Shown here: positions 1 to 64,000 of the stretch, in pieces
Position numbering within the stretch: position 1 is the stretch's first letter
Layout of the letters: each line of letters begins with the position of its first letter
Origin: a virus
UHGV virus genome: UHGV-0240527
Strand: one strand, 5' to 3'
Length of the DNA: 64,000 bases
Program-made: the position numbers and the translations under genes
The notes under the pieces: model-generated
Seen by the model: only the letters and a program-made list of their open reading frames with translations
What the model was told of the DNA's origin: nothing
Database searches by the model: none

Positions 1-23
1 AAAAAAATATTTGATAAAAACCG

Positions 24-52
24 TTGACACCCTAAAAAGGTTTACGTATTAT
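24..52 (+). promoter_or_regulatory. sigma70-type promoter (TTGACA, 17-bp spacer, TATTAT) upstream of first early ORF
   Basis: TTGACA at 24-29 and TATTAT at 47-52 read directly; GGAG RBS follows before ATG at 103. Confidence 0.5.
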
Positions 53-102
53 TTGCATCAGACGGGCAAGCTAGCCCACTTCCTAAACTGGAGAATCTAA
101 AA

Positions 103-294
103 ATGGCATCAAGAAAAATCAAAGTCGGTGATGAGGTTAACGTTAAGTATGAGCACTCTCATAAAATGTTAACTATTCGCTCTTACAAGGTTTATCAGGT
201 GGAAGCTATCCACGAAGACGGTACATTTTCCCTAAAAGGACATAGCGAACGTTTCCCTGCTGAATTGTTCGAAAAATGGAGTACTAAAAAATGA
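103..294 (+). CDS. hypothetical early protein
   Basis: ORF track; ATG preceded by GGAG RBS; part of co-oriented small-gene cluster. Confidence 0.6.
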   Translation: MASRKIKVGDEVNVKYEHSHKMLTIRSYKVYQVEAIHEDGTFSLKGHSERFPAELFEKWSTKK

Positions 295-497
295 TTTACA
301 GCCGTGAATTGATGGTTACAACTAACGTTAACACAAAGGCAAAACGTTTTTACATGCAAATCTGTGGCGTATGGTCCAGAATATCAGAAGCCGACTATTG
401 CAACTATGTAGAAACGGCAATCAACTCGAATTGCTACCTTACAAGAAGCACTAAGAATTTTACAAGGAAGACAGCGATTTACTACTACGATAAATAA
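291..497 (+). CDS. hypothetical early protein
   Basis: ORF track; start overlaps upstream stop (ATGA), suggesting translational coupling. Confidence 0.5.
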   Translation: MIYSRELMVTTNVNTKAKRFYMQICGVWSRISEADYCNYVETAINSNCYLTRSTKNFTRKTAIYYYDK

Positions 498-583
498 AGT
501 ACTTTACAAGGGGCTTACAGTTCGATAGAGTAAGCCCCAGATAAAGAGCTTTACTAACTAACCTTAAACTAGGAGATTCTAAA
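498..583 (+). promoter_or_regulatory. family A intergenic cassette: TTTACA/-10-like promoter overlapping GGGGCTTA..TAAGCCCC hairpin, conserved 5'UTR with GGAG RBS
   Basis: near-identical cassette occurs six times upstream of early ORFs; hairpin arms covary between copies. Confidence 0.5.
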
Positions 584-964
584 ATGGCTTATCGTGCACC
601 GAAATTCATCAACAAAGACAACTTTCGCAACGTACTGGAGAAGGCACTTGATGAAAAATTTAAAGGTAACATTATTATTGTTCACTCATTCAATTTTAAG
701 TATGACATCAACGGGAATAAAATAAACCATTACACGGCAACCATGTTAGATGGTACGCTATCAAGTGAAAAAGCCGTACTGAATGCACTTGCTGGACGTG
801 GTAAAAACCTGATAAGCTGCAATAAGAGACGTTATCAGGGTGGCGCATATGGTTATGATGATGCTGTTTACCATCTTGAAAATATGGGCTATTCAGTGGA
901 GAAAGCTGGAGTGTCTCAAATAATTGGTAGTGATGGCTATGTGACAATATTCAAAATTAAATAA
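584..964 (+). CDS. hypothetical early protein
   Basis: ORF track; conserved cassette and GGAG RBS upstream. Confidence 0.6.
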   Translation: MAYRAPKFINKDNFRNVLEKALDEKFKGNIIIVHSFNFKYDINGNKINHYTATMLDGTLSSEKAVLNALAGRGKNLISCNKRRYQGGAYGYDDAVYHLENMGYSVEKAGVSQIIGSDGYVTIFKIK

Positions 965-1051
965 AAAGTACTTTACAAGGGGCTTATAGTTCGGTAGAGT
1001 AAGCCCCAGATAAAGAGCTTTACCACTCAATCCTAAATTGGAGATTCTAAA
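965..1051 (+). promoter_or_regulatory. family A intergenic cassette (promoter, hairpin, conserved 5'UTR)
   Basis: TTTACA at about 972-977, TAGAGT at about 995-1000, hairpin at about 979-1007. Confidence 0.5.
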
Positions 1052-1342
1052 ATGGCTATTATCAAAAACGTTGTAATTCCTGCAAAAACTCGTGATGACG
1101 CTCGCATCATGGCGAAAAAGTTAGGCGGGAAAGTTGTTGACAACGGAAAACAATCTGCTGTAAGATGGGGCGTGAAGACTGATAGACAGTTGAAGTTAAA
1201 AAATTCACCCATAAACCTTTTTACATGTGTAAACACTATTGGGAAGACAAATGTATACACAAAAAAGGCATATATTAGACGCGTAGCCTTAACATCCCCC
1301 ATTCGTACAATGAGAGGTTATGCAAAACTGAAAATTAATTGA
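1052..1342 (+). CDS. hypothetical early protein
   Basis: ORF track; cassette and RBS upstream. Confidence 0.6.
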   Translation: MAIIKNVVIPAKTRDDARIMAKKLGGKVVDNGKQSAVRWGVKTDRQLKLKNSPINLFTCVNTIGKTNVYTKKAYIRRVALTSPIRTMRGYAKLKIN

Positions 1343-1430
1343 TAAAGTACTTTACAGGGGGCTTAAAAGTTGGTATCTTAAGCCCCAGATAAAGAGCTTT
1401 ACCACTAAATCCTAAACTGGAGATTCAAAA
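1343..1430 (+). promoter_or_regulatory. family A intergenic cassette (hairpin variant GGGGCTTAA/TTAAGCCCC)
   Basis: same architecture as the other family A copies with compensatory stem changes. Confidence 0.5.
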
Positions 1431-1943
1431 ATGAAAACTGTAGACGCTACCTTTGAAGTTGTAAAAGAAAAATTTACCATTATCTATGAAGCTGTTAATT
1501 GCTATGAAGCAAGCCACAACCTTGATAATTGGAAGTTTACGGATGACCATCAAGGCGGCGTGACTATTAAAAACCCCAACTATCAGTATAATGAATTTAA
1601 ATATGCAATCCCTTTACATTACAGCCTTAAACAGCTTTCAAGTGACTATGCAAAACAAGGCCGGGAAAATCCATCAAAAGAGGCTTACACCAGCTTACAG
1701 GGAGAACTAGAAAGGGATTTAGAGGCTTCAGAATATAACATTGCCGCGAAAGTTGTGGATGTAAACGGTAGAACGGTTTTAGACAGCTTTTACATTGGTT
1801 GCGCTTTTGATTGGGCCTATAGTGACGAGGAGAATTTAGAGGATAGACTAAGAGAAGAGGTGAACAACGCAGACGCAGAATCTGAAGTATTAGAACACTT
1901 GGAAGCATTAAAAGATTCAGTGATGAATATCTTTAAGGACTAA
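1431..1943 (+). CDS. hypothetical early protein
   Basis: ORF track; cassette and RBS upstream. Confidence 0.6.
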   Translation: MKTVDATFEVVKEKFTIIYEAVNCYEASHNLDNWKFTDDHQGGVTIKNPNYQYNEFKYAIPLHYSLKQLSSDYAKQGRENPSKEAYTSLQGELERDLEASEYNIAAKVVDVNGRTVLDSFYIGCAFDWAYSDEENLEDRLREEVNNADAESEVLEHLEALKDSVMNIFKD

Positions 1944-2031
1944 ATAGACCTCTTTACACGGGGCTATCAAGCTGATAAGATAGCCCCAGATAAAGAGCTT
2001 TACCACTAAATCCTAAACTGGAGATTCAAAA
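1944..2031 (+). promoter_or_regulatory. family A intergenic cassette (hairpin variant GGGGCTATC/GATAGCCCC)
   Basis: conserved TTTACA, 17-bp spacing to TAAGAT, conserved downstream UTR. Confidence 0.5.
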
Positions 2032-2328
2032 ATGAAATTATCAAATAAAGTCCGTGAAAATCTAAGCAAGTTGCTCAACAAAATTGATTTTATCGAGACA
2101 TCAAGGAATAGCCATGATGTTATGGAATGGTTACACGGCAAAATAAAAGGTCGCCGTGTAGTGATTTGCTTATGGAACAGTTGCAGGGAGTATAAAAAAC
2201 CTGTATTGCAAGTTAATATATACGATGATACTTTTAAAAGTCCTGTAAAGTCTAAAAGTGATTTATTAGAATCCTATGAGATAACTGTAAATGGCAAAGT
2301 ATCACGTAAAGAGGAAACACCATGTTAA
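2032..2328 (+). CDS. hypothetical early protein
   Basis: ORF track; cassette and RBS upstream. Confidence 0.6.
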   Translation: MKLSNKVRENLSKLLNKIDFIETSRNSHDVMEWLHGKIKGRRVVICLWNSCREYKKPVLQVNIYDDTFKSPVKSKSDLLESYEITVNGKVSRKEETPC

Positions 2329-2654
2329 TGACTGGTATCACTGCAATCATTGCCATTTTCGCGCTATATAAGGCATATAAAGCCTATAATCTAGCAAATA
2401 AGGCAATCACACAGCAGGTTAGCAATAGCCTTGTAGAAAGCTTTCTAGGGCGTCTCAGTGATGAGCAAATAAAGCGGTTAGAAATGAGCTTCAGATTCAA
2501 AGCGAAAACCTATCAGATAAGTGACATCTTCAAGGATGATTTCCAGTTAGCCGATGATTATAATTCTCTGATAAATGCTTTAAATATCAGTGACTTAAAA
2601 GACTACTACGCTGTAATTGTTCAAGAATTGAGCAAACGAAAACAAAACTGTTGA
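2322..2654 (+). CDS. hypothetical early protein
   Basis: ORF track; short overlap with upstream gene. Confidence 0.5.
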   Translation: MLMTGITAIIAIFALYKAYKAYNLANKAITQQVSNSLVESFLGRLSDEQIKRLEMSFRFKAKTYQISDIFKDDFQLADDYNSLINALNISDLKDYYAVIVQELSKRKQNC

Positions 2655-2743
2655 CACTTGTTTTTAGATAGACTAAATTACACATCAACGGGGAGGGAAT
2701 GACCTTCCCACTAAATAAAGTCCTTAAACTAGGAGATTCTAAA
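2655..2743 (+). promoter_or_regulatory. family B intergenic cassette: TTGACA, 17-bp spacer, TAAATT promoter followed by GGGGAGGGAATGACCTTCCCC UTR hairpin and GGAG RBS
   Basis: cassette occurs four times upstream of early ORFs. Confidence 0.5.
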
Positions 2744-3016
2744 ATGTATACTACTAACAATGGCCGCACTTTGAACGTCACACTACGTCACTATGTAGGT
2801 GGTGTCATGCACTTTGAAGATTTACAAGCTGAACAACATATCTTAGATTGGCAAGTAGCAGGACTCCAAAAAACTGCTACCGGATACGGCAAAAAGATTC
2901 CAACTAGCTGGAAAGTTCACTATGAAGGCCGTTTACGTAGAATTTATCAGGATGTATGTAGTAATAGCACATCAAGTTATATCATAGTAAAAGGTAAAAA
3001 GCTGCATTTAGCATAA
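2744..3016 (+). CDS. hypothetical early protein
   Basis: ORF track frame; start moved from 2699 to the ATG at 2744 that follows the conserved GGAG RBS (2699 lies inside the UTR hairpin). Confidence 0.55.
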   Translation: MYTTNNGRTLNVTLRHYVGGVMHFEDLQAEQHILDWQVAGLQKTATGYGKKIPTSWKVHYEGRLRRIYQDVCSNSTSSYIIVKGKKLHLA

Positions 3017-3101
3017 AGTACTTTACAAGGGGCTTATAGTTCGATAAAGTAAGCCCCAGATAAAGAGCTTTATCACTCAATCCTAAATTGGAGATTCAAA
3101 A
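3017..3101 (+). promoter_or_regulatory. family A intergenic cassette
   Basis: conserved promoter/hairpin/UTR module. Confidence 0.5.
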
Positions 3102-3506
3102 ATGACTATTAATAATCGTGAGTTATCAATCTTAAAAGCACGTTTGACCGTTAACCGGATTAATGTTATTACGTCATCAGCACCGGATGAGACATTGCAC
3201 AACATTATCGGGAAGATTCAAAGTGTTATCTTAGACGTTGAAAACGTAAAAAATTCATTAGCTGACGTTGCAGCAGGTATCACGCTAGACGGTGCACAAT
3301 ATGAAATGGCTGACATGTTAGGCAAATCTAAGGTAATGAATAAAGAGCTTGATTTAAAAATGTTCCGCTTTGCCGTGAAAGTGTGGCTATCTGTCGAGTA
3401 TGACGCAAATTTTGCAATCGCTGACTTTTTCGCAACATGGTTGCAACGTAATTTAACAAATCATGATTTCCGTGATATCTGCGACGTAATTTACGCAGAA
3501 CTTTAA
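3102..3506 (+). CDS. hypothetical early protein
   Basis: ORF track; cassette upstream. Confidence 0.6.
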   Translation: MTINNRELSILKARLTVNRINVITSSAPDETLHNIIGKIQSVILDVENVKNSLADVAAGITLDGAQYEMADMLGKSKVMNKELDLKMFRFAVKVWLSVEYDANFAIADFFATWLQRNLTNHDFRDICDVIYAEL

Positions 3507-3609
3507 AAATTTCTCTTGATTTTGGTTTTTAAAACAAGTAAATTACTAATCAACGGGGAGGGAATGACCTTCCCCACTAAGTAAAGTCCTTAAACTAGGA
3601 GATTCAAAA
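3507..3609 (+). promoter_or_regulatory. family B intergenic cassette
   Basis: TTGATT and TAAATT hexamers, GGGGAGGG..CCTTCCCC hairpin, GGAG RBS. Confidence 0.5.
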
Positions 3610-3813
3610 ATGGCTATTATTAACGGCTTAAACATTGAAACTACTCACATCAAAGATATCAAAGTTGGTGATATAGTCCTTTTTCACGGCGTAGAAAAAA
3701 CCGTCACTGAAAAGGATATCAAGGAGGATTCATTCATGGGCCGGACTCTCTTCGGTGATTCCTATTGCTTAGGTTACCTTGCAGTTTTAAAAGTTGTCAA
3801 AAATAACCGTTAA
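3610..3813 (+). CDS. hypothetical early protein
   Basis: ORF track; cassette upstream. Confidence 0.6.
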   Translation: MAIINGLNIETTHIKDIKVGDIVLFHGVEKTVTEKDIKEDSFMGRTLFGDSYCLGYLAVLKVVKNNR

Positions 3814-3899
3814 AGTACTTTACAAGGGGTTTATAGTTCGATAAAGTAAGCCCCAGATAAAGAGCTTTACCACATTAATCCTAAACTGGAGATTCAAAA
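3814..3899 (+). promoter_or_regulatory. family A intergenic cassette
   Basis: conserved promoter/hairpin/UTR module. Confidence 0.5.
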
Positions 3900-4442
3900 A
3901 TGAAATGCTTTCACGGTACTACTCAAGAAAACTTCGTCAACCTGATTAATAACGGTGATAAACCATCAGGCGCATGGAATTGTTCGGATATGGATGGCAA
4001 TTTTTACGTTTATCCAGAAAATAAAATCTATGGCGACGATGAGGAAGAAATAATCTCTGAAGGCATTCAACAAGCTTTAGGTAATGCCACTATAACGGCA
4101 GCTTTTCAGATGAAAACTCAAAACATTGTTATCTTGGAACTTGATATTCCAGAAGATGAGTTGAATGATGATTATTCTTGTGATAATATGTCGAGTGTGG
4201 CAAGTTTTACAGAGTATTTTGATATAAGCTGGATTAAAAAGGTTTATATCACTGAATTTAATGCTATGTTTTCACCTTTTTGTCTTCCTTCACTGGATAA
4301 CCCGAACTTAAACTATCTTGATGAGTCTCTGGAACTTCTCGCTAAAAGTGTTCAGCAATCGGACAGTATTCAGGTTTTTTGTGACATCATGGATACACTA
4401 ACAGGAAACATTGCAGAAGAGGATTTGAAGAGTTTTTTCTAA
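3900..4442 (+). CDS. hypothetical early protein (acidic)
   Basis: ORF track; cassette upstream. Confidence 0.6.
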   Translation: MKCFHGTTQENFVNLINNGDKPSGAWNCSDMDGNFYVYPENKIYGDDEEEIISEGIQQALGNATITAAFQMKTQNIVILELDIPEDELNDDYSCDNMSSVASFTEYFDISWIKKVYITEFNAMFSPFCLPSLDNPNLNYLDESLELLAKSVQQSDSIQVFCDIMDTLTGNIAEEDLKSFF

Positions 4443-4474
4443 AAACCTATGCAATCACCTTATAAACACTGATT

Positions 4475-4495
4475 AGCCCCTCACAGGGGCTTTTA
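4475..4495 (+). terminator. putative intrinsic terminator hairpin (AGCCCCT..AGGGGCT + TTTT)
   Basis: GC stem followed by T run, directly before AGGAGG RBS of next ORF. Confidence 0.45.
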
Positions 4496-4508
4496 GGAGG
4501 CTTTAATC

Positions 4509-4742
4509 ATGCTTACAACCATTTACCTCATCCTTTCTATCTGTAATGGTCATTCATGTGACTTTAAAGGGCTTGAAGAGTTTACAGGAAGTAAAGAAAA
4601 TGCTATTCAAGTGTGCCAGATAGCAAGGCAAGACTATCCCGCCAGTGATGATATTCAATGCTACTTTAAGACAGAAGATGACGATGGAATCTATTTCGAC
4701 AGTGTTGATGGTCAATATGAAATTATCATTGAAAAAGACTAG
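4509..4742 (+). CDS. hypothetical early protein
   Basis: ORF track; AGGAGG RBS. Confidence 0.55.
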   Translation: MLTTIYLILSICNGHSCDFKGLEEFTGSKENAIQVCQIARQDYPASDDIQCYFKTEDDDGIYFDSVDGQYEIIIEKD

Positions 4743-4831
4743 ACAAGCCTGATAAAAGTCTGTAAATTACACATCAACGGGGAGGGAATGACCTTCCCCA
4801 CTAAATAAAGTCCTAAACTGGAGTTATCAAG
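4743..4831 (+). promoter_or_regulatory. family B intergenic cassette
   Basis: TAAATT -10, GGGGAGGGAATGACCTTCCCC hairpin, conserved UTR. Confidence 0.5.
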
Positions 4832-5095
4832 ATGGAAAACGTAGAATTAACCACACTATTGCAGATTGCAACTGATAAAGAGGATGTAGCATTGTTCCAT
4901 CGCATCGAGAGTGATTTGTTCAATGGTGAAATCATCAAAGAGTCTTACGAAGTTGTCGGATTCAAAGATGGTAAAGCATTTGGCTTTTTTGACCTCGACA
5001 AAGGTAACGCGGTTACAAAGTACGATGTTCTATCTTGTGAAATTCTGACAAAATACAACGAAAAAAGGCTTGCAACCTACGCCAATATGCAGTAA
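4832..5095 (+). CDS. hypothetical early protein
   Basis: ORF track; cassette upstream. Confidence 0.55.
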   Translation: MENVELTTLLQIATDKEDVALFHRIESDLFNGEIIKESYEVVGFKDGKAFGFFDLDKGNAVTKYDVLSCEILTKYNEKRLATYANMQ

Positions 5096-5175
5096 ATTAC
5101 TAATCAACGGGGAGGGGATGACCTTCCCCACTAAATAAAACCCTTAAACTACTTCCTAAACTGGAGATTCAAAAA
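5096..5175 (+). promoter_or_regulatory. family B intergenic cassette
   Basis: TAAATT -10, GGGGAGGGGATGACCTTCCCC hairpin, conserved UTR. Confidence 0.5.
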
Positions 5176-5424
5176 ATGGCAACTATCCGCGCAATTGTAA
5201 ATTCTTATGGCTGCTACACTCTGGACGTTAAATTTGATATAGGCGGGACTGATGAGTGTTTCGAACTGGTGAAGACGGTCATTAAACAAGTTATCCCAGA
5301 CTATAACCCTACTGATGACTTCTGGAAAGATGCAGTAAAAGAGGCGTTGAGCGATGAATATCATTACCATTATTGGGGTGACTTGATTATCTCTCTGTAC
5401 TACAGCAAACAAGGTTACAACTAA
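5176..5424 (+). CDS. hypothetical early protein
   Basis: ORF track; cassette and RBS upstream. Confidence 0.6.
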   Translation: MATIRAIVNSYGCYTLDVKFDIGGTDECFELVKTVIKQVIPDYNPTDDFWKDAVKEALSDEYHYHYWGDLIISLYYSKQGYN

Positions 5425-5462
5425 TCGACGCAACGGGGCTATTTAGCCCCAGATACCTTTAC

Positions 5463-5490
5463 AGCCCCTTTCTCATAGGGGCTTTTTTAC
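5463..5490 (+). terminator. intrinsic terminator closing the early cluster
   Basis: AGCCCCT..AGGGGCT stem followed by TTTTTT; preceded by a family A-type GGGGCTA..TAGCCCC hairpin. Confidence 0.6.
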
Positions 5491-7095
5491 GTCTCTGTAA
5501 TAGCCTCTATACAACCCTTTCCCTTCCCTTTCCAGAATCTATCCCACTAATTCGATAGAATCTATCCCGTACCTTAAAAGCAATAACTCTATAGTCTACT
5601 CTATAACCTCTTATCAAATCAACTTAAATAAAAGCCCATAACCCGAAAGGGAAGGGCAACCATTTAAACGCTCTATAAAGCCCTATAACAGCCTTATCAA
5701 CCTAACTTAAGGGATTGCATTAACCCACTCTAAAAAGCCCTTTATAGAGCTTCCCAGAGCCTTAGAAGAATCTTATAAGGGTGTAAGCTTTATCATCTCG
5801 TTAGTATTCTTGTGAACTACTAAAAAGGGCTTGGTAGTTCCTTTAAAGTATGTTATAGGGGCTATAAAGTTACTTTGAAGTAGCTTAAAAGTTACGTAAA
5901 TGCTAGCCCCCTTAACATTTTCTTAACAATTTCTTAACAAACCCTACATAGTTATGCTTGTTAGAGACTTGTTAGCCCCTTGTTAAATCTCTGTTAAGAC
6001 CACGTAAAAGCCTTGTAAGAGTCTTTAGCATAGCCTTTAAAGCCTCTGTAAAGCCCTATAAAGAGCTATCCATACAGTTGAGGGGTAGATACTAGGAAGA
6101 GACTTAAAAGAGCTTATAAAGAGCTATAGAGAGCTTTTAAGAGGTATGTTTAGAGAATCACTAAGTAAGAGAGGGAACGATAAGGAAGAGTTAGTGACCA
6201 TGTTAATAGCTTGTTAAAAAGATTAAACACTTGTTAGGAACTTGTTAATTATCCCTACAAAATAACTCTTTAAAATTAACTTGTTAGCTCTTGTTAGTCA
6301 TCTGTTAAGATTCTGTAAAGTCTATGTATCAACTGTTAAGAAACTGTTACATCCTTGTTAGTTCTGTTAAGAATCTGTTAAGACCTTTGGAGAGATGTTA
6401 AGAGCTTGTGAGAACTGTTAAGAGATTGTTAAGGATATTTTAAAATTCTGCAAAGGGATGGTAAGGGAGTTGTTAAGGGTTACCAAGCAGATATACATCC
6501 TAATCAGATATTTTTGAGTTCCTTCAAAGACCCTAAAAAATGACTTGATAGTCCTATTTTATAAAAATTTTAAAAATCTGAATAATTACCTAGACAGTCT
6601 TTTAAAAATACAGGTAGAAACAGGCTTATAAGATACCTTGTTAGTACCGTGTTAGACCTTGTGAGATAAGGTCTGTGAAGATATTCCTGTTAAGTTTGTT
6701 AAAACAGTCTATATAGAGGTTTAGTAATACCTAGTGAACACCTATAGAGGGTAACATAGCTTACCTAGAGATTAAGAGGTGTATAGAGGCTTCTAAGAGC
6801 GTATAGAGAGATGGTTAAGGTGATTGTATAGGTTGTTAAGAAGGCTTGTTAGAAGATTGTTTATAAGGCTTATTAAAGGGCTAGTTAGAAGGCTTATACA
6901 GGGGGCTATTAAGACCACTAGATAGTTACTAAGATACTATATAGTACTATATAACTATATAGAGAGTAAGATTAAGGAGGTTGTTAAGAAGGATAGATAT
7001 TTTGTTCACATATGCTGGTGACCCAGAGGTTGGGACAACCGATAAAATTTTATAAAAATTAAAAAAGCCCCCAATTAAGGAGGCTCTTAAGGTAT
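5490..7095. repeat. 1.6-kb non-coding region dense in short direct repeats (TGTTAAG/TGTTAGG family, CTATAAAG/CTTAAAAG family)
   Basis: no ORF of 60 aa or more on either strand in the track; dozens of YTGTTARG copies read directly, e.g. around 5950-6010 and 6190-6480. Confidence 0.7.
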
Positions 7096-7097
7096 TT

Positions 7098-7721
7098 TTA
7101 AATCAGTGTTTCCAGAACTGTTTTTAGTGATGACTTGGTTGTCTGATAAAAATGAGTAAAGCCGTTGTTGTTATCGAATATCTGCATCATGATATCATCT
7201 CCCTTGATTGGGTATACTCGGATATCATAGTGAAAACCATTAAAGACACAAGACCCATTACAGAATGCACTAAAGTCATCCACTGAGATATACTCTTCAT
7301 GTCCTGTGATTTTTATACAGATACCTTTACTCGGTCTCTTAGGATTAATATCTTCCATCACAGACATATTCTGTCCACCAAGAGATACCATAGTGACCAC
7401 TTTACGGTTCTTCTGTCTAAAGTACATCTTAACTTTCTGCAAAGTGTCTTCATAGAACGGATAAGACCTAGCTACAAAGATTCCTTCAAGTGGCTCTTTA
7501 CCATTTTCAACTTCTCTGGTATGTCGTACTGCAAAGATAATTTGTTGGAACCAGTTAAGATTTTCTTCGGAGAGTGCTTCTCGAACATCACTCCAGTCAA
7601 GGACTAAGTAGTTACCTTCAACTTCTTTTAAGTTATCTTTTTCCATATCTATCACACCATTATCGTAAAACTTGATATTCTGGTACTGCGAATTTATTAC
7701 TATTGTTCTTGATGAGGTCAT
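7098..7721 (-). CDS. hypothetical protein
   Basis: ORF track; first gene of long minus-strand operon (last transcribed). Confidence 0.45.
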   Translation of the reverse strand: MTSSRTIVINSQYQNIKFYDNGVIDMEKDNLKEVEGNYLVLDWSDVREALSEENLNWFQQIIFAVRHTREVENGKEPLEGIFVARSYPFYEDTLQKVKMYFRQKNRKVVTMVSLGGQNMSVMEDINPKRPSKGICIKITGHEEYISVDDFSAFCNGSCVFNGFHYDIRVYPIKGDDIMMQIFDNNNGFTHFYQTTKSSLKTVLETLI

Positions 7722-8124
7722 CCTCTGAAACTAAAAATGTAATACCACATAAGTGTCTGTAACGACTATCATACTCGAATATCTTAAACAGATATTTACC
7801 ATCATGATAAACCTGTTGCACTTCACCTTCTGCAACAATCTCGCCTGTAATAAAATTTTTTAGTTTATACACATTACCAACTTTAGGTACTGTTTTCATC
7901 TCAGGCTCTTTTAGTGCTACACCTATTTTTGCATCACCGAGTAAATGAGAACTCTCAAAAGCTACGTGTTTCATATAAGCTTCTGAGCATTCCCAAATAA
8001 AACAATGTACAAGAACCTTAGCAGCATGTCTTGAGCAGTTCAACTTATCACAAATTTCTGTGTACATCTCATCTTTAGTAGAATTGTCAAGCATTGCTCT
8101 TTGCACTACTTCTTTAATTTTCAT
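7660..8124 (-). CDS. hypothetical protein
   Basis: ORF track. Confidence 0.45.
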   Translation of the reverse strand: MKIKEVVQRAMLDNSTKDEMYTEICDKLNCSRHAAKVLVHCFIWECSEAYMKHVAFESSHLLGDAKIGVALKEPEMKTVPKVGNVYKLKNFITGEIVAEGEVQQVYHDGKYLFKIFEYDSRYRHLCGITFLVSEDDLIKNNSNKFAVPEYQVLR

Positions 8125-8536
8125 AAGCTCTCCGAATAACCCTATTAAGCATCTCTAAAGTCAGCTTTCCAGATTCTAAATGTGGCATGATGAGTTTTAA
8201 AGCTTTTTCAACATCATTCACAACATCTATTATACCTTCTGCATAGGCTTCTACAAGGATATCTTTTACACCGATATAGCCTTCATTGATAATGATTTGC
8301 ATATCAAAATCTTCTGATTGCTTGTTTAACTTACCTCTCCAATACCCATCAGCATTAAAAGATATCACTTCACACTCTTTAAAATCCATATCATCTGCAT
8401 GGAATGGAGTAATTATTGTGCATTGGATTGGGTACTCTACACCAGTGGTGTCAACATCAAAGACCTTCACAGAAGTAAGTGGTTTCTTTGTTTTAGAGCA
8501 GTAAACTGCCAATCTTTTACCAATAAGCTCTTTCAT
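8114..8536 (-). CDS. hypothetical protein
   Basis: ORF track. Confidence 0.5.
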   Translation of the reverse strand: MKELIGKRLAVYCSKTKKPLTSVKVFDVDTTGVEYPIQCTIITPFHADDMDFKECEVISFNADGYWRGKLNKQSEDFDMQIIINEGYIGVKDILVEAYAEGIIDVVNDVEKALKLIMPHLESGKLTLEMLNRVIRRAYEN

Positions 8537-8588
8537 TTCGCTACCTTCTAAGTTTCTACAAAGGGGCTATCAAGTAACCCCTAAGTTA

Positions 8589-8813
8589 TTACTCAGACTT
8601 TTCAGTCTTCTTATCGGATTTCTTACTAGTCTTCTCCTCAGCTTTCTGCTCAGGTTCCTTCTCAGGAGTTGCCTTGATAACCATATCAAGAAGCTCTGAT
8701 AAGTCACTCTTCAGCAAAGTAACAGGCTGCTCATTATAGAAGTTTTTGTCAAGATAGACTTTGAACTCTTCAATAGAAGGAAATCCAAAAATTGGTACAG
8801 GCGTCTTAATCAT
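8589..8813 (-). CDS. hypothetical protein (lysine/glutamate-rich C-terminus)
   Basis: ORF track. Confidence 0.4.
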   Translation of the reverse strand: MIKTPVPIFGFPSIEEFKVYLDKNFYNEQPVTLLKSDLSELLDMVIKATPEKEPEQKAEEKTSKKSDKKTEKSE

Positions 8814-8889
8814 TACTTAGTCTCTCCATAGGCATCTTTTAAGATTGCCTTGTTAATCATTTCAGCGATTGCAAAACGAACACATACAG

Positions 8890-9423
8890 CTATAATTGTA
8901 GGTTGCATTCTTTACTTACCTCTTCAAGTTTAACCTCAGAGTCCTTAAGTCGTTTCTTATGAACTCTGAATCTTATTAGTGAGATGATAATACCAGCTAA
9001 AGGAACAGTATACAAGTACCAGATATCATGTAGCTTTGCAGTAATCTGTGCAATGGTCAAATCTTGAGCTATGGAACTGATTGCTGATACTGCCAGTAAC
9101 ATTGCTAAGAAGAAAGCCAGTATCATAACAATATTCAGACAACCTCTGGCATGGTATTCATGCTTAATGCACTTACTCTTTTCGTCAACAACCCTGTTGT
9201 AGTCGTTTGTAAAGTCTCTGTAGAAAGCTTTCAAGTATTCTTTATTGTAGCCTTCAAAGCAACCTGTACCGTACCAATAATCACCACCAAAATGTGCTAT
9301 GATACCAGTATCTCCATTTGGTTTGGTTACTCTTAAAGAAGTATGATGACGAGTATCCTGATAATCTATCTTATATCTCTCTTCAAAAATCATTTTCCAA
9401 CCCCTCTCAATCGTTTGTTCCAT
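8890..9423 (-). CDS. hypothetical membrane protein
   Basis: ORF track; hydrophobic segment LNIVMILAFFLAMLLAVSAISSI consistent with one transmembrane helix. Confidence 0.5.
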   Translation of the reverse strand: MEQTIERGWKMIFEERYKIDYQDTRHHTSLRVTKPNGDTGIIAHFGGDYWYGTGCFEGYNKEYLKAFYRDFTNDYNRVVDEKSKCIKHEYHARGCLNIVMILAFFLAMLLAVSAISSIAQDLTIAQITAKLHDIWYLYTVPLAGIIISLIRFRVHKKRLKDSEVKLEEVSKECNLQL

Positions 9424-9608
9424 TCAAGGTCAACAAATCTTTGCAGGACTTTCCCTCTAGGTGTTACACCTTTTAAATCTGCATCGTAACAATGGTAAAA
9501 GTCACCTTCAGCATGTTTACCATAGCATTTTCTGATATTCTGGCTTCTGCGATACTGTTCTAACAAGGACAGTTTGTAGTAATCTTCAACTGTAGTTAGT
9601 TTTTTCAT
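9390..9608 (-). CDS. hypothetical protein
   Basis: ORF track. Confidence 0.4.
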   Translation of the reverse strand: MKKLTTVEDYYKLSLLEQYRRSQNIRKCYGKHAEGDFYHCYDADLKGVTPRGKVLQRFVDLEWNKRLRGVGK

Positions 9609-10150
9609 TCTTTCACCATAGCATTTCTGAACTGACGTTGTGTTTCTCTTGTAATTTCGTTTGGAGTAAAACCTGCTTTCAGCATATCTCTGAAAAGAAC
9701 TTCTAAATGGTTCCTCTCAATGATGTAAATGGCATTCTGAATAGCTGTTTTGCGCTCCTTCAGGTCACTACTAATCTCTTCGCACTTACTGGTAAGTTCT
9801 GTGTCAGTTTTCTTATAGACTGGCATAACATGTGCGTAGCAACCTTTATTAGTCTCCATGAAAAATTTAAAAGATTCTTCAGAGTCCTTTAGAGCAATCC
9901 CTATAAAGTTCTTGTAAGCACCTGTGAAAGATAAGGACTCAATCTCAGCAGTTGAGTATACAGTTCCTGCACACAGCCTTGCAGAAGTACTAAATGTGTG
10001 GTTTGGTGTCATGTCAAAATCTAAGTTCTTCAGTGGCCTGAAATAAACAATACCGTTGTGTGAGATATGTGTTACAACAGCCTCAACACTCTTTGACGGA
10101 TTCTGTTTAACGTACAAAATTATTTTATCTTTTTCTTTCACTGTAGCCAT
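9605..10150 (-). CDS. hypothetical protein
   Basis: ORF track. Confidence 0.5.
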   Translation of the reverse strand: MATVKEKDKIILYVKQNPSKSVEAVVTHISHNGIVYFRPLKNLDFDMTPNHTFSTSARLCAGTVYSTAEIESLSFTGAYKNFIGIALKDSEESFKFFMETNKGCYAHVMPVYKKTDTELTSKCEEISSDLKERKTAIQNAIYIIERNHLEVLFRDMLKAGFTPNEITRETQRQFRNAMVKE

Positions 10151-10222
10151 ATCTATTCTCCAGAAACTAAAAAGGGAACTACCTCTCGATAGCTCCCATC
10201 ATAATTAATGTTGTATACTCAG

Positions 10223-10804
10223 TCAAGAGTATTTTTTAGGCAGTAATGCACTTCGCTTGTTACTCTCTTCACTCAGCAGTGCAATAAATTCATCACCTTT
10301 ACCATTCCACGGACTAAATGTAGGGATATGTTCTCTGATAGCATCAATCACTGTTTTCAGGGCGTTATTTTTTAACCACCAATCAGACACTGCTGAGGCT
10401 ACAATATAATAAGCACCATCATCTGTGAAGATTGGCTCAGAGATACATGGTGAAATCATAGTGGTGATGATAGAGCCGTTATTCATGTAGTATGTTCTTT
10501 TTTCAACCTTATCAAGAAGCTTATGAAGGTCTGCAAAGAGACTTACCACCTCTTTATGGTCAATATCTTTTTCAAGACTTGCTCTGTACTTTAATAGTGC
10601 AGCATCAACCTCTTTATCATTGAATTTGAAGTACTGGACTTCTTCATTCACACATACGCTGATATTGTTGGTGTTTATCGTCAATTTGCACAGTTTGACT
10701 GGAGAGTTGATGTTGGTCTGAAAAAGTGCTACACAGCCCTCTACATTCCCGAAATGCTTGACTAATGTAACTTCTGGTTGGATATGCTCATGTTCTTCTG
10801 ACAT
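10223..10804 (-). CDS. hypothetical protein
   Basis: ORF track. Confidence 0.5.
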   Translation of the reverse strand: MSEEHEHIQPEVTLVKHFGNVEGCVALFQTNINSPVKLCKLTINTNNISVCVNEEVQYFKFNDKEVDAALLKYRASLEKDIDHKEVVSLFADLHKLLDKVEKRTYYMNNGSIITTMISPCISEPIFTDDGAYYIVASAVSDWWLKNNALKTVIDAIREHIPTFSPWNGKGDEFIALLSEESNKRSALLPKKYS

Positions 10805-11148
10805 TACAGTTTCCTCATTAAATACTTTTTAAGTTGTGTGTTAGGTTTCTCAAAAACTTCTATAGAAGATATCTTGACAGACTCACCACGCATACCAGTA
10901 TGTTTGAATATGTAGTACTCTAACATCCCTATATACTTTGCTGGTAAGTCATATTTTACATACACCGTCACAGAATCTTCAAACTCAACAACCTTTGTAC
11001 CATCTTTGTAGTTAAACTCTTTAGGATGGTTGTAGTTGTCTATGTCATACATTAAAAAGAGTCTTTTACGTTGTAAGTCAAGCTTATTTGTTAAAGACTC
11101 TTTAATATCTGAGAAGTTTTTGTACACTGTGACATGGAGCTTACTCAT
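10804..11148 (-). CDS. hypothetical protein
   Basis: ORF track; stop/start overlap with neighbour. Confidence 0.5.
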   Translation of the reverse strand: MSKLHVTVYKNFSDIKESLTNKLDLQRKRLFLMYDIDNYNHPKEFNYKDGTKVVEFEDSVTVYVKYDLPAKYIGMLEYYIFKHTGMRGESVKISSIEVFEKPNTQLKKYLMRKL

Positions 11149-11434
11149 CGTTAAACTCTCTGACGAAGAAATAGTTGACTTTGTTATTACCTACCATAAG
11201 GTCAAAGCAGGTATTTTCAAAAGGTTTGTTGTAGGCATCGTATGAAATATATGGGTCAGCTACTTGCTTAGTGCTTAACTTCTTACTTGATGGATTTAAG
11301 AGGCCACCATACAGCTTCTTGATAGCCTCTTCTACAACAGACCAGATAATTTCGTCAGTAATTTCTTCGTACAGGTCAAGTTCACGCTCCAGTGAGAAGT
11401 CACAAATAGGGAAAACAACCTGTACTTTACTCAT
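11141..11434 (-). CDS. hypothetical protein
   Basis: ORF track. Confidence 0.5.
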   Translation of the reverse strand: MSKVQVVFPICDFSLERELDLYEEITDEIIWSVVEEAIKKLYGGLLNPSSKKLSTKQVADPYISYDAYNKPFENTCFDLMVGNNKVNYFFVREFNDE

Positions 11435-11841
11435 TAACGAATAACCTGTGAGACTTGAATTGCTTCAGTTACTGACAAGTCACCTACTTTCTCTTCTTTG
11501 ATAAAAGTGAAGGTGAGTTCAACAGGTTCTTGCTCTTCTTGCTCTTCTTGCTCAACTGGAACACCATTAAGCTCATCAAAGATTGATTGGGTTGTCCAGT
11601 CTTCTCCACCATCTGGATAGTGGATTACGTAGAGAGGGAACTCTGTGTTAAACCAACCAAATACAGGGCAGCCATCTTCATCATCTCGCACCCGATGAAG
11701 GGTGCTTCCAGACCCTGTAAAACGAAGGAATAAATCTCCGTTGCACTTGAATATTACTGCGTCGGCAAAACCGATGTCTTCTCGACCATCATGACCAAAT
11801 GTGTCAACCTTTACTTGAATATCTCTAACATCTTTATTCAT
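11434..11841 (-). CDS. hypothetical protein
   Basis: ORF track. Confidence 0.5.
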   Translation of the reverse strand: MNKDVRDIQVKVDTFGHDGREDIGFADAVIFKCNGDLFLRFTGSGSTLHRVRDDEDGCPVFGWFNTEFPLYVIHYPDGGEDWTTQSIFDELNGVPVEQEEQEEQEPVELTFTFIKEEKVGDLSVTEAIQVSQVIR

Positions 11842-12232
11842 AAAAACCTCTCTCTGCTTGTTCGATTTTTGCTCTTAAAGTTTCGCAATACTGTAGATGG
11901 TAGTTAGCTTCTTGTTCATGTGTTGCTAACTGCCTTTCCAGAACAGTTTTATAGTAACCTGCAAGTTGCTCTTTTGTCAATGGGTGCTCTGAAATAATAT
12001 CAAGTCCACTTTCGCCAAGAGGGTTGAATTGTCCATGCTCATTGACATTGTAAGTCTCAAACTTGAACAGACCATTGTTCACAGACTCAATAGGTGACAA
12101 TTCAACAAGCTCTACAGTAAACCGTGTATACACCTTATCACCTCTTGAAACTACATTGTTCCCGACAATGCGTACAAGCGAGCCATTACGAGTGTACTTA
12201 AAAGTTCCAAAGTCACTAGCCCAAAGTTTCAT
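11834..12232 (-). CDS. hypothetical protein
   Basis: ORF track. Confidence 0.5.
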   Translation of the reverse strand: MKLWASDFGTFKYTRNGSLVRIVGNNVVSRGDKVYTRFTVELVELSPIESVNNGLFKFETYNVNEHGQFNPLGESGLDIISEHPLTKEQLAGYYKTVLERQLATHEQEANYHLQYCETLRAKIEQAERGFYE

Positions 12233-12283
12233 AGCTTTCTCCTTAGAAAATAAAAAAGGCTCCCGAAGGAGCCTATGAAGATA

Positions 12284-12748
12284 TTACTTTGGGTATACAC
12301 TGTCAAGGTAAATATCAGCTTCCATTCTGCGTCTGTTTTTAAGACCGTTTGAAGTGACCTTCTCACCTTTGACCGTTACCTTGTTCCACCACTGCATAGC
12401 TTCTGCACAACCTACCTTATTACCAGCGTTGTGGCGCTTGATAAATGTAGAGTCCTGCATAGCCGTGATACCGATGTTGTATGTTTCACTAACAAGGGCA
12501 TCAAACTCATTTTGAGTGGTTGGGGTTTTGATTGCTTTGTTGACTGCACTGACAAACTTTTCAACATCAGCAAGAAGATACTGTTCAGCCTGTGCCTCAG
12601 TAATCTTCATACCCATTTTGACAGGTCTTCCATCAATACGGATTGTCCCGTAACCAATTGTTGGGATTCCGGCAGAATCTTTGTAAGCCTCTAACTCCAG
12701 ACCTTCGAAGAACTTAATAGCGTCTAAACCTTTTCTTGAGAGTTGCAT
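12284..12748 (-). CDS. endolysin, GH24 phage lysozyme (T4/P22 gp19-type)
   Basis: N-terminal EGLELEAYKDSAGIPTIGYG matches the catalytic Glu / Asp / Thr region of T4-type lysozymes; size 154 aa. Confidence 0.8.
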   Translation of the reverse strand: MQLSRKGLDAIKFFEGLELEAYKDSAGIPTIGYGTIRIDGRPVKMGMKITEAQAEQYLLADVEKFVSAVNKAIKTPTTQNEFDALVSETYNIGITAMQDSTFIKRHNAGNKVGCAEAMQWWNKVTVKGEKVTSNGLKNRRRMEADIYLDSVYPK

Positions 12749-13632
12749 TACGCCTCCCCTGCTGGGTTAACTGTAACTGTTGCTGCATTGGATGTTACAG
12801 AGCCACCTGCACCAGTAACTACACAGGTGTAGCTTCCTGCATCAGCAGCGGTTGCACCTTCTTTGGTGTAAGTTGCAGTAGTTGCATCGAGGATGTCTTC
12901 CTCACCTTTCTTCCATTGGTAACCTGTCGCACCTGTTGCCACAACATTCAGTGTTAAGGTCTCACCTTCAGTGATTTCTTGATTGGTTGGTTGCTGAGTG
13001 ATTACTGGAAGTGCATTCACAGTCACTGTTGCTGCATCTGAGGTAACACTTGTTCCACCCTCTCCAGATACAACGCAAGTGTATGAACCAGCATCAGAAG
13101 GTGCTACTGACTGTTTTGTGTAAGTTGCAGAATTGGCACTCGGGATATCCTCACCATCCTTCTTCCACTGATATCCAGTGGCGTTAGTTGCTAGAATGCT
13201 TAGAGTAAGTGTGCCACCCTCATTGACTGTTTGACCTGTTGGTTGCTGAGTAATTGCTGGTGGCTTAATAGCATCCTTCAGCTTAGCATTCAACATTGAG
13301 AACGGCTTAACTCTTGCCAACCATTCACAGTAAATAGTGTCAACATCTTTACCATTGATGATTGCATACTGCAAATCCATGAAGAAATCAGCAGTTCTCA
13401 TCTGTGCACCAACACTGTAAAGGAGTTCATCACTAAAAGGAACTTTGTAGTCTGGTTTGTAATCAAACTCCTCAACTTCTGCAATATCAGCTTCAGGCCA
13501 ATATGAGCTATAGGTGAGTGGTAAAATAGCCTCTTGATATGTTCTAAAATCATATCTCTTACCAGCTTTTACGTTTGCAATGAAGCCCTTCACAAACTCT
13601 TTAAAGTCTGGGTAAGTCTTTGCTTTAATCAT
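12748..13632 (-). CDS. protein with N-terminal domain plus two tandem Ig-like repeats
   Basis: two about 90-aa repeats each containing GATGYQWKK..D/E..SYTCVV (Ig-fold signature); N-terminal 120 aa paralogous to the product of 13629-14000. Confidence 0.6.
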   Translation of the reverse strand: MIKAKTYPDFKEFVKGFIANVKAGKRYDFRTYQEAILPLTYSSYWPEADIAEVEEFDYKPDYKVPFSDELLYSVGAQMRTADFFMDLQYAIINGKDVDTIYCEWLARVKPFSMLNAKLKDAIKPPAITQQPTGQTVNEGGTLTLSILATNATGYQWKKDGEDIPSANSATYTKQSVAPSDAGSYTCVVSGEGGTSVTSDAATVTVNALPVITQQPTNQEITEGETLTLNVVATGATGYQWKKGEEDILDATTATYTKEGATAADAGSYTCVVTGAGGSVTSNAATVTVNPAGEA

Positions 13633-14000
13633 TTATTTTCAGCCTCTAAATGTGCGTTTAGTCTAAAATAACCTTTGTGATTCGGAGATACATCACCAAC
13701 AACAATACCTTTAACCTTATAACCTTTACCAATTACATACTGGATATCCATAAGGAATCTTCCAAGACCAACAATATGGAACATTGGATATAATAGATTC
13801 TCAGAGTCTGGAATATTGATTTCGGGTTTGTAGGTGCATTGTTCGATTGTTGGTGTAATATCTTCTTCAGGCCATTTACTGAGTCTCCATGTCAAAGGTG
13901 TTGGGATAACATCATTAATGTTGTACCTTTCACCATTTTGCACGGAATTGATATAGGATTGTAGGAAGCAATAAAAGTCTTTTGCACTCTTAGCTTTCAT
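13629..14000 (-). CDS. hypothetical protein, paralog of N-terminal domain of the Ig-like protein
   Basis: shared motifs (KxxDFxxFxQ..N..G.RY, SxWPEEDI/WPEADI) with 12748-13632. Confidence 0.5.
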   Translation of the reverse strand: MKAKSAKDFYCFLQSYINSVQNGERYNINDVIPTPLTWRLSKWPEEDITPTIEQCTYKPEINIPDSENLLYPMFHIVGLGRFLMDIQYVIGKGYKVKGIVVGDVSPNHKGYFRLNAHLEAENK

Positions 14001-14047
14001 TAAATATCCTTATAAATAGTTAAAGGGGCATCAGCCCCTATTCACAC

Positions 14048-14638
14048 TTAAGCTTTGGTCTTAAGTAGGTTCTTAAGTTTTTTAAGATTCATACTCTCAT
14101 CAAACTTAAAACCAAATCCATTGACATAATCAATGAACTCGGATTTCTTACTGAGTGACAATGCGTAACTCATATCAAAGTTCTTACTTGTTTCTGCGTC
14201 TGGACTAGAGTTCACATCAAATGAAATTTCTGTAGGCTCTTGCTTACTTTTTCTCATATTATCAACCAACAAACATGTATAGTTTGCTGGATAGAAATTT
14301 ACACTACCATCAACGTAGCTGTACTTATTATTATGGATAAGGTTGGAAAATACCTTAAGGAATGTTTCTGAGTCGTGGCAAACAAGTTTGAATTGGCTGC
14401 TCTCTCCAAGCGCAACTAATGAGTACGGGCTTTCACTATCAAAGTCATAATTTGGATTCGATGACGTTACTGTTACACGCATCAAGTTATTAGCAATAGT
14501 CTTCTGTTTAAAAGAATTTGGAACATAGTGAAGACCTCTATCACACTGATTAACTAATTCTTTCAATAGGTCATTTGCATATGGTGAGTTAATTGATACA
14601 GAGCCATCACTATTGTAATTAAAACTTACTGTTAACAT
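14048..14638 (-). CDS. hypothetical protein
   Basis: ORF track; AGGAGA RBS upstream. Confidence 0.5.
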   Translation of the reverse strand: MLTVSFNYNSDGSVSINSPYANDLLKELVNQCDRGLHYVPNSFKQKTIANNLMRVTVTSSNPNYDFDSESPYSLVALGESSQFKLVCHDSETFLKVFSNLIHNNKYSYVDGSVNFYPANYTCLLVDNMRKSKQEPTEISFDVNSSPDAETSKNFDMSYALSLSKKSEFIDYVNGFGFKFDESMNLKKLKNLLKTKA

Positions 14639-14865
14639 TTTTCAGTTCTCCTGCGATTTATAATTTTGCTGCAATAGAGAAACGAAGTAAACTCACTGGA
14701 AGAAACCATTAAGTGTTGTTCACTAGATTGAGCCATTGCCCTGAAATACATTCCAGTCAAAGCATCATAGTGACTATTCTTTCCAATTGAGGTTATATAG
14801 CCATGACTCTTTGCAGTTTGATATAAATCTATAATATCTGCGATTTCTAATTGGGAACTACACAT
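14632..14865 (-). CDS. hypothetical protein
   Basis: ORF track; GAGGA RBS upstream. Confidence 0.45.
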   Translation of the reverse strand: MCSSQLEIADIIDLYQTAKSHGYITSIGKNSHYDALTGMYFRAMAQSSEQHLMVSSSEFTSFLYCSKIINRRRTEKC

Positions 14866-15008
14866 AGATAATCCTCTTGTCTTCTGTAATTTTGAAAGAA
14901 CAGGTACAGACCAATTTCAGAGGATGAATAGTAGATTGACTCTACCCTTTTTGATTCCTTACAGTGATTGGTATTCTTACCTTTCTTCGGTTTATTTGAT
15001 TTTCTCAT
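14847..15008 (-). CDS. hypothetical small basic protein
   Basis: ORF track frame; start placed at internal ATG (15008) that has an AAGGAG RBS; track start 15029 lacks an RBS. Confidence 0.4.
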   Translation of the reverse strand: MRKSNKPKKGKNTNHCKESKRVESIYYSSSEIGLYLFFQNYRRQEDYLCVVPN

Positions 15009-15053
15009 TAAGTCTCCTTTGTAGAACAAGGCAGACCTACAGCTTTAAGTAAG

Positions 15054-15083
15054 ATGGTACAGTAATCCATACAACAAGTCAAG
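15054..15083 (-). promoter_or_regulatory. candidate sigma70-type promoter for the minus-strand operon (TTGACT, 18-bp spacer, TACCAT)
   Basis: hexamers read on the reverse complement; weak -10. Confidence 0.3.
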
Positions 15084-15105
15084 AACTATTGCAAGTTAAA
15101 AAAGT

Positions 15106-15130
15106 TGTTGACAAAGTACTTGACAAGGTG
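15106..15130 (+). promoter_or_regulatory. conserved tandem TTGACA element (GTTGACAAAGTACTTGACAAGGTG) in divergent promoter region
   Basis: near-identical 23-mer recurs at about 58109-58133 in the other divergent intergenic region. Confidence 0.45.
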
Positions 15131-15257
15131 TAGGCTTATAAATACTTAGAAGATAACTTAAAAGGTTCCTCTAAAAAGGCTATTTAAACAGATATCTTTC
15201 TGGATATCTATCTTTTATCTTAAAAGCCTTTTAAGAGGTCTTATAAGAGGCATACCA

Positions 15258-15629
15258 ATGAAAAACAGAACAAACAAAGGCCAGTTTAAAAAAGGCCAAT
15301 CTGGAAACCCATCTGGAAGACCAAAAGGCTCTCGCAACAAAAGCTCACTTGTAAAAGCTCAACTGACCATTGACAATTCTGCTGAGTTTGCTGCAAAGTT
15401 ATTTGAAGCGATTGTTACAAGGGATGCTGCTAAGCTTGCAGAGTTCGGGTTAAACACAGATGACGTAACCATCAAGAGTATGATTGAGGTCGGTAAAACT
15501 ATCTTTACTCACTCAGCAGGTGAGATGAAAGCACTTGCAGCAGACACTAAGAAGACTCCTGATAATGGTGGTCAACAACAGACAGATAACAAACCAACGT
15601 TCTCTGCTGTAGCGACTCTTAAAAAATAA
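15258..15629 (+). CDS. hypothetical basic protein with N-terminal GNPSGRPKG motif
   Basis: ORF track; lysine/arginine-rich N-terminus; motif read directly, function not assigned. Confidence 0.55.
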   Translation: MKNRTNKGQFKKGQSGNPSGRPKGSRNKSSLVKAQLTIDNSAEFAAKLFEAIVTRDAAKLAEFGLNTDDVTIKSMIEVGKTIFTHSAGEMKALAADTKKTPDNGGQQQTDNKPTFSAVATLKK

Positions 15630-15647
15630 TTTTAAAAGGTGTTGACA

Positions 15648-15688
15648 GACTCTACAAAGTTGCTCTAAAGTCTGTCACATCAAACAAC
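15648..15688 (+). promoter_or_regulatory. candidate promoter (TTGACA) embedded in 9-bp inverted repeat TGACAGACT/AGTCTGTCA
   Basis: inverted repeat arms flank the -35/-10 region upstream of 15711 ORF. Confidence 0.35.
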
Positions 15689-15710
15689 AAATGAGAGAAG
15701 AGAGTAAAAT

Positions 15711-17126
15711 ATGAGCGAATTATTTAAACATGCGCACCTTCATGCAGGTCGAACTGAAAATGGTGCTGTAAACCATACTTCATCAATGTCTGCTCTTGTA
15801 GACTTTTACAAAGCTGCTGGTTCAAGCCGTAGCAATGTAGAAATCTTACCAGACTTGTTCTACAAAGCTTTGCGTGAGGATGTTGATGTTGCAGTTCGTA
15901 TTTTGCTTCATATGCGAGATGTACGAGAAGGTATGGGTGAGCGTAAAGCCTTCAGAACTGTTTTGCTTCAAGCAATTGAAGATAAAGTTTTAGAGCCTAC
16001 ACAGGTTCTTCGCATTATGGATAAGATTGCAGAACTTGGTCGTTTTGATGACTTCAAAATCTTCGTGGGTACTTGTTTCGAGACAGATGCCTTCAAACAT
16101 TTAGAAGCAGCATTACTAGACCCTGCAACAGCAGGTTTGGCGGCTAAGTGGTTACCACGAGTCAAACCACGTCATAAGCAGTTTGTAAAACGTTTCTGCA
16201 AGTTTGCCAACTTGAGCGAGAAAGAGTACCGCACACTGTTATCTGCACTATCTGATACAGTTGAGCAAAAAATCTCTGCTAATGAGTTTGGCAAGATTGA
16301 CTACAGTAAGGTTCCCTCACTTGCTGCTGCACGTTACCAAAAACTGTTTAACCGTAAGGATGGAGAACGTTACAAAGCTTACATTGAGTCCTTATCAAAA
16401 GGTGAGGCTAAGATTAATGCTGGTGCTGTTTACCCATACGATGTGATTAAATCTGTCAAGCATGGTAATGCAGATGTTGCTAATGAGCAGTGGAAAGCAC
16501 TACCAAACTGGATGGCAGAAGGTGAAAACATCTTGTGTATGTCTGATGTATCAAGTTCAATGTCTTGGGTGAATTTTGGCTCCATTACTGCTCTGGATAT
16601 TGGTGTATCACTTGCCTTGTATGTAGCAGAACGCAATACAGGTTGCTTTAAGAATGAGTTGATGGTTTATTCAACAAACCCTCACTTCATCGAACTGAGT
16701 GGTGATTTACGAAACCGTCATCGTCAGGTGATGCGACACGTTGAATATGGCTCAACTAACTTACAAGCAGCTTTTGACCGCATTCTTGAGACAGGCAAAA
16801 GAAACAACTTGACTCAGAAAGATATGCCAAGTAAGCTTATCATCTTCTCCGATATGGAGTTTAATCAGGTTGATGGGGCTAACGGTCGTACAAACTTTGA
16901 AGCAATTCAGAGTAAGTACAAAAAAGCTGGATATGAGATGCCACAACTGGTATTCTGGTACTTAGCAAACCGTAATGGTACTTGCGAAGTATCTGTTAAG
17001 GATAACGGTGTAGCAATGGTATCAGGGTTCTCTCCAGCCACTTTAAAAGCTCTGCTTGGTGGTGAGAAGTTTGACCCAATCAGTGTAATGCTCAAAGCAG
17101 TAATGATTGACCGTTATATCTGGTAA
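15711..17126 (+). CDS. vWA-domain protein with Ro60/TROVE-like architecture (candidate RNA-binding protein)
   Basis: C-terminal MIDAS-like DxSxS (MSDVSSSMSW) and downstream FSDMEF; about 270-aa helical N-terminal region; family assignment is from architecture only. Confidence 0.45.
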   Translation: MSELFKHAHLHAGRTENGAVNHTSSMSALVDFYKAAGSSRSNVEILPDLFYKALREDVDVAVRILLHMRDVREGMGERKAFRTVLLQAIEDKVLEPTQVLRIMDKIAELGRFDDFKIFVGTCFETDAFKHLEAALLDPATAGLAAKWLPRVKPRHKQFVKRFCKFANLSEKEYRTLLSALSDTVEQKISANEFGKIDYSKVPSLAAARYQKLFNRKDGERYKAYIESLSKGEAKINAGAVYPYDVIKSVKHGNADVANEQWKALPNWMAEGENILCMSDVSSSMSWVNFGSITALDIGVSLALYVAERNTGCFKNELMVYSTNPHFIELSGDLRNRHRQVMRHVEYGSTNLQAAFDRILETGKRNNLTQKDMPSKLIIFSDMEFNQVDGANGRTNFEAIQSKYKKAGYEMPQLVFWYLANRNGTCEVSVKDNGVAMVSGFSPATLKALLGGEKFDPISVMLKAVMIDRYIW

Positions 17127-17144
17127 AAAGTTTTAAAAAGGGTA

Positions 17145-17173
17145 TTGACAATGTGTTTAATACCCTTTAATAT
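17145..17173 (+). promoter_or_regulatory. sigma70-type promoter (TTGACA, 17 bp, TAATAT) flanked by inverted repeat AAGGGTATT/AATACCCTT
   Basis: hexamers and spacing read directly; lies upstream of tRNA array. Confidence 0.5.
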
Positions 17174-17235
17174 GTTCTACATAGAAACGAAATGAGAGCT
17201 TTTCTAAGATACTGAAAAATATTTTAAAAAAGTTC

Positions 17236-17264
17236 TTGACAACCACTAAAAAATAATGTTAAAG
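17236..17264 (+). promoter_or_regulatory. candidate second promoter upstream of tRNA array (TTGACA, weak -10)
   Basis: TTGACA at 17236-17241; -10 ambiguous. Confidence 0.3.
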
Positions 17265-17291
17265 TGTTTACATAGAGTTTGAAAAGTTTAT

Positions 17292-17368
17292 CTCTGTTTA
17301 GCTCAGCTTGGTAGAGCGTTCCGTTTGGGGCGGTAAGGCCGGAGGTTCAAGTCCTCCAACAGAGACCA
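17292..17368 (+). tRNA. tRNA-Pro (anticodon UGG)
   Basis: manual cloverleaf: 7-bp acceptor CTCTGTT/AACAGAG, T-loop TTCAAGT, anticodon loop TTTGGGG, CCA encoded. Confidence 0.65.
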
Positions 17369-17375
17369 AATTAAT

Positions 17376-17453
17376 GTTCCAGTAGACAAAATGGTAAAGT
17401 CACCACTCTTTCAAAGTGGATATCTGAGGGTTCAAATCCCTTCTGGAACGCCA
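17376..17453 (+). tRNA. tRNA-Glu (anticodon UUC)
   Basis: 7-bp acceptor GTTCCAG/CTGGAAC, anticodon stem CCACT/AGTGG, loop CTTTCAA, CCA encoded. Confidence 0.7.
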
Positions 17454-17543
17454 GTTTTGACAGAAGACCAATTACAGCAAACTTAATCTACTCATCTGAA
17501 AGTTAATCGGACAAAGAAGATATTTGGTCTGGTCATTAAGAAT

Positions 17544-17620
17544 TGCGGGTATAGAGAAAGGGCGTCTCACATGTCTCATTAGCATGGTATCGGCAGGTTC
17601 GACTCCTGCACCCGCCTCCA
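17544..17620 (+). tRNA. tRNA with CAU anticodon (Met, initiator or Ile2); non-canonical features
   Basis: T-arm GCAGG/CCTGC and 6 of 7 acceptor pairs with 1:72 mismatch; anticodon loop CTCATTA; 3-nt 8/9 linker. Confidence 0.45.
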
Positions 17621-17703
17621 AATTTACAGAAGACCGTTTACAGCAATATTTATTAAATTTTTAGCGGAAAAATTGAAAGATACGGTCTGGTAATACTAAA
17701 CAT

Positions 17704-17780
17704 GGTTAGGAAGCACATAAGGTATGTGCGGTCGCCTGTTAAGCGAATGGCACAGGGTTCGAATCCCTGACTAACCGCCA
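17704..17780 (+). tRNA. tRNA-Asn (anticodon GUU)
   Basis: acceptor GGTTAGG, D-stem GCAC/GTGC, anticodon loop CTGTTAA, T-loop TTCGAAT, CCA encoded. Confidence 0.7.
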
Positions 17781-17849
17781 AATTTAGGAGAGAAGTGATT
17801 GCTCACCGATTTGTAAGGTGCAAGTCCTTAGCCTGAATAGAAATTAAAT

Positions 17850-17937
17850 GTGTCGTTATCCCGTAGATGGTAGCGGTGGGGACTGTAAATCCCTTGTCAT
17901 TGAGACTCGGTAGGTTCGACTCCTACACGGCACACCA
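17850..17937 (+). tRNA. tRNA-Tyr (anticodon GUA), long variable arm
   Basis: acceptor GTGTCGT/ACGGCAC, anticodon stem GGGGA/TCCCT, loop CTGTAAA, 88 nt, CCA encoded. Confidence 0.7.
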
Positions 17938-17942
17938 ATAAA

Positions 17943-18019
17943 GGCTATGTAGTTTAACTGGAGAAAATACTCCCCTGTCACGGGAGATGATGTGAGTTCA
18001 AGTCTCATCGTAGCCGCCA
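17943..18019 (+). tRNA. tRNA-Asp (anticodon GUC)
   Basis: acceptor GGCTATG/CGTAGCC, anticodon stem CTCCC/GGGAG, loop CTGTCAC, CCA encoded. Confidence 0.75.
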
Positions 18020-18448
18020 ATTTTGAGAGGGCTGTTTAGCCCATCCCTTAAAGAGTTCTTACGAGTATTCTTTAAGGGAGCAGAAGACCAAATACAGCAA
18101 GAATGTATGAAATTTCAAGCCAATTTAATTTTGAAAATTTAAAACTTGGTCTGGCTCAACAAATTTACAGAAGGCCGTTTACAGCAAAACTTAAACAATC
18201 TATTTCTCCGGTAAAGAAAAGGCGAAGGTTCGATTCCTTCACTCGGCAGATGTCGAGTTGGTGTAATGGTAGCACTTAAGATGATAAACAACGGTCTGGT
18301 AATTACCTTTGTAGATAAGTTATTAAGCTTACTTGTGAGTATGCGACCACAAAGGGTGAATGGGTAAATTCTAGATTTAAACCCAAAAAGGCACATCGCT
18401 ACAGACCTTAAGCAAGTCTGGGTAGCTTATCTACAAAGATAATTTAAT

Positions 18449-18524
18449 GGAAGTGTAGCAGAATGGTGATGCGGCAGACTTTTAATCTGACAGGCGATGG
18501 GTTCGAATCCCTCCACTTCTACCA
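18449..18524 (+). tRNA. tRNA-Lys (anticodon UUU)
   Basis: acceptor GGAAGTG/CACTTCT, anticodon loop CTTTTAA; T-stem imperfect; paralog of the CUU Lys tRNA. Confidence 0.6.
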
Positions 18525-18528
18525 ATAT

Positions 18529-18605
18529 GGTTCAGTCGCAGATAAGGTAATGCAAGGGTCTCATAAGCCCTATGAATGTGGGTTCGATTCCCATCTGAAC
18601 CTCCA
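18529..18605 (+). tRNA. tRNA with CAU anticodon (Met or Ile2)
   Basis: perfect 7-bp acceptor GGTTCAG/CTGAACC, anticodon stem AGGGT/GCCCT, loop CTCATAA, CCA encoded. Confidence 0.7.
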
Positions 18606-18606
18606 A

Positions 18607-18682
18607 GCTGGTATAGTTAAGAAGGTTATAACACTCCCCTGATAAGGGAACATCGGTGGTTCGATTCCACCTACCAGTACCA
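18607..18682 (+). tRNA. tRNA-Ile (anticodon GAU)
   Basis: acceptor GCTGGTA/TACCAGT, D-stem GTTA/TAAC, anticodon loop CTGATAA, T-arm GGTGG/CCACC, CCA encoded. Confidence 0.75.
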
Positions 18683-18697
18683 ATTTCAATAAAGTTG

Positions 18698-18726
18698 TTG
18701 ACATTGAGATGTGACTACTTTATAGT
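18698..18726 (+). promoter_or_regulatory. sigma70-type promoter inside tRNA array (TTGACA, 17 bp, TATAGT)
   Basis: hexamers and spacing read directly. Confidence 0.55.
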
Positions 18727-18930
18727 AACCTTAGTTTTCGTTGCGTAGCGTCTATTTTGCAAATTTAAAATAAATGCAAACGACAATGTTTTTCTGGCAG
18801 TAGCTTGATAGGCTAAACACCAGTGAGGTCTTCCAATCCCTCATCAAAGAATTTGGCGTACTCGCCCACGGTATGATTAATAAGGTGGGCATCTTTAAGG
18901 GCTTTCTAAGAGAGTCTTTAAAGATAATTA

Positions 18931-19012
18931 CGGGGCGTATCTCAGCGGTCTTCTAAACCGCCGTTAACCGAGTAAGTGGAGTATGCGGGTTCGAGTCCTG
19001 CCGCCTCGACCA
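18931..19012 (+). ncRNA. tRNA-like element: perfect acceptor stem and T-arm but no canonical D-arm; internal hairpin with loop CTTCTAA (UCU)
   Basis: 7-bp acceptor CGGGGCG/CGCCTCG, T-arm GCGGG-TTCGAGT-CCTGC, CCA encoded; body cannot be folded into a standard cloverleaf. Confidence 0.4.
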
Positions 19013-19026
19013 ATTTTGGAGAAATC

Positions 19027-19374
19027 ATGAAAACTTGTATTAGGTGCAAACTTAGCAAGGATGAAAATGATTTCTACATGAAAGATGGTAGGAGAACTCA
19101 TTCATACTGTAAAAAGTGTGTTAATGAGCAAACCATAGAAAGACAAAGAGCACTTAAACTCTTAGCTATTGAGTACAAAGGTGGGGTTTGTCATGATTGT
19201 GGTAAGAAGTATCATCCAGCAGTGTATGACTTCCATCATTTGAATCCTTCAGATAAAGATTTTAACATTGGTCATAGGAAAAGCCTTAAGTTCTCTCAAG
19301 AACTAAAAGATGAACTTGACAAATGTGTTTTGCTATGTTCAAATTGCCATAGGGTAAGACATGCAAAATATTAG
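19027..19374 (+). CDS. HNH family homing endonuclease
   Basis: motifs CxxC..CxxC, DFHHLNPSDKDFNIG and CSNCHRVRH typical of HNH nucleases; start moved to ATG with GGAG RBS (track start is an upstream GTG inside the tRNA-like element). Confidence 0.7.
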   Translation: MKTCIRCKLSKDENDFYMKDGRRTHSYCKKCVNEQTIERQRALKLLAIEYKGGVCHDCGKKYHPAVYDFHHLNPSDKDFNIGHRKSLKFSQELKDELDKCVLLCSNCHRVRHAKY

Positions 19375-19511
19375 TTAGCAGATTACTTAGACGACCTTAG
19401 CGGGTCTTCCTGTAGGGAGGTGGTCTGTATCTCATGTTTTCCAGAACATGTAAATAATCTGAGAAGGGGCTTTACAGTGTTGAGATAATACGGTAAGCTT
19501 CGAATTATAGT

Positions 19512-19594
19512 ATGGGACGATGTTAAGACTCTAAGGCATGAGCAACGGCTTCCAACACCGTTTCAAAGGGGTTCAACTCCTCCGTCCCATGCCA
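19512..19594 (+). ncRNA. tRNA-like element with aberrant anticodon arm (9-nt loop CTTCCAACA containing UCC); possible degenerate tRNA-Gly paralog
   Basis: perfect 7-bp acceptor ATGGGAC/GTCCCAT and T-arm with CCA, but non-canonical D region and loop size. Confidence 0.4.
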
Positions 19595-19607
19595 AAGTCT
19601 TATTAGG

Positions 19608-19695
19608 GGTAGGTAGCGGCTAATGGTAGCCAAACTGTCTTGAAAACAGTTGCCACTGTAGAGATACGGTGAGGGTTCGACTCCTTTACTTACCG
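19608..19695 (+). tRNA. tRNA-Ser (anticodon UGA), class II
   Basis: acceptor GGTAGGT/ACTTACC, anticodon stem ACTGT/ACAGT, loop CTTGAAA, long variable arm, G73; CCA not encoded. Confidence 0.65.
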
Positions 19696-19852
19696 CCTAA
19701 TAAGATTTAAAGCCAAGCTTCATTCGGATGTTGCTTTGGTATCCCTCGTGTATTGTCGTACACACTGATAAAACACCTAGTAGGTGTCACGGAGAAGAGA
19801 TAATATCAAGCTCTCCAAAGGTTCTAGTCACCGGATTAAACAAGACTATGCA

Positions 19853-19875
19853 AAGACCTATTTAGGTCTTTTTAG
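19853..19875 (+). terminator. putative intrinsic terminator within tRNA array
   Basis: AAGACCTA..TAGGTCTT hairpin followed by TTTT. Confidence 0.45.
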
Positions 19876-19952
19876 AGGGCTTCTAAGGTTATTACAGCTT
19901 GTTGTGGAACCTTGTTGCTTAGGTTCTTAGAAGTTCTCTAAAAAGATTTAAT

Positions 19953-20029
19953 GCACCTATAGCCCAACTGGTAGAGGCAGCAGACTTAGAATCTGCTCAG
20001 TGTGAGTTCGAATCTCTCTAGGTGTACCA
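19953..20029 (+). tRNA. tRNA-Leu (anticodon UAG) with short variable arm
   Basis: acceptor GCACCTA/TAGGTGT, anticodon stem GCAGA/TCTGC, loop CTTAGAA, A73, 77 nt, CCA encoded. Confidence 0.6.
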
Positions 20030-20036
20030 AATTAAT

Positions 20037-20112
20037 GCAGGTGTAGCAGAATGGTTATGCGGCTGACTCTTAATCAGTAAGACGATGGGTTCAATTCCCT
20101 CCACCTGTACCA
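20037..20112 (+). tRNA. tRNA-Lys (anticodon CUU)
   Basis: acceptor GCAGGTG/CACCTGT, anticodon stem GCTGA/TCAGT, loop CTCTTAA, CCA encoded. Confidence 0.65.
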
Positions 20113-20118
20113 AACATT

Positions 20119-20194
20119 GGGGATGTAGTTTACATGGTTAAAACATAAGTTTTGCAAACTTAAGTACAGGGTTCAATTCCCTGCTTCTCCACCA
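20119..20194 (+). tRNA. tRNA-Ala (anticodon UGC)
   Basis: G3:U70 wobble pair present in acceptor; D-stem GTTT/AAAC; anticodon stem TAAGT/ACTTA, loop TTTGCAA; CCA encoded. Confidence 0.7.
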
Positions 20195-20200
20195 ATTAGT

Positions 20201-20275
20201 GCATCCATAGTTTAAACGGGAAAATTACAGTCTTCCAAACTGAGGTTGAGGGTTCGATTCCCTCTGGATGCTCCA
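20201..20275 (+). tRNA. tRNA-Gly (anticodon UCC)
   Basis: perfect acceptor GCATCCA/TGGATGC, T-arm GAGGG/CCCTC, anticodon loop CTTCCAA, CCA encoded. Confidence 0.7.
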
Positions 20276-20281
20276 AACAAT

Positions 20282-20358
20282 GCTGCTTTCGTATAATTGG
20301 CTATTACACATCCCTTGTAAGGATGGAAATGCAGGTTCGAGTCCTGTGAGCAGCACCA
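20282..20358 (+). tRNA. tRNA-Thr (anticodon UGU)
   Basis: acceptor GCTGCTT/GAGCAGC, anticodon stem CATCC/GGATG, loop CTTGTAA, CCA encoded. Confidence 0.75.
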
Positions 20359-20454
20359 ATTCAGAGGTCAAGTGAAAGACCGCTTTGAGTCAACTGAAGA
20401 CCGTAACAAATACCACGGAGTTGAGTTAGCGGCACAACTTCAGACCTCTTTCAT

Positions 20455-20529
20455 ACTCGCTTAGTTTATATGGTAAAACATCACCATTACAAGATGAAGA
20501 AAAAGGTTCAAGTCCTTTAGTGAGTACCA
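20455..20529 (+). tRNA. tRNA-Val (anticodon UAC)
   Basis: acceptor ACTCGCT/AGTGAGT, D-stem GTTT/AAAC, anticodon loop ATTACAA, T-arm AAAGG/CCTTT, CCA encoded. Confidence 0.7.
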
Positions 20530-20530
20530 T

Positions 20531-20608
20531 GTTCCAGTATCCCAATTGGCAGAGGATGCAAGCTCAAACCTTGTATTAGTGACGGTTCGAATCCGTCTTG
20601 GAACACCA
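20531..20608 (+). tRNA. tRNA-Leu (anticodon CAA) with short variable arm
   Basis: acceptor GTTCCAG/TTGGAAC, anticodon stem GCAAG/CTTGT, loop CTCAAAC, A73, 78 nt, CCA encoded. Confidence 0.55.
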
Positions 20609-20613
20609 ATTTT

Positions 20614-20686
20614 GCAGGATTAGTTCAAATGGAAAGAGCAACAGTCTACGAAGCTGTTAATAGGGGTTCGAATCCCTTATCCTGCG
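20614..20686 (+). tRNA. tRNA-Arg (anticodon ACG)
   Basis: perfect acceptor GCAGGAT/ATCCTGC, D-stem GTTC/GAGC, anticodon loop CTACGAA; CCA not encoded. Confidence 0.7.
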
Positions 20687-20706
20687 CTAGATAAAAAGGT
20701 GATACT

Positions 20707-20949
20707 ATGCAAACATTAACAGTAGTTGAACATGAAAACTGTGAGAGTATTGAGTTTGTCAGGGTCATTGGTGTTGAACACCACATTTTCTTAAAAGTGG
20801 GATACTTATGTGACCCCGCTAGAGTAGAAAGATTTATACGTGATTGTTTTGGTGGTAGACATCTGAAGAGTGTTATTTTTGAGACAGTTTTACCAGAAGG
20901 TTTAGAAACGAATAATAACATTTACCTCCTTACGAGGATTAGACAATGA
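20707..20949 (+). CDS. hypothetical protein (embedded in tRNA array)
   Basis: ORF track; AAAGGTGA RBS. Confidence 0.45.
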   Translation: MQTLTVVEHENCESIEFVRVIGVEHHIFLKVGYLCDPARVERFIRDCFGGRHLKSVIFETVLPEGLETNNNIYLLTRIRQ

Positions 20950-21503
20950 GATACTTAAAGTATGCTTCATGGATTTTCTTAGCTTTGTTAGAGCCATTTG
21001 CAGCAATCTTAGCAGTTATCTTAGCACCTTTTGTAGTTCCATTCTACAGTGAGAAGAAAGGACACTTACCTTTCGGGTTCAGATGGATGGAGACATATGA
21101 CAACCCAATTGATGGTGATGAAGGTCACGTTAAAAGATGGGCTAATATTAGATGGATTGGTAAGCTGGGTGTCTACATGCAGAGAGTTGGATGGCTCTGG
21201 AGAAACAAAGCTTATAACTTCTCTTACCATGTATTAGGAAGAGATGTAAAAGATGTTACTAAGTGGAAAGGTAATATCAACGTAAGTTCTGACCCCGAAG
21301 ATAATCAGACAGGTTATCTCCTAATGTGGAACAGTAATGCTTGGGGATTATTCGCTTTTATCCCATCAATTAAAATCTTTGGTAAACAATTTTACTGGAG
21401 AATTTATATTGGATGGAAACTAAAAAGTGTTGTCCCAGAAGAAAGAGCATTCTCAAGGGAAAGAGTTATGTTGGCATTCTTTATTCATCCACTGAGAAAG
21501 TAA
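20946..21503 (+). CDS. hypothetical membrane protein (embedded in tRNA array)
   Basis: ORF track; hydrophobic N-terminus WIFLALLEPFAAILAVILAPFVVPF; start overlaps upstream stop. Confidence 0.5.
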   Translation: MRYLKYASWIFLALLEPFAAILAVILAPFVVPFYSEKKGHLPFGFRWMETYDNPIDGDEGHVKRWANIRWIGKLGVYMQRVGWLWRNKAYNFSYHVLGRDVKDVTKWKGNINVSSDPEDNQTGYLLMWNSNAWGLFAFIPSIKIFGKQFYWRIYIGWKLKSVVPEERAFSRERVMLAFFIHPLRK

Positions 21504-21511
21504 AGATTTAA

Positions 21512-21587
21512 AGGGGATTAGTTTACAAGGTTAAAACCTCGGTCTTTGAAATCGAAGAAGTTGGTTCAATTCCAACATCCCCCGCCA
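21512..21587 (+). tRNA. tRNA-Gln (anticodon UUG)
   Basis: unpaired 1:72, G73, D-stem GTTT/AAAC, anticodon stem TCGGT/ATCGA, loop CTTTGAA, CCA encoded. Confidence 0.7.
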
Positions 21588-21589
21588 AT

Positions 21590-21668
21590 GCTCCATTACT
21601 CCAATTGGCAGAGAGGCCAGACTTAAAATCTGTGTTATGTATCGGTTCGAATCCGATATGGAGTACCA
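21590..21668 (+). tRNA. tRNA-Leu (anticodon UAA) with short variable arm
   Basis: acceptor GCTCCAT/ATGGAGT, anticodon loop CTTAAAA, T-arm ATCGG/CCGAT, A73, 79 nt, CCA encoded. Confidence 0.55.
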
Positions 21669-21673
21669 AATTT

Positions 21674-21749
21674 AGCGGTATAGCATAACTGGCAATGCAG
21701 CAGCCTCTGAAGCTGTCCTATTAAGGTTCAAATCCTTATGCCGCTGCCA
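21674..21749 (+). tRNA. tRNA-Gln (anticodon CUG)
   Basis: acceptor AGCGGTA/TGCCGCT, D-stem GCAT/ATGC, anticodon stem GCAGC/GCTGT, loop CTCTGAA, G73, CCA encoded. Confidence 0.7.
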
Positions 21750-21780
21750 CTTCTAAGGATTCTTGCGAGAGTCCTTAAAT

Positions 21781-21856
21781 GTGGCCTTATCATAAATGGT
21801 AATGACCCATGCTGTGAACATGGTCTATACGGGTTCAAATCCCGTAGGTCACCCCA
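21781..21856 (+). tRNA. tRNA-His (anticodon GUG)
   Basis: acceptor GTGGCCT/AGGTCAC, D-stem TCAT/ATGA, anticodon stem CCATG/CATGG, loop CTGTGAA, C73, CCA encoded. Confidence 0.7.
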
Positions 21857-21861
21857 ATTTA

Positions 21862-21936
21862 TAGTCCAAGTAGCTTATATGGTTAAAGCGCGTGTCTGAA
21901 AAACATGAGAAGAGGGTTCAAATCCCACTGGACTAC
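21862..21936 (+). tRNA. tRNA-Phe (anticodon GAA)
   Basis: perfect acceptor TAGTCCA/TGGACTA, anticodon stem CGTGT/ACATG, loop CTGAAAA; 3' terminus ambiguous. Confidence 0.6.
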
Positions 21937-21954
21937 CAATTTCAAAGGTGCTTA

Positions 21955-22689
21955 ATGAAAGAGATGACAGAACAAGGTAAGGAGATTTTTAATCTCTTAA
22001 AAACCGGTAAAGGGTTCTCTAACCCACTGATTACTGGTGCAGCAGTTCTCGGTGGAACCGTAGCTGCTTCTACATCACTTGTAAGCTCTATTAGTTCTGT
22101 AACAGACCCTACAATGAAGGAGAAACTTGTTGCTGCTGGACTTACAACAGTCCTTCTAAACAGCTTTACAACAAGCCTTACAAGCACTACAGCAACTACT
22201 AAAACTCTGACAGACTACGGTCAAAAGTCTATTGATGAGTTTTCATCACGTATGCAGGTAGCAAAGGGATACTCCAATGTTATGGGTGCAGCAGGAGAAC
22301 AAGTTGGTTGTACACCATTCAGTGGTATTATGGGTGTTGCTACAGAGTATGGTCAAAAAGCTATTGACATGATGAACAGTACACTGGATAGTGTTAATGG
22401 TGTATTAAGTGACTTACAAGATGCTATTGATAAGGGTCTTGATACTGTTTCTGATTTAGCTAATCAGGCTGTTAGTAAGATTAATGAAGGTATTTCAAAG
22501 ATTACAGCTTATGCAGATGAAGTTGTGCAGATGATTGAAGAAGAAGCTGCCCTTATTGCAGAGTACCTTAAAACGAATATCAATGGGTTCTTAGCAGGTA
22601 TCTTACCAGACTGGTTTGATGATGCTTGTAAAACTGGTGTAATTGACACTATTGCAACACCAGAAATGAAGAACGCATTACAGAAATAA
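21955..22689 (+). CDS. hypothetical Ser/Thr-rich protein (embedded in tRNA array)
   Basis: ORF track frame; start moved to ATG 21955 after AAAGGTG RBS because the track start overlaps tRNA-Phe. Confidence 0.5.
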   Translation: MKEMTEQGKEIFNLLKTGKGFSNPLITGAAVLGGTVAASTSLVSSISSVTDPTMKEKLVAAGLTTVLLNSFTTSLTSTTATTKTLTDYGQKSIDEFSSRMQVAKGYSNVMGAAGEQVGCTPFSGIMGVATEYGQKAIDMMNSTLDSVNGVLSDLQDAIDKGLDTVSDLANQAVSKINEGISKITAYADEVVQMIEEEAALIAEYLKTNINGFLAGILPDWFDDACKTGVIDTIATPEMKNALQK

Positions 22690-22691
22690 AT

Positions 22692-22784
22692 GGAAGATTA
22701 ACCCTAAAAGGTAAGGGAGCAGTTTGCTAAACTGCCAGTAGCTGAGAAATCGGTGTACCAGTTCAAGTCTGGTATCTTCCTCCA
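22692..22784 (+). tRNA. tRNA-Ser (anticodon GCU), class II
   Basis: perfect acceptor GGAAGAT/ATCTTCC, anticodon stem GCAGT/ACTGC, loop TTGCTAA, about 21-nt variable arm, CCA encoded. Confidence 0.7.
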
Positions 22785-22788
22785 ATTT

Positions 22789-22864
22789 GAATCCGTGACA
22801 GAAATGGCTATGTGCCTGTCTGCAAAACAGGTTTATAAGGGTTCGAGTCCCTTCGGATTCTCCA
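22789..22864 (+). tRNA. tRNA-Cys (anticodon GCA)
   Basis: perfect acceptor GAATCCG/CGGATTC, anticodon stem CCTGT/ACAGG, loop CTGCAAA, U73, CCA encoded. Confidence 0.75.
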
Positions 22865-22901
22865 AGTTATTTTACTCTCTCTCAATTAAAATAATAATAA
22901 T

Positions 22902-22961
22902 GCCCTGCTATAAGTATTCTTCCTTTCGCTACCGAAGAGTATTTTTAGACAGGGCTTTTTT
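22902..22961 (+). terminator. intrinsic terminator ending the tRNA array
   Basis: GCCCTG..CAGGGC stem with internal hairpin, followed by TTTTTT. Confidence 0.5.
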
Positions 22962-23026
22962 ACAGAGTTATACTTTATAGGAAGACTTATACAGTATGTC
23001 TCTGACGTACATTGTGGTTTCTCCTT

Positions 23027-23050
23027 GACGGTCTCTGTGCCGTCTTTTTT
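23027..23050 (+). terminator. intrinsic terminator
   Basis: GACGG..CCGTC stem followed by TTTTTT. Confidence 0.6.
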
Positions 23051-23086
23051 AAGGGGAAACATGGTTAACTATTTGGAGAAAACATA

Positions 23087-23287
23087 ATGAGCGAGACCGT
23101 TTATAAAGAACTTTATGAAGCTAATAAAAAGCTAGAATTTATGCAGAATACTATCATGGCAATTGCAGACAGATTGTCTGTAGCAACAGGTATTGATATT
23201 AAAGAAGCATCTATGGATGCACTTCTTGATGCTGTTGATGCAAAGTTCGAAGTTAAGAAAGAAGAGACTGCTACAGACTCTGAATAA
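23087..23287 (+). CDS. hypothetical small acidic protein upstream of terminase
   Basis: ORF track; GGAG RBS. Confidence 0.5.
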   Translation: MSETVYKELYEANKKLEFMQNTIMAIADRLSVATGIDIKEASMDALLDAVDAKFEVKKEETATDSE

Positions 23288-23308
23288 TTCTATTTGCGGA
23301 GGTGCTTA

Positions 23309-24910
23309 ATGGACTTAAATGCTGTTAAGCAGAAGCGAGTGGAAGATGTTAGGAAAGTCCTAGCTGGAGAGTTGGGGCTTTCTGATGAAGTAAAAGAAAT
23401 TATCAAATCATTCGGTAAAGACCCCTCTAAATTCCTTCCAACTCAAATTCTGACTTTATTAAGATACACACCAGACCAAGTTAGACTTATCTTCAAATTG
23501 ATGACTGATAAGAATTATGTAGCCCCTCAGCCGGGTTCTCAAGAGGTCTTTTTAAATACTAATGCTGACTTGGTTCTCTATGGTGGTGCTGCTGGTGCTG
23601 GTAAAACTGCTGCATTGTTAATGGATTCTTTAAGGTTTATTGAAGACCCTAACTATAATGCTGTATATTTCCGTCGAAATACAACACAGCTACAAGGTGG
23701 TTTATGGCCTGCTGCAAAGAAACTATTTGGTAAGTTTGGTGGGGTTCCTCACGAGCAGAAGATGACTATCACATTCCCTTCTGGGGCAACTATCAAGTTT
23801 ACTTATTTAGAACTTGAAAAACACGCTGAAGGTCATCAGGGTATTGAATACTCAGCTATTTACTTTGACGAAGGTACACACTTCTCTGCTTCACAGATTT
23901 CATACCTACAAACACGTCTGCGTTCTGGTGCTGAAGGTGATTCATACATGAAGATTTCTATGAACCCAGACAGAGACCACTTTATTTACGATTGGGTAGA
24001 ACCTTTCTTAGATGAAGAAGGTTATCCAGACCCTGAAAAGTGTGGTCGTATTCGTTGGTATGTAATGAATGACGGTGTGATGGTTTCTGATTGGGAGAGA
24101 GACAAGATTCTTGAAATGTTCCCTCTTGAGATTCCTCAAACATACACCTTTATCTCTGGTACGATTGATGATAACCCAATCCTTGACTTCTTAGAGCCTA
24201 AGTACCGTGGTAAGTTGGAAAACAACACCCCTGTAAACGTTGCAAGACTTCGTTTCGGTAACTGGAAGGCTCGTGCAGAAGGTTCAAACTATTGGCAAAG
24301 ACAATGGTGTGAGATTGTTGATTCACTCCCAGAAGATGTATTCGATGTTAGAGCATGGGACTTAGCAGCAACTTTACCATCTGAGATTAACCCTAATCCA
24401 GACTGGACAGCAGGTGTTAAGATGGGTAAATCTAAAAAAGACGGTTGCTATTATATCATTGATGTAGTAAGATTTAGAGATAGACCCTCTGGAGTCGAAA
24501 CACAAATTAATTTGACTGCTGAAAGTGACGGTAAGCGAACTGGTATTTTTATCCCTCAAGACCCAGGCGCTGCTGGTAAATCCTACGCAACATCCCTCAT
24601 CAGGAAACTTGCAGAGAAAGGTTATCGTGCAAGAGCTAAACCAACAAATAAAGATAAAGTTACCCGATTTGCGGGGTTTTCTGCTGCTTCTGAAGCCGGA
24701 CTTGTAAAAGTCTTGAGAGGTAGTTGGAATGAAGCTTATTTTCAAGAGCTTGAAGGCTTTTGTGGTGATGGTAAAACTAAAGATGACCAAGTGGATGCTA
24801 CCAGTGATGCTTTCAACAGTCTTAACGAAGTTAAATTATTCAAGCCACCATCAATGGGTGCTCACACAGACTTAGTGAGAGGAAACCCATATGAGGGGCT
24901 TAGACGTTGA
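23309..24910 (+). CDS. terminase large subunit
   Basis: Walker A-like LYGGAAGAGKTAAL near N-terminus; position directly before the portal gene; start moved to ATG with GGAGG RBS. Confidence 0.8.
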   Translation: MDLNAVKQKRVEDVRKVLAGELGLSDEVKEIIKSFGKDPSKFLPTQILTLLRYTPDQVRLIFKLMTDKNYVAPQPGSQEVFLNTNADLVLYGGAAGAGKTAALLMDSLRFIEDPNYNAVYFRRNTTQLQGGLWPAAKKLFGKFGGVPHEQKMTITFPSGATIKFTYLELEKHAEGHQGIEYSAIYFDEGTHFSASQISYLQTRLRSGAEGDSYMKISMNPDRDHFIYDWVEPFLDEEGYPDPEKCGRIRWYVMNDGVMVSDWERDKILEMFPLEIPQTYTFISGTIDDNPILDFLEPKYRGKLENNTPVNVARLRFGNWKARAEGSNYWQRQWCEIVDSLPEDVFDVRAWDLAATLPSEINPNPDWTAGVKMGKSKKDGCYYIIDVVRFRDRPSGVETQINLTAESDGKRTGIFIPQDPGAAGKSYATSLIRKLAEKGYRARAKPTNKDKVTRFAGFSAASEAGLVKVLRGSWNEAYFQELEGFCGDGKTKDDQVDATSDAFNSLNEVKLFKPPSMGAHTDLVRGNPYEGLRR

Positions 24911-24926
24911 TAGCTAGGTGAGAAGA

Positions 24927-26393
24927 ATGGCAGATATTACAGAAACACAAGAAAGCTTACCACCATTTAGAATGGGTGAAGTAGGTTCTTTGGGTCTGAA
25001 GGTTAAGAATGGAAGAATCTATGAAGAACCTCGTCAGGCACTAAGGTTCCCTGAAAGTATTAAAACTTTCCAATTAATGATGCGTGACCCTGCTGTAGCA
25101 GCATCTGTAAATATTATTAAGATGTTTGTCAGAAAAGTCAACTGGAGATTCGTACCTCCAAAGGGAAAAGAGCAAGACCCTAAAATGCTTGAAAGAGCAG
25201 ACTTCTTTAATTCTTTAATGGATGACATGGAGCATGATTGGGCAGATTTTATTAATTCTGTAATGTCATTCTGCACTTATGGGTTCTGTGTTAACGAGAA
25301 AGTTTATAAGAAGCGTCAGGGTAAAAAAGGAAAGTACCAGTCTAAATTTGATGATGGTCTAATTGGATGGGCTAAATTACCAATCAGAAACCAATCAACA
25401 CTTGATAAGTGGTATTTTGACGAAGACTTTAGAAAAGTTACAGGTGTTAGGCAGAATCTGAGAAATGTTTCACATATTGCTGGAGCAATTAATCTCGGAG
25501 AAAGACCACTAACAAGAAAACTTCCACGAGCTAAATTCATGCTGTTCAAGTATGACGATGAATATGGAAATCCAGAAGGTCGTTCACCATTACTTAATGC
25601 TTATGTACCGTGGAAGTATAAAGTACAGATTGAAGAGTATGAAGCTGTTGGTGTTTCAAGAGACTTGGTAGGTATGCCAAAGATTGGTTTACCACCAGAT
25701 TATCTGGATGAAAATGCAGAACCTGAAAAGAAAGCTTTCGTACAATACTGCAAAACTGTTGTCAACGATATGATTGCTAATGACAGAGCAGGTTTAATCT
25801 GGCCTAGATATATCGACCCAGATACTAAAGAGGATATTTTCGAGTTCTCATTAGTTTCTAGACAGGGTGCTAAAGCATACGATACAGGTTCTATTATTGA
25901 CAGATATTCCAAGCAGATTATGATGGCATTTATGTCAGATGTTCTTGCTATGGGTCAGTCAAAATACGGTTCATTCTCTCTTGCAGATTCTAAGACAAGC
26001 TTATTAGCGATGTCAGTAGATATTCTGCTGAAGCAAATTAAGAACGTAATTAACCGTGACTTAGTTGCACAGACTTATGCTCTTAATATGTGGGACGATG
26101 AAGAACATGTACAAATTACATATGATGATATCGAAACTCCAGACCTTGAAGCAATTGGTTCTTATATCCAGAAGACTGTTGCAGTAGGTGCTTTGGAAGT
26201 TGACAAAGAGCTATCTAACAAGCTTAGAGAGCATATTGGTCTTCCTCCTGCTGATGAGTCTCAGCCAGTATCTGAAAAGCTTTCTCCAAATAGTCAAAGC
26301 CGTTCAGGAGATGGTTATAAGACCGCTGGAGAAGGTACTGCAAAGACACCTTCAGCGAAAGACCCAAGCACAGCAAATAAGGCAAATAAATAA
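24927..26393 (+). CDS. portal protein
   Basis: about 490-aa protein immediately downstream of terminase large subunit (conserved gene order); start moved to ATG with AGGTGA RBS. Confidence 0.65.
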   Translation: MADITETQESLPPFRMGEVGSLGLKVKNGRIYEEPRQALRFPESIKTFQLMMRDPAVAASVNIIKMFVRKVNWRFVPPKGKEQDPKMLERADFFNSLMDDMEHDWADFINSVMSFCTYGFCVNEKVYKKRQGKKGKYQSKFDDGLIGWAKLPIRNQSTLDKWYFDEDFRKVTGVRQNLRNVSHIAGAINLGERPLTRKLPRAKFMLFKYDDEYGNPEGRSPLLNAYVPWKYKVQIEEYEAVGVSRDLVGMPKIGLPPDYLDENAEPEKKAFVQYCKTVVNDMIANDRAGLIWPRYIDPDTKEDIFEFSLVSRQGAKAYDTGSIIDRYSKQIMMAFMSDVLAMGQSKYGSFSLADSKTSLLAMSVDILLKQIKNVINRDLVAQTYALNMWDDEEHVQITYDDIETPDLEAIGSYIQKTVAVGALEVDKELSNKLREHIGLPPADESQPVSEKLSPNSQSRSGDGYKTAGEGTAKTPSAKDPSTANKANK

Positions 26394-26893
26394 TGGCTGA
26401 AGTTATCTCTATTTCAAATGCTACACGAGTGCATTCGTATAGGGGTGTTCTTATTATCACTGACAAATTATCTGTAGAGGCTGGCTCAAGGGTCAGCCTT
26501 TCAGGTTATGTAAGTGATGGTGGAACCTCTGACGTTTTCACTATTTGCAGGTTACTTGATGCACCAATGAGTGGAAAACCGTTTATTTTAGGAAATTGTA
26601 GTGAAATTGTTAAAATTCCATTTGACAGTTCATGCCTTTTGGGTGTAAAGTTATATAACTGCGAGAATAAACGTATCAATGTTAATAGCATTGAAGCCGC
26701 TTTCATTACCCTCGACACTGCATTTCAATCTCCAATGACAGTTAATAAAGAAACAAACAGACTTGAGTACATTTTTTCACAAAATGATTACAAAGTACTT
26801 GTCAAAGGTAAAGTATATGATATGATTGTAAATGTGGTAGATGAATCTGGTAACCATTCAACAGTCCTTAAACAAAAAGTAAGGTTTAATTAA
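26393..26893 (+). CDS. hypothetical head-module protein
   Basis: ORF track; start overlaps upstream stop. Confidence 0.5.
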   Translation: MAEVISISNATRVHSYRGVLIITDKLSVEAGSRVSLSGYVSDGGTSDVFTICRLLDAPMSGKPFILGNCSEIVKIPFDSSCLLGVKLYNCENKRINVNSIEAAFITLDTAFQSPMTVNKETNRLEYIFSQNDYKVLVKGKVYDMIVNVVDESGNHSTVLKQKVRFN

Positions 26894-27225
26894 TGGGAAC
26901 ATTAACTATTGATGGTAAGAATAAAATCCTCGCCACGCTAACCCCAACGACTATTATTTTACACAATGTAGACCCAACGGCAGACCCTACAGCAAATAAG
27001 GTTACTCAGCCAGTGGCTATTTATTTTTCTGAACCGGATAATGGCTTAATTGCCTCAGAAGATACAGTTAATATTACTGTTCCAGCTTCTGCAACGGTCT
27101 CACACTATAGCTTGTGGGATGCTAACGATAAATGCGTGGCAACTGGTGCTCTTAGCAAACCTCAATTCTTTGCTGAAGAAGGTATCTATGTTATCTCTTC
27201 AGTCTCTGTAGATTTAAACAAATAG
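26893..27225 (+). CDS. hypothetical head-module protein
   Basis: ORF track. Confidence 0.5.
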   Translation: MGTLTIDGKNKILATLTPTTIILHNVDPTADPTANKVTQPVAIYFSEPDNGLIASEDTVNITVPASATVSHYSLWDANDKCVATGALSKPQFFAEEGIYVISSVSVDLNK

Positions 27226-27236
27226 GGTGAGTAAAA

Positions 27237-28583
27237 ATGAGTTCGAATATCTTCAGACTTGCTGATAGATTATTCAACCAACCTTTACTAGCCACTGAAT
27301 CATTAGCTCACTCAGCAGCAACTTATGTGAATAACAGATTGCTGGGTGATGTCCAAGCAGCAGTAAACTTTGATAAACCCAAAGGTGACGCAAGAAGTCT
27401 TTTAAAAGTAAAAGATGACATTGCTATTATCCCTATTATGGGTGGTTTAACTCATCGTATGACGTTCATTGATGCAATGTGTACAGGTGGATTAAGCTCT
27501 TATGAGGGTTTACGTAGAGGCTTTGACGAAGCTTTAGCAGATGAGTCAATCAAGACTATTGTTCTGCATATTGATTCTGGTGGTGGTGAAGCTTCAGGTT
27601 GCTTTGAATTAGCACGTCACATTATGGCTTCAAGAGGCCAAAAGAAAATTATTGCTTATGTAGATGAGTTCGCTTGTTCCGCTGCATACGCTCTTGCATC
27701 TTCTGCTGAAGAAATTATTGCATCACCAGATGCAGATGTTGGTTCTATTGGTGTAATCATGGTTCATCAGGAATTAACTAAGGCATTTGAAAAGAATGGC
27801 GTAACAATTAACGTTATCAAAGCTGGTGAGTTTAAAGGTATGGGTTCACCATTCCAAGCACTTTCAGAAGAAAGCAAAGAAAGACTTCAAAAGAGAATTA
27901 ATGATACCTACGCAACCTTTACAGGTTTTGTAGCTGAATCACGTAATATCTCTGAAGAAGCTGTAAAGAATACTGAGGCGAATGTTTATTCTGCTCAGGA
28001 AGCTCTTGAACTTGGTTTAATTAACTCAATCATGTCTCAAGATGATTTCTTAAATTACTTACAAGGTTCTGAAGAGGCTCCTGTAAGTTTAAACGTTAAC
28101 AATTCAGGTGAAGAAATGACTGAACAAGAAAAGCAAGAACTAGAGGCTTTGCGTCTTCAGGTTGCTCAAATGAAAGCCAAAGAACAGGAAGCTGCTTTGT
28201 CAGATTTGACTAATAAGATTTCTGCTTCTGCTGAAGCTTTTGGGTTTGATGCAAAAGAAGCTGCAACGACTATTTTAGGTGCTGGTCTTGACAACCCTCT
28301 GAGTGTTCTGTTTATGAATGCTATGGAAGGTGCTAACCAGAAACTTAATGAAACTATCGCGTCCCATGCTTCTGCAATGGAAGAAAAAGAATCAGAAATT
28401 ACCAAGCTGAAAGAAACTGCTGGTGCTGTTCTTGAACATTCCAACGCTATGGAAGAAGTGGGTAATGACGGCGAAGCTGATTTAGTTGAAGAAGAAAAAG
28501 AACCAGCTAAGAATGCTTCCGAAGACACCGCTGAACAACGCAAACTGGCTCTCCAGAATGCTCTAAAATCTCTTATCAAATAA
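27237..28583 (+). CDS. prohead protease (S49/ClpP-like) fused to C-terminal coiled-coil scaffold-like domain
   Basis: N-terminal 280 aa resemble SppA/ClpP-type serine peptidases (IAIIPIMGGL..., GxxSGGGE..., CSAAYALAS); C-terminal 150 aa is Ala/Glu/Lys-rich helical. Confidence 0.65.
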   Translation: MSSNIFRLADRLFNQPLLATESLAHSAATYVNNRLLGDVQAAVNFDKPKGDARSLLKVKDDIAIIPIMGGLTHRMTFIDAMCTGGLSSYEGLRRGFDEALADESIKTIVLHIDSGGGEASGCFELARHIMASRGQKKIIAYVDEFACSAAYALASSAEEIIASPDADVGSIGVIMVHQELTKAFEKNGVTINVIKAGEFKGMGSPFQALSEESKERLQKRINDTYATFTGFVAESRNISEEAVKNTEANVYSAQEALELGLINSIMSQDDFLNYLQGSEEAPVSLNVNNSGEEMTEQEKQELEALRLQVAQMKAKEQEAALSDLTNKISASAEAFGFDAKEAATTILGAGLDNPLSVLFMNAMEGANQKLNETIASHASAMEEKESEITKLKETAGAVLEHSNAMEEVGNDGEADLVEEEKEPAKNASEDTAEQRKLALQNALKSLIK

Positions 28584-28594
28584 GGAACACAATA

Positions 28595-28972
28595 ATGGCA
28601 TATCAAGGTTTTACTAAGTTAGGTAACAGAGAACCTCTGAATGATATCATTCTTTGGGAACAAATTACCCCAACAGGCCACTCTCGTAAAGAGTACACTC
28701 CAGTTGCTTCAACAGAATACCGTGTAGGTGAAGTTCTGAAAGCAGATGGTACTAAGGTACAAGCTGGAGAAGAAGCCCAAGCAGACTCTGTATGTATCGT
28801 TAATTTCTACGCAGACCTGCAACTGTCTTATCATGGTCAGTTAAAAGTGGTAGGTATCCACCGTGATGCAGAACTGAAAGACCTGCTTACTCTTGAAGCG
28901 AGCGTTGATGCTGCTGCCGTCAAGACAGCTCTGGCTGCTAAAGGTATTGATTTCGTACCAACTGGCCTGTAA
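28595..28972 (+). CDS. putative head decoration protein (lambda gpD-like position)
   Basis: 125-aa ORF between protease and major capsid gene; assignment by synteny only. Confidence 0.4.
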   Translation: MAYQGFTKLGNREPLNDIILWEQITPTGHSRKEYTPVASTEYRVGEVLKADGTKVQAGEEAQADSVCIVNFYADLQLSYHGQLKVVGIHRDAELKDLLTLEASVDAAAVKTALAAKGIDFVPTGL

Positions 28973-29005
28973 TAACAATAATAAGACATTCTGGAGAATT
29001 TTACA

Positions 29006-30112
29006 ATGTTGACTAATTCTGAAAAAAGCAGATTTTTCCTTGCTGACCTGACTGGTGAAGTCCAGTCTATCCCAAATACTTATGGGTATATTTCCAACTT
29101 AGGTCTGTTCCGTTCAGCACCAATCACCCAAACTACTTTCCTTATGGACTTGACTGATTGGGATGTTAGCTTGCTTGATGCGGTAGACCGCGATAGCCGT
29201 AAAGCAGAGACTAGCGCACCTGAGCGTGTTCGTCAAATCAGCTTCCCAATGATGTACTTCAAAGAAGTTGAAAGCATTACTCCTGATGAGATTCAGGGTG
29301 TACGTCAGCCAGGAACTGCAAACGAACTGACTACTGAAGCTGTAGTACGTGCTAAGAAGCTGATGAAGATTCGTACCAAGTTCGATATTACTCGTGAGTT
29401 CCTGTTTATGCAAGCTCTGAAGGGTAAAGTTGTTGATGCTCGTGGTACTCTGTATGCTGACCTGTACAAGCAGTTCGACGTTGAGAAGAAGACTGTTTAC
29501 TTCGACCTTGACAACCCTAATGCTGACATTGACGCTGCTATTGAAGAACTGCGTATGCACATGGAAGACGAAGCTAAGACTGGCACTGTAATCAACGGTG
29601 AAGAAATTCACGTAGTTGTTGACCGCTTATTCTTCAGCAAACTGGTTAAACACCCTAAGATTCGTGACGCTTATCTTGCACAGCAGACTCCGCTGGCTTG
29701 GCAACAGATTACTGGTTCTCTGAGAACTGGTGGTACTGACGGCGTTCAGGCTCACATGAACACTTTCTACTACGGTGGTGTTAAGTTTGTCCAGTACAAC
29801 GGTAAGTTCAAAGACAAGCGTGGTAAGGTTCACACTCTGGTGAGCATTGATAGTGTAGCAGCAACTGTTGGTGTAGGTCATGCTTTCCCTAACGTTTCTA
29901 TGCTTGGTGAAGCTAACAACATCTTCGAAGTGGCATATGGTCCATGCCCTAAGATGGGTTATGCAAATACACTTGGTCAGGAACTGTACGTATTCGAATA
30001 CGAAAAAGACCGTGACGAAGGTATTGACTTTGAAGCTCACTCTTACATGCTGCCATACTGCACACGTCCTCAGTTGCTGGTAGACGTTCGTTCTGACGCT
30101 AAACCAGACTAA
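29006..30112 (+). CDS. major capsid protein (lambda gpE-like)
   Basis: 368-aa ORF with strong GGAG RBS in the canonical position after protease/decoration genes; family assignment by size and synteny, no search. Confidence 0.6.
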   Translation: MLTNSEKSRFFLADLTGEVQSIPNTYGYISNLGLFRSAPITQTTFLMDLTDWDVSLLDAVDRDSRKAETSAPERVRQISFPMMYFKEVESITPDEIQGVRQPGTANELTTEAVVRAKKLMKIRTKFDITREFLFMQALKGKVVDARGTLYADLYKQFDVEKKTVYFDLDNPNADIDAAIEELRMHMEDEAKTGTVINGEEIHVVVDRLFFSKLVKHPKIRDAYLAQQTPLAWQQITGSLRTGGTDGVQAHMNTFYYGGVKFVQYNGKFKDKRGKVHTLVSIDSVAATVGVGHAFPNVSMLGEANNIFEVAYGPCPKMGYANTLGQELYVFEYEKDRDEGIDFEAHSYMLPYCTRPQLLVDVRSDAKPD

Positions 30113-30133
30113 TATTCTTAAGGAGGGTTATGA

Positions 30134-30583
30134 ATGTGCTATACAGGCGACCCAGCCAATAACCCTCTTGATAGAGTAAGAATCCTCTGCACAGACACCA
30201 ATAATGATGAAATTCTTATTGAGCAGTCTGTGCTAGAGTGGTTCTATCTAGAATCTGGAAAGGATGAAAAGAAAGCAGCCATCAAAGCTCTTAAATATTT
30301 ACTCTTTCAAGTAGCCAAGATGGGAGATGAGAAGGTTGGTGGTGTTTATTTACGTAACTCTTCCAGATTCAAATCTCTGAAAGCTGTTTATGACGACCTT
30401 GTTAAAAGCTCTGTTTCAGGACTACCCTATGCAGGTGGTATTAATCAGTGCGACATTGATATGCGTCGTCAAAATCCTTGCTCTGTCAAGAAATACACAG
30501 AATATGGTGATGCTGCCAGATACGAAGGCAGAGATTACTGCAACCGTGTTAATGGCGTATTTATTATCGAGCGAGATGAATAA
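30134..30583 (+). CDS. hypothetical head-tail connector/completion protein
   Basis: ORF track; position between capsid and tail genes. Confidence 0.45.
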   Translation: MCYTGDPANNPLDRVRILCTDTNNDEILIEQSVLEWFYLESGKDEKKAAIKALKYLLFQVAKMGDEKVGGVYLRNSSRFKSLKAVYDDLVKSSVSGLPYAGGINQCDIDMRRQNPCSVKKYTEYGDAARYEGRDYCNRVNGVFIIERDE

Positions 30584-31065
30584 TGGTTAAAAGGGTTATT
30601 CACCCCGCTAGAGCAAAATTAGTCGGGGCTATGAAGAACTTGCAAACGGCTAATGCTCAAGTTGGGTATTTTCAAGAACAAGGTCAACATAGCTCTGGTT
30701 TTTCTTATCCTGCTTTAATGTATTTACAAGAAGTTATTGGGGTTCCTTCAGCTTCTGGTAAAGTATATCGTAGGTTGTTTGAAATCACTATGATGCTAAA
30801 CAGACAGACCTTGTTAGAGCAGACTAAGAAGAATCTCTATAAGCAACTTAGCAGTCTCAACACAGACCCTTCAAATACTTTAGAAGCATTTGCAAAGAAT
30901 GCTCAGAAGGCAATTAAAAGGGGTTTTGGTAATTCTGCTATCCTCCCTCCTAACGCACCTTCCACAGTCAAGAAAAAAGGCTTTAACGCACCTCTTGTTG
31001 AGACAGGTGACTTAAGAGATAACCTTGCTTATAAAATTTCTACTAAGAAGGGTATTAAGAAATGA
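30583..31065 (+). CDS. hypothetical head-tail joining protein
   Basis: ORF track; overlapping start/stop. Confidence 0.45.
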   Translation: MVKRVIHPARAKLVGAMKNLQTANAQVGYFQEQGQHSSGFSYPALMYLQEVIGVPSASGKVYRRLFEITMMLNRQTLLEQTKKNLYKQLSSLNTDPSNTLEAFAKNAQKAIKRGFGNSAILPPNAPSTVKKKGFNAPLVETGDLRDNLAYKISTKKGIKK

Positions 31066-31463
31066 GACTCTTAAACAGACACAGCTTTGTAGTAAAGCGT
31101 AAAGTCTCTGAAGACGGTTATTACAATGATGATGGTGATTGGGTAGCTTCACAAGATATTGTAGAGGTTAACTGCAAAGGTAATATCCAGCCATATATCA
31201 AAGGTTCTGTAAAGAACGGTACACAGATTGCTTTACCGGAAGGTATCAGGCTTACCGATACAAGAATCCTGTATACTACATATAAACTTAGAACTTCAGA
31301 TGATGTAGAGTGGAATGAGTCTGACATTGTTATGATTGATGGTCATGAGTATGAAGTATTTATGACTATGGATTGGTCACAGCAATTAGCCCATACATCC
31401 CATTATGAATATATCATTATTAGAAGGGATAAAATGAATGCAGTTAGAAACAGCAGAACTTGA
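31062..31463 (+). CDS. hypothetical head-tail joining protein
   Basis: ORF track; overlapping start/stop. Confidence 0.45.
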   Translation: MRLLNRHSFVVKRKVSEDGYYNDDGDWVASQDIVEVNCKGNIQPYIKGSVKNGTQIALPEGIRLTDTRILYTTYKLRTSDDVEWNESDIVMIDGHEYEVFMTMDWSQQLAHTSHYEYIIIRRDKMNAVRNSRT

Positions 31464-32037
31464 AAAAGGTCTAGTTAGAACCTTAGTGGATGTTATTGGT
31501 CACAGACTAGCTCGTGATAAAAATAATAGACCAAATGTAATTAGAGCTTACCCTTCTGATAACTCAAATGACAAAGGTTTAAAACCTGACCAGCCATTTA
31601 TTACCGTATATTGTCAAGATGCTGCAACACCTTATGGTTGGGTTCTTGATAAGTTTGTTGAGGATGATGTAGTTTGCTACAGAATTGCTTTTCAGATTCC
31701 AGTATTAATTACGGTAAATGGTAAAGGTGCTCACAGTATTATGCTTGAGCTTAAACAACGATTAGAGATGAGTTCAGTCAGAGATTTAATTCTTGAAGAG
31801 ACAGGAGCTACAGTTTTAGACACTGGAGCTATCCCGAATGACTATACCTATCTCAATACAGATTTCGAAAATTCTGCGCCTCTTGTTGTAACTCTTGTAA
31901 AAAATTCAGTCCTGAAAGATGAACGTGGGGGAATTATTGAACGTGTCATTGTTGATGGTGAATTAGTTTACGAAGAAGGACAAGAGCCACCAGAATATAC
32001 TATCCATCTAGATGTAGACTCCAAAGGGGTAAAATAA
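31438..32037 (+). CDS. hypothetical tail completion protein
   Basis: ORF track. Confidence 0.45.
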   Translation: MQLETAELEKGLVRTLVDVIGHRLARDKNNRPNVIRAYPSDNSNDKGLKPDQPFITVYCQDAATPYGWVLDKFVEDDVVCYRIAFQIPVLITVNGKGAHSIMLELKQRLEMSSVRDLILEETGATVLDTGAIPNDYTYLNTDFENSAPLVVTLVKNSVLKDERGGIIERVIVDGELVYEEGQEPPEYTIHLDVDSKGVK

Positions 32038-33390
32038 ATGTGGAATCCAATTGTTAATGTAGATATTACATTGAACACCGCAGGAACTACAAGAGAAGGT
32101 TTTGGGCTACCACTATTTTTAGCTTCAACAGATAACTTTGAAGAAAGAGTCCGTGGTTACACTTCCTTAACTGAAGTTGCTGAAGATTTCGATGAAAACT
32201 CTGCTGCATATAAGGCTGCTAAACAACTTTGGAGTCAGACTCCTAAAGTAACTCAGCTTTATATTGGTAGACGTGCTATGCAGTACACTGTATCAATTCC
32301 TGATGAGGTTACTGAGAGCACCGACTATTCTTTAACTGTAGCTGTGAGCGGTGGAGTTTCTCAGCCATTCCAGTACACTTCACAGTCAGAAGATACTGCT
32401 GAGAAGGTGCTACAGCAGCTTAAAACTCAGATTGAAGCAGAGCCTTCTGTAAAAGACCTTGTTACCGTCAATGTAACTGGTGCTGGTGGTTCAGCAACAA
32501 TGGTAATCACCAAAGCGGGTGACAATGACTTCGTGAAGGTTACCACTACAGCACAAACAGTGTCAATTGCAAGTACAACTGCTGACACAGCATCGACTGC
32601 TCTGGCAGCTATTGAGGCTTATTCAACTGACTGGTATTTCATTGCAGCAGAAGATAGAACTCAACAGTTTGTCTTAGCAATGGCTTCTGAGATTCAAGCT
32701 CGTAAGAAGATTTTCTTTACAGCTAACTCTGATGTAACAGCCCTACAAGGTACAGAATTAGCCAGTGCAAATGATGTTCCAGCACAGCTTGCTAAGAGTC
32801 AGTACACTCGTACCGTTTGCTTGTGGCATCACACAGCAGCAGAAGACTATCCAGAGATGGCATACATTGCTTATGGCGCTCCGTATGATGCAGGTTCAAT
32901 TGCTTGGGGTAACGCACAGTTAACTGGCGTAGCTGCTTCTCTACAGCCATCTAATCAGAGACCTCTGACAAGTATTCAGAAGTCAGCTTTAGATGCACGT
33001 CACTGTAACTTTATTGACCTTGATGGTGGTGTTCCAGTGGTTCGTAGAGGGATTACTTCTGGTGGGGAATGGATTGATATCGTCCGTGGTGTTGACTGGT
33101 TAGAATCAGACCTGAAAACTTCTCTGAGAGACTTGCTAATTAACCAGAAGGGTGGTAAGATTACTTATGATGATACTGGTATTACCCGTATTCGTCAAGT
33201 CATTGAAACCTCTCTGCAAAGAGCAGTCAACAGAAACTTCCTGTCATCTTACACAGTTAATGTTCCTAAAGCCTCTCAAGTTGCTTTGGCAGACAAGAAA
33301 GCTCGTATCCTGAAAGACGTTACCTTCTCAGGTATCTTAGCAGGGGCTATCTTGGATGTTGACTTGAAAGGTACAGTGGCTTACGAATAA
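32038..33390 (+). CDS. putative tail sheath protein
   Basis: 450-aa ORF followed by 148-aa ORF, two small ORFs and the tape measure gene (sheath-tube-chaperone-TMP order of contractile tails); by synteny only. Confidence 0.45.
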   Translation: MWNPIVNVDITLNTAGTTREGFGLPLFLASTDNFEERVRGYTSLTEVAEDFDENSAAYKAAKQLWSQTPKVTQLYIGRRAMQYTVSIPDEVTESTDYSLTVAVSGGVSQPFQYTSQSEDTAEKVLQQLKTQIEAEPSVKDLVTVNVTGAGGSATMVITKAGDNDFVKVTTTAQTVSIASTTADTASTALAAIEAYSTDWYFIAAEDRTQQFVLAMASEIQARKKIFFTANSDVTALQGTELASANDVPAQLAKSQYTRTVCLWHHTAAEDYPEMAYIAYGAPYDAGSIAWGNAQLTGVAASLQPSNQRPLTSIQKSALDARHCNFIDLDGGVPVVRRGITSGGEWIDIVRGVDWLESDLKTSLRDLLINQKGGKITYDDTGITRIRQVIETSLQRAVNRNFLSSYTVNVPKASQVALADKKARILKDVTFSGILAGAILDVDLKGTVAYE

Positions 33391-33405
33391 TAGAGGTAAA
33401 TTGGA

Positions 33406-33852
33406 ATGGCTATGTATCAGCAATATTCCCCTAAAGACGTTGTGTGTAGCTGGAATGGTATTGCCATTGAAGGCTTTGCCCCAGACTCATTCTTACGTCT
33501 ACAGAGAACATCACCACTTGTGACACCAGTTGTAGGTGCAGGTGGTCAAGTTGCTCTGACAAGAAATGCAGACAAGACAGGTACTATTGAGATTGAGCTA
33601 ATGCAGACTTCTCTCTCTAACCAGATGCTTTCTGCAATTCAAGCTAAACAAGACAATATGGAACTTGAAGAAGATATCTCTTCTAACTTCGTAATCTACG
33701 ACCCATCAGGCTCTGTTCTGGCAACTGGTATTAATGCTTGGTTGCAGGAATTACCGCAGATTGAACTTGGTCGTGACCAGAACTCTAAAACTTGGATTTT
33801 TGGTTGTGAGAAGCTAGACTACACTTCTACAATTCCAGCGTCAAGTGTTTAA
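33406..33852 (+). CDS. putative tail tube protein
   Basis: size and position between putative sheath and chaperone genes. Confidence 0.45.
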   Translation: MAMYQQYSPKDVVCSWNGIAIEGFAPDSFLRLQRTSPLVTPVVGAGGQVALTRNADKTGTIEIELMQTSLSNQMLSAIQAKQDNMELEEDISSNFVIYDPSGSVLATGINAWLQELPQIELGRDQNSKTWIFGCEKLDYTSTIPASSV

Positions 33853-33925
33853 TAAATCCTATAAGGGGGAGACTTTAAAAGGTCTTCCCCTTTTTTGTTT
33901 CTTTTAAAAGTATTAAGGAATCACA

Positions 33926-34324
33926 ATGAAAACAGAATCTAGAGTAATTAATGGTAAGAAAGTAAATATCGTTCTGCTTGGGGCAAGAGATGGTATTAAG
34001 ATGTCTATGAAGTTGGGTAAAATTGTTGTTCCAACCTTTGCACAGATGCTGTCAAGTCTGACTGATAAAGACAAGAAAGAAGCTCCAATGGTTCCATTTA
34101 AAGAACTTGTTGAAGCTTGTTTTGACAGAATTGAAGAAATTAACCTTGAAGAAATGGCTACATTACTATTTCAAGGGGCAACTGTCGATGACTTCCCACT
34201 TAATATTGATACGTACTTCCAAGCAAACTACGGTGAGTTTATTGATTACTTAGCATTTGCGCTGGAGGCAAACTTCGGAAGTTTTTTCGAAGCAAGCATT
34301 TTCAAAAGCCTAACTTCTCAGTAA
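33926..34324 (+). CDS. putative tail assembly chaperone
   Basis: small acidic ORF immediately upstream of tape measure gene. Confidence 0.45.
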   Translation: MKTESRVINGKKVNIVLLGARDGIKMSMKLGKIVVPTFAQMLSSLTDKDKKEAPMVPFKELVEACFDRIEEINLEEMATLLFQGATVDDFPLNIDTYFQANYGEFIDYLAFALEANFGSFFEASIFKSLTSQ

Positions 34325-34326
34325 AC

Positions 34327-34565
34327 ATGGGTAACACTCTACAGACACCACTAACTGATGCTGCTGTAGAGGCAACCTATGAAGAAGCAGACGAGATGAA
34401 ATTTGTGCTTGCTATTTATGGTATGGAAGGGTGTAAAGAAACACTTGACCAACTCTTTGCTATGACATTCTCTGATTTATTATCATTGAGACAATTTCTT
34501 GAGATTCAGAGGTCGTATAAAGAGGAAATTGCTTACAACGAACTTAGAAGAGCAGGAAAAATGTA

Positions 34566-34566
<1 letters not shown>
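34327..34566 (+). CDS. putative tail assembly chaperone (second ORF)
   Basis: 79-aa ORF in a different frame directly before the tape measure gene. Confidence 0.4.
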
Positions 34567-39950
<5,384 letters not shown>

Positions 39951-39951
<1 letters not shown>

Positions 39952-41420
39952 TGGCAGGATTAACTACAACCGGATTACAAACTCTAAGATATCAGGAAAT
40001 TTTTGATAATATCAAATCAAGACTTCTTAGAGATATTTCACCCAACCTTGACGTTTCTGAAGATAGCCAATTAGGACTCTTCCTAGCTTCAATTGCAAGG
40101 TCTTTAGCAGATACTCATGAGATTCTATCAGAAATCTACGATGGGGGTACAATTGATAAGGCTGAAGGCTTTAACCTTGATGATATTACAGCTTTAAATG
40201 CGGTATACAGATATGTTGCTCAGGCAACAAGAGGTCAAGTTGAGTTTACTGGAACGACTGGTGCTACCATTCCTTCAACAACAAGATTAAGAAGTACTGC
40301 CGGAAACATCTTTTATCCAGTTAATAACATTACCCTTACTCCATCATATTGTGTTGAAGCTATCCTTGAAGTTAACTCTTTACGAACTGATGCAGATTAT
40401 GTTATTATTATTGATAACGTCATTTTCTCATATAAACCAACCTCATTAGACACAATCACCACGCTGCTAACAAAATTAGCAGAAGCTATTAATGGTGGTA
40501 TTGTAGCAAAAGCAGAAGTCATTAATGATGGAGCCGCACTAAGAGTCTATAAAGACGAGGGTGATATCATTGCAAGAACAAACCCTATGGTTGTCACTGC
40601 AACAACGTTTCTAACCTTTACAAAAATTACAACTATTTCAGATGTAGTAGCTGAAGAGGTTGGTGCTACACCTGCTTTGGCTGGTACGCTTATTGAGATT
40701 GAGACAACTGTTGATGGTCTTGACAGTATTTATAACAGGTATGACTTAACAACTGGTAGAAACGAAGAAACTGACACAGAACTTAGACAGAGATATTTAG
40801 AATCTTTAGCAGTTACTGGTGTAGGGACTTTGGATGCAATTGTAGCTGCTGTTAAAAGAGTTCAAGGTGTCTCAGATGCTTCAGGTGTTGAGAATGATAC
40901 TGAAGAGACAAGCTCAGAAGGTCTTCCACCAAAATCTTTTAAGATTGTTGTAGTTGGTGGTCAAAATGATAATGTTGCTCAAGCAATCTGGGATACAAAA
41001 CCTGCTGGTATTAGGGCTTATGGCTCAATTTTTGGTACAGCCCATGATTTAGGTGGTTTGGCACATAATATTTATTTTAGCAGACCAACACCAAAATACG
41101 CATTTGTTAAAGTCTCTTACTCTTTATATGATGAAGAAAGCTTGACAATCCCTGAAGAGGATATCAGAGACAGTATTGTACAAGGTATTAATGCTTATGG
41201 GAGAACTCTTAAGGTTGGTAATGATGTTATCCCTAACAGAATCTATGGATATATCTATGACGTAATTAAAGGTATTGAGATTAATGAGGTTAAAGTAGCC
41301 TTATCAAACAGCCAATCAGTTCCACCTAGTGACGGGCAGTATACTACAGCAAGAATTACTGTTGACGGTGACCAATATACTGTTTGGGAAAGCAGCCAGT
41401 ATACCATCACTAAGGAGTAA
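39951..41420 (+). CDS. putative baseplate wedge protein (gpJ-like position)
   Basis: 489-aa ORF in baseplate cluster; synteny only. Confidence 0.4.
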
Positions 41421-41422
41421 TA

Positions 41423-42277
41423 ATGTTTGAAAAGATTGATAGTGTTTATTACAAAACACTTGATGAAAGGACTGTAACACAGTTTAAAGATAAATTTATC
41501 TACACAAGTATCTTGAAAGCAATCACTGATGAATTACAAACTCTAGAGGATGTTTGCTGGCAGATGCACACAGAGAGAAATATCAGGACGTCAGTAGGCC
41601 AACAACTTGATAATATTGGCTCACTGATTAAAGTTCCTAGACCTTTAGGTGCAGATGATGAAACATATAGAGCTATGCTTTATATCCAAATCTTCCTAAG
41701 ACGCTCTGACACTACTCCAACATTCTTGCAAAAAGCAATTATGACACTATATGGTGCAACTTTCTCTCAGATTTTTGAGCATATTACTCCTAAGACTGGT
41801 GGTATCGTTATCCGTATCAACACTAGAAAAAGCGTTCTAGATGCTGCATATACACTATCAAAGATTTCTGCAACAACTACTGGCTCCGCTGTTATCTTAA
41901 GAGATGTTACTTTAAATGGGACTGCTTGGACACCTGTAGAGGTTGCTGATTCATCACTTGCTATTGTTGATGATAAAGAGAACTGGTTTGTAACTGATGC
42001 TAACAGGGGTCTGGTAACAAATAACACTGGTGGCTCTCTGGAGTCCAACCTAGTAGGGAGTCTTGCAGATGCTGGTGTTATTGATGGTTACTTTAAGGTT
42101 GACAGAACAGCAAACCCACAGAGCGATGATTATATGACTGTAGATAGGTCCAATAATAGTGGCTATTTCATTGCTGGTAAAGAAGCTATTGCAGGTGGTG
42201 CATATGGAATCATGGCTGAGGTTGCACAAATTGTCAAAGGCAGAAAAGATAAATCACAACAAGAAGGAAATTCTTAA
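41423..42277 (+). CDS. putative baseplate/tail fiber attachment protein
   Basis: ORF track; synteny. Confidence 0.4.
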
Positions 42278-42579
42278 TGGCAGTTCTAAATTGGTCTACA
42301 AACGAAGTAGATACTGATGGTAATCAGTTAAAAGTTTTACCACCACCGGAAGTTCAAGAGACAGGTCTTTTAAAGGGTGAGCCTATGGGTAGACAGTGGT
42401 TCAACTATATTATCAACTACCTGCTGAATAAAGTAAATGGCACTGTTGGTGAAGTTCGTTCATATGCAACTGAGCAACCAGATTTAGTGGCTAATGGCTG
42501 GAATCTCATTAAGTCTGAGACAGGGACTGCATCAACAAGTACAAGAAACCTTTACACATATGAATATGTAGGAGCTTAA
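42277..42579 (+). CDS. hypothetical tail protein
   Basis: ORF track. Confidence 0.4.
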
Positions 42580-42581
42580 TA

Positions 42582-43757
42582 ATGGCAGTAGGTGAAATTC
42601 AAATTAGTGCCTTGCCACAAGCGGCCTTACCAGTTGATTTGAGTGATATCTTCCACCTTAAGCAAGGTGTTGAGGATAAAAGATGTACGCTTGAGCAGTT
42701 GTTAGCACCTCACGCATCTTTGAGGAATAACCCTCATGGTGTAACTAAATCACAAGTAGGTCTTGATAATGTTATTAACTCTCTTCAATTAGTTGCAGCT
42801 AATAACTTGTCAGATATTGTAAGTGTTGCTGAGGCAAGAGCAAATCTACAAATTATGTCGTCAGAGGAAGTGAATAACTTAATTCAGCAACATATTGACG
42901 ACAAAAGTAACCCACACAATACAACGAAAGCACAGGTTGGTTTAAGTAATGTTCAGAACTGGACAACATCTAATCTGTACAATGAAGATGCTGATAAGTA
43001 TGCTACCGCGAAAGCAGTTAATAATTTATACAAAGCTATCCAAGCGTCATATCCAGTAGGGACTATTCATCTATCTGTTAACTCTGCTAACCCATCCACT
43101 TACTTGCTTTGTGGAGGTACTTGGGAGTTAGTTTCTAAAGGTAGAGCACTAGTTGGTTATGATACAGATTCTAGACCTGTTGGTTCAACGTTTGGTTCTC
43201 AGACTGTAGCATTAACAAATAATAATTTACCAGCACATACTCACTCTATCTATCTAACAGGTGGTGGTCATACACACTCTGCAAGTGTATCTATCTCTAG
43301 TTTTGATTATGGTTCAAAAAGTACATCAACTTTTGATTACGGTACAAAAACGACTAATAGTGCTGGTGCTCACACTCACACGTTTAGTGGCACAACAAGT
43401 AATGCTGGTAACCACAACCATAGAGTCCCTATGAGGGGTAATGATAGGGGTGGCACAAACGCTATTACTGCATCTGCTGATGCTGGTGTTGGTAATGCTA
43501 TGTATACTGATTTAGCTGGTGCTCACACCCATAGCTTCTCAGGTACAACTGCATCATCTGGTGCTCATAGCCATACTGTCGCAATTGGTGCTCACAGCCA
43601 CACTGTTAATATTGGTTCGCACAGTCATACAGGCACTGTTACTGTTTCTAGCTCTGAGCATACACACTCAGGGACATCTGGTTCTGTTGGTGGTGGTCAA
43701 GCTTTCAGTGTTGAGCAGCCATCTTTTGTAGTGTATGTGTGGCAGAGAACAGCTTAA
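42582..43757 (+). CDS. tail fiber protein with His-rich HxH repeat domain
   Basis: C-terminal repeats GAHTHTFSG, GAHSHTVAIGAHSHTVNIGSHSHTG; C-terminus (AFSV..VWQRTA) shared with the next gene. Confidence 0.65.
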   Translation: MAVGEIQISALPQAALPVDLSDIFHLKQGVEDKRCTLEQLLAPHASLRNNPHGVTKSQVGLDNVINSLQLVAANNLSDIVSVAEARANLQIMSSEEVNNLIQQHIDDKSNPHNTTKAQVGLSNVQNWTTSNLYNEDADKYATAKAVNNLYKAIQASYPVGTIHLSVNSANPSTYLLCGGTWELVSKGRALVGYDTDSRPVGSTFGSQTVALTNNNLPAHTHSIYLTGGGHTHSASVSISSFDYGSKSTSTFDYGTKTTNSAGAHTHTFSGTTSNAGNHNHRVPMRGNDRGGTNAITASADAGVGNAMYTDLAGAHTHSFSGTTASSGAHSHTVAIGAHSHTVNIGSHSHTGTVTVSSSEHTHSGTSGSVGGGQAFSVEQPSFVVYVWQRTA

Positions 43758-43767
43758 TTTCTTTACA

Positions 43768-43788
43768 GGGGCTATAAAGCCCCTTTTA
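43768..43788 (+). terminator. hairpin GGGGCT-ATAA-AGCCCC plus TTTT between the two fiber genes (attenuator/terminator)
   Basis: read directly. Confidence 0.5.
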
Positions 43789-43803
43789 AGAGGAAAATTC
43801 ATA

Positions 43804-46353
43804 ATGGCAGATTACAAATTGAGTCAGTTAAACTCAATCGACACAATTCGTTCAGAAGACCTATTGCACATCAGAGTTAAGAAAAGACCTGAAATGTTGG
43901 GTGACGAAGACCGTAGAATGACCTATCAAGACTTCTTAGCTTCCTTCAAACTAGAAAGGTTTGTTCAGATTGCTGGAAGCACTATGACGGGGGATTTAGG
44001 TATTGTCAAGTTACTTTACGGTGGTAAGGCAGTATTTGACCCTACAGGTTCTTCTGAAATTACTATTGGGGATGTTTTAAAGACTTTTAAAATTAACTCA
44101 AATGGGCTTAAACTCACTATTGCAGATGCCACAAGGTCGGCAACTGTTTATCATACTTTGAATAAACCAAGCCCTAATGAACTTGGTATGAGAACTAATG
44201 AAGAGAATGATGCAAGATATGCAAGGCTTGCTGTTACAAACACATTCTCTGGAACTCAGAACATTCAAGGTGATGCTAACTTACTTCGTCTTAGAAACCA
44301 GAATGCAAATAATGCGCAATATATTGAGGGTGTGAACTTAGATGGTTCAGCTAGATGGTGGGTTGGTATTGGTAGTAATGGCTCTGATGAAGTAAAACTG
44401 TACAATAACAAATACAACTCAGCTTTGACTATTGCAAGCAATATCTCTGTTAATAAGTCTTTAGCAATCACTGGACAAGTTCAACCTTCAGATTTCTCTA
44501 ACTTAGATGCTAGATACTTCACTCAGACAGTTGCTAATCAGAGATTTGCACAGTTAGCTGGCAATAATACTTTTACAGGTGCTAACACATTTAGGACTAT
44601 GAGTGTTATTTCAAATGCTGCTGCTATCACACTGCAATGTGCATCAGCAAACGAATCCCTGTATCTACTTGCAAAAGATTATGAAGGTGGAAACTTATGG
44701 TATCTTGGTAAAGGTAGTTCAGGTGCTGGTGTAACTATCTACAACTATACCACTAACACCTCTTTGGTCTTAGATGCTGCTGGAGTATCAGCAAATAAAA
44801 ATGTCAGAATCACTGGACAAGTTCAACCTTCAGATTGGGCTAACATTGACTCTAGATATATTCCGGCAGCAACATTAAGTACAATTGCAAGAACTAATGC
44901 AAGGAATACTTTTAATGGTGTACAGACAGTTGTTACGGATAATGAAGGTCTGATTGTTAAAAACTCTACTCAGAATAGACCATTATATATTCGTGGTGTG
45001 GACACTACTAATGTATCAAGATGGTGGATTGGTGTTGGTGGTGCTGATACGAATGATGTTACCCTAAATAACAGTTATTCTGGAACCCAATTGGTTCTCG
45101 GAAATACAACATCATACATTAACAAAACATTGACTATTGCTGGACAAGTTCAACCTTCAGATTTCTCTAACTTAGATGCTAGATACTTTACGCAAAGTGC
45201 TAGTGATAGCAGATACCTAAGAATCAGAAGTACTAGTTTTAATTTAGGAAACGGTGAAAAGTGGGCTAAAATCGCTACTGTTGTAATGCCACAATCAACA
45301 TCTACGGCAGTCATTGAGGTTTTTGGAGGTGCTGGTTTTAATGCGAATAACCCATACCAAGCAGGTAAGTGTGAAATTGTTTTACGAACGTCAAATAATA
45401 ATCCAAAGGATTTAAATGCTGTAGCTTGGAGAACAGCAGATAATGCCCTCATCACGGATATTGGTTATATTAACACTTCTGGTGACACTTATGATATTTA
45501 CTGTAAGGTTGGTGGCTACCAAAATTCTACGGTATCTAGGGTTCAATCTTCTAGTAATGCAAGTGTACAGTTGTTTGAAGTCCCGCAAACATTTGATGAT
45601 GCTCCACAAGGTATTGTGAAGGGTACACTTGCAAGGTACTACACAAGTTTGCAAAAACCAACCCCTTCAGATATTGGTGCATACACTAAAGCAGAGACTG
45701 ACCAGAAAATTGCAGAAGCAATTAGTGACTCTACAGACCTGAATAAAATCTATCCAGTAGGTATCGTGACGTGGTTTAACAGTAATGTCAACCCCAACAC
45801 AGCACTTCCTGGTCTAACTTGGACGTACCTGAACAATGGTGTTGGTAGAACTATTAGAATTGCAGCAGCAAACGGTTCAGATGTTGCGACAACTGGTGGT
45901 TCAGACTCTGTAACGTTATCTGTTGGTAACTTACCTTCACACACGCACAGCTTCTCTGCTACTACTTCATCATTTGACTATGGTACTAAGACTTCTAGCA
46001 CAACTGGTAACCACAACCACAACAGAGGTACTATGGAGATTACTGGTTCATTTGGTTACTTCAGAAGTGACGCTAGTAGCTTCTACACAGCAAGTGGTGC
46101 ATTCTACCTCGGTAGTCAGGCAGGTTCTAAAGGGTATACTGGTAACAACTTTACTAATGGTATCCCTGTCAACTTCAACGCATCAAGAAACTGGTCTGGT
46201 GTAACGAATACAACAGGTAACCACAGCCACACTGTTGGTATTGGTGCTCACAGCCACACAGTTAGCGGTAACACAGGTGGTACTGGTTCTGGTTCAGCAT
46301 TTAGTGTTACTAACCAGTTCTATAAGTTAATGGCTTGGGTAAGAACTGCTTAA
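43804..46353 (+). CDS. large tail fiber protein with internal tandem repeats and HxH repeat domain
   Basis: three copies of ITGQVQPSD(F/W)(S/A)N(L/I)D(A/S)RY; C-terminal HxH repeats (GNHNHN, GNHSHTVGIGAHSHTV); start moved to ATG 43804 after the hairpin. Confidence 0.65.
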   Translation: MADYKLSQLNSIDTIRSEDLLHIRVKKRPEMLGDEDRRMTYQDFLASFKLERFVQIAGSTMTGDLGIVKLLYGGKAVFDPTGSSEITIGDVLKTFKINSNGLKLTIADATRSATVYHTLNKPSPNELGMRTNEENDARYARLAVTNTFSGTQNIQGDANLLRLRNQNANNAQYIEGVNLDGSARWWVGIGSNGSDEVKLYNNKYNSALTIASNISVNKSLAITGQVQPSDFSNLDARYFTQTVANQRFAQLAGNNTFTGANTFRTMSVISNAAAITLQCASANESLYLLAKDYEGGNLWYLGKGSSGAGVTIYNYTTNTSLVLDAAGVSANKNVRITGQVQPSDWANIDSRYIPAATLSTIARTNARNTFNGVQTVVTDNEGLIVKNSTQNRPLYIRGVDTTNVSRWWIGVGGADTNDVTLNNSYSGTQLVLGNTTSYINKTLTIAGQVQPSDFSNLDARYFTQSASDSRYLRIRSTSFNLGNGEKWAKIATVVMPQSTSTAVIEVFGGAGFNANNPYQAGKCEIVLRTSNNNPKDLNAVAWRTADNALITDIGYINTSGDTYDIYCKVGGYQNSTVSRVQSSSNASVQLFEVPQTFDDAPQGIVKGTLARYYTSLQKPTPSDIGAYTKAETDQKIAEAISDSTDLNKIYPVGIVTWFNSNVNPNTALPGLTWTYLNNGVGRTIRIAAANGSDVATTGGSDSVTLSVGNLPSHTHSFSATTSSFDYGTKTSSTTGNHNHNRGTMEITGSFGYFRSDASSFYTASGAFYLGSQAGSKGYTGNNFTNGIPVNFNASRNWSGVTNTTGNHSHTVGIGAHSHTVSGNTGGTGSGSAFSVTNQFYKLMAWVRTA

Positions 46354-46360
46354 TCCCTTG

Positions 46361-46389
46361 TTGACTGATTGTTAAGATGGTGTTAATAT
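46361..46389 (+). promoter_or_regulatory. sigma70-type promoter (TTGACT, 17 bp, TAATAT)
   Basis: read directly, upstream of two small membrane-protein genes. Confidence 0.5.
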
Positions 46390-46432
46390 TCTTTATGGGT
46401 ATTCTCACCATCTTGGCTGATGAGGTGATTAA

Positions 46433-46627
46433 ATGCCTACAATCCTAGCAATTCTTCTAAAAAATCTAGGTAGCTTCTTCTGGAAACTCATTTTATCCCT
46501 TCTAAGTGAATACATGATTGAGAAAGTGTTCTTTAAGCTTGCAAGATACCTTGCGAGTAAAACAGACACACCTATTGATGATGAGTTCGTAGATAACTTA
46601 GAAAAAGCTTTTAAGGGGGAGAAATAA
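46433..46627 (+). CDS. small hydrophobic protein (holin-like candidate)
   Basis: 64 aa, N-terminal hydrophobic segment ILAILLKNLGSFFWKLILSLL; charged C-terminus. Confidence 0.4.
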   Translation: MPTILAILLKNLGSFFWKLILSLLSEYMIEKVFFKLARYLASKTDTPIDDEFVDNLEKAFKGEK

Positions 46628-46999
46628 ATGAAGTGGCTAGAGGAAGCTTTTAAAAATAATATTGGTGCAATTGTAGTTGGTATTTTTAGTGTTATTGGGA
46701 TGTATACCACGATGCAGGTTTCAAGTGGTAAACAAGAAGTGTCTGTCACAACAAAGTTACAACAGCTAGATAATTATTCCAAAAGTAACTATTCAGCTAT
46801 TCGTGATTTACAGTCTGACATGAGACTGATTCAGCTAGGGATGGAGAACCAGAAAGTTCAGTTAGAGAATGTTAAGGGTGAAAACGCAAAACTTACCAAA
46901 ACCCTTGATAAATTCTCTGACAGTGTGAACAATCTGGCTCAATCAGTATCAGCCTTGCAAGCTATTACTGAAAAGAACACAAAGAATACTGAAAAATAA
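46628..46999 (+). CDS. membrane-anchored coiled-coil protein
   Basis: N-terminal TM segment IGAIVVGIFSVIGMY followed by helical region. Confidence 0.45.
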   Translation: MKWLEEAFKNNIGAIVVGIFSVIGMYTTMQVSSGKQEVSVTTKLQQLDNYSKSNYSAIRDLQSDMRLIQLGMENQKVQLENVKGENAKLTKTLDKFSDSVNNLAQSVSALQAITEKNTKNTEK

Positions 47000-47004
47000 A
47001 ATTT

Positions 47005-47036
47005 AAGGCTCCCGTAAAAAGGAGCCTTTTTTGTTT
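47005..47036. terminator. bidirectional intrinsic terminator between convergent operons
   Basis: AGGCTCC..GGAGCCT hairpin flanked by T runs on both strands. Confidence 0.6.
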
Positions 47037-47936
47037 TTACTTACCTACTGACAGAGGTGCTTCAATCTTCCCTGCATGTTGGTAGTTGTTAATACCACCA
47101 ATAAAATCACTTGCAGTAAGATGTTTCAGGTCACTCAGGGTGTTAAGCTGTACACCAATCTCAAAAGTAGGTGCATGGAACTCTTCATTGTTCATCAGTT
47201 CATAAACCTGTTTCATATGGTTCTGATAAATCTGAGTATCTCCAAAGACACCTATCAAGTACCGTGGAGTGTATCCAGTCATCTTACAAAGAACTTCTAA
47301 GATGAAACCATAAGACGCAATATTAAACGGAAGTCCTAAAAAGGTGTCTACTGAACGTTGATACCACTGTAAGTCAACTTCACCCTCATTAGTGATATAA
47401 ATCTGAAACAGAACATGACAAGGTGCTAAAGCCATTGAGTTTGCTGAAATATCTGCTGCATTCCAAGCATTAACAAGCATGTAACGGTCTGTGATATCAC
47501 CCTTCATCTTCGTTACTAAGGTCTCTAGCTGGTCTACAACACAACCATTATGACCTTCAAAGTTTCTCCACTGAACCCCATAGATTCTCCCACCTGCATC
47601 TTCTAACCAATCTTGTTCAGAAGAATAATTAGAACTTAACCAGCGTTTAAAATCATCTGACCAGATAGTCCAGCGTTCCCCATCATTTTCACCCCAAGTG
47701 CGATAACGGAGTTCACCAAGCTTATTCTCGCCATTCAGGAACCATAAAGCTTCTCCGATAACTTGCCGTGTAAACACCTGTTTAGATGTTAAGAGTGGGA
47801 AACCAGTTCGCATATCAAAACGAAACTGAGGTGGAGCAAATGCAGAGATAACATCTCCAGTTCGTGTAGTACGCAGTTCACCAACGGATAAAACATGGTT
47901 CAGGATATTTTTGTAACTTGAATCTGCTTGTGACAT
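47037..47936 (-). CDS. thyA: thymidylate synthase
   Basis: motifs MALAPCH, YQRSVDTFLGLPFNIASY, GDTQIYQNH closely match ThyA active-site regions; Asn in D.H.Y.NH indicates dUMP specificity. Confidence 0.85.
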   Translation of the reverse strand: MSQADSSYKNILNHVLSVGELRTTRTGDVISAFAPPQFRFDMRTGFPLLTSKQVFTRQVIGEALWFLNGENKLGELRYRTWGENDGERWTIWSDDFKRWLSSNYSSEQDWLEDAGGRIYGVQWRNFEGHNGCVVDQLETLVTKMKGDITDRYMLVNAWNAADISANSMALAPCHVLFQIYITNEGEVDLQWYQRSVDTFLGLPFNIASYGFILEVLCKMTGYTPRYLIGVFGDTQIYQNHMKQVYELMNNEEFHAPTFEIGVQLNTLSDLKHLTASDFIGGINNYQHAGKIEAPLSVGK

Positions 47937-47937
47937 A

Positions 47938-48483
47938 TCAAAAGTGTCCTTTTACTTGTGGAACATAAATTTCAAAAGTTGCTTTACCATCCTCTGATGG
48001 TTTTGACTGTACCTTTGTAAATACACGGTTATCATACAGCTTCTCAAAGAAGTTTTCAAAAGGTAAATGCACAGTGGCCTCTTCAGTAACTTTATGGAAG
48101 ACTGTATGGAACACCACACCAGCATACGGTAAAGCATTGACAAGGACACCTGCACCACCAATTACAAAGACATCTTCATCAATAGAGCTATCAAGATACT
48201 TCAAAAATGCTCCAAAGGATTCTTTGCTGGCCTTAGCATACATTACCTCATCTTTGCCAAAGTCTATGCCTAAGTATGGTACAGAATTTGTTAAGATGAG
48301 ATTTGCACGTTCTGGTAAAGGTTTACTCCCCAGAGTCTTGAAAGTCTCGTTACCCATCACTACTAAGTTGTTTTTAGTGAGTCTCTTAAACTCTTGCATG
48401 TCCTGTTTATGTCGAGGCCACGGCATACCAGTTGGAGTACCAAACTCCCCATTTTCACCACTTGCAAAGATTAATTTAATCAT
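47938..48483 (-). CDS. dihydrofolate reductase
   Basis: motifs GMPW, VVMGNETF, LPERANLILT, VIGGAGV typical of DHFR; adjacent to thyA. Confidence 0.8.
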   Translation of the reverse strand: MIKLIFASGENGEFGTPTGMPWPRHKQDMQEFKRLTKNNLVVMGNETFKTLGSKPLPERANLILTNSVPYLGIDFGKDEVMYAKASKESFGAFLKYLDSSIDEDVFVIGGAGVLVNALPYAGVVFHTVFHKVTEEATVHLPFENFFEKLYDNRVFTKVQSKPSEDGKATFEIYVPQVKGHF

Positions 48484-48740
48484 TTTGTAAATCCTTTCTT
48501 AATGAACCAGTTGATAACATTCTTCACGGCTTTATTGCTATGGTATATTAGGTGTGGTGTAGGTTGGTATGAACCATAAGCCCAGAATGATAGATGCTCA
48601 CCACAACCAACACATGTAGTACTTTCTTCAGCTATATGACCATTAACAATCACATGAACTTCACCTTGTAAGTCTGTACACCCACAATGTGGACAGCGGA
48701 TAGGTGTCCCATCAGACTCATAGCAGTGTTCAATTTTCAT
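48480..48740 (-). CDS. zinc-ribbon protein
   Basis: CPHCGC...CVGCGEH Cys pairs. Confidence 0.5.
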   Translation of the reverse strand: MKIEHCYESDGTPIRCPHCGCTDLQGEVHVIVNGHIAEESTTCVGCGEHLSFWAYGSYQPTPHLIYHSNKAVKNVINWFIKKGFTK

Positions 48741-49256
48741 CTATTTAACCTCAAAAACTGGCTCAAGAACCAATATAAAGTCTACACAGTCATCTTCTTC
48801 ATCCAGAATACCATCAAAGTTCTTAGGAACGAAGTCGAAGAGACTCATAGAGTAGCGGTCAGAAGTAATCCTGATAGTTCCTCCGATATTCTCTACAGTT
48901 AATATTGTACGGCTTTCTGTTACCTCACTAATAAGATTGCTTACAAAGTCATCTAAGAAGTGCTTCATCAGTGATTTAAAGCCTTTAGGGTAATCTGTAC
49001 CAGAGTATGTTTCAATCTGAGGAACAAGCTTAACATTTATACTAGTCTTTGTTAAGAACGTATTAGAGAACATACTATCAGGTAACTTGCAAACAGTCTT
49101 TCCAGTACCTTCATGTTCAATCTCAACAAAACCAGCTTCGTCGCCACATGTAACTATTTTAAAAGATGCTTCATTCTCATACTGTGAAGCCATAAACTTT
49201 TTAAGCATCTCTTTAAGGAAATCTGCATGAGCATCTTGTAAGTAGATATCAATCAT
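48741..49256 (-). CDS. hypothetical protein
   Basis: ORF track. Confidence 0.5.
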   Translation of the reverse strand: MIDIYLQDAHADFLKEMLKKFMASQYENEASFKIVTCGDEAGFVEIEHEGTGKTVCKLPDSMFSNTFLTKTSINVKLVPQIETYSGTDYPKGFKSLMKHFLDDFVSNLISEVTESRTILTVENIGGTIRITSDRYSMSLFDFVPKNFDGILDEEDDCVDFILVLEPVFEVK

Positions 49257-49269
49257 AGTTAATCACCTA

Positions 49270-49629
49270 TTATGGGAACAAGCACTTAATGTCATCATTT
49301 TTGAAAACAAAACTTGTGTAGTTATGACCATCAACATCCAGCCAAACAGCCTGAACATCTACACCATCAAGGTTGTGGTAAAGCTCTTTGATGAAGTGGT
49401 CTTTTACAATCTGGCTGCTAGTTGTTTCCAGCTTAATGTTTGAGATTGCTGAACCTACAGCCATATAACCCATGACACGTTTCTTCTCAGTATGCTTAAT
49501 CTTACCATCTTTGTAAGCCATAATGAGATTGGAGAGAATCTTCACACCATAATACTTTTCAAGGTGAGTTGGTACGCCATAAAAGCCTAATGCGAAGTTT
49601 TCAGAGTGGATAATATTTTCACGTTTCAT
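49270..49629 (-). CDS. hypothetical protein
   Basis: ORF track. Confidence 0.5.
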   Translation of the reverse strand: MKRENIIHSENFALGFYGVPTHLEKYYGVKILSNLIMAYKDGKIKHTEKKRVMGYMAVGSAISNIKLETTSSQIVKDHFIKELYHNLDGVDVQAVWLDVDGHNYTSFVFKNDDIKCLFP

Positions 49630-49630
49630 A

Positions 49631-49960
49631 TTAATCTGCCAACCTTAAATTGAAATTAACACCAAATTTTTCACATACTTCCAACATATACTCAAGAGAG
49701 ACATTACCAGTGAGGTGGATTATGTTGGATACACGAGCCTGAGAAATACCACAAATTTTAGCAACTTGCTCTTGAGAAAGACCTCTGGATTTAATCTCTC
49801 TCTTAAAACGATGTGCAACGAAATCTCTCATTTCGTCTACATCCATTGGACAAATATAACTCTCCATTTCAGCCTCTCTATCAGCCTCCCAATCATCTTG
49901 TGGGGCGTAAGGGTCAAAAACCTCATTCATCTTTCTTCTTCCGTTTGCGTGAAGTGTCAA
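49631..49960 (-). CDS. putative helix-turn-helix DNA-binding protein
   Basis: LSQEQVAKICGISQARVSNI resembles HTH motif. Confidence 0.5.
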   Translation of the reverse strand: MTLHANGRRKMNEVFDPYAPQDDWEADREAEMESYICPMDVDEMRDFVAHRFKREIKSRGLSQEQVAKICGISQARVSNIIHLTGNVSLEYMLEVCEKFGVNFNLRLAD

Positions 49961-50135
49961 TCAATGAATCTATGTTTGTAGCCCTAACCTTTTCACGTTC
50001 ATCGTTAAGATAATCGTCAAGAGCCTTTTCAATCTGTGAATCATCTTGACAGATAACTGTAAAGACTGTAAAGCCGTCTGTATCATCAATTATCTTACCA
50101 TAACCGCTTCTGGGATGTAACTTTTTAAGAGCCAT
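49923..50135 (-). CDS. hypothetical protein
   Basis: ORF track. Confidence 0.4.
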   Translation of the reverse strand: MALKKLHPRSGYGKIIDDTDGFTVFTVICQDDSQIEKALDDYLNDEREKVRATNIDSLIDTSRKRKKKDE

Positions 50136-50136
50136 A

Positions 50137-50520
50137 TCAAATACCTGTGCAGCTTCTGTTTTCTAAGAAATACTCAACACCATACATAGCTTTTTGCATC
50201 AAATCTTCTTTAAACTGGATACGATGATTGAGCATAGACTGTACATCAATATCATCAGGGTGCTTCTCTTTAATGTTTGCAGATTGCAGGAAATATTCTG
50301 CAAGAACACGATACTGATAGTCAGTTACCTTATCAGTCATCTCTGTTAAAGACTCTTCAGAGATTGGTTTAAGTAGTTCACCATTAGCTAGAGCAACACC
50401 TTTTATAATCTGGCAAGTGTCTTCTGGAACACCTGATAAGTCCACATTTGGCAGTTCTGTTGCATTGACTGGTAAATTCATTGCCATAATCATTGCAGCA
50501 GCTAATAAAATCTTTTTCAT
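50137..50520 (-). CDS. secreted/periplasmic protein
   Basis: N-terminal signal peptide MKKILLAAAMIMAMNLPVNA. Confidence 0.55.
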   Translation of the reverse strand: MKKILLAAAMIMAMNLPVNATELPNVDLSGVPEDTCQIIKGVALANGELLKPISEESLTEMTDKVTDYQYRVLAEYFLQSANIKEKHPDDIDVQSMLNHRIQFKEDLMQKAMYGVEYFLENRSCTGI

Positions 50521-50559
50521 AATGACCTCAAAGTTATATTAAATTTTGTATTACGTTGA

Positions 50560-50985
50560 GTATAAAAATAAGCTATAACACCTGACTTGTCAACAGATTT
50601 TATAGCTTATTTGGCAGATTTTTTATAAGGCTACTGCCATCCTTCCATACCAAACCCGACCTCACCTCACAAAACCATACCAAACCCAACCCTACCTGAC
50701 CAGACCTCACCTCACCAAGCATTACTTAAAAACCCTCTTAGAAGACTCTTAAGTGATGTAAGTCTCATTTTAATGTAGCTGAGACTAACTACCCACACCG
50801 AACCTCACCTGACCTAACCGTGCCTTACCACACCTCACTTAAAAACCCTTTTAAAAGACTCTTAAGTGATGTAATCGAATTTTTATGTAGCTCCGATTAA
50901 CTACCCGCACTTTACCAAACCTCACCCTACCCTACCAGACCTTACCTAACCGCGCCGTACCTCATTAAAAGACCCTCTTAAAGAC
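50560..50985. repeat. composite repeat region: CA-rich ACC-type tracts plus conserved modules M1 (AAAAACCCTCTTAGAAGACTCTTAAGTGATG) and M2 (TAAGTCTCATTTTAATGTAGCTGAGACTAACTACCCACACC)
   Basis: modules read directly in two copies here and again at 52225-52390. Confidence 0.6.
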
Positions 50986-51014
50986 CTTTTAAAAAGGAGC
51001 CTCCGAAGAGGCTA
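50986..51014 (-). terminator. intrinsic terminator after the 51025-51465 gene
   Basis: on minus strand GCCTC-TTCG-GAGGC hairpin followed by TTTTT. Confidence 0.5.
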
Positions 51015-51024
51015 CCTAGTCAAC

Positions 51025-51465
51025 TTAGAAAGGTTTTCTACGTTGCTTGTTAATGTTAGCTTTCATAGCAGCTAAATGGTTTTGCTGTTCAATTAGTCGT
51101 GAACGTTCTTGATGGCTAAGTGCCATAGTGTTCACATTCTCAATCGCTTGAGTGGCTTGCTTTAAAGCACGACCAATCTTACCAGACATTTTACGTTTTG
51201 CAATAGTTGCTTGATGCTTAGGTTCAACCACACGATAACCAACACCCATTGAAGCAACCAGATAAATCTTCTCTTCTTTAAGAAGCTTCTCAATAAACTT
51301 CTCAAGTCGGTTTAGACGTGTAAGCGCATAAGCCTTCATTTCATCTTCGTACTTAACAATGTCACCTTGATAAGTTGGTTTCACAATACCTAAGAAGGCA
51401 TCCATCTCAGAATGTGATACAGTGTCACCGTAACTAAACTTTGCTGCTAATGCTTTTGTATTCAT
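51025..51465 (-). CDS. hypothetical protein (repeat-flanked cassette)
   Basis: ORF track. Confidence 0.5.
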   Translation of the reverse strand: MNTKALAAKFSYGDTVSHSEMDAFLGIVKPTYQGDIVKYEDEMKAYALTRLNRLEKFIEKLLKEEKIYLVASMGVGYRVVEPKHQATIAKRKMSGKIGRALKQATQAIENVNTMALSHQERSRLIEQQNHLAAMKANINKQRRKPF

Positions 51466-51467
51466 AA

Positions 51468-52073
<606 letters not shown>

Positions 52074-52074
52074 T

Positions 52075-52395
52075 TAGTTGATTGTTAAGTTGTTTGTAAA
52101 GAACCCTCAACAGAAGACTCTTTAGAAACTTGGTAGATTTTTAACGTGGCTACTACCATCCACCCATACCAGACCAGACCAAGCCAAGCCCAACACTACC
52201 GAACCGGACACGACCAGACCTTATTAAAAGACCCTGTTTAAAGACCTTTTAAAAAGATAAGTCTCATTTTAATGTAGCTGAGACTAACTACCCACACCAA
52301 ACCATAGCATACATCGCATTACCGGACAGAACCATACTTTACCAAACATCACTTAAAAACCCTCTTAGAAGACTCTTAAGTGATGCTGGTGAGTA
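52075..52395. repeat. second copy of composite repeat region (CA-rich tract, M1 and M2 modules)
   Basis: about 45 bp of M2 identical to copy at about 50755-50800; CA-rich tract parallels 50640-50720. Confidence 0.6.
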
Positions 52396-52599
52396 CCCGT
52401 TGGTTTATGATGCTCAGTATACTCACCAAATTTTCTATGTCAACAACTTTTATAAAAAAGTTCTGATAGCTATATGCGTCACGAAACAAAAGATTGTAAA
52501 CAAGACACCCATTGCAAAAGATGTGTCCAAAAGCTTACTTGCAACGTATGACAATACAAAGACAACCAGTATAAATAGAATGACTGTACTGAACATAGT

Positions 52600-53739
52600 T
52601 TACTCATAATCCCTAATAACTAGCCCTACAGGAAACTGTAAAGAACCTTTACGAGTCATCTTCTGGAACTGAACAGTTAAAGGTTTCCCGATAAACTCTT
52701 CAGGATGTTCAGCAAGATACTGTTTCTTCTCGTGTGTAGTTTTCCATGAAACATCTACAAAGACGTTAGGAAGAGTCTCTACAACGAACTTACCATGACC
52801 ACGCTTATCGGTCTTTACACCAGTCACTTTAAACTCTTCAGTGTGCATCTTCTTGTGCTTAATCAAGAAGTATGAACGGTGACAACACTCATAGAAGGAG
52901 TCTTCAGAGATTGAACGGTACATTGCACCTTCAAACTTAGCTTCAACCCACTTATCATGAGCTTCATCAAACTCTTCCCAAGAATTTACACGACGAGATT
53001 TAACAGGAACAACTTTACAGCCGTCTCTAAAGTCATTCAATGGTGAAGTCTCAATAATATCTCTACGCTCAGGCCACGTTTTAGTACTGTCACAGATATC
53101 ATACCAGTAGAACTTAAGTAAGTGTCTGTCAGGATTGTCTTCATTTTTAATCATAGAGACAATATCTTCTAAGTCCCACCCATGAGCATAAATCTCACCA
53201 TCAAATTCATCAACATCTTTATGGAGCCTCAACATTGCCATAATGTCAGGTATTAGCTCAGTAGGAATTTTATAAATAGTGTTCTCACGAGAATATGCTG
53301 TAAATACACTGCCAATACTCAAGTGTCTTGAAATTCTACAACGGACACCGTCAAGTTTTGGTTGAGCATCAGCAGGGAATTTCAAATACTTTGCATGACT
53401 TACCTTCGCAGCATCGTGAGCAAGCTGTACACCTACCCTCTCAGTATTCTGTGCAGACTCTTTTGTGTAAGCATAACCTTTGCGGTCTACTTGCTTTTTA
53501 TACTTAGCAGCAACTTCAAAGAGAGCTTGCTGTTCAGCATTACGCTCATTCTTTTTACCGATGTTCTTAGGCTCTGCTGTGTACTCTTCAAACATCATCT
53601 TACCATTTTCTTTGCCATACGTGGTAACAACTTTGTCACCTACAGCAACACATGACCAGATGTTAAAAGAGCCATCTTTATTTTGTTTGTACAGTATTGT
53701 CATTTTATTCCTCTGAGTGATACCAAGTATTGCAAGCAT
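52600..53739 (-). CDS. ATP-dependent DNA ligase
   Basis: KxDG adenylation motif (PKLDGVRC) and overall size about 380 aa. Confidence 0.7.
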   Translation of the reverse strand: MLAILGITQRNKMTILYKQNKDGSFNIWSCVAVGDKVVTTYGKENGKMMFEEYTAEPKNIGKKNERNAEQQALFEVAAKYKKQVDRKGYAYTKESAQNTERVGVQLAHDAAKVSHAKYLKFPADAQPKLDGVRCRISRHLSIGSVFTAYSRENTIYKIPTELIPDIMAMLRLHKDVDEFDGEIYAHGWDLEDIVSMIKNEDNPDRHLLKFYWYDICDSTKTWPERRDIIETSPLNDFRDGCKVVPVKSRRVNSWEEFDEAHDKWVEAKFEGAMYRSISEDSFYECCHRSYFLIKHKKMHTEEFKVTGVKTDKRGHGKFVVETLPNVFVDVSWKTTHEKKQYLAEHPEEFIGKPLTVQFQKMTRKGSLQFPVGLVIRDYE

Positions 53740-53896
53740 TACATGCGTAAAGCTCTAAGTCGTTTTTATCTGGTTTATGAAAACAGTTCGCTCCGCAGTG
53801 GCAACGAAACGGCTTCCCACCAACTGTCAGGATGAAGGATTGAACCTTTCCATCAGGAGTTCGTACAGCATTTTTATGCTTATCTTCTTTGTTCAT
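53705..53896 (-). CDS. small zinc-finger protein
   Basis: CHCGANC..CNACN Cys/His pairs. Confidence 0.45.
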   Translation of the reverse strand: MNKEDKHKNAVRTPDGKVQSFILTVGGKPFRCHCGANCFHKPDKNDLELYACNACNTWYHSEE

Positions 53897-54051
53897 TTAT
53901 CTCTTGCCTTTGTCAGATTTCATATATGACATGTTACTACGCCTTTTAATGAAATGCACAACGCATTTTGGTGTATCTTTTGCATCTTTGATGTGCAACC
54001 TTTCGAAACTGCGCACTGTGAAGGTTGCATCTGTCATTGTTTGCTTAGGTT

Positions 54052-54258
54052 TCATTTTCTCTTACCACCAATCTCTACGTCGATAACTTGAACATCACCA
54101 GCAACATCAAACTTATGAATGATACTTTCCACAGTGTAAGTCCAACCCTCAATGCGAACCAATTCACCTTCTCGTGGGACGATTGGGTTACGTTGAGCTA
54201 CGGTTGTAGTGGAGTGAACAACATCATAACAATAGATATAGTTTACTAGGACTTCCAT
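54052..54258 (-). CDS. hypothetical protein
   Basis: ORF track frame; start placed at internal ATG to avoid 89-nt overlap with the lipoprotein gene (uncertain). Confidence 0.35.
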   Translation of the reverse strand: MEVLVNYIYCYDVVHSTTTVAQRNPIVPREGELVRIEGWTYTVESIIHKFDVAGDVQVIDVEIGGKRK

Positions 54259-54268
54259 CGTGAAAACC

Positions 54269-54526
54269 TCACTCAATAACCGTAGTGTGTGATTGACCAT
54301 TTTTTCCATAACTATAAGATGTTGTCGTTTGAGAGTTTTGACATCTGACAACAACAATATCTCTGCTTATAGCATCACCATTGAGTTTGTAGATTTTGCA
54401 GTCTTGCATCTCTGGAGGGAGGCTGTAAGAAGCATCTTTGTTTTCATAAGATGGGTTGCAGCCAGCCAGAAAAATTACTCCAAGTGCAACCATTGCTTTC
54501 ACACAACTCTTAACCTTATTGTTCAC
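54269..54526 (-). CDS. lipoprotein
   Basis: signal peptide with lipobox (VIFLAGC) at N-terminus. Confidence 0.6.
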   Translation of the reverse strand: MNNKVKSCVKAMVALGVIFLAGCNPSYENKDASYSLPPEMQDCKIYKLNGDAISRDIVVVRCQNSQTTTSYSYGKNGQSHTTVIE

Positions 54527-54658
54527 GATAGTCTACCTCTCTGTATGTTTTTAAATAGTGAGTGATGAGTTCTGGTAATTCACTACGTTTAACGTTTGAA
54601 CGAAGAAGTGTCCAGTCAAAACCTTTACCAACCCTTCCCCAGAGACTGTACATTTTCT

Positions 54659-54892
54659 TCATAGCAACTCCAGAATATCAATACGTTCACCTTTGAGTAC
54701 TCCAGTACGGTCTTTTGCAATCTTACCGTCAACGATAAGGATGTGTGTAGACCTTAAAGCGTCGTTGTTAAAGGTTTTTACGAACTTGCTAGGCATGACT
54801 ACAATGGACATCTCCTGAATTAACTCTGGAGTGTAGCAGTTATCATGAAGTTGCTGAATAACGTCTGCAAGTGTCATTTTTGATGTCTCCAA
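54659..54892 (-). CDS. hypothetical protein, paralog of 55080-55289
   Basis: shared C-terminal motif DGKIAKDRTGVLKGERIDILELL vs GGKIAKDKTGYLKGERVDIENLL. Confidence 0.5.
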   Translation of the reverse strand: METSKMTLADVIQQLHDNCYTPELIQEMSIVVMPSKFVKTFNNDALRSTHILIVDGKIAKDRTGVLKGERIDILELL

Positions 54893-55083
54893 TATTCAAT
54901 ATCTACAAGTTCTTGTGCAATGCTTTTAAGGTTACTTTTAAGGAAAACTTTCTCACCACCAGACAGGGAAGTGTTATCAATGAGTCTATTCATTTTCTCA
55001 AACAACTTCTGCTTACGGTTCTTGATAGTTTCCTTTGAAGCACCTTTCATCATTGCTGCATGGGTTCTTCCACGGTGGCTCAT
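54874..55083 (-). CDS. hypothetical basic protein
   Basis: ORF track. Confidence 0.45.
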   Translation of the reverse strand: MSHRGRTHAAMMKGASKETIKNRKQKLFEKMNRLIDNTSLSGGEKVFLKSNLKSIAQELVDIEYWRHQK

Positions 55084-55289
55084 AGCAAATTCTCGATGTC
55101 TACACGCTCACCTTTCAAGTATCCTGTCTTATCTTTTGCGATTTTCCCTCCAGCAATAAAGATATCTACTGTACGCAGAACTTCAGGGTTTACTCTATAA
55201 CCACTGCAAATAACAATAAGCATGTCTTCAATCTCTTTTTGAGAATAACCTGCACATTGTAACTGAACTTCAATCTCTGAAAGCGTCAT
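55080..55289 (-). CDS. hypothetical protein, paralog of 54659-54892
   Basis: shared motifs with 54659-54892. Confidence 0.5.
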   Translation of the reverse strand: MTLSEIEVQLQCAGYSQKEIEDMLIVICSGYRVNPEVLRTVDIFIAGGKIAKDKTGYLKGERVDIENLL

Positions 55290-55350
55290 GTGACCTCCTA
55301 TACAAGATACAGTATAAGGTACTCTTCCATGAGCACCTTGTCAATACTAA

Positions 55351-58050
55351 TTAGTGAACCTCAAGCCAGCTTTTACCAACCTTACCATTACCTGTAACAA
55401 GTGTTTCTTTCTTAAGACCTAAGTTTTTAGAAGCTTGTCCATAATACCAGTCAGTAACTGCTTTCACTTCTGCCGTCATACTTTCTGGACATTCCCAGCT
55501 TGTTTCATCGTGATATGCGCAGAGTAAACGAGCACCAATAGCTGGTTGACGACCATTCAACTTCATCAAACCTTCGTCAATCATACGACGACAAGCAAGG
55601 TTAATTGCCTCATTTTGAATCTGAGCCTCTGAACCCATCAAAAGATAATTCAACAGTTTGTGTGGAGATTTACACCACAACCAAGCTCCAGCAACCTTTA
55701 CGAAACCCCCTTTAGAGATTGCAGCAGTCTTACCAAACACCTCTTCAAGTGCCTTTTTAGTTGCTTTGTAGTCAGCTTCTAAGTCATCTAACAGCTTCTT
55801 AATTTTAGGCAAACGGATAAAGTAAGTCTGTTTAGTCAGTGCACCTTCCTGAGTAGTTGCAGCTTTAATTGTCTTAGCAAACTTCTCATCACCTGCACCG
55901 AACAGCAGTGCATAGATACCATTCTTAGCTTTCTTACGACCCTTGCTAATCTCATGAAGAAGATTCTCATCCTGAGTAGCTCGACAAGTCAAGATATCTT
56001 GCTCATCATTCAAGCTAAAGTAAATACTATTCAGTGTGTGTGCATCAGTCCCTGAATAGACAACGTAAAGGTCATTCTCAGAGTCATAGCGAAGGTACTT
56101 ATCAATCTCTGGGTTGAGGTACTCATCAAAATGTTTGCAGTAATAGCGTCCATCTTCTTGACGAATAAACTCAATCTCTTCTTTACCTTGCGTTACCGCT
56201 TTGGTGAAGTCTTTGTCACCCATAAAGTTACAAAGGAGAACTAGCTGGGCTGAGTTCATGTCTACAGAGACAACATTAGTACCTTCTTCACAAATCCACA
56301 CTGCCCTCATTGGCTCCCCATAGACAGCAGCACCAGACGGTACGTTTACAATACCATATTGTGTCATACGTCCAGTTGAAGTACCAAATACCATTGCACC
56401 AGCACTAAGGCGACCATCTGGACGAATCTGGTTCAGCCAACCTTTCTCGTCATCCTTTGAGTTCTCAATAGTTCTGCGTCGGTGCATCAAAGTATAGTAC
56501 TTCGCAATCTTCTGTCCAAGCTCACCTTCAATCGTATCATAAGATGATTCAGTAAGTTTTGGTGAAGTACGGATTAAGCAAGGCTCAAGCAAATCTGTGT
56601 ATTTCTTCACAGACCAGTTATGCTCGATGTACTGTACACCTTCATGTTCAACATAACTCAAACCACACCGCTCAACCATTTCCTGCCACTTAGGATGCTT
56701 TGTAATCATCTTTTTATTGTCTTTGAAACGACAAACTTTGACAGGGCGACCATCTGAGTCTTTCTTGTAATTCCAGTCATCTGGAATCCAACCAACTGAT
56801 TTCAAGTAGTCTTTAACAACTGCTACCTGAGTCATACGAGAAACTTCAAACTCAATTGGTGTATATGGTGCATCAATCAATCCTGTGTAGCGACTTGACT
56901 CCAGTTCAAAGTGGTTAACAACATGGCTGTTATAGTACTTCACAGTTTTAACAGTTTTTACTGGCTTCCAGTCTTTGCATTTCTTACCAATCTTTGCATT
57001 CAACTCGTTGCAAATTGCACGAGCATCCTTCATTGCTACAAAGCCTTCCTTGTACTCTTCACCAGTTACAGAGTTGGTTGGTGTATAGCAATTTCTCTTT
57101 TCAATGTTAAAAATCTTTGTAGTTGGCTTACCAAATGGCTTGATTTCGTATGTCTGCATCTCACCGTTACGTACCTGCTGACGATACTTTGTTTTAGGGT
57201 ACTTGGTAATTCTCTTCAGTCCATCTGCATGACCGAATGTTTCAACATACTCATTCCAAGCTTTTGCAAACTCTTCTCCAGTGACTTTACCTTTGGTCTT
57301 AATAGTTGGAGGTAGATGTGGTTCAACCTCTGAAGCAAGTTCATTAGTCAATTTGTCAAGCTCCTTTACATGGAACTCCATAAGCTCCTTATCAGCTTTC
57401 CAACCATTGATAGCTTGTTGGCTCATCCAGAAAGATGTCTCTTTAGCTCGCATGTAAGTTTCATAAGTGTCTATACCACACTTCTTAAGCTTGAGATACT
57501 CGTTATCAAGTGCCCGTTTAGTTTTGGCGTTAATACGGATATCTTCTACAACACGAGTGAAGATTTCTGCATTCCACACACCCCAATGTTCAATCTCTGG
57601 TTTACGAACACCAACACGAGCACCCCATGCAGCCAAGCCATGAGCGCCTTTATAACCCTTTGGAGTTGGTCTATCCATCCACTGAACACGAGACTGGATA
57701 AGAGAATCCTGAAAGAAATTACTCCACGGCTTACACTTTGGATTATCAAAGTTCCATAAATCCGGTGCAATGTGATTGAAAACCCACCAGTCATAACCGA
57801 GACCATTATGGATACAAAGTCGTTTTGCCTTCAACGCAAACTCAATACCTTCACGTAATCCACCCTTGATGTACTTAGTGTACTTGTGACCGAGAATAGG
57901 CTCATCAGTAAAGACCCATACTGGTGGTTCTTCGTCGTCAGATTTGTAGTCTGCGAAAGCCATTACGTGAACTTTAGTGAACTCAAGGAGTAAACCATCA
58001 GTTTCTGTATCACCAACTAAATGTAAGTTTTTAAAATCTACGTTTTCCAT
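55351..58050 (-). CDS. DNA polymerase, family A, with 3'-5' exonuclease domain
   Basis: N-terminal exo motif LHLVGDTETDG; C-terminal motif C region LLCAYHDETSWE; about 900 aa; start placed at ATG with GAGGGAG RBS. Confidence 0.8.
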   Translation of the reverse strand: MENVDFKNLHLVGDTETDGLLLEFTKVHVMAFADYKSDDEEPPVWVFTDEPILGHKYTKYIKGGLREGIEFALKAKRLCIHNGLGYDWWVFNHIAPDLWNFDNPKCKPWSNFFQDSLIQSRVQWMDRPTPKGYKGAHGLAAWGARVGVRKPEIEHWGVWNAEIFTRVVEDIRINAKTKRALDNEYLKLKKCGIDTYETYMRAKETSFWMSQQAINGWKADKELMEFHVKELDKLTNELASEVEPHLPPTIKTKGKVTGEEFAKAWNEYVETFGHADGLKRITKYPKTKYRQQVRNGEMQTYEIKPFGKPTTKIFNIEKRNCYTPTNSVTGEEYKEGFVAMKDARAICNELNAKIGKKCKDWKPVKTVKTVKYYNSHVVNHFELESSRYTGLIDAPYTPIEFEVSRMTQVAVVKDYLKSVGWIPDDWNYKKDSDGRPVKVCRFKDNKKMITKHPKWQEMVERCGLSYVEHEGVQYIEHNWSVKKYTDLLEPCLIRTSPKLTESSYDTIEGELGQKIAKYYTLMHRRRTIENSKDDEKGWLNQIRPDGRLSAGAMVFGTSTGRMTQYGIVNVPSGAAVYGEPMRAVWICEEGTNVVSVDMNSAQLVLLCNFMGDKDFTKAVTQGKEEIEFIRQEDGRYYCKHFDEYLNPEIDKYLRYDSENDLYVVYSGTDAHTLNSIYFSLNDEQDILTCRATQDENLLHEISKGRKKAKNGIYALLFGAGDEKFAKTIKAATTQEGALTKQTYFIRLPKIKKLLDDLEADYKATKKALEEVFGKTAAISKGGFVKVAGAWLWCKSPHKLLNYLLMGSEAQIQNEAINLACRRMIDEGLMKLNGRQPAIGARLLCAYHDETSWECPESMTAEVKAVTDWYYGQASKNLGLKKETLVTGNGKVGKSWLEVH

Positions 58051-58108
58051 TTTTACTCCCTCTAAAATCATTAACCTCATACATTACTGCAAAAAATTAT
58101 AAAAAGCA

Positions 58109-58133
58109 AGTTGACAATGTACTTGACAAGGTG
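58109..58133 (+). promoter_or_regulatory. conserved tandem TTGACA element (GTTGACAATGTACTTGACAAGGTG), second copy
   Basis: matches 15106-15130 element; lies in divergent region between polymerase operon and plus-strand genes. Confidence 0.45.
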
Positions 58134-58307
58134 TTAATCTTTGCGAAGTGGGTTTTTACTTAAAAGGTTACTTAACAGTTTAACTATACAGATACTTTAA
58201 AGCTCTTAAAAGATTATTTAATAGCTTTTAAAAAGCTTTAAAGTATAACGTATAGAATACGTTAAGATAAAAGATTAAAACTTAATAGTTACTTAAAAGA
58301 GGCTTAC

Positions 58308-58730
58308 ATGCAGAAAATGTTTGTTCACCCAGACATAGCTGACTTTGTTAGAGCTTTGCAGAAGTTGGAAGAACTTGACATTGCTGCTCAACGGGAATAT
58401 GCTCACCATCACAGGAGAATGGTTGATATACAACATGAAATAGAGTTATCAGAAGACTATGAAGATGACTTAAAATGCTCTGTGTTCGAGCACATGAAAG
58501 ACGTTGCTATAGCTAGACGTAAAGCTAAAGATACAGTTGCTTTACTAGATTCTCTTAAAAAGAGGTTGCAAAGTGGTACAGACCTGTGTAATCTAGCATC
58601 ACTGATTAACGATGTTGAAACTTCTTGGGACAGGCATTACTATCCACGTTCTGAAAAGACACTTGACTTTTCTTCATCTGAAAACTTAAAATGCTCTAGA
58701 AAGAAACTTAACCAACTGAGAGAGAAATAA
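58308..58730 (+). CDS. hypothetical protein
   Basis: ORF track. Confidence 0.5.
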   Translation: MQKMFVHPDIADFVRALQKLEELDIAAQREYAHHHRRMVDIQHEIELSEDYEDDLKCSVFEHMKDVAIARRKAKDTVALLDSLKKRLQSGTDLCNLASLINDVETSWDRHYYPRSEKTLDFSSSENLKCSRKKLNQLREK

Positions 58731-58731
58731 T

Positions 58732-59532
58732 ATGAATACTACTGTAGACCAAATGCTTAAAGAAAAAGGTATTGATGAAGCATTTTTAATCAATGCTGTA
58801 GAAAGCATGGCTATGATTCTTCGTGGAAATAACTATACAGAACAGTTTATGCCAAAAAGCTATAACTTGCCTGAAGATAAAACTGATAACGGTGCTTTTG
58901 CAGAGCAGGTTAATATGATGTTGTCAGATACTACACTTGCCCTTGCATCTATTGCAGTCGGTGTTGATGCGCTTGCAGAGTTCATTTTTTATGAAATGCA
59001 AAAGAATGACTATATCAGGATGTCAGATGAAGAAAAGGAACTATTGCTGACTAAGGATACTGATTTCCTTATTGACACACTAATCTCATCAACAAGTGCT
59101 GTTATGGCAGTTCTTGAGAAGCGCATGGAAGAGAAACTTTCACGATATGAAAAACTTGATTGGGGCGTAGAAGAGTTAAGCCCACGAATCAAAGAAATTA
59201 TCCAGCAAACTAAAGAGTCTTTGGAAGAAGCTGTTGAAAATGACTCTGTAGCTGATATAGAACCTCTTCAGGTGAAAGTTGCACTGATGATTCCAGCTAT
59301 CTCTACGATGATGAATATCGTTGCACTAATCCAACTTTCACAGATGATGGGTGTAAGTATTGAGTTCATTGAAGAGATGACTGGTGGCGTTAGTATGCAA
59401 GCAATCAATGATGTTTTGGTGAACATCGGTGCTTCAATCATTGAAGAGAAACTACGCATTAACTTCGGTGATGATTTTGTGAAGCAAATCTCAGCTATGG
59501 CTGAAAAAGAGTCTACTGAGCAACTGCACTAA
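58732..59532 (+). CDS. hypothetical protein
   Basis: ORF track. Confidence 0.5.
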   Translation: MNTTVDQMLKEKGIDEAFLINAVESMAMILRGNNYTEQFMPKSYNLPEDKTDNGAFAEQVNMMLSDTTLALASIAVGVDALAEFIFYEMQKNDYIRMSDEEKELLLTKDTDFLIDTLISSTSAVMAVLEKRMEEKLSRYEKLDWGVEELSPRIKEIIQQTKESLEEAVENDSVADIEPLQVKVALMIPAISTMMNIVALIQLSQMMGVSIEFIEEMTGGVSMQAINDVLVNIGASIIEEKLRINFGDDFVKQISAMAEKESTEQLH

Positions 59533-59593
59533 GTCTTTATAAATCTTACAAGCCTCCTTAGTTGGGGGCTTTTTAGTAATTAATGGAGATAAA

Positions 59594-60337
59594 ATGAGTA
59601 ATATTATCGCCTTTACTGGAAAGGCACGTTCTGGAAAAGACACCTCATGTTCTATTGTGAAGAACATTTTAGAGGATGAGTATGGCTACAATGTTGAAGT
59701 AATGGCCTTTGCAGACAACCTTAAACTATCTGCATCAAAGATATTTGACTTGACTTGGAATGACCTGTACGGTGAAACTAAAGAGACTCCACAGGTTTTT
59801 GACTTATCATATCCTGAACTGATGTTTAAAGTTACGGAAGCTATGGAGTTCACCTTCAGAGATGAACGTTACCATATGGACTTCAAGCTTATGTCAGAGT
59901 TAACCGGACGATTAATCATGGAGCTTAAGAAGGTTGCTAAACCTACCCTATTAACACGTCTGGGATTTAGTAAAAAGTATAAATTCTCATCAAGACAAAT
60001 TCAACAGATTTGGGGTACTGAAGTTGTCCGTAAAGTAATGGGCGACAAGTTCTGGTCTAAAGACCTTGAAAAAAGAATGGTTAGATTCCATGAAATGTGC
60101 TCACTTAGAAATCAATATGGTTTTGTCTTAATCAGTGATTTAAGATTTGACTCTGAAGCTGAATGGCTGAGTAGATTTGCACACCAAACTATTGAAGTAA
60201 AAAGAGACAATGTGGACAAAGTTTCATCACATGTTTCAGAAAATGGGATTTCTACAAAATATGAGCGTGACATTATTCATAATAATGGTACTCTTGCAGA
60301 CCTTGAGAACAAGCTAAGAGCCATCATTAAAGTTTAA
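59594..60337 (+). CDS. deoxynucleoside monophosphate kinase (T4 gp1-like)
   Basis: N-terminal P-loop-like IIAFTGKARSGKDT resembles T4 dNMP kinase N-terminus. Confidence 0.55.
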   Translation: MSNIIAFTGKARSGKDTSCSIVKNILEDEYGYNVEVMAFADNLKLSASKIFDLTWNDLYGETKETPQVFDLSYPELMFKVTEAMEFTFRDERYHMDFKLMSELTGRLIMELKKVAKPTLLTRLGFSKKYKFSSRQIQQIWGTEVVRKVMGDKFWSKDLEKRMVRFHEMCSLRNQYGFVLISDLRFDSEAEWLSRFAHQTIEVKRDNVDKVSSHVSENGISTKYERDIIHNNGTLADLENKLRAIIKV

Positions 60338-60345
60338 AAGAGAGA

Positions 60346-60546
60346 ATGAAGATGAGAGTAAAAGACAATTTTAAAGTTATTGACCACCGTTTAGTGGAAC
60401 TCTCATCTCTTTCCAATGAGGTAATGATTGAACGTCTTAAGAGAGTTGAATCACGAAGGAAAGAGATTGCAGATGAAATTCATGAACTGGACAAGATTGA
60501 AAATGGATTGAAGGCAGAACTACAACGAAGAGGTGCTAATGTCTAA
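60346..60546 (+). CDS. hypothetical small protein
   Basis: ORF track. Confidence 0.45.
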   Translation: MKMRVKDNFKVIDHRLVELSSLSNEVMIERLKRVESRRKEIADEIHELDKIENGLKAELQRRGANV

Positions 60547-62524
60547 AGGTCGTAAATTGAAAGAGGCTGGTCAGTTTATTGGTCATTGTGCATGTCCACG
60601 TTGTGGTTCATCAGATGCTGGTTCAATCTATCATCATGACGATGATTCTTATTCGATGACTTGCTTTAGTTGTAACAAAGGTTTCCCAGAGTGGGATTTT
60701 GATAAAGGACAAATCGTGAGCACTTATTCTACTGGTTCAGACAATAAAAACCGTACTTTCCGTGGAATGGATTTAGACGATGTAAAAGAAAACCTAGAAG
60801 CAATGGACTTGAAAGACAGGAAGATTCCTGCAAAAGTCCTTGAACGCTTAGGTATCAAGGTTGACATTGACAGTGACGGTGAAATTGATGCGCACTTCTA
60901 TCCAACTTACAAACGTAATGAAGATGGTAAGCTAGAACATGTTGGCTACCGTGTTCGTCACCGTTACCCAGAAGACCATCCAAAAGAGCACCTACGTGGT
61001 AAGCTAAAAGACTTTTCTGGTGGTGTTGGAGACATTAAAGGTGAACTGGCAATGTTCGGCTCATGGATTGCTCCAGAAGGTGGTAACCGTCTATTCATCT
61101 GGGAAGGTGAGATGGAATGTGCGACAGCAATCTACATGACTTCTTTGGCGATTAAAGATAAGTCTCGTCGTAAGAATTACTGTCACGTATCTGTTCCGTC
61201 AGGTGCAAACATTAAGTCTATCAAAGATAACTATCAGTACATTACATCATTTGATGAAATTTACTTGTGCTTTGATAACGATGAAGCAGGTGCTAAAGCT
61301 ACCAAAGAGGCTGCTGGTATCCTACCTATTGAGAAGGTTCGTTTATTCCAGTATCCAGAAGGTGTAAAAGACCTTAACGAATGGTGGACAAAGTTCTATA
61401 AAGAGAAAGATACAGTTCTGGAAGGATTTAAGCAGCGTATCTACAACGCACCTCGTTATTGCCCTGCTGGTATCAAGAACTTTGCAGATGGTTTTGAGGC
61501 AATGAAGAATCGTGGTCAGATTCCTTTGATTCCTTTCCCAGAATCTTTCGGGGATTTGAACAGACTAACTTACGGTGGTTATGGTTTAGGAGAGATTACA
61601 ACTCTGGCAGCACCATCTTCAGTAGGTAAATCAGCTTACACTCGTGAGATGATTTATTCAGCTTGGAAGGAAACCGATTACAATATTGGTGTAATTCCGG
61701 TAGAAGATACCTATGAAGAGTTGATGGAGATGCTCTGTGCAATTCACCTGAGCAAACAGATTTCTGAGATTCCTTATGACGAACGTGATTGGGATGAATT
61801 AAAGGAAGCACACACAGAACTATCTAAAGGTCGTCGTATCCACATCGTAGACCATCAAGGGGCGATTGACCAAGACAACCTGCTGGAATTTGTTGACTAT
61901 CTTGTTAACAGTTTAGACTGTAAGATTATTATTCTTGACCCTATTACGTTGGCTCTGTCACGTTCAGATACGGATGAAGAGGAAGTTTTGTCTGAACTAT
62001 TGCGCCGTTGCAAACGCTACCAGTATGCACAGGTGAACGTCTGTCACGTTCGTAAGAGCGCAGGGGGTCAGAAAGCCAACTCTGAAGGTGGAGATATCTC
62101 TGAAGAGGATATCAAAGGCTCTGGTGCGTATTTCCAGATTTCTATGAACAACATTCTGTTAATGCGTAACAAGGTTGACCCAGACCCTGTTAAGAAAAAC
62201 TTGACAAAAATCAAGTTAACTAAGTGCCGTCGGCATGGTAAGTCAACTGGTATTGCTGGTCATACTTGGTACAATCCAGATACAGGACGTCTCATCAAAG
62301 CATCTGGTTGTGGAGTTGACATTGATGGTGCAGCAGAAAACATTCGCCAGCAGTTTGGTATTGGTGAAGCTGAAGACCATTACGATGACTCTTTGCCACA
62401 TTATGAGGATGAAGTGTTTGACCGTGAGACTGGTGAAGTCTATACTGAAGAGCAGCGTCAAAGCTCAACGATTCCACCTGTATTAAGTGAGGATGCAGAT
62501 GACTGCCCGTTCGAAACTGAGTGA
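60539..62524 (+). CDS. DNA primase-helicase (T7 gp4-like)
   Basis: N-terminal zinc ribbon CPRCGSSD..CFSCNKG, central TOPRIM-like acidic region, C-terminal Walker A (APSSVGKSAYT) of DnaB-family helicases; start at ATG following GTG. Confidence 0.75.
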   Translation: MSKGRKLKEAGQFIGHCACPRCGSSDAGSIYHHDDDSYSMTCFSCNKGFPEWDFDKGQIVSTYSTGSDNKNRTFRGMDLDDVKENLEAMDLKDRKIPAKVLERLGIKVDIDSDGEIDAHFYPTYKRNEDGKLEHVGYRVRHRYPEDHPKEHLRGKLKDFSGGVGDIKGELAMFGSWIAPEGGNRLFIWEGEMECATAIYMTSLAIKDKSRRKNYCHVSVPSGANIKSIKDNYQYITSFDEIYLCFDNDEAGAKATKEAAGILPIEKVRLFQYPEGVKDLNEWWTKFYKEKDTVLEGFKQRIYNAPRYCPAGIKNFADGFEAMKNRGQIPLIPFPESFGDLNRLTYGGYGLGEITTLAAPSSVGKSAYTREMIYSAWKETDYNIGVIPVEDTYEELMEMLCAIHLSKQISEIPYDERDWDELKEAHTELSKGRRIHIVDHQGAIDQDNLLEFVDYLVNSLDCKIIILDPITLALSRSDTDEEEVLSELLRRCKRYQYAQVNVCHVRKSAGGQKANSEGGDISEEDIKGSGAYFQISMNNILLMRNKVDPDPVKKNLTKIKLTKCRRHGKSTGIAGHTWYNPDTGRLIKASGCGVDIDGAAENIRQQFGIGEAEDHYDDSLPHYEDEVFDRETGEVYTEEQRQSSTIPPVLSEDADDCPFETE

Positions 62525-62594
62525 TAGTTATAAAAGAGAGGGGTTCACACCCTTCTTTGAAGAAAAAAGTTTAAATAAATTTCAGGAAGAGTGT

Positions 62595-62623
62595 TTGACA
62601 AAGATTGATAGGTTCTATAGAAT
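62595..62623 (+). promoter_or_regulatory. sigma70-type promoter (TTGACA, 17 bp, TAGAAT)
   Basis: read directly in intergenic region after primase-helicase. Confidence 0.5.
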
Positions 62624-62776
62624 GCTCTACATGAAATGTGATGGAGGCGTTGAGGTAGAAGAAAACTTCCATCACAGTATTATTACAGTCACTATTACTA
62701 TACCTCAGCATAATATTGGTTGGCTGTTTATAATGAAAGAAAATGTGTTTGAATATCAAGTATATCGGAGAATATC

Positions 62777-62926
62777 ATGAAACACTCTAAAGCATTTGAA
62801 AAAGTTTTTGGGGATTCCTTAAAAGCCACTGCTGGAAAACCAGCAAAATACTATGAAGAAAAACGTGTAAGAACTGGAAAAACTGCACGTAAAGCAGCTT
62901 CTAAAGATAAGCACAACTTCCAGTAA
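62777..62926 (+). CDS. small basic ORF (49 aa), candidate
   Basis: ATG preceded by GGAG; not in ORF track (below the 60-aa cutoff). Confidence 0.3.
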   Translation: MKHSKAFEKVFGDSLKATAGKPAKYYEEKRVRTGKTARKAASKDKHNFQ

Positions 62927-62998
62927 TTAGTATTTGACAATAGAGTATCAACAAACTAGAATTGGTACTCTTCATAAATTGAGATAGAGGTTTAAATA

Positions 62999-63856
62999 AT
63001 GTCTAAAGTTGTTAAAATGAAAGCTCCGGTAGAGAAGTACAACGGTACTGAACGCCAAACTCTGCGTTACCTGCTGAAAGATGTCTGGTTTTATTACCTG
63101 AACACTTCACCACGTCCGGGAAAAGGTAAATCTATTGATAAGAAATTCCCAGGAAAAGACTGTAACTATAGCGTATCAATTCTGGCAGAAGATGGTAACA
63201 AGCTGTTTAAAGAGTTTACTAAGTCTAAGAAAAACCCAGAAGGTTGGGATAAAGTTACTACTGAAGCGGTTGATGCAGACGACTTCGAAGAGAAGTTTGG
63301 TTGTAAACCACCATTTGAAGCAGACACTTACTACATCTTGAAAGTAAGTCGTGCAGCAGCTTATAAAGATGGTGCTGTATGGACAGCTAAACAGTCATTC
63401 CCTGTAATGCTGATTGAAGAAGTAAATGGTAAGCGTGTAGCTGTTAAGCAGCCGATGAAGAAAATCAAAGCTCAAGCATCTGACAAACATGAAGATGATA
63501 AGAACTATGATGTAATTCATCCAGATATTGCAGTTGGTAACGGTTCTTTTGGTAGTGTGATTCTTTCTACTCACTTCTACACTTTTGAGAACAATGTCTT
63601 GACAAAGCCTATTCAGGAACAGTTTATCATTGATACTCTTGTACCTTACACTGGTGGTAACGGTGCTAACGGTGAACCTGAACTGGATGAAGATGAACTG
63701 GCTATGCTTGGTCTTGATGGTGTCGAAGATAACGGTGAAATCACTGAAGAAGACGCAACAGACCATAAATCTTCGAATGATTCTGATGATGGTGACGATG
63801 AAGACTTGCCAGACCCAGATGACGAAGAAGATGAAGACTTCGATACAGAAGACTAA
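62999..63856 (+). CDS. single-stranded DNA-binding protein (T7 gp2.5-like) with acidic C-terminal tail
   Basis: C-terminal 40 aa almost entirely Asp/Glu ending ..DEDFDTED; location in replication module. Confidence 0.5.
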   Translation: MSKVVKMKAPVEKYNGTERQTLRYLLKDVWFYYLNTSPRPGKGKSIDKKFPGKDCNYSVSILAEDGNKLFKEFTKSKKNPEGWDKVTTEAVDADDFEEKFGCKPPFEADTYYILKVSRAAAYKDGAVWTAKQSFPVMLIEEVNGKRVAVKQPMKKIKAQASDKHEDDKNYDVIHPDIAVGNGSFGSVILSTHFYTFENNVLTKPIQEQFIIDTLVPYTGGNGANGEPELDEDELAMLGLDGVEDNGEITEEDATDHKSSNDSDDGDDEDLPDPDDEEDEDFDTED

Positions 63857-63875
63857 TCTCTAAAAGTTACTTTAA

Positions 63876-63902
63876 AGCCCTGTACTTAGTATGGGGCTTT
63901 TT
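63876..63902 (+). terminator. intrinsic terminator
   Basis: AAGCCCT..GGGGCTT hairpin followed by TTTTT. Confidence 0.5.
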
Positions 63903-63918
63903 CATATGGAGAGCCATA

Positions 63919-64000
63919 ATGGAGAAGTACACATTAACAAAGCTTCCCGATTCAGTTACACATGTCTTTATTGACTCTGATAGTATTGCCTATAAAGGTG
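63919..64000 (+). CDS. hypothetical protein, 5' partial (continues beyond window)
   Basis: ATG with GGAGA RBS; open to the end of the window. Confidence 0.35.
   Translation, partial: MEKYTLTKLPDSVTHVFIDSDSIAYKG

Follow-up and report, generated by a model that had tools for sequence, protein, structure and literature searches.

A tRNA array with three short-armed leucine genes

The window, by which we mean the whole stretch of 64,000 nucleotides of viral DNA that was analysed (UHGV-0240527), belongs to a Felixounavirus, a Felix O1-type phage. It holds a tRNA array which is flanked by a DUF2828/DUF7788 gene on one side and by a terminase gene on the other (Table 1), and the gene order in the array was found to be that of the arrays of Citrobacter phage Moogle and phage Sf14. 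Three of the tRNA genes have leucine anticodons. An earlier note had described them as genes of 77-79 nt with variable loops of 5-7 nt and a retained A73; ARAGORN returned exactly the same coordinates and anticodons, and the cloverleaf parse placed an A at position 73 in each. The note had also held that both tRNASer and the tRNATyr of the array are long-armed. These genes served as internal controls, and the parse confirms the observation with arms of 15-21 nt. A degenerate tRNA-like element was also observed within the same array.

Table 1. Position of the tRNA array and of the tRNA genes discussed in the text
Feature	Position	Strand	Length or content	Predicted by
tRNA array with the three Leu genes	17292..22864	+	25 tRNAs, all on the + strand; a few small ORFs between	ARAGORN
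tRNA-Tyr(GUA), class II (internal control)	17850..17937	+	15-nt variable arm	ARAGORN, parse
Degenerate tRNA-like element	18931-19009
tRNA-Ser(UGA), class II (internal control)	19608..19697	+	20-nt variable arm	ARAGORN, Rfam, parse
tRNA-Leu(UAG), class I	19953..20029	+	77 nt including encoded CCA	ARAGORN; Rfam 57.3 bits
tRNA-Leu(CAA), class I	20531..20608	+	78 nt including encoded CCA	ARAGORN; Rfam 44.0 bits
tRNA-Leu(UAA), class I	21590..21668	+	79 nt including encoded CCA	ARAGORN; Rfam 47.5 bits
tRNA-Ser(GCU), class II (internal control)	22692..22784	+	21-nt variable arm	ARAGORN, Rfam, parse

Table 2. Cloverleaf parse of the three Leu tRNAs, with the variable region in square brackets
tRNA	Parse	Variable region
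Leu(UAG)	GCACCUA UA GCC-CAACUGGUAGA-GGC A GCAGA CUUAGAA UCUGC [UCAGU] GUGAG UUCGAAU CUCUC UAGGUGU A CCA	5 nt
Leu(CAA)	GUUCCAG UA UCC-CAAUUGGCAGA-GGA U GCAAG CUCAAAC CUUGU [AUUAGU] GACGG UUCGAAU CCGUC UUGGAAC A CCA	6 nt
Leu(UAA)	GCUCCAU UA CUC-CAAUUGGCAGA-GAG G CCAGA CUUAAAA UCUGU [GUUAUGU] AUCGG UUCGAAU CCGAU AUGGAGU A CCA	7 nt

The acceptor stem was found to be paired at 7/7 positions in each of the three Leu tRNAs (Table 2). All three were matched by the Rfam tRNA covariance model (RF00005) over model positions 1-71 of 71, with scores above its gathering score of 29 bits. ARAGORN and the Rfam model are independent predictors, and they concur that the three genes form a class I cloverleaf with a short arm and the same anticodons. 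In each of them a Leu anticodon goes together with a variable loop that is short (about 5 nt), unpaired and free of a hairpin, the features by which a type I tRNALeu is recognized. The reading that the short arm is a prediction artefact, and that the true tRNAs are long-armed or have other anticodons, was refuted; we found no point in its support and put its probability at next to nil. The depositors of Moogle also annotated genes of 77, 78 and 79 nt ('codon recognized CUA / UUG / UUA'), in agreement with both predictors. None of the three genes can conceal a long arm, as the next tRNA is reached within 1-7 nt on either side of Leu(CAA) and Leu(UAA) and after 7 nt on the downstream side of Leu(UAG).

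Leu(UAG) has a U50-U64 mismatch in the T stem and Leu(UAA) has a C27-U43 mismatch in the anticodon stem. Both have a G1-U72 pair, which is also found in E. coli tRNALeu(UAA). Residue 37 of Leu(UAG) is A, whereas the host tRNA has G37. Folding of single sequences with RNAfold gave unremarkable z-scores (-0.3, -2.2 and -1.7 for the three Leu tRNAs) and a minimum free energy fold of Leu(UAA) that is not a cloverleaf. Such a result is usual for tRNAs and is not diagnostic.

Leucine identity elements and the amino acid carried

In addition to A73, the residues U8, A14, A15 and U48 (the last variable nucleotide) are present in all three Leu tRNAs, as is the T loop UUCGAAU with its elbow-contact nucleotides U54, U55, C56 and A58. 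Judging from these bases, U8 would pair with A14, and A15 with U48 to form the Levitt pair. The D arm is 17 nt long in each tRNA and consists of a 3-bp stem and an 11-nt loop of the form N-A14-A15-Y-U-G18-G19-Y-A-G-A. The D arms (CAACUGGUAGA and CAAUUGGCAGA) share their length and register with those of E. coli (GAAUUGGUAGA, GAAUCGGUAGA, AAAUUGGUAGA and AAAUCGGUAGA), and the E. coli reference loops, those of leuZ, leuQ/P/V, leuW and leuX (GAAUYGGUAGA), likewise have G18G19 followed by Y-A, including A20a. In a phage sample this Leu-type motif occurred in 111 of 210 tRNAs with a Leu anticodon as compared with 5 of about 1,140 other tRNAs; it is nearly exclusive to the former. The combination of A15, U48 and A73 is not Leu-specific, being present in 129 of 896 non-Leu tRNAs (14%), and A15-U48 was rejected as a Leu-specific marker since 29% of non-Leu phage tRNAs share it.

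LeuRS, AlaRS and SerRS are the synthetases that do not depend on the anticodon, and SerRS and bacterial TyrRS make use of the long arm. The tRNAAla determinant G3:U70 was looked for in the three Leu tRNAs and is absent: their 3:70 pairs are A-U, U-A and U-A, while the tRNA-Ala of the array has G-U. A long variable arm of the tRNASer type was also looked for in them and is absent. The earlier note had suggested a charging identity that differs from the one implied by the anticodon, and with another amino acid on these tRNAs the codons UUA, UUG and CUA would be recoded or read ambiguously. The class I form is indeed atypical for a bacterial tRNALeu. However, the signals for AlaRS and SerRS are both missing, while the tRNAs retain a Leu-type D arm, A73 and A15-U48.

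Isotype scores bear on the same question. They were published for the genes of Sf14 rather than for those of the window, Sf14 being described as Moogle-like and near-identical, and its anticodon loops match those of the window for two of the three Leu tRNAs (PMC12482277). Among the tRNAscan-SE isotype models the Leu model scored highest for Leu_TAG (67.4), Leu_CAA (49.1) and Leu_TAA (60.2), with margins of 1.7, 13.0 and 6.0 bits respectively (PMC12482277). Leu_TAG scored nearly as high with the Ile2 (65.7) and Lys (63.4) models, which would favour another identity, but Leu is still the best model for all three (PMC12482277). A comparison of whole tRNA bodies, with the anticodon and variable region masked, was uninformative, as identities of 0.62-0.71 to many isotypes were obtained among E. 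coli, T5 and window tRNAs; a tendency to match one another best was seen in the three Leu tRNAs alone.

The codons point to leucine as well. In the DNA polymerase of the window, UUA, UUG and CUA codons were observed opposite Leu in homologues at 246 of 421 positions (58%), just as CUU and CUC codons were at 247 of 418 (59%). Moreover, the host tRNALeu would simultaneously decode the same codons as Leu. An aminoacyl-tRNA synthetase gene was sought among the 10 longest of the 13 window ORFs of at least 330 aa and none was found, and a tblastn search with E. coli LeuRS against 50,697 phage records gave 29 matches, none of them in phages of Escherichia, Salmonella, Mycobacterium or Streptomyces. 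The tRNA-Leu annotation is sound and the window gives no hint of recoding. A charging identity other than Leu is not supported, and we consider it extremely unlikely.

The long variable arm typical of bacterial tRNALeu is reduced here to 5, 6 and 7 nt as against 13-15 nt in the four tRNALeu isoacceptor types of E. coli. The determinants of E. coli LeuRS are A73 and tertiary contacts, and the long arm has been reported to be no identity element and not to be needed (reviewed in PMC9976931). As the review recounts, armless variants of E. coli tRNALeu (Larkin et al. 2002; Asahara SELEX) were charged and edited by E. coli LeuRS, and their charging required A73 and intact tertiary contacts of the D loop with the T loop (PMC9976931). 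These variants are laboratory constructs, and the phage tRNAs look like their natural counterparts. We infer that the three genes are very probably functional class I tRNALeu of the phage, most likely leucylated by the LeuRS of the host (E. coli or Salmonella). Once charged, they would read UUA, UUG and CUA (and also CUG), and about half of the Leu codons of this AT-rich phage are of these kinds; UUA, UUG and CUA account for 28%, 14% and 10.5% of the Leu codons in the long ORFs of the window. tRNALeu can do without the arm because an E. coli-type bacterial LeuRS does not read it, whereas the Ser and Tyr tRNAs of the same arrays keep their arms since SerRS and bacterial TyrRS use them.

Conservation and spread among phages

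Copies of Leu(UAG) that are 100% identical were found in many Felixounavirus records, and all three Leu tRNAs are near-identical across hundreds of Felixounavirus genomes. Leu(CAA) is identical in Moogle, and Leu(UAA) differs from the Moogle copy at 2 positions. In other Ounavirinae (Moogle, Arno18 and Roscha1) class I Leu tRNAs are kept even though the stem sequences largely differ, and short Leu tRNAs were observed in all sampled genera of this subfamily. They also occur in Vequintavirinae, Otagovirus and Bixzunavirus and in phages of Streptomyces, Gordonia, Enterococcus, Lactobacillus and Vibrio, and so turn up repeatedly in unrelated phages infecting Proteobacteria, Actinobacteria and Firmicutes, often beside class II Leu tRNAs within one phage array.

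A73 is present in 173, A14A15 in 163 and U48 in 165 of a set of 174 unique class I Leu tRNAs taken from phages and viral contigs. About 90% of class I Leu tRNAs have a variable loop of 5 nt, and the loops of 6 and 7 nt in the window are longer. Canonical pairs form 98.1% of the stem pairs in 181 unique class I Leu tRNAs as compared with 59.7% after shuffling, a set that was partly prefiltered for at least 6/7 acceptor pairs and at least 4/5 T-stem pairs, which inflates the values for these two stems. Between 3 and 6 pair types were observed at most stem positions of the 181.

These results bear on the reading that the three genes are decaying or non-translational tRNA-like sequences, such as pseudogenes, processing signals or decoys. 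Two of the genes do have one stem mismatch each, their thermodynamic folding is unexceptional and the degenerate tRNA-like element lies nearby in the array. Such a reading is nevertheless very unlikely in view of the near-identity over hundreds of Felixounavirus genomes and of the compensatory stem changes that preserve the class I cloverleaf across Ounavirinae genera and about 180 unique relatives. The three genes have also kept A73, an encoded CCA and an intact T loop, and demand for UUA, UUG and CUA is high.

Class I tRNALeu from other phages were compared with those of the window. These come from Certrevirus CR9, Otagovirus phiPsa315, Bixzunavirus Ghost, Streptomyces phage LilMartin, Gordonia phage Mareelih, an Enterococcus Schiekvirus, a Lactobacillus Harbinvirus and Vibrio phage F86. 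In these eight phages the tRNAs are 74-80 nt long with a variable loop of 5-6 nt ending in U, and have A73, U8-A9, a D arm of the form GCC-CAAYUGGYAGA-GGC and often G1-U72; they are annotated plainly as tRNA-Leu. Leu(UAG) of the window aligns without gaps to the class I tRNALeu of other phages at about 74-87% identity. The differences lie in the hosts and phage families and in the variable loop, which is mostly exactly 5 nt in other phages unlike the 6 and 7 nt of two window tRNAs. Class I Leu tRNAs with G9 and an E. coli-like D arm occur besides those with A9 and the GCC-CAAYUGGYAGA-GGC arm, which hints that the arm was lost more than once.

The extent of the trait was also observed in IMG/VR, where 13 of 36 Leu tRNAs are short and 22 long, whereas none of 22 Ser tRNAs and one of 12 Tyr tRNAs are short; this sample of 30 arrays was chosen by an unrelated T-arm motif and is small and somewhat biased. 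The tRNALeu of T4 and T5 are also E. coli phage tRNAs encoded in clusters but belong to class II, with lengths of 87 nt in T4 and 85 nt in T5, the latter having a 13-nt arm; T5 was dropped for this reason as a source of charging data for class I tRNALeu. Phage Gaia puts its own tRNA-Leu-CAA in place of the host copy ('tRNA-dependent lysogeny' paper), and was likewise set aside as functional evidence since that tRNA is 83 nt long and class II. The term 'unusual Leu tRNAs' used in the earlier note is apt as to structure, class I as against class II in E. coli, T4 and T5. The note had named routine occurrence in the related phage group as an outcome that would speak against its proposal; class I Leu tRNAs are routine in that group and extend to other phage groups. 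Short-armed tRNALeu have seldom been described, yet they are a commonplace feature of phages and involve no change in the genetic code. A full-text literature search found no description of it as a general phage trait and no report of the leucylation of a phage short-armed tRNALeu by a host LeuRS, and the Sf14 study is silent on the variable arm (PMC12482277).

Known type I tRNALeu and the consequences of arm loss

Type I tRNALeu are already known from mitochondria, from Streptomyces coelicolor and from one mycobacterial tRNA cluster. Animal mitochondrial tRNALeu(UUR) is class I like the window tRNAs and is charged without an arm, its identity relying on A73 and A14 (PMC9976931), but it is served by a mitochondrial LeuRS of its own, is floppy in structure and belongs to another evolutionary setting. 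The mycobacterial cluster holds a tRNALeu(TAG) with a short variable loop, to which Behra et al. 2019 devote a single sentence (PMC6582537). It resembles the genes of the window in being a Leu isoacceptor with a short loop in a multi-tRNA cluster, and this cluster is horizontally mobile and adjoins an HNH endonuclease gene, while the cell's own isoacceptor is long-armed (PMC6582537). It differs in residing in a bacterial genome, and Behra et al. 2019 present it without an analysis of identity elements and without a general link to phages (PMC6582537).

Like the window tRNAs, the S. coelicolor tRNALeu(CAA) has a Leu anticodon, A73 and a short variable loop (5 nt), and it shares its cytoplasm and a single LeuRS with long-armed tRNALeu (PMC6614811). 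It is encoded by a chromosomal single-copy gene in Streptomyces and Kitasatospora, whereas the window genes lie in a phage array. It is leucylated by ScoLeuRS and by human mitochondrial LeuRS (Fan et al. 2019, PMC6614811). EcLeuRS failed to leucylate it, the sole bacterial type I tRNALeu tested, and is described as charging type II only (Fan et al. 2019, PMC6614811). This failure on one other type I tRNALeu would favour non-Leu charging of the window tRNAs. However, the D arm of the S. coelicolor type is 16 nt long (CAGCGGAAGA) and goes with G15 and C48 (79 of 82 copies), as against a 17-nt arm of E. coli type with A15 and U48 in the window tRNAs, and EcLeuRS may have failed because G15/C48 replace A15/U48. 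Charging by the host LeuRS is still our preferred reading; the EcLeuRS failure on the S. coelicolor type, the 14% of non-Leu tRNAs that have A15, U48 and A73, the thin Leu_TAG margin, the stem mismatches, the variable loops of more than 5 nt in two of the genes and the RNAfold results count against it.

A further possibility is that arm loss is itself an adaptation, with Leu charging kept. The short-armed tRNAs might evade toxins or nucleases of the host whose choice of class II tRNAs depends on the long variable arm, or the depletion of host tRNAs by the phage, so that Leu decoding would continue once the host tRNALeu is disabled; only Leu tRNAs could escape in this way, because SerRS and TyrRS need the arm. 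Abortive-infection or toxin-antitoxin enzymes, MenT/AbiEii-type nucleotidyltransferases or similar nucleases are candidates. Toxins that select tRNAs by their long variable arm are reported, and the recurrence of class I Leu tRNAs in unrelated phages, often next to class II Leu tRNAs, suggests more than drift. Furthermore, the anticodon loop of Leu(UAG) differs from that of the host at three positions, and others have linked such differences to evasion of anticodon nucleases (PMC12482277). Against this, we saw no sign of such a toxin acting on Felixounavirus or targeting the tRNALeu of E. coli or Salmonella, T4 and T5 retain class II tRNALeu, and a tolerated deletion without benefit is a simpler account of the same data. 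An adaptive origin is therefore rather unlikely, and if it were true it would likewise entail a natural type I tRNALeu charged by E. coli LeuRS, against the published statement that this enzyme charges type II only.

The spread of short-armed tRNALeu may be of interest beyond this phage, for the study of tRNA identity. In textbooks and in recent primary work class II is the rule for bacterial tRNALeu, and S. coelicolor, where two types are served by one LeuRS, figures as the exception. About one third of the Leu tRNAs in the small phage-array sample are armless, and those for Ser and Tyr almost never are. Isotype models were trained on class II tRNALeu and give narrow margins here, and annotation pipelines may therefore label some of these genes 'tRNA-OTHER' or undetermined. 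A large natural sequence set is now available for testing the requirements of LeuRS, and the prediction is that type I tRNALeu with A15-U48 are charged by the E. coli enzyme. A further question is whether losing the arm lets phages evade defences that target tRNAs. Infected cells of E. coli, Salmonella, Mycobacterium, Streptomyces, Enterococcus and other bacteria would routinely hold both types of tRNALeu.

Leucine tRNAs and other features of the array

Three tRNAs with leucine anticodons (UAG, CAA and UAA) were observed to have short class I-type variable regions, where both ARAGORN and Rfam call the genes and the parsed loops are 5-7 nt long. All three exceed the gathering score of the Rfam tRNA covariance model (29 bits) and show A73 and seven acceptor pairs in our own cloverleaf parse. 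The Tyr and two Ser tRNAs of the same array, which serve as controls, are normal class II tRNAs with arms of 15, 20 and 21 nt respectively. The earlier note had described the short loops, gene lengths of 77-79 nt, the retained A73 and the long Ser and Tyr arms, and it was correct in each detail. Leu(CAA) and Leu(UAA) each have neighbouring tRNAs on both sides at distances of 1-7 nt, and the next tRNA is 7 nt downstream of Leu(UAG), so there is no space for a longer Leu gene.

Features of the window discussed in the text
Feature	Position	Strand	Description
tRNA array	17292-22864	+	25 tRNA genes (ARAGORN)
tRNA-Leu(UAG)	19953-20029	+	77 nt, CCA encoded; ARAGORN; Rfam tRNA model 57.3 bits; variable region UCAGU
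tRNA-Leu(CAA)	20531-20608	+	78 nt, CCA encoded; ARAGORN; Rfam tRNA model 44.0 bits; variable region AUUAGU
tRNA-Leu(UAA)	21590-21668	+	79 nt, CCA encoded; ARAGORN; Rfam tRNA model 47.5 bits; variable region GUUAUGU
Anticodon loop of Leu(UAG)	19984-19990		CUUAGAA
tRNA-Met(CAU)	17544-17620		ARAGORN; unreported by Rfam model at gathering threshold; atypical U9 and U73
tRNA-Tyr	17850-17937		ARAGORN; unreported by Rfam model at gathering threshold
tRNA-like element	18931-19009	+	Rfam 31.7 bits; no ARAGORN call
471-aa ORF	15711-17126	+	directly 5' of the array; Pfam DUF7788 (1.7e-43), DUF2828 (3.9e-30)
ORF inside the array	20948-21503	+	between tRNA-Arg(ACG) and tRNA-Gln(UUG)
Segment matching myovirus genes	~21009-21239		~70% DNA identity
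Family A DNA polymerase	55351-58080	-	

Many Escherichia, Salmonella and Shigella phages of the Felix O1 group (Felixounavirus) match the region at 94-97% identity; there are 294 matching phage records, and depositors annotated 'tRNA-Leu (x3)' in this region. The GC content of the window is 38.9%.

The anticodon loop of Leu(UAG) differs from that of E. coli leuW (UUUAGGU): A37 replaces G37, which removes the G36-G37 context for m1G37, and C32 and A38 are also present. Leu(CAA) has C38 where its host counterpart has A38. Changes of this kind have been linked by others to anticodon nuclease evasion (PMC12482277).

The tRNA-like element has a 7-bp acceptor stem, A73, CCA, a normal T arm, an anticodon stem-loop with UCU (Arg) and a 23-nt 'variable' region with a small hairpin; it has no D arm, with only 7 nt from the acceptor to the anticodon stem. 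It occupies the slot of a canonical tRNA-Arg(UCU) in the Citrobacter phage Moogle and the Moogle-like phage Sf14. The anticodon and T arms of the element align with those of the Moogle tRNA, but its 5' region fails to align. In 127 Felixounavirus records it is conserved at 95% or more, in most cases with no annotation or beneath an 'HNH endonuclease' CDS, and it would be a tRNA-Arg in decay or else an unusual tRNA lacking the D arm.

We take DUF2828, found in the 471-aa ORF, to be related to Ro60/TROVE plus vWA proteins. In Gordonia phage Mareelih, a gene annotated as 'Ro-like RNA binding protein' and a tmRNA lie immediately upstream of the tRNA array, and Ro-like RNA-binding proteins may be recurrently associated with phage tRNA arrays. 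The ORF inside the array matches 'hypothetical protein' genes of many large Klebsiella, Enterobacter and Escherichia myoviruses, including Pseudotevenvirus RB43, and appears to be a small conserved gene that travels with tRNA regions across phage families. Vibrio phage F86 carries two annotated tRNAs of 120-121 nt (647-767 and 781-900 of fetched locus L006), far over normal tRNA size, which may be intron-containing or mis-annotated.

Leucine identity and the charging enzyme

The leucine determinants in E. coli are A73, the A15-U48 pair, G18G19 with A20a and D/T-loop contacts, while neither the long arm nor the anticodon is a determinant and arm-less variants are still active (PMC9976931). The reference isoacceptor genes of E. 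coli K-12 (leuZ, leuQ/P/V, leuW and leuX) share U8-G9, a 17-nt D arm with a 3-bp stem and the loop [G/A]AAU[U/C]GGUAGA, a variable arm of 13-15 nt with a final U, and A73. The three phage tRNAs have U8-A9, a 17-nt D arm in the E. coli register (CAACUGGUAGA or CAAUUGGCAGA), U as the final variable-loop base, the T loop UUCGAAU and A73. The combination of A15, U48 and A73 was also observed in 129 of 896 non-Leu tRNAs and is alone not Leu-specific. The Leu-type D arm comes near to being diagnostic: 111 of the 210 Leu-anticodon tRNAs in our phage sample carry it, compared with 5 of about 1,140 others, where the 111 is inflated because the sample was partly chosen by D-loop motif and the rarity in other tRNAs is unaffected. 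Whole-body identity and single-sequence folding were uninformative as tests of these tRNAs.

AlaRS and SerRS are the other synthetases, besides LeuRS, that do not read the anticodon. G3:U70 is absent from all three phage Leu tRNAs and present in the array's own tRNA-Ala; the long arm is likewise absent from all three. In a 2025 study of Sf14, tRNAscan-SE isotype models placed Leu first for Leu_TAG (67.4; runner-up Ile2, 65.7), Leu_CAA (49.1; Lys, 36.1) and Leu_TAA (60.2; Lys, 54.2) (PMC12482277). These scores are for Sf14, which is described as Moogle-like with an unchanged gene order and anticodon loops that match for two of the three; the Moogle Leu tRNAs are identical to those of the window or differ at 2 positions. 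The variable arm goes unmentioned in that paper (PMC12482277).

The polymerase was aligned with 16 homologues (27-69% identity) and showed no sign of codon reassignment. Homologue residues opposite its UUA, UUG and CUA codons are Leu in 246 of 421 cases (58%), compared with 247 of 418 (59%) for CUU and CUC and 50% for CUG. UUA, UUG and CUA form 53% of Leu codons in the long ORFs of the window; E. coli uses these three sparingly and relies mainly on CUG. Of the two readings offered by the earlier note, unusual Leu tRNAs or a charging identity unlike the anticodon, the first holds in structure and the second is not supported, given the missing G3:U70 and long arm, the Leu-type D arm and the Leu-like codons.

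The window has 13 ORFs of at least 330 aa, and no synthetase was found among the 10 longest. A tblastn search of 50,697 phage records with E. coli LeuRS (EcLeuRS) gave 29 hits, none in Escherichia, Salmonella, Mycobacterium or Streptomyces phages. Since a phage LeuRS was not found, host LeuRS would do any charging, and we infer that it charges the three tRNAs.

The sole contrary literature on charging by host LeuRS reports that EcLeuRS was unable to charge the type I tRNALeu(CAA) of S. coelicolor, and its authors describe the enzyme as accepting type II only (PMC6614811). Streptomyces and Kitasatospora chromosomes (L138-L257, e.g. L155 and L141) have a single-copy class I tRNALeu(CAA), usually without another tRNA within 8 kb; its sequence is GCCCCGG UA GUCCAGCGGAAGAGAC A CGGUG CUCAAAC CACCG ACAGC GUGGG UUCGAAU CCCAC CCGGGGC A. 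The D arm of this tRNA is 16 nt long, and among the matches listed 79 of 82 copies have G15 and C48 and so lack the A15-U48 element required by EcLeuRS, whereas the Leu tRNAs of the window have it. This difference in sequence may reconcile the failure of EcLeuRS with host charging here. The CAGYGGUAGAG/ACAGC form also occurs in a minority of viral class I Leu tRNAs.

Short-loop leucine tRNAs among phages

Short-loop Leu tRNAs are very common in phages. The earlier note had allowed that they might be routine in related phages, and this was found in the Ounavirinae Moogle, Arno18 (Pectobacterium) and Roscha1 (Erwinia), with Leu tRNAs of 77-79 nt and loops of 5-7 nt; Arno18 and Roscha1 differ largely in stem sequence and have long Ser and Tyr tRNAs. 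The 77-nt Leu(UAG) query gave near-full-length, gap-free matches to annotated tRNA-Leu in 318 phage records, with hosts including Mycobacterium (83), Streptomyces (52), Pseudomonas (13), Enterococcus (13), Lactobacillus (9) and Gordonia (7). At nine matching loci, the Leu tRNAs called by ARAGORN measure 74-80 nt and the Ser/Tyr tRNAs 83-95 nt.

A structural pattern scan of IMG/VR supplied a class I Leu set from at least 120 loci (L010-L129). Among the matches listed, A73 was observed in 173, A14A15 in 163 and a terminal U48 in 165 of 174 unique tRNAs, and about 90% have a 5-nt loop. Position 9 tracks Leu tRNA architecture: among the matches listed, A9 occurs in 133 of 174 class I tRNAs, including the three of the window, and G9 in 21 of 22 class II tRNAs, as in all E. 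coli tRNALeu. The G9-to-A9 change alongside the short form would fit a remodelled class I core. Some class I Leu tRNAs that combine G9 with an E. coli-like D arm (e.g. in L352 and L278) look like recent independent arm deletions. Stems of 181 unique sequences, whose acceptor and T stems were pre-filtered, show 98.1% canonical pairs compared with 59.7% for shuffled partners, and most positions carry 3-6 pair types.

A less biased estimate came from 118 IMG/VR loci found by an unrelated T-arm motif, of which the 30 with at least five tRNAs were retained. Their 36 unique Leu tRNAs include 13 short-loop and 22 long-arm forms, side by side in several arrays; short forms were seen in 0 of 22 Ser and 1 of 12 Tyr tRNAs. 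The tRNALeu of coliphages T4 (87 nt) and T5 (85 nt) are class II exceptions. Mycobacteriophage Gaia destroys the host's tRNA-Leu-CAA gene and must then supply its own copy; this tRNA is 83 nt and class II, and therefore gives no functional evidence on class I.

Loss of the long arm

The simplest account would be permissive loss, in which the Leu arm is dispensable to bacterial LeuRS and compact phage arrays often dropped it. Bacterial TyrRS contacts the long arm. SerRS needs its size (PMC9976931), so that, with LeuRS needing none, only Leu tRNAs would be able to shed it. Arm loss might also help phages to evade toxins that recognise class II tRNAs through their long arm, though this is unlikely. 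A 2026 preprint reports a probable preference for class II tRNAs in the abortive-infection nucleotidyltransferase AbiEii, shared with MenT3, and a tRNALeu as the target of MenT1. Nothing ties such a system to Felixounavirus hosts, and T4 and T5 get by with class II Leu tRNAs.

Type I tRNALeu was already known from mitochondria (PMC9976931), S. coelicolor (PMC6614811) and, in one sentence, a mycobacterial tRNA cluster (PMC6582537), and the Leu genes of the window carry tRNA-Leu annotation in hundreds of records. Our full-text literature search found no statement of short-armed tRNALeu as a widespread phage trait and no identity-element analysis of the phage form. Short-loop Leu tRNAs are ordinary for the Felixounavirus group, and their wider generalisation among phages is moderately interesting.

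Follow-up and report, generated by a model that had tools for sequence, protein, structure and literature searches.

Tail fibres of a wV8-like Felixounavirus: gp37-like tips, repeated shaft domains and probable exchange of segments at linkers and His boxes

The short (STF, gp26) and long (LTF, gp27) tail fibres of Escherichia phage JohannRWettstein, or Bas63, have been examined by cryo-EM (Sci Adv 2025; PMC12609058). Both end in a tip of collar, needle and head with HxH motifs, and the LTF contains five beta-helix repeat domains with "triple alpha helix and turn" linkers. The tips of these fibres are variable and, unexpectedly, the beta-helix domains are as well (PMC12609058). Similarity to T4 gp37, whose tip structure is available (PDB 2XGF; Bartual et al. 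2010), was already noted in the Felix O1 genome paper (2010). In the gp37/gp38 adhesins of T-even phages, hypervariable segments lie between short conserved motifs, and exchanges in or near these motifs lead to chimeric adhesins (Tetart et al. 1996, 1998, summarised in Trojet et al. 2011, PMC3157838). The gp37-like His-rich tips and the repeated shaft domains of Felixounavirus fibres are thus already published. Cassette-wise mosaicism with linker junctions is absent from the papers that we consulted, and our sole addition is a modest one: the DNA of the repeated linkers and of the His boxes marks the points at which segments of the fibres have been exchanged among related phages.

Two tail fibre genes of a wV8-like phage

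The window analysed here is a stretch of 64,000 nucleotides from UHGV virus genome UHGV-0240527. At the nucleotide level it is 96.6% identical to the Escherichia phages ECOH1 and KEP3, with matches to 235 records of Felixounavirus type. Judged by these matches, the window is from a wV8-like Felixounavirus, a coliphage of the Felix O1/wV8 type. The region 42582-46353 carries two genes on the + strand, STF followed by LTF (Table 1). With a probability of about 0.85, their products are the two tail fibres, short and long, of such a phage, with gp37-type tips, a beta-helix shaft and recombination at linkers and His boxes. When the ORFs of the window were compared with the wV8 annotation, the gene order was the same: baseplate wedge genes and a 100-aa ORF, STF, a terminator, LTF, two small ORFs, and td/frd on the opposite strand.

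The STF protein is 100% identical to wV8 gp82 (every segment is 100% identical to L001/L007, which represent wV8), and its other orthologues are Felix O1 gp76 and Bas63 gp26. The orthologues of LTF are wV8 gp83, Felix O1 gp77 and Bas63 gp27. LTF is ~91% identical to its counterparts in wV8 and the O157 typing phages, 95% to that of ECOH1 and 100% to two proteins (P0001, P0002) that are already in public databases. Its start was placed at the ATG at 43804 (MADYK...), in agreement with the wV8 annotation and with an AAGAGG ribosome-binding site that precedes it; a longer ORF from 43735 (872 aa) overlaps the end of STF and is probably not used. The position equivalent to the hairpin between the two genes is annotated as a Rho-independent terminator in wV8. 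A consensus terminator scan missed the hairpin in the window because its T-run is short.

The N-terminal regions of both fibres are presumed to bind the baseplate by analogy with those of Bas63. Residues 1-140 of STF contain two NPHxxTKxQVGLxNV motifs (aa 49-67 and 109-127) and are 89-100% conserved across 27 loci, and residues 1-123 of LTF are 92-99% identical among relatives. No gp38- or gp57A-like chaperone gene adjoining the fibres was found; the two ORFs 3' of LTF (46433-46627 and 46628-46999) were checked and match only families of unknown function. Folding chaperones such as gp38 and gp57A are a feature of T4 biology and are outside the fold definition of a gp37-type tip.

Table 1. Features of the two fibre genes and the sequence between them (positions in the window; aa, residues of the respective protein).
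Feature	Position	Strand	Basis
STF gene, 391 aa	42582..43757	+	ORF; wV8 annotation; phrog_2097 tail fibre E=1e-138
STF N-terminal putative baseplate-binding region and short shaft, aa 1-140	42582..43001	+	sequence; Bas63 analogy
STF collar domain, aa 141-216	43002..43229	+	Pfam PF21939 Gp10_C E=2.8e-18, 67.6 bits (cut-off 27)
STF ascending needle strand, aa 217-281	43230..43424	+	HxH at 219, 230, 264, 278; 2XGF alignment
STF head domain, aa 282-312, hypervariable, presumed chain reversal	43425..43517	+	relatives' identity; gp37 alignment
STF descending needle strand and C-terminal strand AFSVEQPSFVVYVWQRTA	43518..43754	+	HxH at 315, 329, 338, 347, 360
Intergenic hairpin AGGGGCT-ATAA-AGCCCCT, then TTT	43767..43787	+	sequence; between STF and LTF genes
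LTF gene, 849 aa	43804..46353	+	phrog_4277 tail fibre 1349 bits; wV8 annotation
LTF N-terminal putative baseplate-binding region and first, divergent shaft domain, aa 1-123	43804..44172	+	sequence; Bas63 analogy
LTF repeat unit 1, aa 124-237: linker 0, beta-domain body, motif copy 1 (ITGQVQPSDFSNLDARY, 44467-44517)	44173..44514	+	Pfam PF20744
LTF repeat unit 2, aa 238-351, ends in motif copy 2 (44809-44859)	44515..44856	+	repeat alignment
LTF repeat unit 3, aa 352-460, ends in motif copy 3 (45136-45186)	44857..45183	+	repeat alignment
LTF fifth shaft domain "D4", aa 476-615, variable cassette	45229..45648	+	relatives' identity
LTF linker (LQKPTPSDIGAYTKAETDQKI) and collar domain, aa 616-712	45649..45939	+	Gp10_C 25 bits
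LTF ascending needle strand, aa 713-740	45940..46023	+	HxH at 713, 737; one FDYGTK repeat
LTF head domain, aa 741-805 (RGTMEITG...NASRNWSG), hypervariable, presumed receptor-contacting cassette	46024..46218	+	relatives' identity
LTF descending needle strand and C-terminal strand AFSVTNQFYKLMAWVRTA	46219..46350	+	HxH at 807, 816

HxH tips and their relation to T4 gp37

STF contains nine HxH motifs and LTF four (Table 1), compared with means of 1.4 and 0.11 and maxima of 7 and 2 in 2000 residue shuffles. The motifs account for 18 of the 24 histidines of STF and for 8 of the 10 in LTF. The C-terminal regions of the two proteins align by BLASTP with 32% identity over 221 columns (E=6e-17), collar included, and the proteins end in ...QAFSVEQPSFVVYVWQRTA and ...SAFSVTNQFYKLMAWVRTA, respectively. 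The preliminary description of this locus had proposed that both fibres end in HxH repeats with a common C-terminus and that the tips resemble that of T4 gp37. With HxH counts far above those of the shuffles and C-terminal regions that can be aligned, the first proposal holds. The second is corroborated by direct matches to 2XGF, with E=1.8e-26 for the single sequence and 4.8e-24 for the profile of STF, and 5.5e-7 and 1.1e-13 for those of LTF. A Gp10_C collar directly precedes the needle in both fibres, and the cryo-EM structures of Bas63 agree. The STF collar scores above the Pfam cut-off and also matches T4 gp10 (2FKK, 5HX2; profile E ~1e-12) and the start of 2XGF; the LTF collar falls slightly under the cut-off of 27, but the precomputed annotation of most of its close homologues includes PF21939. 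By these alignments, the C-termini of both fibres are homologous to the receptor-binding tip of T4 gp37. Structure prediction, one of the checks suggested in the preliminary description, was uninformative with monomers: AF2 models had pLDDT values below 50 across the LTF tip and of ~45-55 in the STF needle and were too poor to use; Foldseek with the low-confidence STF model returned only weak gp10 matches (E=0.058) and did not recover 2XGF.

The fibres share with gp37 the collar, the FDYGTK repeat (two FDYG(S/T)K repeats in the ascending needle of STF), HxH motifs on the ascending and descending strands to either side of a short variable head, and a C-terminal strand that is hydrophobic. Seven of the STF motifs align one-to-one with the seven iron-binding motifs of gp37, leaving 219 and 360 as extras, and the four of LTF align to gp37 motifs 1, 2, 5 and 6. 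The STF head aligns to the head segment of gp37 between its HxH motifs 3 and 4 and is 10-32% identical in most relatives, as opposed to 58-100% in the flanking needle. Unlike T4, where gp37 is the distal half of a four-protein fibre, Felixounavirus fibres are each made from a single gene (391 and 849 aa), and the needle of LTF is shorter and its head larger (65 aa) than those of gp37. Relative to Bas63, the window phage has the same genus, gene order, two-fibre system and gp37-like tips, whereas the HxH motifs number seven in STF and six plus one HHxH in LTF in Bas63 and nine and four here.

In each tip, the chain would start from the collar, run out along the needle, turn in the variable head and return to the collar. 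The alignments imply that such a reversal in a small head would produce a six-stranded trimeric needle, an arrangement shown at the domain level for the Bas63 orthologues, and the trimer geometry proposed here is predicted from sequence. The shared C-terminus AFSV...RTA, which is outside all alignments made, is placed in the collar by analogy. With each HxH contributed by three chains, a metal ion (Fe in T4) would be coordinated by six histidines, so that STF may hold up to nine metal sites and LTF up to four. These sites would make the needle rigid and hold out the head towards the LPS receptor.

HxH sites in the T4 gp12 short fibre coordinate Zn. The needles here might likewise bind a metal other than that of gp37, or only some of their motifs might be occupied. 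STF motifs 219 and 360 have no gp37 counterpart and LTF lacks counterparts of motifs 3, 4 and 7, which would fit such a difference. However, seven STF motifs closely match the Fe-binding ones of 2XGF, including the flanking GxHxHT/S and (V/A)xIG, and we consider a different metal or partial occupancy possible but doubtful.

Repeated domains in the long fibre shaft

The LTF gene had been described as carrying three DNA repeats about 340 bp apart. There are three copies at spacings of 342 and 327 nt, although the peptide given for them is exact only in copy 1 (ITGQVQPSDFSNLDARY); copy 2 reads ITGQVQPSDWANIDSRY and copy 3 IAGQVQPSDFSNLDARY. Runs of exact DNA identity extend over 49 nt between copies 1 and 3, 29 nt between 1 and 2, and 24 nt between 2 and 3, which is far above chance in 3.8 kb. 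The copies do not stand alone as short repeats: each is the best-conserved end of one of three complete domains in tandem (aa 124-237, 238-351 and 352-460), which have ~110 aa each and are 31-39% identical overall. The motif is a conserved linker joining the shaft domains.

The three units match Pfam PF20744 (gp37_trimer) in three stretches (E=9.8e-78, 256.7 bits, cut-off 21.7), and, in a sequence-profile comparison, residues 369-442 of T7 gp17, its pyramid domain (E ~1e-6). Foldseek with a monomer model found T7 gp17 (4A0T, E=8e-5) and T4 gp34 (E ~1e-3) with TM-scores of at most 0.31, low values that come from modelling a single chain of an intertwined trimer; no significant sequence match was detected between T4 gp34 and the repeat units. 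The Pfam and profile matches show the LTF shaft to be a string of beta-helix domains with three clear tandem repeats, and PF20744, the gp17 profile match and the Foldseek matches suggest a fold like that of the T4 gp34 rod and T7 gp17 pyramid domains (PDB 4UXE, 4UXG, 5NXH, 4A0T). The fifth shaft domain, D4, had no Pfam match and an AF2 pLDDT of mostly ~75-87. The number of repeat copies among related phages, which the preliminary description had suggested comparing, does not vary: an HMM that we built ourselves found three units in 119 of 120 LTF homologues, and over 140 homologues the number is three with a single exception.

Segment exchange at linkers and His boxes

Segment-by-segment comparison of LTF with its relatives showed that units 1 to 3 (U1, U2, U3), D4 and the head switch independently between ~100% and 12-40% identity. 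D4 is either 64-83% or 12-19% identical among relatives, and SP22-type homologues, with ~56% query coverage, diverge from its beginning. The head is 18-31% or 95-100% identical; its family also occurs in an STF homologue (P0168), and an alternative tip with six HxH motifs is found in 30 of 120 homologues, the four-HxH tip in 88. The linker and collar (91-100%) and the descending needle (89-100%) are conserved, and breakpoints fall at aa 617-624 in the former, at aa 732-737 in the ascending needle and at aa 809 in the latter.

The body of unit 2 (~44584-44808) is the sole cassette separating the window phage from wV8. That of wV8 is 40% identical to it between flanks of 96-100%. Another relative, L025, shares 44498-44838 with zero mismatches, two mismatches following by 44900, amid divergent flanks; its U2 is 100% identical to that of the window while U1 is 32% and U3 33%. 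The transitions are abrupt, passing from zero mismatches to ~50% within a few codons, always in linkers. The sharp transitions map to 20 distinct positions in seven clusters, all within linkers or His boxes, segments that together cover 26% of the gene; the chance of this is 0.26^7 ~ 9e-5 if the clusters are taken as independent, and the events share phylogeny. Moreover, 140 LTFs contained 25 body types in 44 slot architectures. The same body type was seen in different slots. In relative L029, 45040-45139 is replaced by a unit-1-type tract, giving a unit-1/unit-3 chimera joined at an RWW(V/I)G motif. The comparison sequences are mostly metagenome-assembled contigs, and single-contig cases such as P0072/L030 may reflect chimeric assembly across the exact repeats of 24-49 nt.

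These observations bear on two other accounts of the repeats. The repeats could be the mere footprint of a constrained linker peptide in a duplicated domain, with no role in recombination and with bodies that diverged in place. The motif is indeed strongly conserved at the protein level in all relatives, three units are nearly universal, body types are mostly slot-specific, and the authors of the Bas63 study credited the variation to "substantial sequence variation between species" and not to rearrangement. However, divergence in place cannot account for discordant identities of neighbouring units as in L025 and wV8, abrupt linker transitions, bodies in different slots including the L029 chimera, or the excess of synonymous identity in the motif, where 34 of 39 same-amino-acid codons are identical versus 47 of 78 in the bodies (Fisher p=0.002). 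We regard it as improbable. Still less probable is unequal crossing-over between the repeats that varies the number of shaft domains and so fibre length: P0072 (740 aa) is shorter by precisely one in-register unit and the cross-slot arrangements (8,1,6) and (10,6,1) resemble register shifts, but the constant unit number, the absence of variable repeat number in 18 species seen by the Bas63 authors, and the origin of P0072 in one metagenome contig of 6.7x coverage that ends 29 nt past the gene, a possible assembly artefact, largely refute such change as a common process.

The comparisons instead show the linker and His-box DNA to be islands of near-identity between otherwise very divergent alleles, and homologous recombination between co-infecting relatives most likely resolves there. 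Such exchange replaces domain bodies, D4 or the head as cassettes and occasionally moves a cassette between slots. Since copy number is fixed, the main role of the repeats would be that of junctions at which one phage receives the cassette of another in the same slot; body types are mostly slot-specific, and events across slots are rare. Any homologous recombination would to some extent produce breakpoints at conserved islands, and the repeats need not be kept for this purpose. The preliminary description had suggested that the repeats can promote shuffling of receptor-binding modules. Exchange at the linkers is what the comparisons support, but the pieces swapped there are beta-helix domains of the shaft, whose role in receptor binding would be hypothetical. 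The head, which in T4 is the part that contacts the receptor, is swapped at its flanking His boxes and not at the ITGQVQPSD linkers; the idea of recombination is thus supported mainly for shaft cassettes. As in the T-even adhesins, conserved motifs flank variable segments and serve as exchange points. The window phage differs in swapping whole beta-helix domains in three slots of the shaft, beyond the tip, as judged from sequence comparison.

Why the shaft domains should be as variable as the tip is a question raised by these results. Shaft cassettes may influence host range. A further-reaching and rather unlikely reading is that the LTF shaft is no passive spacer but a system of three slots, or five with D4 and the head, in which the many types of each beta-helix domain, of ~30-40% identity, are reassorted among Felixounaviruses, with linker DNA as the standardised adapter for recombination. 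If true, the shaft domains would themselves be under diversifying selection, possibly for lateral binding of O-antigen or LPS glycans, for attachment to the sheath when retracted, or for evasion of a host factor that recognises fibres. Host range would then depend on the combination of domains along the fibre as well as on its tip. The linkers and His boxes are natural in-frame, DNA-conserved joints already used between Felix O1-like phages. A map of these joints would be useful for engineering chimeric fibres in a phage group that serves in the typing and biocontrol of Salmonella and E. coli O157.

The fibre locus and its neighbours

Over its full length, the region 42582-46353 is 96.6% identical to Escherichia phages ECOH1 and KEP3, and 235 phage records match it, nearly all of them Felix O1-like. 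The gene order of the named relative wV8 is kept in the window, with baseplate genes, a 100-aa ORF, a 391-aa tail fibre, a hairpin and the long fibre; in wV8 the long fibre (~848 aa) is followed by two small ORFs and then by thymidylate synthase and dihydrofolate reductase on the opposite strand. The two genes can be assigned with certainty to the short (STF) and long (LTF) tail fibre pair of Felixounavirus, since the synteny is kept, the STF is 100% identical to that of wV8 and proteins identical to the LTF are already deposited in databases.

Positions of features at the fibre locus (nucleotides of the window unless marked aa)
Feature	Position	Strand	Remarks
STF	42582-43757	+	391 aa; named after Bas63 nomenclature
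Hairpin	43767-43787		AGGGGCT ATAA AGCCCCT then TTT; between STF stop and LTF ribosome-binding site
LTF	43804-46353	+	849 aa; named after Bas63 nomenclature
LTF repeat copy 1	44467-44517	+
LTF repeat copy 2	44809-44859	+
LTF repeat copy 3	45136-45186	+
LTF domain D4	45229-45648	+	aa 476-615
LTF head	46024-46218	+	RGTMEITG...ASRxWSG
LTF transition clusters	aa 139-149, 253-255, 336-341, 356-366, 617-624, 732-737, 809
Two small ORFs 3' of LTF	46433-46999	+	64 aa and 123 aa

Three features favour the chosen LTF start: an AAGAGG ribosome-binding site, agreement with the annotation of wV8, and the N-termini of the homologues, which all read MADYK. An in-frame ATG at 43735 would add 23 aa (43735-43803) and was rejected as the start; the added stretch overlaps the STF stop. 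Since it also spans the hairpin and this ATG is unused in wV8 and in every homologue, it is probably a mechanical extension of the ORF. The hairpin, with a 7-bp GC-rich stem, is a Rho-independent terminator according to the wV8 annotation and could reduce transcription of the LTF relative to the STF, an effect worth noting because LTF occupancy is partial in virions of Bas63, a Felixounavirus whose fibres were studied by cryo-EM (PMC12609058).

The segment that holds the two small ORFs is 82-98% (mostly 94-98%) conserved in all relatives, including those with differing fibre tips. The 64-aa ORF falls in phrog_402, and its orthologue on the related contig L029 has a precomputed match to PF26925 (Phage_PM2_Gpl). 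The 123-aa ORF encodes a hydrophobic stretch at the N-terminus and a coiled coil, and bears only very weak similarity to Rz-like spanins. A search of these two ORFs for a gp38- or gp57A-like tail-fibre chaperone gave no informative family match.

Many identical or near-identical LTFs, P0002, P0004 and P0007 among them, are filed as 'hypothetical protein [Escherichia coli]' or '[Shigella flexneri]', and the contigs that bear records of this type measure about 87-88 kb. Such contigs probably represent complete Felixounavirus genomes in bacterial assemblies, through either contamination or a carrier state, of a phage that is regarded as strictly lytic.

Likeness of both tips to T4 gp37

Both fibres end in the shared C-terminus quoted in the preliminary description, and their C-terminal regions are 32% identical (E=6e-17). 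The STF has nine HxH motifs and the LTF four, where residue shuffling gave means of 1.4 and 0.11. The proposed resemblance to T4 gp37 was borne out at the sequence level by alignment of both fibres to its tip structure, 2XGF. Residues 145-362 of the STF align to the crystal construct with E=1.8e-26, and for the LTF the E-value is 5.5e-7 when one sequence is used and 1.1e-13 with a profile of 41 sequences. Each of the seven gp37 HxH motifs pairs with an HxH motif in the STF, which differs from gp37 in having two more (219 and 360), lengthening the array in the direction of the collar. The four LTF motifs correspond to gp37 motifs 1, 2, 5 and 6, and the position of the gp37 head is taken by a 65-residue insert. 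The Pfam collar domain Gp10_C scored 67.6 bits in the STF and 25 bits in the LTF (cut-off 27). By sequence, both tips qualify as gp37-type, and their trimer geometry is predicted. HxH motifs coordinate Fe in T4 (PMC12609058), and by homology the tips of this phage may bind metal. The Felix O1 genome paper had described the C-termini of gp76 and gp77 as similar to T4 gp37; the homology of the tips is already published and therefore not new.

Structure prediction, which had been proposed as a check, gave single-chain AF2 models with a mean pLDDT of 63.8 for the full STF and 52.7 for the full LTF, and the tips fell below about 55 in both. A Foldseek search of the PDB with the STF monomer model returned only weak gp10 matches (E=0.058) and did not recover 2XGF. 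We judged the poor tip models and weak fold matches to reflect the difficulty of modelling an intertwined trimer from single chains rather than to count against homology.

Shaft repeats and their number

The three internal DNA repeats described in the LTF as about 340 bp apart were found, at spacings of 342 and 327 nt and with exact identity runs of 49, 29 and 24 nt between copies. That description is corrected in one respect, as each repeat forms the end of one of three complete domains in tandem (units U1, U2 and U3; aa 124-237, 238-351 and 352-460), which are 31-39% identical overall and near-identical across a 17-residue motif. PF20744 (gp37_trimer) matches the LTF three times (E=9.8e-78), and an LTF profile matches the T7 gp17 pyramid domain, residues 369-442 (E ~1e-6). 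Foldseek searches with those unit bodies that were better predicted (pLDDT 75-87) found T7 gp17 (E=8e-5) and the T4 gp34 rod (E ~1e-3) with low TM-scores. The ITGQVQPSDFSNLDARY motif is a linker between the beta-helix repeat domains, with degenerate forms ahead of unit 1 (KPSPNELGMRTNEENDARY) and ahead of the collar (KPTPSDIGAYTKAETDQK). A second linker-type motif occurs in the STF at aa 49-67 and 109-127 (42726-42782 and 42906-42962), as NNPHGVTKSQVGLDNVINS and SNPHNTTKAQVGLSNVQNW, and the two copies enclose no beta-helix domains.

The comparison set for recombination comprised 120 LTF protein homologues and 27 related viral contigs. Repeat copy number, whose comparison among relatives had been suggested, proved essentially fixed, with three units in 119 of the 120 homologues. 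The Bas63 authors likewise reported a fixed unit number (PMC12609058). On this count we rejected the reading that the repeats lead chiefly to variation in copy number. The sole two-unit LTF (740 aa; contig L030, ENA ERZ1505402 NODE_674, 1501-3723) is missing exactly one unit, in register, and elsewhere its identity to the window LTF is 73-82%. Found on one contig of 6.7x coverage, it could be a real product of unequal crossover or an assembly collapse at the repeated linker.

Exchange of LTF cassettes

When LTFs were compared segment by segment, the N-terminus, linkers, collar and needle strands were 47-100% identical (mostly 70-100%, linker 3 being lowest), and U1, U2, U3, the fifth shaft domain D4 and the head flipped independently between about 100% and 12-40%. 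Nearly all of the difference between the wV8 and window LTFs lies in the U2 body (40%) and D4 (82%), with a divergent nucleotide block from about 44584 to 44808. The related contig L025 has only U2 in common with the window (100%; U1 32%, U3 33%), with no mismatches over 44498-44838, two by 44900 and divergence beyond. All pairs were scanned for sharp transitions, which required an identity of 97% or more across 36 codons to one side of a position and of 75% or less to the other. The scan yielded 20 distinct positions in seven clusters, all 20 of them within linker or His-box segments (the latter being needle segments with HxH motifs) that make up 26% of the gene; the statistics for seven clusters against this 26% assume that the clusters are independent of one another, and metagenome assemblies account for many of the comparison sequences.

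Clustering of unit bodies from 140 LTF proteins at 70% identity gave 25 body types in 44 slot arrangements. The types are mostly confined to one slot; type 1 is additionally present in slots 2 and 3, types 9, 12 and 15 occupy slots 1 and 3, and the arrangements (1,7,1) and (9,6,9) occur. In P0011 (contig L029), a 97% identical relative found on two contigs, a unit-1-type tract replaces the latter half of unit 3 (45040-45139), and its left junction lies at an RWW(V/I)G motif common to the units. A comparison of codons that encode the same amino acid within the window showed identity more often in the motif (34/39) than in the bodies (47/78; p=0.002), which suggests homogenisation of the motif at the DNA level. 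Homologous recombination that resolves at conserved islands is not proof that the islands are conserved for recombination, and the linker peptide is under structural constraint as well. The earlier proposal that the repeats promote shuffling of receptor-binding modules holds with qualifications. The modules that change places at the ITGQVQPSD linkers are shaft domains, for which a part in receptor binding is at most putative. The LTF head is exchanged at the His boxes instead.

Tips with four HxH motifs were found in 88 of the 120 LTF homologues and tips with six in 30. The head is the only hypervariable segment of the STF. The STF homologue P0168 (415 aa) carries the head type of the window LTF at ~35% identity, and head families are therefore common to both fibre types. 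D4 is beta-rich (pLDDT about 75-87), is found in two allelic forms that differ greatly and had no match in Pfam. LTFs of the SP22 type part from the window exactly at D4 and carry PF12604 (gp37_C). A study of another Felixounavirus under host challenge reported mutations at LTF residues 497 and 534 (PMC6669636), positions that would lie in D4.

No earlier description of cassette shuffling in Felixounavirus LTFs was found in the literature searched, the incomplete coverage of which makes this weak evidence of novelty, and the passages considered from the PhageMaP preprint on Bas63 essentiality hold no fibre-specific information for that phage. What is added to a fibre pair that, with its gp37-like tips, is already known and ordinary for the genus is modest and comparative, namely the map of cassettes and the cross-slot chimera.
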